Assembly: GCA_038999435.1 (NCBI GenBank)
Contig: JAVZYR010000018.1
Span: forward strand, 1-11,872
Direction: 5' to 3'
DNA length: 11,872 nucleotides
Source: Candidatus Aenigmatarchaeota archaeon
GTDB taxonomy: Archaea; Aenigmatarchaeota; Aenigmatarchaeia; QMZP01
The notes beneath the pieces were generated by a model. It had not been told where the DNA came from, ran no database searches, and worked only from the letters and a program-made list of their open reading frames with translations. The translations under genes and the position numbers were made by a program. This document shows, in pieces, positions 1-11,872 of this stretch. How positions within the stretch are numbered: the stretch's first letter is position 1; every line of letters starts with the position of its first letter.

Positions 1-48
1 TAGGAGAAGCGTGCCCGCGAGCGCTTTCTTCTTGAAAGAAAGGGCTCA
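1..48 (-). other. T-loop (59/60) intron of tRNA-Leu(CAG), partial; begins with module A
   Basis: After TTCGAA the sequence is TGAGCCCTTTCTTTCAAGAAGAAAGCGCTCGCGGGCACGCTTC..., matching the start of the Leu(TAG) and Glu(CTC) T-loop introns. Confidence 0.8.
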
Positions 49-66
49 TTCGAACCTGCGAAGGCA

Positions 67-97
67 ATGCTTGCAATCCGCGAAGCCGCGGATTGTA
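67..97 (-). other. 31-nt intron in the variable-arm loop of tRNA-Leu(CAG)
   Basis: GCTT-AG^T-ACAATCCGCG...CGCGGATTG-C-AAGC-AT^T: a 4-bp helix GCTT/AAGC between two 3-nt bulges. Removal restores the arm GGC-TTAGT-GCC. Confidence 0.82.
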
Positions 98-192
98 CTA
101 AGCCACACGGCCCTGAACCGTGCCCCTTTGACCACTCGGGCACCCCCGCATAACTATTTTTGATTTAATAAAAATAAGTGCGGGGGGTAGGA

Positions 193-239
193 TTCTCTCT
201 GGAAACCCTCAAGGTTTCCAGCCATCCGGGAGCTGTTTC
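193..239 (-). repeat. Module D1+D2 repeat (copies at 193-239, 854-900, partial 923-965, and 7991-8037 on the + strand)
   Basis: GRAACAGCTMCCGGATG-GCTGGAAACCTTGAGGGTTTCCAGAGAGAA. D2 is identical in all three full copies, and D1 differs by single substitutions. Confidence 0.95.
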
Positions 240-335
240 GTTTCGCTCACAACGCTTCCGGAAGCGGTAAGCTCCCTCACAAAGTCAGACATCATTCAGA
301 GCATTTATGCTCGGTGCGCGTCTGGCTTTGTGTTT

Positions 336-368
336 CCGCGAGCGCTTTCTTCTTGAAAGAAAGGGCTC
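336..368 (-). repeat. Module A hairpin repeat (copies at 15-47, 336-368, 695-727 and, lacking AAG, 7930-7959 on the + strand)
   Basis: GAGCCCTTTCTTTCAAGAAGAAAGCGCTCGCGG is identical in three copies and has a 3-nt deletion in the fourth. It folds as GAGC-C-CTTTCTT/AAGAAAG-C-GCTC. Confidence 0.95.
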
Positions 369-387
369 ATTCGAACCTACGAAGGCA

Positions 388-418
388 ATGCTCACATTTC
401 GCGATATTGCGAAACGTG
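388..418 (-). other. 31-nt intron in the variable-arm loop of tRNA-Leu(TAG)
   Basis: GCTT-AG^C-ACGTTTCGC-AATATC-GCGAAATGT-GAGC-AT^T: two 3-nt bulges around a 4-bp helix, with a 9-bp inner stem. Confidence 0.85.
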
Positions 419-486
419 CTAAGCCACACGGTCCTAAGCCGTGCCCCTTTGACCACTCGGGCACCCCCGCTACGCCCCGGCCGGGA

Positions 487-504
487 TTTTCTTACCAAAG
501 CGCA
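487..504 (-). other. 18-nt T-loop (59/60) intron of tRNA-Glu(TTC)
   Basis: GG-TTCA-AA^TGCGCTTTGGTA-AGAA-AA^T-CC, with TTC/GAA pairing. The exact register is ambiguous because AAAT flanks both ends. Confidence 0.78.
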
Positions 505-525
505 TTTGAACCCGGGTCTCCGGCT

Positions 526-562
526 CTCTTCTTTCATTGCAAAGGCTCAAACCTTTCGAAAA
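526..562 (-). other. 37-nt canonical (37/38) intron of tRNA-Glu(TTC)
   Basis: CTTT-CG^T-TTTCG...TGAAA-GAAG-AG^A-GCCGG, a BHB with central helix CTTT/GAAG. Confidence 0.85.
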
Positions 563-617
563 CGAAAGGCCGGTATACTTGACCGGACTATACTACCGGG
601 GCATGGGTCCGGCCGGA

Positions 618-628
618 TTTTCGAAATT
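618..628 (-). other. 11-nt T-loop (59/60) intron of tRNA-Val(GAC)
   Basis: GG-TTCG-AG^AATTT-CGAA-AA^T-CC: a perfect TTCG/CGAA helix in a bulge-helix-loop motif. Confidence 0.82.
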
Positions 629-672
629 CTCGAACCGGCGATTTCCGCGACGTCAACGCGGCGTCTTAACCA

Positions 673-726
673 TTTTGCAGGAATGTTCTTCTTTCCGCGA
701 GCGCTTTCTTCTTGAAAGAAAGGGCT
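673..726 (-). other. ~54-nt D-loop (about 15/16) intron of tRNA-Val(GAC), containing module A
   Basis: Insertion between GTCTAG and TGGTTAAGAC. Positions 692-727 are identical to 333-368. Boundaries are uncertain by about 1 nt and the outer BHB is weak. Confidence 0.72.
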
Positions 727-767
727 CTAGACCACGGACCCATATTTATTATTGTTTTTTCTTTTAA

Positions 768-838
768 TGGGCCTGCCCGGAATTGAACCGGGTTCTCTGC
801 TGTGTGAAAGCAGCGTCCTGCCTTTAGACTACAGGCCC
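768..838 (-). tRNA. tRNA-Val(CAC), intronless, 71 nt
   Basis: GGGCCTG-TA-GTCT-AAAGGCA-GGAC-G-CTGCT-TT CAC AC-AGCAG-AGAA-CCCGG-TTCAATT-CCGGG-CAGGCCC-A. Confidence 0.9.
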
Positions 839-853
839 TCGCCAGGGGCAGGA

Positions 854-997
854 TTCTCTCTGGAAACCCTCAAGGTTTCCAGCCATCCGGGAGCTGTTCC
901 GCTTCGCTCCACAACGCTTCCACTCTGGAAACCCTCAAGGTTTCCAGCCATCCGGGAGCTGTTCCGCTTCGCACGCTTTTTTGCCTTAAAGCGTGCA
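854..997 (-). other. 144-nt composite T-loop (59/60) intron of tRNA-Ser(CGA)
   Basis: TTCG-AA^TGCACG...AGAG-AA^T-CC. Its 3' 47 nt match the ends of the Leu(TAG) and Glu(CTC) introns, and it contains an internal 50-nt duplication. Confidence 0.85.
858..972. repeat. Perfect 50-nt direct repeat (858-907 and 923-972) inside the Ser intron
   Basis: ctctggaaaccctcaaggtttccagccatccgggagctgttccgcttcgc occurs twice, 15 nt apart. Confidence 0.95.
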
Positions 998-1066
998 TTC
1001 GAACCTGCACGGGCCGAAGCCCACTCGCTCTCGAGGCGAGCGCATTCACCATTCTGCCACCCTGGC

Positions 1067-1094
1067 AATTAATTATAAGATATTTAGATTTAAT
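1067..1094. promoter_or_regulatory. Putative back-to-back promoters for tRNA-Ser (-) and ncsA (+)
   Basis: A 28-nt, almost purely AT spacer between divergent starts, with TATA-like stretches on both strands and no Shine-Dalgarno sequence. Confidence 0.5.
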
Positions 1095-2012
1095 ATGAAA
1101 TGTGAATGCGGCAGAAAAGCAATCATACATCGCCATTACGAAGGTTCTGCGCTCTGCCCCCGACATTTTATTCTATCATTTGAAAAAAGGATAAAGAAAA
1201 CAATAAGAAGATACAATATGTTGAAATCAGGTGATAGGATTGCTGTAGCTATTTCTGGTGGTGCAGACAGCTTAAGCCTTCTGAATGTTATGCATAAAAT
1301 TGTTTCACCAAGGCATGATATGAATATGTTTGCGGTATGCATAGATGAGGGTATAAAGGGCTACAGGGATGTAACAATAAAAAGGGCAAAAAGATTTTGC
1401 AAAAGGCTTGGGATAGAATTACATATTGCAAGCTTTGCTGATACATTTGGAAGGACAATGGACCAAAAAGTTTCTGAAGTTGGAAAAGAAAATGCATGCA
1501 TGTATTGTAGCATAGGTCGGAGATGGCTATTAAACAGGACTGCACGGGAACTTGGTGCTACTCGAATTGCAACAGGACATAATCTAAATGATGAAGCAGA
1601 GACAATCCTGATGAATTGGATAAGAGGTGATATTGCAAGGGCTGCACGATATGGAGCAATTACTGATTTAACCCTTACAAAGACGAAAACAAAATTGCTC
1701 ATCCCAAAAATAAAACCACTAAGAGAGACGCCTGAAAATGAGTGCACACTCTATGCAAAACTTAAAAAAATGGGCACCACAAGGCGGGTATGTCCATACA
1801 AAAGTGGTATAAGGCGTGATGTGTGGATTTTTTTGAGAAAATTTGAGAAAAAGCATCCTGGAACAAACTTTTCTATTCTTCACACATTTGACAAAATCCT
1901 TCCTCTGCTAAGAGAATATTCAGAAAGTATTGAAGGACCTGTAATGACATGTGATAAATGTGGTGAAATTTCAGCACAACCTGTATGCAGGCGCTGTCAG
2001 TTATGGCCTTAA
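1095..2012 (+). CDS. ncsA: tRNA 2-thiolation protein, TtuA/Ncs6/NcsA family (PP-loop ATPase)
   Basis: N-terminal Zn finger (CEC...CPRH), PP-loop SGGADS, CMYC, GHNLND, KPLR...E, CPY and C-terminal CDKC...CRRC. Start moved to ATG 1095 because the upstream ORF part overlaps tRNA-Ser. Confidence 0.88.
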   Translation: MKCECGRKAIIHRHYEGSALCPRHFILSFEKRIKKTIRRYNMLKSGDRIAVAISGGADSLSLLNVMHKIVSPRHDMNMFAVCIDEGIKGYRDVTIKRAKRFCKRLGIELHIASFADTFGRTMDQKVSEVGKENACMYCSIGRRWLLNRTARELGATRIATGHNLNDEAETILMNWIRGDIARAARYGAITDLTLTKTKTKLLIPKIKPLRETPENECTLYAKLKKMGTTRRVCPYKSGIRRDVWIFLRKFEKKHPGTNFSILHTFDKILPLLREYSESIEGPVMTCDKCGEISAQPVCRRCQLWP

Positions 2013-2384
2013 CATTACCCTGCCTGCAATCCTCCAATAATCAATCTCCTGTCCTGCTGTGATTTTACCTTTAAGTTCTTCAGGTATGGTAACCTCGAAA
2101 ACAGAGTAGTCTGTCATATCCATAAGCTGTGCAATATTTTCAGAAACAGAAAGAACCTGGGCCTTTTTCTTTTCTATTACAGGTACCATCACAGTTGCTG
2201 ATGTTGGTTTTAGTATATAATGCCTTTTGTTATCAAAGAGCCCCATACACTCTATTCTTGCTTTTGTCGAGCCATGCTTTCCTGGCTTTGAAATTGTTAT
2301 TGAAACAACCCTACATGGCTCGCCATCTGCCATTACATAGTTTCCCTCATTTAGATCTTTGACAGGGACTGGTTTTTCTGCCAT
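2001..2384 (-). CDS. eif5a: Translation factor aIF5A
   Basis: Hypusination loop KPGKHGSTKAR, followed by IEKKKAQVLSV...QLMD; 127 aa. Overlaps the ncsA 3' end convergently by 12 nt. Confidence 0.96.
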   Translation of the reverse strand: MAEKPVPVKDLNEGNYVMADGEPCRVVSITISKPGKHGSTKARIECMGLFDNKRHYILKPTSATVMVPVIEKKKAQVLSVSENIAQLMDMTDYSVFEVTIPEELKGKITAGQEIDYWRIAGRVMLRP

Positions 2385-2408
2385 ATGATATTTTGCCTTA
2401 AACTATAT

Positions 2409-3314
2409 TTAAAGAAAAGGTGACAGGAGCAATGGGAGTATAACCGTTGCATCCCCTTCTATCGTTACATGTTTTGCTTTTGGGCTTATCTTTCCCCATG
2501 ATATCGCCTCTCTCGTTCTTGCACCTGAAAGGCTACCATCCCATTCTACTGCTGTTGTGACATAAACTGCTGCATCAAGCCCACCTGAAAATTGAGACCA
2601 CCATATCACATGATGTTTTGAGATACCACCACCTACAATCAGCGCGCCTTTTTTTTCTTTTCCTAACATCTTTGAAAGAAGGAATTTTTCATCAAGCCAA
2701 ACATCGACATTAAAATCTGGCCTATCTTGTCTGAAAAGGGTTATCTGAAAGCCAACTGCACCATCTGTTATACCTGGCACAATGACGGGTATTTTATTTT
2801 TCCATGCCCAATATAATATCGAATCCTTATTCAATTGCTTGCCAATTTCCCAGCAAAGCTCATATGTAGAAAGGGTCTTTTTTTCTTTGTAAATCTGTTC
2901 CAATATTGGCTGAAGCCTTTTCTCAATAATTTCACCATAGCTTTTATCTGGAACAAATATGTTGCCAAGCCTTGATATGCCTTCTTTTCTTAACTTTACA
3001 TCATCTGCCATAAAACTGCCTTGAAGATATGGCCTAAAGCTACGTGCCAAATCGTGGTCTATTGTACCGCATGTTGTAATGATAAGATTAAAAAGCCCTT
3101 TTTTGACACAATCTTTAATGAGCCCTCTAATACCTGTTGCAACAATGCAGGCAGGAAATGATAGCACCCTTATATCATAGCGAGATATATCTTTCAATGT
3201 ACTAAAACCATCTGCAATTCCTTTTGCTACAAACCCACCTGCCTTTTTGTATTCTTCTAAAAGTTGTTCTATTGTAGTTTGTCTATTTATGGATATGTCA
3301 TTTACCTTTTTCAT
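2409..3314 (-). CDS. dys: Deoxyhypusine synthase
   Basis: Motifs RLGNIFVP, PGITDGAVG, GGGISKHH and DGSLSGARTREAISWGK (catalytic Lys); adjacent to aIF5A. Confidence 0.96.
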   Translation of the reverse strand: MKKVNDISINRQTTIEQLLEEYKKAGGFVAKGIADGFSTLKDISRYDIRVLSFPACIVATGIRGLIKDCVKKGLFNLIITTCGTIDHDLARSFRPYLQGSFMADDVKLRKEGISRLGNIFVPDKSYGEIIEKRLQPILEQIYKEKKTLSTYELCWEIGKQLNKDSILYWAWKNKIPVIVPGITDGAVGFQITLFRQDRPDFNVDVWLDEKFLLSKMLGKEKKGALIVGGGISKHHVIWWSQFSGGLDAAVYVTTAVEWDGSLSGARTREAISWGKISPKAKHVTIEGDATVILPLLLSPFL

Positions 3315-4083
3315 AAAAATGATAACTTAATATTTTTTTAAAAAGGTTTGCAGCAGTGCATGCAGTAATGCATCCAACCTTATCAGCTGAACATTCAACG
3401 ATGTCAAAACCAATTATACCAAGTCGGCATATCCTTTTTATCATATTAAGCATATCTGTATAGCCAAGTCCTGCAGGCTCTGGTGTGCCTACATCAGGTG
3501 CTATGCTTGGGTCAAGGACATCAAGATCGATTGTAAGATAGACAGGTCCCTTTTTTGGTAGACCTACAATTGCTGGCCTTTCCTCTTCATTCCATGCCCT
3601 ACATGAAGGCTGATAAACATCACACATCTTTGATGCATGCCATGCCCATGTTAGATGCGCAAATTTATTTCCCATCCAATCGGGTAGCATATCTCTGTGT
3701 GCATCCATATGCACAACTGTTTTTGGTTTTAATGCCTTGATTATAGCAAGGGTTACAAGATGGTCTCCTCCAAAAAATACTGGTAAGCCACTGCTCTGCT
3801 CTCTTGCTTCTTTTATCGTCTCGATAATTCTCTCCTCTGTTATCGCCCAATCACCCTGCACAATATCAACATCTCCAAGGTCACAGAATTTTAGCTTTAG
3901 CGGATTGAATTGCATTTTTGTGTCGAAACCAATAAGACCTTTTATTGCCTCCCTAATTAGCACAGGGCCATATCTTGTTGGTCTCCCTGTTGATGTAGAA
4001 TCCCATGGTATGCCAAGAATCCATACATCTGCCTCTTTCAGGGGCCATTCAAAATCAAATGTTTTCTTTGTATAGAGCATCAT
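3298..4083 (-). CDS. speB: Agmatinase / ureohydrolase-family protein
   Basis: Metal-binding motifs GGDH, DAHRD, TIDLDVLDP and GTPEPAG, plus N-terminal GIPWDSTS...YGP. Confidence 0.88.
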   Translation of the reverse strand: MMLYTKKTFDFEWPLKEADVWILGIPWDSTSTGRPTRYGPVLIREAIKGLIGFDTKMQFNPLKLKFCDLGDVDIVQGDWAITEERIIETIKEAREQSSGLPVFFGGDHLVTLAIIKALKPKTVVHMDAHRDMLPDWMGNKFAHLTWAWHASKMCDVYQPSCRAWNEEERPAIVGLPKKGPVYLTIDLDVLDPSIAPDVGTPEPAGLGYTDMLNMIKRICRLGIIGFDIVECSADKVGCITACTAANLFKKILSYHFYEKGK

Positions 4084-4655
4084 TTCATTATCCTTTCTTT
4101 TACAGAGTTGAAATGTGATACAATGTCTTCGGGTTTCATTGAATGTAGATATTCAGAGAAATACCTTTTGTACTTTTCAGGTTCTGTCTTCATCTTTTCA
4201 GCCCACTTTGCGATATGCTCACCTCTTAATCTCTCCTCACTTGGCAGTATCTCAGGTGAATGAGGAATAGCAATGCCTGCATCCAAAATGCCCTTCAGCA
4301 CAGCATATATCCTCGTGCCTTTTACATTATCATAAAGGCCTGTATCTAAAATGCCTCTTTTTATTCCCTTTTCTTTTGCCCTTTTGCCTACAAGAAGGCC
4401 GACAAGATATGCAGCTGGTATGTTTCCGCATGCAACCTTCCATCCAAACTGCTTTAATTGGCATGAATGTGCACTTGTAATGACAATATCACCCTCCGTT
4501 CTATGCTCAATGACCTGGCATAAAATGTTTCGATTTGACCTTCTTACAACAAACCTTGGTAGACCTGATTTTAGAAGCTTTAACCTTGTTCTGTAATCTG
4601 TTTTTCCTTCTCTTCTTCTCCTATGCGGAACGCGATACTTTGGCCCTCCTTTCAT
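4080..4655 (-). CDS. rpl18: 50S ribosomal protein L18 (uL18, archaeal type)
   Basis: GPKYRVPHRRRREGKTDYRTRLKLL, GNIPAAYLVG, RLRGEHI; AGGTGAG ribosome-binding site upstream. Confidence 0.96.
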   Translation of the reverse strand: MKGGPKYRVPHRRRREGKTDYRTRLKLLKSGLPRFVVRRSNRNILCQVIEHRTEGDIVITSAHSCQLKQFGWKVACGNIPAAYLVGLLVGKRAKEKGIKRGILDTGLYDNVKGTRIYAVLKGILDAGIAIPHSPEILPSEERLRGEHIAKWAEKMKTEPEKYKRYFSEYLHSMKPEDIVSHFNSVKERIMK

Positions 4656-5103
4656 GTTTGCTCACCTTTTTTGCCTTTATCATATCAGCTTTTCTTGCAT
4701 ATAATAGAAGGTGTTGCTTTGTTCTGAAAGCACCACCTTTTGCCATTTTATAAAGCTTATTATATGCCTCCTTTGATATCATGTCCTTTGCTCTCAAATC
4801 TGATAAAAGTCGGCGAAGGGCCCTTATCCTTTTTATCCATTGCTGTTTCTTGACTGCACGGACCCCTTTTCTGCTTCCTGGCCCTTTACGTCTCCCTCGT
4901 TGTTTTTGTTCTGTCCTTTTTTTAGAGAATGCTTTAGATGTTCCCTTTGCCTGAATTTTGTAGATAATACCTTTTCTAATAAGCCTTCTTATATCCTCCC
5001 TTGTAAGCGCTTCTGCTACTTCTTTTTCAGATTTTATCCTAACCCTTGATATACCGCATTTGAGTATCTGTGCAGCAATTCTTTTTTGAGCAAGATATGC
5101 CAT
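4621..5103 (-). CDS. rpl19e: 50S ribosomal protein L19e
   Basis: QKRIAAQILKCGISRV, TREDIRRLI, GRRKGPGSRKG, WIKRIRALRR, LYKMAKGGAF; GGAGGTGA ribosome-binding site. Confidence 0.96.
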   Translation of the reverse strand: MAYLAQKRIAAQILKCGISRVRIKSEKEVAEALTREDIRRLIRKGIIYKIQAKGTSKAFSKKRTEQKQRGRRKGPGSRKGVRAVKKQQWIKRIRALRRLLSDLRAKDMISKEAYNKLYKMAKGGAFRTKQHLLLYARKADMIKAKKVSKHERRAKVSRSA

Positions 5104-5681
5104 TATTCACCTCCAAAGTCTTTTATGCTGTGTGTGAATTCAGCTTCCTTTTTTATCTTTTTATTTGTTTTTAGAATCTCTCTTGCAATTATCCACAGCG
5201 CAAGTGCGATACTTTTTTTTGCATTGTTATTCATTGGAATTATCAAATCTATATCATTTACTTCATTAAAGCTGTTAGCAAGTGCTAGAATTGGAATATG
5301 TTTCTTCTTTGCCTCTTTTATGGCCTGTGCATCAAGCATAGGATCTGTTACAAACACAACATCTGGCTCAAAAAAATTGTTAAATGAAGGGTTTGTTAAT
5401 GTTCCAGGAGGGAATCTACCTGTTATTGCCTTTGCACCAATAACCTCAGCAAATTTTTTTACTGGCTGGATAGCAGACTCCTTTCTTGCAACGATCAAAG
5501 GCTTTTGAAAACATGAAAGCCATCTCCCTGCTATGCCAAACCTCTCGTCTATCTTTTTAAGATTAAATATTATAAGCCCATCTTCTCTTATTTTGTATAC
5601 AAACTGCTTAAGATAAGGTGTACACGTTTTCATACCTATATGCACACCTGCACTGAGATATTCCTTTCTTTCTACCAGCAT
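5103..5681 (-). CDS. rps2: 30S ribosomal protein S2 (uS2)
   Basis: YLSAGVHIG, GRFPPGTLTNP, EPDVVFVTDP...DAQAIKEA, DLIIPMNN; GGAGG ribosome-binding site. Confidence 0.96.
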   Translation of the reverse strand: MLVERKEYLSAGVHIGMKTCTPYLKQFVYKIREDGLIIFNLKKIDERFGIAGRWLSCFQKPLIVARKESAIQPVKKFAEVIGAKAITGRFPPGTLTNPSFNNFFEPDVVFVTDPMLDAQAIKEAKKKHIPILALANSFNEVNDIDLIIPMNNNAKKSIALALWIIAREILKTNKKIKKEAEFTHSIKDFGGE

Positions 5682-5715
5682 ATGACCTCCAGAATAGATT
5701 ATTTAAAAAATCATT

Positions 5716-6852
5716 TTATAAATTTGCCATTGTTGGTTTTTTGAATTGAGACCATAGTGCAAGAAGCCTGTTAAACTTTGGCATGTCATTCATACCAAAT
5801 TTTGCTATCTTTGCACGCCAAGCAACAGCCAAATCTGCTATCCAGAAGTCCTCTGTCTCATGCGAACGGTGTGATGGTATAATCTCCCATTCTGCAGACC
5901 TTGCAATACTAACTGCCTTCATTGCCGATGTAAGTGTTCCAACTTGATTTGGCTTTATTATAATCCCATTTGCAGCTTTTTCCTTTACACCACGTCGAAC
6001 CAAGCTCGGATTTGTGCAGAAAATATCATCGCCAACAATGAGTGCTGATTTGCATGCCTTTTTAAGTGCTTTAAATTCAGAAAATGTCACGCATGGGTCC
6101 TCGATGTAAAATATCTTATATCTCCTTATCATATCAGCAATAAAATCTAAATGTCTATCAGGGCTAAGAAGCTTCCACATTGCTTTGTAAGCGTATTTGT
6201 TGCCATCCCATAGCCGAGATGAAGCGCAATCTATGCCAAGCCTTACACCCCAATCATCTGCAATCTCAGATAAAAAATCAAGCGTTTTTATATCATCGAG
6301 TTTTGCCATCCATGCACCCTCTATGTTTTGACCAAGCAGCAGGCCTCTTCTCTTAAGCTCATCACCAATAACATGCCATATCTCTATACCAAGCCTTATA
6401 TCATCAACAAGCTCACCTGTTTTCGGAAGTATGAGAAATTCTTGCCAATCTGTTTTTCCTCCATGTGCACCTCCCCCAATTACATTGATAAGTGGATGTG
6501 GAAATGTACCTGTTCTTTTTTCTCCTTCAATCTTCCATAGTTCGCCACCAAATCTTGCCCTTGCAGCAGCGATAGATAGGGCTAAAGCCAAATTCCCACC
6601 AATTCTTGAGATGCCAAGCCTTTCAAAAACATCATCAATCTCTGGCCATACCTTTCCTTTTATTGCTGCCTTTATCTCTGAAATATTTTTTTCTATCTCT
6701 CTCATCGGCGCTGCTCTGACTTCATGTACACCTTTTGATGTCCCAAAAGGCACAGAAGCAGTCCACCATCTTCCTTTTATTTTTACAGCAGCCTCTATAC
6801 TTTCCTTCCTACTTGTGCAAAAAACGGTTCTTATTTTTATATCTGAAATCAT
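5716..6852 (-). CDS. eno: Enolase (short, divergent)
   Basis: VPFGTSKGVHE, GGAHGG..WQEF, GIDCASS, YIEDP, VGDD, IIIKPNQVG, SHRSHETED; sits in the usual rpoK-eno-rps2 position. Confidence 0.85.
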   Translation of the reverse strand: MISDIKIRTVFCTSRKESIEAAVKIKGRWWTASVPFGTSKGVHEVRAAPMREIEKNISEIKAAIKGKVWPEIDDVFERLGISRIGGNLALALSIAAARARFGGELWKIEGEKRTGTFPHPLINVIGGGAHGGKTDWQEFLILPKTGELVDDIRLGIEIWHVIGDELKRRGLLLGQNIEGAWMAKLDDIKTLDFLSEIADDWGVRLGIDCASSRLWDGNKYAYKAMWKLLSPDRHLDFIADMIRRYKIFYIEDPCVTFSEFKALKKACKSALIVGDDIFCTNPSLVRRGVKEKAANGIIIKPNQVGTLTSAMKAVSIARSAEWEIIPSHRSHETEDFWIADLAVAWRAKIAKFGMNDMPKFNRLLALWSQFKKPTMANL

Positions 6853-6854
6853 AT

Positions 6855-7052
6855 TCAGCCAGGATACCTTCTTTTAATATCTATCGGTATTACCTCTGCT
6901 TCCCACTCAAGTTTTGCAATCTCAAGTGGGTCTGTAATCCCTTTTGGTACTTTTACAAGAACAGGGCTACCTTGTGCAATCTGAAGGGCCCTGGCTGCAA
7001 TTATCCTTACCTTCTCATACTTTGTGTAGCTATCTTTTGACCTCATAATCAT
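6855..7052 (-). CDS. rpoK: DNA-directed RNA polymerase subunit Rpo6/K
   Basis: YTKYEKVRIIAARALQIAQGSPVLV...DPLEIAKLE...IPIDIKR; ATGA overlap with the upstream stop codon. Confidence 0.95.
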   Translation of the reverse strand: MIMRSKDSYTKYEKVRIIAARALQIAQGSPVLVKVPKGITDPLEIAKLEWEAEVIPIDIKRRYPG

Positions 7053-7831
7053 CCTATGTATCTTAGCTGCTCTTTTTTTACAGGAGGTCTTTCTTCCTCT
7101 TTTGCAAGCTGTGATATTGCCTTTTCTTGTAACTCTTGTATCTTTTTTATCAACCTTTCCATCTCTTTTACCCTTTTATCAAGTTTTGACATATCAATCT
7201 TAATTTCAAGAATCTTTGAAAGTATATTTAGGACTGCCTCAGCAGCTCTCGGATCAGCAACGATAGGAAAGCCTGATGTCTCACCAAGTAGACAAAGGCC
7301 ATCTATACCTCTTTGTTTACCAAGACCAAGAAGTATGCCAGCAGCACCAACAATATAGCCAACCTTTTCACTTGTATTGAAGTTTATACCAAATTCCTTA
7401 TATTTTTCAACAATAGATTTGTCTGTTGCCGCACCATAGACACGCGGCTTTTCCTCTATCTCTCCTGTTGCAAGGCCGCCAACTGTAATTATTTCTTTTA
7501 CACCAATTTTTTGTGCCAAGTCAACAATTTTTTCCATAACCTCATAGTGACCCTGTGATGTCATAGACTGGCAATCACCTGTCACAAATACAACATCACG
7601 TTTACCTTTTAGATAATAAAATTTGACTTTCAAAAGCCTTATCTCCCATTTTTCATGTATTACAACGAATGGAAAGAAATGTTCAGAGTAAAGTTCTGCA
7701 AAGAGCTTTGCACCTGTTTCTTGAATTATATAATCAACACATATCCGACCAACATTTCCAATCCCTGGTAAACCTTCTACAAGCAATGGATTTTGGAGTT
7801 TTGGTTGCTCAAAAATATTCAGCGTTGTCAT
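7049..7831 (-). CDS. PAC2-family (proteasome assembly chaperone-like) protein
   Basis: LVEGLPGIGNVG, TGDCQ, ITVGG, IVGAAGILLG, CLLGET...DPRAA and C-terminal YIG. Start moved to ATG 7831 because the longer ORF runs through tRNA-Glu. Confidence 0.88.
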   Translation of the reverse strand: MTTLNIFEQPKLQNPLLVEGLPGIGNVGRICVDYIIQETGAKLFAELYSEHFFPFVVIHEKWEIRLLKVKFYYLKGKRDVVFVTGDCQSMTSQGHYEVMEKIVDLAQKIGVKEIITVGGLATGEIEEKPRVYGAATDKSIVEKYKEFGINFNTSEKVGYIVGAAGILLGLGKQRGIDGLCLLGETSGFPIVADPRAAEAVLNILSKILEIKIDMSKLDKRVKEMERLIKKIQELQEKAISQLAKEEERPPVKKEQLRYIG

Positions 7832-7867
7832 GTATTTGAATATAATTTCTATATATAAAAATACAAT
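7832..7867. promoter_or_regulatory. Putative divergent promoters for PAC2 (-) and tRNA-Glu(CTC) (+)
   Basis: Minus-strand TTTATATA at 7859-7852 (-28 to -21 from the ATG, so probably a leaderless mRNA). Plus-strand AATATAAT at 7839-7846 (-29 to -22 from tRNA G+1). Confidence 0.55.
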
Positions 7868-8051
7868 GCCCCCGTGGTGTAGTCCGGTTAAGCATCCAGG
7901 CCTCTCGAGCCTGAGACGCGGGTTCAAATGAGCCCTTTCTTTCAAGAAAGCGCTCGCGGGCACGCTTCCGGAAGCGTTGTGGAGCGAAGCGAAACAGCTA
8001 CCGGATGGCTGGAAACCTTGAGGGTTTCCAGAGAGAATCCCGCCGGGGGCA
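7868..8051 (+). tRNA. tRNA-Glu(CTC) with a 109-nt T-loop intron (7929-8037)
   Basis: Acceptor GCCCCCG/CGGGGGC+A, anticodon arm CAGGC-CT CTC GA-GCCTG, T-stem GCGGG/CCCGC. 184-109 = 75 nt. Confidence 0.93.
7929..8037 (+). other. 109-nt composite T-loop (59/60) intron of tRNA-Glu(CTC): modules A'-C'-D1-D2
   Basis: TTCA-AA^TGAGCCC...AGAG-AA^T-CC, with the same modules as the Leu and Ser introns about 7 kb away. Confidence 0.85.
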
Positions 8052-8094
8052 AAATCTTAACAATGAAGTTATATTTTTAGAAACAAAATTAAAT

Positions 8095-8856
8095 ATGCCA
8101 TACAATCATGCCAGGGCATGGCTTGAGGCAAAAGCTGAATCAGCAGCACCAAAACCGATTCCTCCAAATAAGATTGCAATCATATCAGATATACATTCAA
8201 ATCTTGATGCATTAGATGCTGTGCTTAAAGAGATAAAGGAGAGTAAATGTCAGCTCATTTTATGTACAGGTGATATCATAGGTTATGCCACAGAGTGCAA
8301 TGAATGCTGTGAGATTGTAAAGAAAAATGCACATGTAATTGTTCAAGGCAATCATGATGCAAATGTTGACTTTCGGCGCATTGAATGGTTTAATCCTGAA
8401 GCAGCTGCAGCACTTAGATGGACTGAGGCAAAGCTGACAAGACCAAACAAGGCATGGCTTCTTGGACTTCCTGTTGAATGGTATGGGCAAATATTAGGGA
8501 GAAAGATATACATGGTGCATGGTAGCCCATATGACCAGTTATATGGCTATGTAATGCCAAATACCGACAGGCATACATTCAGAAAATGGCTAAATGAAAA
8601 AAGGGCACACATCATCATCATGGGCCATACACACATCCCTTTTGTTGAAAAGATGGAGCAAGGCCTGATAATAAATGCAGGTTCTGTTGGACAGCCAAGG
8701 GATGGCAATCCAAAGGCATGTTGGATAGAGCTGATACTTGATAAACTTGAAGCAAAGATACACAGGGTTAGCTATAACATAGAAATGACCGCTGAAAAAA
8801 TCCTTGAGCAAAACCTGCCTGCATGGCTTGCTGAGCGGCTTTATGATGGTTTGTGA
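8095..8856 (+). CDS. Calcineurin-like metallophosphoesterase (YfcE/MJ0936-like)
   Basis: ISDIHSN, CTGDIIGY, QGNHD, MVHGSP, GHTHIP, NAGSVGQPRDG. Start moved to ATG 8095 because the longer ORF begins inside the tRNA intron. Confidence 0.88.
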   Translation: MPYNHARAWLEAKAESAAPKPIPPNKIAIISDIHSNLDALDAVLKEIKESKCQLILCTGDIIGYATECNECCEIVKKNAHVIVQGNHDANVDFRRIEWFNPEAAAALRWTEAKLTRPNKAWLLGLPVEWYGQILGRKIYMVHGSPYDQLYGYVMPNTDRHTFRKWLNEKRAHIIIMGHTHIPFVEKMEQGLIINAGSVGQPRDGNPKACWIELILDKLEAKIHRVSYNIEMTAEKILEQNLPAWLAERLYDGL

Positions 8857-8909
8857 TAATTGAATTCCTAAGAAATAGTTTTTTATCAAGCTTTAAATAA
8901 ATACATTTT

Positions 8910-9491
8910 ATGAAAACAATTGAAAATTTAGCAAAGGCGTTTATTGGTGAAAGCCAAGCAAGAAATAGATACACATTCTATTCTAAGATTGCCAAAAAGG
9001 AGGGATTTGAGCAAATAGCAGAAATTTTTCTAATTACAGCAGAAAATGAGAGAGAGCATGCAAGTTGGCTGTTTAGATTGATTAATGAATTAAAGAAAAG
9101 GGGTAAAGAAAATCTAAAAGAGATAAAGGTTGATGCAACAGTTCCAACTATTCTTGGCACAACTATTGAAAATCTAAAGGCGGCAATTGCTGGAGAAAAT
9201 TATGAATACACCAAGATGTATCCAGAATTTGCCAATGTTGCTGAAAAAGAAGGATTTACAGATATTGCAAAAAGATTACGGGCAATCGCTAGGGCAGAAG
9301 AGCATCATGAGGAGAGATTCAAAAAACTTCTAAAAGTGGTTGAATCAGGAACGGTATTTAAAAAGGAAAAAGAGGTCTGGTGGGTTTGTCGTGAATGTGG
9401 ATATGTTCACTTTGGAAAACAGCCGCCTGAGAAATGCCCATCCTGTGACCATAAAAGAAGTTTTTACCAAATTAAATGTGAGGAATATTAG
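8910..9491 (+). CDS. rbr: Rubrerythrin
   Basis: [39 protein letters not shown] and a C-terminal rubredoxin-like CRECG...CPSC. Confidence 0.96.
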
Positions 9492-9494
9492 CTT

Positions 9495-9869
9495 ATGACA
9501 GAACAAAAGCAAATCTATAAGTGCAATATATGCGGAAATATAGTTGAGGTGCTACATCCTGGAGTAGGGCAGCTTGTATGTTGTGGACAACCAATGCAAC
9601 TTATGAAAGAGAATACAACTGATGTTGGTAAAGAAAAACATGTTCCTGTGATTGAGAAAACGGCAAATGGGATAAAAGTAAAAGTTGGCTCTATAGCACA
9701 TCCTATGGAAGAAAGGCACTATATTGAATGGATAGAAATAATCGCTGATGGCAGGGCTTGTAAAATTTTCTTAAAGCCGGGAAATAGGCCAGAGGCAGAG
9801 TTTAAAATAAAAGCAGAAAAGATTGTGGCGAGAGAATATTGCAATGTTCACGGTTTGTGGAAATCATAG
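9495..9869 (+). CDS. dfx: Desulfoferrodoxin (2Fe superoxide reductase)
   Basis: YKCNICGN...[31 protein letters not shown]. Confidence 0.96.
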
Positions 9870-9926
9870 CCAACCTAATTGAATTTTTAATACTAATTAC
9901 AAATTTAATATGGGCCCGTAGCTCAG

Positions 9927-9955
9927 AGTTGGTCGTGTCTGCGGTCAACGAGCAT
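9927..9955 (+). other. 29-nt D-loop (15/16) intron of tRNA-Ile(GAT)
   Basis: GCTC-AG^A-GTTGGTCGT-GTCT-GCGGTCAAC-GAGC-AT^T-GG: a 4-bp helix between two 3-nt bulges. Confidence 0.85.
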
Positions 9956-9977
9956 TGGTTAGAGCACCACGCTGATA

Positions 9978-10006
9978 TCTTTCTCAAATAAATAGAATGG
10001 TTTGAA
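9978..10006 (+). other. 29-nt canonical (37/38) intron of tRNA-Ile(GAT)
   Basis: CTGA-TA^T...TTTG-AA^A-CGTGG, a relaxed BHB. Removal restores a 7-nt anticodon loop. Confidence 0.82.
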
Positions 10007-10045
10007 ACGTGGGGGTCGTGAGTTCGATTCTCACCGGGCCCATTT

Positions 10046-11872
10046 TCATGGCCATTTTTCCGCTTTTTCTGTCATTACATATACTACGCCACCTGTCAGA
10101 CCAACTGCTATAGATACTCCAACACCTGCACCAAATGTCGTAAGTGCGACATCAGCAATTAATGTTGCTACAAAAACAACCTTTGTCCATGTAGCAGGTT
10201 CTGAATAGCAAAAGTTATGATCTTCAACCTCATTTTTTTCCGGTCTTAGGTAGATAGCTGGTGTTTTGCATCTATCCATTGTAAACAAGTTTGCCTTTCC
10301 ACCGCTTATATCAGCAAGTCCTATTGTGGTATTTTCAGGAAAATCTCCGACTCCTCCTTTTATAAATTGTATCTGAAGATAGTCCCATGTTGTATCACTT
10401 GTCATGTTTTTGAAGACTAGTATGGTTGTCGGATAATACTTATATGCTATACCATATCCACTGGGTACTACTGTTCGGAACTGTTCTTCGCAACCCCAAT
10501 CTAAAAAATAATTGACATCATCATTGTATAGATACACCTTTTCCTCCCCACTCATGTTTATATCTATGCATGACCTTTTGTTAGGGAAGAACCAATACCT
10601 TTCTTCATCTTTCCACATAGAAACCTCTGCAGACCTTATGCAAATCTTATTATTTCCTTCTGAGCAATCAGTAGAAAATTTATAGCCTTCTATGATGATC
10701 TCGTTTGCTTTTATGCTGTTTGTTGGTTTGACTTCAATGATATCTTTTTCTCTTTTATCTTTCACGGTCTGTATTAGCGATTTTATTTGATCTGGAGACT
10801 TCAATTGTCCTTTGGGTTCTTTTCGAAGTTCATCGCAACTTATGCTTTTATATGGTTCTGGGTTTTCTGAGATAACACTTTCACATGTATCGTTTGGATA
10901 TATATCAAGAATGATATTTCCTGTGCTTGTATTATATATGTAAATTCTGTATACCCTGTCCTTGTTTAGTATGTATGTATCTCTCCATAAAACATTTTTC
11001 AGCTCAAGCTTTTCATTAATCCACAATCTTGCTGTGCCACTAGTTTCAGGCATATCTGTGAGATAGCCATCAAGCCAAGGTATGTTTATCTTTTTTTCTT
11101 CAAAAAATGACATATCACCTTTAATTATGCTGTCTATTTTATCATAAATCGGTGTTATGCTTTGGCTGTCCACAATATCTTTTGAAAAGTTGCATTCAGG
11201 CAAACCAAATGCAAGCTCTGTCCATATTGAAGAGTTGCAATAAACTGTTCCTTCAAGCGCATCATAGCCGTACTGTTCACATTTTGCCCAATCCTCTTTT
11301 ATTGTTATGTTTGCAGAGCATGGCGAGGCAAGATAGAAATTTACATGTCCTTTTATGTCTGAAGTTAGCCCTGGCTTATCCAGCAAAACAGGTTTTGTTG
11401 CTGTGTTTATAGACTCTGTATCAAGGTCTTTATATGGCCTTTTCAGGACAAGGTTTCCAGGTTGAGGTATGTATTTCTCATTTACGCTATCTATCCATGC
11501 AGCAACAAGCGCTGATGTTGTTGCCACACCTGCAACCTTCATAATTTTTTTTACATTTTTTAAACTTTCTAGTTTATTTTTTATGGCATTAAAGAGAGTA
11601 ATATCTGCCTCTTTAAGCCCCTCAAGAGCTGCTCTTCTCTCTAATTTCTCAGCAGAACGGCTAAAAACAGCAATAACCTTTTGAGACACACCTTTTTCTG
11701 TAAGATGCCCAGAGATCCTCTTAAACATCTTTGCTCCTGCCTTTGTTAGGCTTGTAGAAACCTTTTCAACAGTCCCAACCAAAACCCTTTCAGCGCCTTT
11801 TTTTATCACCTTTCCTGCCCTGCCAACAGGTATTGCAAAAAGAATGATTGTGCCTAAGTCTTTAAGCCATGT
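10046..11872 (-). CDS. Large hypothetical membrane-anchored/surface protein, N-terminus beyond the window
   Basis: The frame stays open from 11872 (TWLKDLGTIILFAIPVGRAGKVIKK...), giving >600 aa. Hydrophobic segments VAGVATTSALVAAWI and C-terminal VVFVATLIADVALTTFGAGVGVSIAVGLTGGVVYVM flank a region with scattered Cys. No family recognised. Confidence 0.7.
   Translation of the reverse strand, partial: TWLKDLGTIILFAIPVGRAGKVIKKGAERVLVGTVEKVSTSLTKAGAKMFKRISGHLTEKGVSQKVIAVFSRSAEKLERRAALEGLKEADITLFNAIKNKLESLKNVKKIMKVAGVATTSALVAAWIDSVNEKYIPQPGNLVLKRPYKDLDTESINTATKPVLLDKPGLTSDIKGHVNFYLASPCSANITIKEDWAKCEQYGYDALEGTVYCNSSIWTELAFGLPECNFSKDIVDSQSITPIYDKIDSIIKGDMSFFEEKKINIPWLDGYLTDMPETSGTARLWINEKLELKNVLWRDTYILNKDRVYRIYIYNTSTGNIILDIYPNDTCESVISENPEPYKSISCDELRKEPKGQLKSPDQIKSLIQTVKDKREKDIIEVKPTNSIKANEIIIEGYKFSTDCSEGNNKICIRSAEVSMWKDEERYWFFPNKRSCIDINMSGEEKVYLYNDDVNYFLDWGCEEQFRTVVPSGYGIAYKYYPTTILVFKNMTSDTTWDYLQIQFIKGGVGDFPENTTIGLADISGGKANLFTMDRCKTPAIYLRPEKNEVEDHNFCYSEPATWTKVVFVATLIADVALTTFGAGVGVSIAVGLTGGVVYVMTEKAEKWP

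Follow-up and report, generated by a model that had tools for sequence, protein, structure and literature searches.

A 177-nt T-loop insert in an archaeal tRNA-Leu(TAG) gene, best read as a single mosaic intron of a genome-wide family

The 177-nt insert in the T-loop of a tRNA-Leu(TAG) gene of a Candidatus Aenigmatarchaeota archaeon (minus strand, 369-193) is best read as a single intron. It is probably one mosaic 59/60 intron of the hBH type, a member of a family that extends across the genome, and excised whole by an epsilon2-type EndA. The window, meaning the whole 11,872-nt stretch of DNA analyzed here, is an entire contig (C18) of an assembly that comprises 549 kb in 30 contigs, is 86% complete, and has a G+C content of 38%. 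Five runs labeled as hot springs metagenome contain 71-92% of the words sampled from the window; all five are DNA runs, and positions 1-10000 occur in no RNA-labeled run on record.

On the minus strand, positions 470-180 hold a tRNA-Leu gene with anticodon TAG and two inserts, identified by closure of the acceptor and T-stems, by an Rfam tRNA match of 26.9 bits to the 5′ part alone (378-470), and by ARAGORN after insert removal. The T-arm reads GTAGG-TTCGAA, is interrupted by 177 nt (193-369), and resumes with T-CCTAC and the acceptor strand. Within T-loop residues 54-59 (TTCGAA, 370-375), TTCG would be the exon strand of the central helix, and AA with the first intron base would form the 5′ bulge; the 3′ exon (180-192) consists of T60, the T-stem 3′ strand CCTAC, and the acceptor 3′ strand. 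Assignment to position 58/59 is equally possible, since an A is repeated at both junctions. The second insert is a 26-nt hairpin in the variable arm (393-418). A different 26-nt hairpin occupies the matching variable-arm position (window 72-97) of the neighboring tRNA-Leu(CAG) gene (1-149, minus strand), which is truncated by the contig end within its own T-loop intron; that intron begins with the hairpin designated module a below (block 1-34).

Deletion of 369-193 in silico restored a standard T-loop, T-stem, and acceptor stem, and ARAGORN then called tRNA-Leu(tag). In the intact window, ARAGORN and Rfam (at the gathering score) detected tRNA-Val only and missed tRNA-Leu(TAG). The insert itself is strongly structured, with a minimum free energy (MFE) of -67.7 kcal/mol and a z-score of -4.75 that none of 200 shuffles equaled.

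The insertion site is not particular to this gene. We catalogued tRNA genes by a stem-closure search that required TTC[GA]A and perfect stem closure, adopted in place of an earlier permissive search whose 2269 closures were mostly false. It returned 49 rows, from which 33 loci were kept by eye; the rows dropped were alternative 5′ ends of one T-arm or had no tRNA-like 5′ part. T-loop inserts of 11-306 nt occur at one common site in 25 of these 33 genes, and ARAGORN recognized 23 of the 25 as tRNAs after in silico removal of the insert, while its run on the genome found 10 tRNA genes. This result indicates that standard tRNA finders overlook most of the tRNA genes in this genome.

All 25 T-loop introns share one type of 3′ end, N-G-R-R-[A/C/T]-A before T60, and the tetramer at -6 to -3 pairs with the gene's own TTCR at three positions in 14 genes and at four in 11. 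The tRNA-Leu(TAG) intron ends in the same way, with TTCG/AGAG pairing at three of four positions (one a G-U), the bulge AA|T, and then the T-stem. Its fold contains no h′ helix between the two intron ends, which places it in the relaxed hBH type, and the 25 T-loop introns display this relaxed hBH (bulge-helix-loop) substrate geometry.

To define the building blocks of the insert, the 177 nt were compared with the genome by BLAST, with blocks retained at E < 1e-3 and a block end assigned to a boundary when within ±1 nt. This yielded 38 blocks elsewhere in the genome, on 10 contigs, every one of them within either a tRNA gene or an insert of the 23S rRNA. Their ends cluster at intron positions 32/34 (14 blocks), 37 (7 blocks), 103 (6 blocks), and 110 (7 blocks). 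The blocks defined by these data are, in intron coordinates, a (2-34), an AAA trinucleotide (35-37), b (38-91), e (92-110), and d (111-177). The MFE hairpins at 2-30, 38-92, and 149-171 match these blocks and not the five units into which a first-pass annotation had divided the insert.

Module a (window 336-368) is a pyrimidine/purine hairpin closed by GAGC/GCUC, with 100% identical copies in many tRNA introns. Its 3′-terminal 22 nt have 19 exact copies in the genome; six of these continue into the purine tail CGGAAAGAAG..., three into CGGAAA followed by b, and ten into a hairpin beginning GCACGC... (f or c). The AAA at window 333-335 is the start of a purine tail severed from its remainder by b. 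Module b (window 279-332) is a 54-nt hairpin between AAA and the GARGGAGC of e. It was found in four places, namely the introns of Leu-TAG, Pro-CGG, and Leu-TAA and the 23S insert, always just 5′ of GARGGAGC, and it is absent from otherwise collinear a-e and f-e junctions. Copies with and without b thus differ at a single exact point, immediately 5′ of e, and they do so in two distinct left contexts. Judged from these junctions, module b would be a nested insertion and not the second member of a tandem row. We considered whether b might be a nested BHB intron in its own right and rejected this candidate, as its flanks, CGGA-AA|C ... CTTT-GT|G, appear on reading the sequence unable to form a 4-bp helix.

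The remaining two modules fold together. The GGGAGCU of module e (window 260-278; intron 94-100) pairs in the MFE structure with the AGCUCCC of d (intron 134-140), and this helix encloses a small palindromic hairpin made of the CGCUUCC of e and the start of d. Module d (window 193-259) is 3′-terminal and contains the hairpin at intron 149-171 (window 221-199) and the splice motif AGAG-AA (198-193). Contiguous copies of d, at 94-97% identity, lie in 13 other places.

Tiling of introns with these modules by BLAST disclosed a family of 17 T-loop introns, two D-loop introns, and one 23S rRNA insert, spread over several tRNA isotypes. Two other repeats were rejected as members: the repeat-rich end of contig C1 belongs to a repeat-protein gene, and a 15-nt match on C19 lies in apparent coding sequence. 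Among the 17 T-loop introns, 14 start with a and three with the f hairpin, and 13 end with d, which brings the AGAG-AA|T terminus. Module d never occurs upstream of a, b, e, or f, and the interiors are built by repeating a unit of e preceded by a hairpin, either a or f. Module orders include a-c-d (109-112 nt), a-e-a-f-e-d-d (289 nt), and a-f-b-e-a-f-e-c-d (306 nt). The order of the present intron, a-b-e-d, recurs in tRNA-Pro(CGG) on contig C2, at 97% identity and with private differences. With a leading and d closing, so constrained an order is easier to reconcile with internal duplication and recombination than with modules arriving independently at one site.

Further traces of rearrangement lie at the junctions. 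Two tandem d-d junctions, one in tRNA-Ser(CGA) at window 854-972 and the other on contig C11, read ...TTCCAGAGT/GGAAGCG or ...TTCCAGAAT/GGAAGCG, and TTCCAGAGT recurs as a loop variant of the c hairpin. The string TTCCAGAGTGGAAGCG is common to the tandem d-d junctions and to this c-hairpin loop variant, which suggests that unequal recombination took place at a short repeat.

The same modules and purine linkers extend beyond the T-loop. The D-loop intron at C3:7277-7422 consists of a with its tail followed by e; a second D-loop intron (window 605-741) has a with the tail intact and diverged sequence downstream; and the 23S rRNA carries, in its 5′ domain, a 210-nt insert (C8:321-530) with two occurrences of a-tail-e. 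The exons at these sites are not TTCG.

The 5′ part of the intron has relatives far outside this genome. Intron positions 5-25 match a core-hairpin pattern of pyrimidine strand, short loop, and purine strand, and the core, letter-identical with one position left free, was found at 39 metagenome loci. In 20 of 27 distinct metagenome instances, AAAGAAR follows at most 60 nt downstream, mostly 15-18 nt away. Several of these cassettes reside in tRNA introns, which interrupt either T-loops or the canonical site in tRNAs with a CAT anticodon, and the cassette is likewise present in T-loop introns and rRNA of relatives from the same family and order. Rfam applied to eight cassette-bearing metagenome loci reported nothing besides tRNA. 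Module a together with GGAAAGAAGG has both the core and the tail, so the segment called unit A in the first-pass annotation is one copy of a widespread, intron-borne hairpin-plus-purine-tail cassette, and the CGGA-AA that follows it is the beginning of the purine tail GGAAAGAAGG. The tail is intact in six of the 19 genomic module-a copies. Here, in contrast to the cassette elsewhere, it is interrupted by the 54-nt hairpin b, with GGAAA before b and GAGGG after it.

Searching the 177 nt against 40 other genomes gave weak matches only, of at most 41 nt and with E-values of 7e-4 to 5e-3, in five of the 40; module a accounts for four of them, and the fifth falls in apparent coding sequence. No match to the intron appeared in a same-genus genome that is 71% complete, whose Leu gene carries an unrelated 36-nt insert. 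Among relatives, nine of 16 parsed tRNA-Leu genes have a 59/60 insert of 30-117 nt, unrelated in sequence and with the same end type. Both the missing match within the genus and the unrelated Leu inserts suggest that intron turnover is fast. The CGGAAA|T end is found in four of the nine inserts, of which two, 48 and 53 nt long, consist essentially of it and a single pyrimidine/purine hairpin. These short introns match unit A in architecture and not in sequence.

A candidate splicing enzyme is present in the assembly. The EndA fragment at C7:3-527 (the C-terminal 174 residues, the gene being cut by the contig start) aligns along its full length with residues 219-387 of PDB 4fz2, the ARMAN-2 epsilon2 enzyme, with E = 4e-55, and it resembles epsilon2 enzymes far better than alpha4, alpha′2, or alpha-beta enzymes. 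By this homology, the genome encodes an epsilon2-like EndA. According to the accessible part of PMC3239211, the epsilon2 EndA of ARMAN-2 cleaves in vitro a 13-nt 59/60 hBH (BHL) intron in pre-tRNA-Cys(GCA) and accepts relaxed motifs.

Taken together, these observations suggest the following model. Exon residues U54-U55-C56-G57 would pair with the AGAG near the 3′ terminus of the intron, and the substrate would be completed by the T-stem together with the bulge AA|U60; the 5′ cut would fall after A59. The 5′ module a would be a copy of the hairpin-plus-purine-tail cassette, which many other small archaea also have in tRNA introns, with the 54-nt hairpin b nested inside the cassette tail. Modules e and d, folded as a three-way junction plus a terminal hairpin, would provide the 3′ splice motif. 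The family would have spread among tRNA genes (T-loop and D-loop) and into 23S rRNA, with reshuffling at the DNA level through insertion, tandem duplication, and recombination between copies as the presumed source of the mosaic. The epsilon2-type EndA would excise the entire insert in a single step, and the exons would be ligated. No recombination intermediate or strain variant was seen in contigs from four hot-spring runs covering window 1-1100, which are broken at every repeated module.

We also weighed an accretion scenario, in which the intron grew stepwise, the purine tails of cassettes mimic the 3′ splice motif, and buried sites such as CGGA-AA may still splice in steps. The CGGA-AA after module a can form four of four pairs, and the hairpin immediately before it begins 1 nt past the 5′ cut. 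CGGAAA|T is also the true end of the four Leu introns of relatives noted above, and the tolerance of epsilon2 EndA for relaxed motifs (PMC3239211, in its accessible part) would permit use of such a site. However, CGGAAA is part of the cassette tail in every setting of the cassette, the D-loop and 23S ones among them, and C[GA]GGCA instead follows module a in ten of its 19 copies; we regard this scenario as unlikely. A more explicit form, in which long 59/60 introns of this lineage grow by accretion of tails that imitate NGAR-NA, every incoming module may provide or bury a splice site, and a promiscuous epsilon2 EndA still cuts at the internal CGGA-AA, giving stepwise splicing, we hold to be quite unlikely. 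If true, several small circular intron RNAs would arise from one tRNA gene.

We also considered whether the intron, or module b within it, might contain a functional small RNA that splicing sets free, such as a box C/D-like RNA or an L7Ae-binding k-turn; this seems improbable. Past the terminal stem of b, one strand reads CCA-GA and the other CUGA, and CUGA and AUGAUG occur internally, elements reminiscent of the box consensus. There is a precedent as well in the box C/D RNA of a tRNA-Trp intron (PMC4090602, in its accessible part). Yet an Rfam search of window 1-1100 at E ≤ 5 returned tRNA and chance-level matches only, a reading of the sequence against the same consensus revealed no guide spacer between the C′-like and D-like boxes, and module b was not found among the 40 relatives.

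The first-pass annotation had proposed that long T-loop introns resolve into tandem hairpin units, each once a stand-alone 59/60 intron and each keeping a vestigial 3′ BHB half, and that five of them (A, 369-333; B, 332-272; C, 271-240; D1, 239-223; D2, 222-193) are stacked at this site. The tiling is exact (37 + 61 + 32 + 17 + 30 = 177), and the tetramers CGGA, AGGG, CGAA, CGGA, and AGAG are present and pair with TTCG at 4, 3, 4, 4, and 3 positions, respectively. The more general claim holds insofar as the long T-loop introns are composites of recurrent hairpin modules, some of them in tandem, whereas the stacking of five units finds support at the first boundary only. There, 37|38 is a homology breakpoint in seven blocks; the other three boundaries are breakpoints in none, and 3, 13, and 14 conserved blocks run across 98|99, 130|131, and 147|148, respectively. 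Relatives do possess whole T-loop introns of one hairpin plus CGGA-AA|T, a point in favor of the stacking idea, but in this genome none of the 25 T-loop introns equals any proposed unit. Introns without a (three of 17) or without d (four of 17) are compatible with a composite that joins two intron types, and a fusion of this kind is possible.

The internal boundaries also fail to look like splice sites. The proposed 3′ half of a splicing substrate fits at the terminal AGAG-AA|T; the full true-end signature followed by the usual first T occurs at five of 2918 internal positions and at no proposed boundary. Exact stacking would predict ...CGGAAA|T GCACGC at the a|f junction, which instead reads GCGG|GCACGC, and identical linkers lie beside the non-TTCG exons. 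In the MFE structure, the B|C cut falls inside a helix strand and the C|D1 cut inside a loop; the latter belongs to a GGAGC/GCUCC hairpin that is conserved in other d copies, and D1 by itself contains no hairpin. Unit C begins with CTTAC, which could pair with the T-stem strand GTAGG; we take this to be coincidence, as the same variant occurs in tRNAs with other T-stems.

The consistent position of the tetramers right after hairpins had been offered as the support for the five units, and this does not exceed chance. With at least three of four pairs required and G-U allowed, the rule is satisfied at 46 of the 172 possible end positions of the 177-nt intron and at 648 of 2918 internal positions (22%) in 18 long T-loop introns. 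When hairpin ends were taken from MFE folds rather than picked by eye, the tetramer directly after the stem qualified at nine of 33 internal hairpin ends (five of 18 distinct contexts), compared with 118 of 642 (18%) in dinucleotide shuffles. When a slip of 1 nt was permitted, the figures were 11 of 18 distinct contexts and 36% in shuffles; the 18 contexts, however, represent variant forms of some six modules, three of which qualify. Between the hairpins the linkers are rich in purines, and a purine-rich tetramer of any kind tends to pair with U-U-C. Cryptic cleavage at intron positions 37, 130, and 147 is conceivable given their four of four pairs, better than the three at the true end, in a class that numbers 12 of 172 positions. 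Overall, the idea of stacked former introns is mostly not borne out, and we consider it highly improbable.

An assembly artifact, in which the module order stems from mis-joined reads of different repeat-bearing tRNA loci, is very doubtful. Mis-joins are possible in a metagenome assembly with modules 96-100% identical across some 19 loci, contig C18 does end within the Leu(CAG) intron, and public contigs break at every module, with none across 193-369 and the joints listed being cross-matches of repeat copies; but the a-b-e-d order arises independently in tRNA-Pro(CGG) with its private differences, typical reads are longer than the modules, pieces at 118-208 and 354-468 connect d with the 3′ exon and a with the 5′ exon, respectively, and swaps of d copies between loci would leave the architecture unchanged.

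The preferred reading, a single mosaic intron, can be set beside known systems. In a search of open full text, we found no tandem or stacked BHB introns and no account of the cassette. The ARMAN-2 pre-tRNA-Cys(GCA) intron, as far as the accessible text of PMC3239211 describes it, shares the 59/60 site, the relaxed motif (T-stem, bulge, and 4-bp T-loop helix), and the enzyme type. It differs in length, at 13 nt compared with 177 nt here and up to 306 nt in this genome, and the present site is used in 25 of 33 tRNA genes by introns that are mosaics of shared modules.

Families of transposed tRNA introns are known from Thermoproteales (Fujishima et al. 2010, as cited in the accessible parts of PMC4090602 and 10.64898/2026.10.13.758758), where, according to PMC4090602, the mechanism of transposition is unknown. 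As in those families, near-identical intron sequence is found here across tRNA isotypes and positions (T-loop and D-loop). Unlike them, as far as these sources describe them, the shared units here are sub-intron modules that combine, nest, duplicate in tandem, and fill a 23S insert, and the host is a DPANN-type archaeon with an epsilon2-like EndA rather than the (alpha-beta)2 enzyme of the Thermoproteales comparison.

Nested elements also have precedents. The accessible text of PMC4090602 describes a box C/D RNA nested in an archaeal tRNA-Trp intron, likewise a long tRNA intron with a separate structured element. In the present intron, by contrast, Rfam gave no C/D family match. Euglena plastid twintrons are introns within introns, self-splicing elements of group II/III that are removed sequentially. 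They resemble the arrangement described here in having an element inside an element (b within the cassette tail); b itself has no BHB-like ends on our reading of the sequence.

The spread of archaeal tRNA introns is well known from one case only, the Thermoproteales, and bears on the broader question of how such introns are acquired, relocate, and lengthen. In this genome, the same T-loop site is interrupted in three quarters of the tRNA genes catalogued, and the long introns visibly consist of a small set of hairpin modules, which nest, undergo duplication, and pass between tRNA and rRNA genes; one module belongs to a cassette found in many small archaea. With such shared modules, intron growth by module gain becomes testable here.

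The window opens on an array of six tRNA genes arranged head to tail (1-1066, minus strand), namely Leu(CAG), Leu(TAG), Glu(TTC), a Val(GAC)-like gene, Val(CAC), and Ser(CGA); tRNA-Leu(CAG) is truncated by the contig end, and the anticodon of the gene at window 605-741 was assigned by eye. Five of the six genes are interrupted, some of them by two inserts. Each of the two Leu genes has a hairpin of 26 nt inserted at one common position of the variable arm (window 393-418 and 72-97, minus strand), where the flanks are identical in both genes (TGGCTTAG ... AGCATTGCC) and the insert sequences themselves are unrelated.

Two D-loop introns consist of module a, the pyrimidine/purine hairpin, followed by its purine tail, one in the gene at window 605-741 (minus strand) and the other in a tRNA gene on contig C3 of the same genome (C3:7277-7422). 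A search for a convincing bulge-helix-bulge register in these two introns found none. The 3' terminal module d is duplicated in tandem in the T-loop introns of tRNA-Ser(CGA) (window 854-972, minus strand) and of the gene at C11:11978-12420 (C11:12275-12407). Module b (window 279-332, minus strand) contains k-turn-like strings as well as strings that, by comparison with the box consensus, we take to be box C/D-like; a terminal stem is followed by CCA-GA facing CUGA, with a further CUGA and AUGAUG inside. Module b had no match in Rfam.

The only splicing-endonuclease gene found in this genome (locus L013, C7:3-527) is truncated by the contig start, and the 174 residues encoded by the fragment align with 169 residues at the C-terminus of the epsilon2 enzyme from ARMAN-2 (PDB: 4fz2). 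Downstream of this gene lies an ORF that, judged from its sequence only, resembles a family B DNA polymerase.

A second family of intron modules, g, is unrelated to the first and comprises approximately 25 nt around an AGCUCUUUAGAGCU hairpin. It recurs in two T-loop introns, of 38 and 234 nt, and in an insert within the 5' portion of another tRNA gene (C1:66761-66891, C4:11633-11979, and C11:9588-9894).

Modules of the T-loop introns also make up an insert of 210 nt that interrupts the 23S rRNA in its 5' domain (locus L010, C8:321-530), located between GAACTGAAAC and ATCTTAGTACC and composed of a-e, a-b-e, and then a diverged hairpin. Positions 1-505 of the Rfam LSU model stretch over 714 nt at this 23S locus. 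In the genome of a relative (G029), hairpins closely resembling module a, ending in ...GCGCTCGCGGAAAA, occur at two loci outside any tRNA (L003 and L009); one lies immediately downstream of a protein-coding gene, the second in an apparent intergenic spacer. Because these hairpins stand outside tRNAs, the cassette is not restricted to introns in relatives.

Follow-up and report, generated by a model that had tools for sequence, protein, structure and literature searches.

A 109-nt T-loop intron in a tRNA-Glu gene of a Candidatus Aenigmatarchaeota archaeon, a probable member of a recently multiplied modular intron family

Intron families common to tRNA genes have been described in Thermoproteales (Fujishima et al. 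2010, PMC4090602; preprint 10.64898/2026.10.13.758758). In the accessible parts of these sources, families of at least 90% identity account for 12.5% of Thermoproteales introns, compared with 0.2% in Asgard lineages (10.64898/2026.10.13.758758). The tRNA genes of Asgard archaea are likewise heavily interrupted, with repeated gains at sites capable of forming the splicing motif; copying between tRNA genes was tested there and found to be negligible, and the preprint, in the portion at hand, concludes that the route of intron arrival is open (10.64898/2026.10.13.758758). A second point of comparison is ARMAN-2 (Candidatus Micrarchaeum acidiphilum). Its endonuclease cut a 13-nt intron with a relaxed motif at position 59/60 in vitro (PMC3239211), and the structure 4FZ2 is that of the ARMAN-2 epsilon2 enzyme (PMC3488258), as given in the available sections of both papers. 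The tRNA genes described below resemble the Thermoproteales case in that the introns appear to be bounded by bulge-helix-bulge (BHB) motifs and the host probably encodes an endonuclease of broad specificity (compare PMC4090602; 10.64898/2026.10.13.758758), and they resemble ARMAN-2 in the 59/60 position, in a relaxed motif of the bulge-helix-loop type and in a closely related endonuclease (compare PMC3239211, PMC3488258).

The DNA stretch analysed here (the window, 11,872 nt) corresponds to positions 1–11,872, that is, to the entire contig C18 of a 30-contig genome assembly of 549 kb, which is 86% complete and has a G+C content of about 38%. The host is a hot-spring archaeon with a small genome, represented by a metagenome assembly from short reads. 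A scan for acceptor-stem and T-stem pairing locates tRNA-Glu(CTC) at 7868–8050 on the plus strand. In the same scan, the 5′ exon (nt 1–59, 7868–7928), whose T-loop part ends in TTCAAA, is separated from the 3′ exon (nt 60 and the 3′ strands of the T-stem and the acceptor stem, 8038–8050) by 109 nt at 7929–8037. This is the very interval marked in the initial annotation, and it exactly fills the gap between nt 59 and 60. Excision of 7929–8037 restores GCGGG-TTCAAAT-CCCGC, a 5-bp T-stem with a 7-nt T-loop. According to the module map described below, the insert has the architecture A-C-D: the hairpin of module A (7930–7959), a copy 3 nt shorter than the others, begins one base past the 5′ cleavage site; a short-loop variant of the module C hairpin (7960–7981, also seen in folds) follows; and module D (7982–8031) consists of the D1 hairpin with a linker (7982–8008) and the D2 hairpin (8009–8031). 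The 3′ splice context is found at 8032–8038, where the AGAG tail is predicted to pair with T54, T55 and C56 and the bulge is AA/T (the slash marks the cleavage site), its T being nt 60. The insert contains no ORF, and the fold of the whole pre-tRNA has a z-score of -4.18 against shuffled sequences.

About 7 kb away, the first 1066 bases of the window carry a cluster of tRNA genes on the minus strand. tRNA-Ser(CGA) (841–1066) has a 144-nt T-loop intron at 854–997 composed of H1-D-C-D, which includes a tandem repeat of 65 nt, and tRNA-Val(CAC) (769–838) is uninterrupted. tRNA-Val(GAC) (605–741) has a D-loop intron at about 673–726 that starts with module A, together with an 11-nt T-loop mini-intron (618–628) outside the modular family. 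tRNA-Glu(TTC) (474–602) has an intron in the anticodon region and an 18-nt T-loop intron (487–504), the latter also outside the family. In tRNA-Leu(TAG) (180–470), a T-loop intron of 177 nt (193–369) has the composition A-B-L-C-D, and in tRNA-Leu(CAG) (1–149), which the contig end truncates, module A opens the T-loop intron at position 48 and the beginning of an H hairpin follows. Since the window is an entire contig and Leu(CAG) is cut at position 1, the assembly evidently broke inside a repeat; other contigs also terminate within modules. The module strings proposed from the sequence at the outset (A-C-D for Glu, A-B-C-D for Leu(TAG), E-D-C-D for Ser and A first in Leu(CAG), in the lettering used there) agree with the BLAST map.

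The modules of the Glu intron recur in the Ser(CGA), Leu(TAG) and Leu(CAG) genes with 96–100% identity, and on opposite strands they appear as inverted repeats: the arms 847–921 and 7970–8044 (75 nt) are 96% complementary, and the arms 190–248 and 7982–8040 (59 nt) are 97% complementary. A 32-nt stretch of the 3′ end of the Glu intron occurs in the window as three exact copies and one copy with three mismatches, compared with an expectation of zero from 200 shuffles. Over the terminal 47 nt, the identity of the Glu intron is 0.96 to Ser(CGA) and 0.98 to Leu(TAG), that is, two and one substitutions, respectively, just as the initial annotation had it. Its further statement that the host exons are dissimilar also holds: among 78 pairs of 13 introns, the acceptor and T-arm parts of the exons are on average 68% identical, compared with 97.3% for the terminal 47 nt.

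Nearly all tRNA genes of the host are interrupted. ARAGORN reports 10 of at least 34 tRNA genes in the genome, only Val(CAC) among those in the window, and the Rfam tRNA model is above threshold at 10 places. The genes were therefore collected by a scan requiring a 7-bp acceptor stem, a 5-bp T-stem and GTTC, a stricter filter than two looser scans that proved too permissive (11,266 and 826 candidates). Of its 43 candidates, 33 complete genes were kept; the other 10 were, by eye, alternative pairings across two genes or had no tRNA features. An insert at 59/60 is present in 25 of the 33 complete genes, ranging from 11 to 306 nt, and its removal restores a 5-bp T-stem and a 7-nt T-loop in every one of the 25. 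Seventeen of these inserts, plus that of the truncated Leu(CAG), are built from common modules of 90–100% identity, so that 18 of 34 tRNA genes host the modular family: Pro(CGG), Pro(TGG), Ser(TGA), Ser(CGA), Ala(GGC), Gln(TTG), Leu(GAG), Leu(TAA), Leu(TAG), Leu(CAG), His(GTG), Lys(TTT), Ile(TAT), Arg(TCT), Thr(CGT), Thr(TGT), Glu(CTC) and initiator Met, with anticodons read by inspection and tentative for a few multi-intron genes. The closest pair, the introns of Ser(TGA) and Thr(TGT) on different contigs, is identical at 117 of 117 positions, although identical module copies might partly be assembly consensus.

Roughly eight hairpin modules (A, L, B, H1, H2, K, C and D) can be distinguished. 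When references cut by coordinates out of two long introns are mapped by BLAST and matches covering at least 60% of a module are counted, the genome contains 25 copies of A, 15 of D, 10 of L, five each of H1, H2 and C, four of B and three of K. All 72 matches lie inside tRNA or 23S rRNA genes and none outside, by inspection in the sense orientation of the host gene. Besides the T-loop position 59/60, the modules occupy D-loops and 23S rRNA. The D-loop intron of Val(TAC) is the A-L unit alone, like Val(GAC) one that opens with A. In the 5′ part of the 23S rRNA gene, an intron of about 208 nt consists of A-L-A-B-L and a private tail, without an ORF, and its removal restores a conserved sequence that is uninterrupted in two relatives (G002 and G012). 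The D-loop and 23S copies thus have 5′ modules in common with the T-loop introns and different tails. Because 23S rRNA is also occupied, the description of the family as tRNA-targeting, as first proposed, is too narrow.

The junctions of the T-loop and 23S introns fit a relaxed BHB motif. In the predicted T-loop structure, the outer helix would be the T-stem itself, and the partner of AGAG (TGAA or CGAA in other introns) would be the near-invariant T54-T55-C56(-R57). A 3-nt bulge bearing the 3′ cut would be made up of nt 60 and the final two bases of the intron, and the 5′ cut would fall two bases past the central helix, directly before hairpin A. When the four bases preceding the last two intron bases are aligned with T54–R57, at least three of four central-helix pairs form in 25/25 T-loop introns and all four in eight of them, any mismatch always being at R57. 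Among 2922 interior 4-mers, three of four pairs are reached by only 21.7%, and the mean of 3.32 pairs drops to 0.5–2.5 on sliding by 1–8 bases. The 13 introns without the AGAG end, largely independent sequences, all pass. In Pro(TGG), the D tail is altered to TGAA, a perfect match for the TTCA of its loop. In the minimum-energy folds of minihelices of His(GTG), Val(GAC) and Leu(GAG), the T-stem is joined to a helix of 4–5 bp through a 3-nt bulge (AAU) in the 3′ strand, and the 5′ site lies in a loop directly ahead of hairpin A. The D-ended introns form only three of four central pairs, one of them G.U, and, since their tail is a GA repeat, their minimum-energy fold takes a register two bases away from that of the motif and 2.4 kcal/mol more stable. 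In the 23S intron, the end helix is 12 bp long, the central helix has three of four pairs, and AA/A stands at both sites. For the two D-loop introns, a search of the junctions revealed no convincing BHB. The motif was applied at known junctions only, as an unrestricted scan for relaxed BHBs returned too many candidates to have any specificity.

The host probably has the enzymes for such junctions. A 174-aa C-terminal fragment of EndA aligns end to end with residues 219–387 of PDB 4fz2 (E = 4e-55), and Y236, H251 and K282, the catalytic triad, are matched. The gene runs off the end of its contig (C7), the N-terminal two thirds, the three-unit architecture and the specificity loop falling outside the assembled part, and it is from this C-terminal fragment that the endonuclease appears to be a close homologue of the broad-specificity three-unit (epsilon2) type. 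The ligase RtcB is encoded as well (E = 1.5e-171). The inserts would be released by a protein splicing endonuclease and the exons joined by RtcB. The earlier suggestion that the insertions are harmless through splicing is plausible, given the relaxed BHB fit, the broad-specificity type of endonuclease and RtcB. Since the docking sequence is the near-invariant T-loop, one and the same 3′ tail fits any tRNA, which would explain both the hotspot at 59/60 and the conservation of the two terminal modules.

The family is confined to this host among the genomes compared. A BLAST search with the Glu(CTC) intron, which covers modules A, C and D, against 40 other genomes of the same genus, family and order gives one marginal 27-nt match (E = 0.002), and the modules of this intron are absent from the same-genus genome G001 by BLAST. 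Exact-pattern scans of genome and metagenome collections, which miss diverged copies, retrieved no related sequence, with zero matches in two metagenome scans; an exact 21-nt match in an unrelated Verrucomicrobia MAG was judged to be due to chance. At position 59/60, introns are also found in Ser, Leu and Glu orthologs from genomes of the same genus, family and order, and the position of the intron therefore predates the modular family. The introns of relatives measure 30–67 nt, in one case 163 nt, and are unrelated in sequence; the Ser-Val-Val-Glu-Leu-Leu cluster itself is preserved in a family-level relative. In G001 (71% complete), 28 tRNA genes were found, of which 19 have no T-loop intron and nine have one of 10–49 nt. 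Its Glu(CTC) gene is identical to that of the host over the first 40 nt and has an intron of 12 nt instead of 109, and the 59/60 introns of Pro(CGG), Leu(GAG) and Ser(CGA) measure 10, 36 and 38 nt against 178, 124 and 144 nt in the host. For Ala(GGC), Thr(CGT), Thr(TGT), Arg(TCT), Gln(TTG) and initiator Met, the T-loop intron is absent in G001. These orthologs were paired by eye, automatic pairing being cruder and including some mis-pairs. The D-loop intron is missing from Val(TAC) in G001 and from Val(GAC) in three family-level relatives. No intron interrupts the 23S site in G002 and G012 nor, as judged by HSP spacing, in G003, while G001 and G029 gave no match; the family-level relative G012 carries a separate, ORF-bearing 23S intron about 20 nt downstream of the site. 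This distribution indicates a recent, species-specific burst after the split from G001, in which the family would have filled empty sites and replaced or enlarged mini-introns. We infer gain rather than loss from the identity of the copies and the few outgroup genes. The initial view of an intron family that is common to unrelated tRNA genes and has multiplied recently is thus borne out by the 117/117 pair, by a congener that lacks the modules and has short introns or none, and by the empty D-loop and 23S sites of relatives.

The order of modules is collinear everywhere: A comes first, then optionally L-A, then units of H/K or B/L, and finally C and D. Neither side is free of duplications: five T-loop introns and the 23S intron contain A-L-A, which is also present once within the Leu(TAA) intron, and Ser(CGA) and Lys(TTT) contain C-D-C-D, a duplication on the 3′ side. 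Paired D copies of one intron carry the same A/G variant and the introns of different genes differ in it, which points to duplication in place. The joint from D to C falls at the 8-nt word TTCCAGAG, which is present both in the end of D2 and in the long C loop; together with the sharing of variants, this is as expected from unequal recombination or slippage in place. Furthermore, the H1, H2 and C hairpins have one stem with different loops and most units finish with GCTTCC, so that the modules can recombine at microhomologies. Probably, individual introns became longer or shorter through tandem duplications and deletions at short repeated words, and the terminal modules were retained as they flank the cleavage sites, which would give conserved ends and a variable middle rather than a 5′-to-3′ record of insertions. 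Nested, sequentially spliced introns were also considered for A-L-A: one candidate exists in Arg(TCT), the other joints do not fit by inspection, and the outer motif suffices, so that this reading was set aside.

The initial annotation had described a polarised order, with a conserved 3′ end and a variable 5′ end, and had suggested that units are mainly added serially at the 5′ splice site, the 3′ end staying fixed, and that the array could record the history of insertion. The polarity does not survive the wider count, in which 14 of 17 complete family introns (15 of 18 when Leu(CAG) is included) begin with A and 13 of 17 end in D, so that both ends are about equally conserved; within the window, the variable 5′ end is a matter of one intron, that of Ser. 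An ordered insertion record would gain from the existence of A-L alone as a D-loop intron and of A-L before a second A in the introns listed above, and also from four family introns with non-D tails, possible remnants of older introns. Yet C-D is doubled at the 3′ side, module order is the same everywhere, tandem copies with common variants point to local duplication, and A-L-A may equally collapse to A by deletion between direct repeats, which makes such a record distinctly improbable. An old, vertically inherited set of 59/60 introns, homogenised solely by gene conversion with no entry into new sites, would agree with the 59/60 introns in orthologs of relatives and with the four G001 orthologs of family-bearing genes that have a short, unrelated intron there. 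It is improbable on account of the six G001 orthologs without a T-loop intron, the uninterrupted D-loop and 23S sites in the relatives examined, and exon flanks common to the sites that are too short to seed conversion or, between T-loop, D-loop and 23S, absent; moreover, no intron of a relative resembles the modules.

Collapsed or chimeric repeats misplaced in tRNA genes by the assembler have to be weighed as well, as contigs including that of the window end within modules. The locus is present in four DNA runs, all from one hot-spring study, and among their independently assembled Logan contigs none bridges an intron; they break at module borders, the X1 records, for instance, spanning 943–7946 and 8018–11872 and stopping inside modules, with comparable records in the other runs. 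The internal order of introns longer than one read, as given by the short-read assembly, is accordingly provisional. However, both exon-module junctions of Glu(CTC) are reached in X1 and X4, the 5′ side in X3 and the 3′ side in X2, and depth over the module bins is 7–14 times that of the flanks in the four runs; the modules are thus truly multi-copy and truly adjoin the Glu exons. Introns of 109–117 nt sit inside contigs with unique flanks, and misassembly would not be expected to place inserts exactly at 59/60, leaving an intact tRNA, 18 times over. An artefact is hardly credible. A last alternative holds that the modules are kept for a job of the excised RNA, as a stable, possibly circular structured RNA or a guide, and that they spread by selection for dosage. 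The modules are indeed strongly structured hairpins, highly conserved among copies, and module B contains short words resembling C/D boxes by inspection against the box consensus. But an Rfam search of the window with E up to 1 finds no family matching the introns, the modules have no antisense match of at least 10 nt to 16S or the 5′ part of 23S rRNA, and module content varies freely among genes and is missing from the congener; conservation is equally well explained by recency. This function is therefore very improbable.

The preferred reading, to which we assign a probability of about 70%, is that the insert at 7929–8037 is an ORF-less archaeal T-loop intron of a recently multiplied, species-specific modular family, spliced by the endonuclease and RtcB and reshaped in place. 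Under this reading, the family would have multiplied among non-homologous stable-RNA genes, reaching 18 tRNA T-loops, two D-loops and one 23S site, with short older introns replaced or enlarged in places. The initial annotation had suggested looking for a candidate mobiliser, and none emerged: the 86%-complete genome has no match to reverse transcriptase (RVT_1), Y1 transposase (Y1_Tnp), TnpB-type or LAGLIDADG (LAGLIDADG_3) proteins. The inserts are hairpin chains of 109–306 nt without LAGLIDADG, which separates them from homing-endonuclease introns. As for group I or II introns, Rfam detects no ribozyme core in the window, and the genome gives no RVT_1 match; as for DNA transposons or MITEs, Y1_Tnp and TnpB-type proteins likewise give no match and every copy is in a tRNA or 23S gene. 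As in a transposed tRNA intron family of the Thermoproteales type, near-identical introns occupy genes of different isoacceptors, 18 in all, and different tRNA positions, namely T-loop 59/60 and the D-loop.

MITE-like elements are non-autonomous DNA transposons with conserved ends and internal deletions. The family is similar to them in its conserved termini, variable interior, many near-identical copies and lack of coding capacity, and differs in having no terminal inverted repeats by inspection, in its restriction to the sense orientation of stable-RNA genes and in the transposases not found. With low certainty, the copying route can be taken to be DNA-level copying or conversion between intron-bearing genes and not retro-insertion. 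That three kinds of site with no exon sequence in common are occupied speaks against simple exon-guided conversion as the sole route, and the confinement of copies to RNA genes could reflect RNA-level targeting or selection for spliceable insertions. Reverse splicing is a bolder alternative to DNA-level copying. In its full form, the family would be a protein-less, self-propagating splicing parasite, carrying nothing beyond the requirements of the host splicing endonuclease, a 5′ hairpin next to the cut and a 3′ tail that can pair with the universal T54–C56. It could enter any T-loop and, with other tails, D-loops and rRNA, either through an RNA on which the endonuclease and ligase reaction runs backwards and which is then fixed in DNA, or through some other DNA copying, the accordion of modules being its evolving body. 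This proposal is unlikely; if it is true, a burst has been caught in progress and the arrival of archaeal introns becomes experimentally tractable.

Compared with the described systems, several features set the family apart from its closest precedent, the families in Thermoproteales as presented in the accessible text. The endonuclease here is epsilon2-like and belongs to a small-genome archaeon, whereas that of Thermoproteales is (alpha-beta)2; the introns, which reach 306 nt, are long composites in which modules are reused and tandemly duplicated; and 18 of 34 genes are affected at 90–100% identity, as against 12.5% of introns there (10.64898/2026.10.13.758758). Copying between tRNA genes, negligible in the Asgard test, is dominant here (10.64898/2026.10.13.758758, available part). 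In the accessible portions of the texts on the Thermoproteales families, no statement on intron sharing between tRNA and rRNA was found. The tested ARMAN-2 intron, in the part of the report at hand, is 13 nt long and unique, in contrast to the multi-copy, multibranched hairpin chains of up to 306 nt described here (PMC3239211). The 23S copy is similar to archaeal rRNA introns, which occur with or without a LAGLIDADG homing endonuclease (PMC4496867), in its long end helix (12 bp), its central helix of 3–4 bp and its AA/A bulges, and differs from them in having no ORF, in a genome without a LAGLIDADG match, and in sharing its sequence with tRNA introns. In open-access texts, no description of a comparable modular intron family in Micrarchaeota-like archaea was found. 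The family thus differs from the Thermoproteales precedent in lineage, in endonuclease type, in its modular composite build and tandem growth, in the share of genes affected and in the sharing of modules between tRNA and 23S genes.

Standard tRNA finders miss most genes in this genome, and inferences on genome quality and codon usage will be wrong for such lineages unless introns are modelled. For the open question of how archaeal tRNA and rRNA genes acquire introns, this host genome is an unusually clean case. One family occupies over half of the tRNA genes found, with up to 100% identity, at three unrelated kinds of site, in a tiny genome with no recognisable mobility enzyme and with an endonuclease type already characterised in vitro, and in a congener without the modules the corresponding genes are still empty or have mini-introns. 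The case also suggests a rule for the 59/60 hotspot, by which a fixed intron tail would dock on the invariant T-loop of any tRNA.

The tRNA-Ile(GAT) gene at window positions 9912–10041 (forward strand), wrongly labelled as Ser(tga) by ARAGORN, harbors two introns that do not belong to the first family of modular introns, one in the D-loop and the other in the anticodon loop, and its ortholog in the same-genus genome G001 is 71 nt long and has no introns. In each of the two Leu genes of the window, the variable arm appears to be enlarged by an additional insert, within 370–470 in tRNA-Leu(TAG) and within 49–149 in tRNA-Leu(CAG), and a further apparent insert lies near the anticodon of tRNA-Glu(TTC), within 505–602 (all on the reverse strand). 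The majority of tRNA genes in this genome, G000, contain two or three introns each.

When contigs of the hot-spring DNA runs were compared with the window, those of X1 and X4 joined position 110 to position 8055 on opposite strands. The joining contig, 2147 nt in length, links a Leu(CAG)-like exon region to the sequence directly following the tRNA-Glu(CTC) gene. Possible explanations for this contig are a further Leu locus, a rearrangement in one strain, or an artefact of the assembly graph.

Alignment of the G000 16S rRNA (locus L016, C8:1156–2756, reverse strand) to the archaeal model revealed two additional segments of 33 and 121 nt, which may be introns or expansions; a module search of the genome detected no first-family modules in either. 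In G012, a family-level relative, a large 23S intron (locus L030, contig C2) is located about 20 nt downstream of the site interrupted in G000, and contains an open reading frame in which LAGLIDADG-like motifs were tentatively read by eye. The core word of module L, GGAGCTAAC, is found among the first bases of this intron, and a similar word occurs in genome G003, within an intron that interrupts the variable arm of a Leu gene.

Module B, 54 nt long, is present in four copies: in the tRNA-Leu(TAG) intron (window 193–369, reverse strand), on C2, on C8 and in the 23S intron. It is predicted to fold into a long, irregular hairpin, and its CTGA-A-TGATGT-CTGA string is reminiscent of box D′/C′/D words; module B has no match in Rfam.

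The splicing endonuclease gene of G000 (locus L014, C7:3–527, forward strand) is truncated by the start of its contig, leaving only the C-terminal portion of 174 codons. The open reading frame that follows from position 532 appears, from its translation, to be family B DNA polymerase-like.

Another modular intron family, unrelated to the first, is found in G000 at C11:9648–9881, C16:1–170 and 13795–13963 (at each end of that contig), C4:11836–11909 and C1:66786–66811. It makes up a T-loop intron of 234 nt with an internal repeat, and shorter copies occur in one T-loop and one anticodon-region intron. A short word, GAGCTA..CCGCTTC, is common to this second family and module L of the first.
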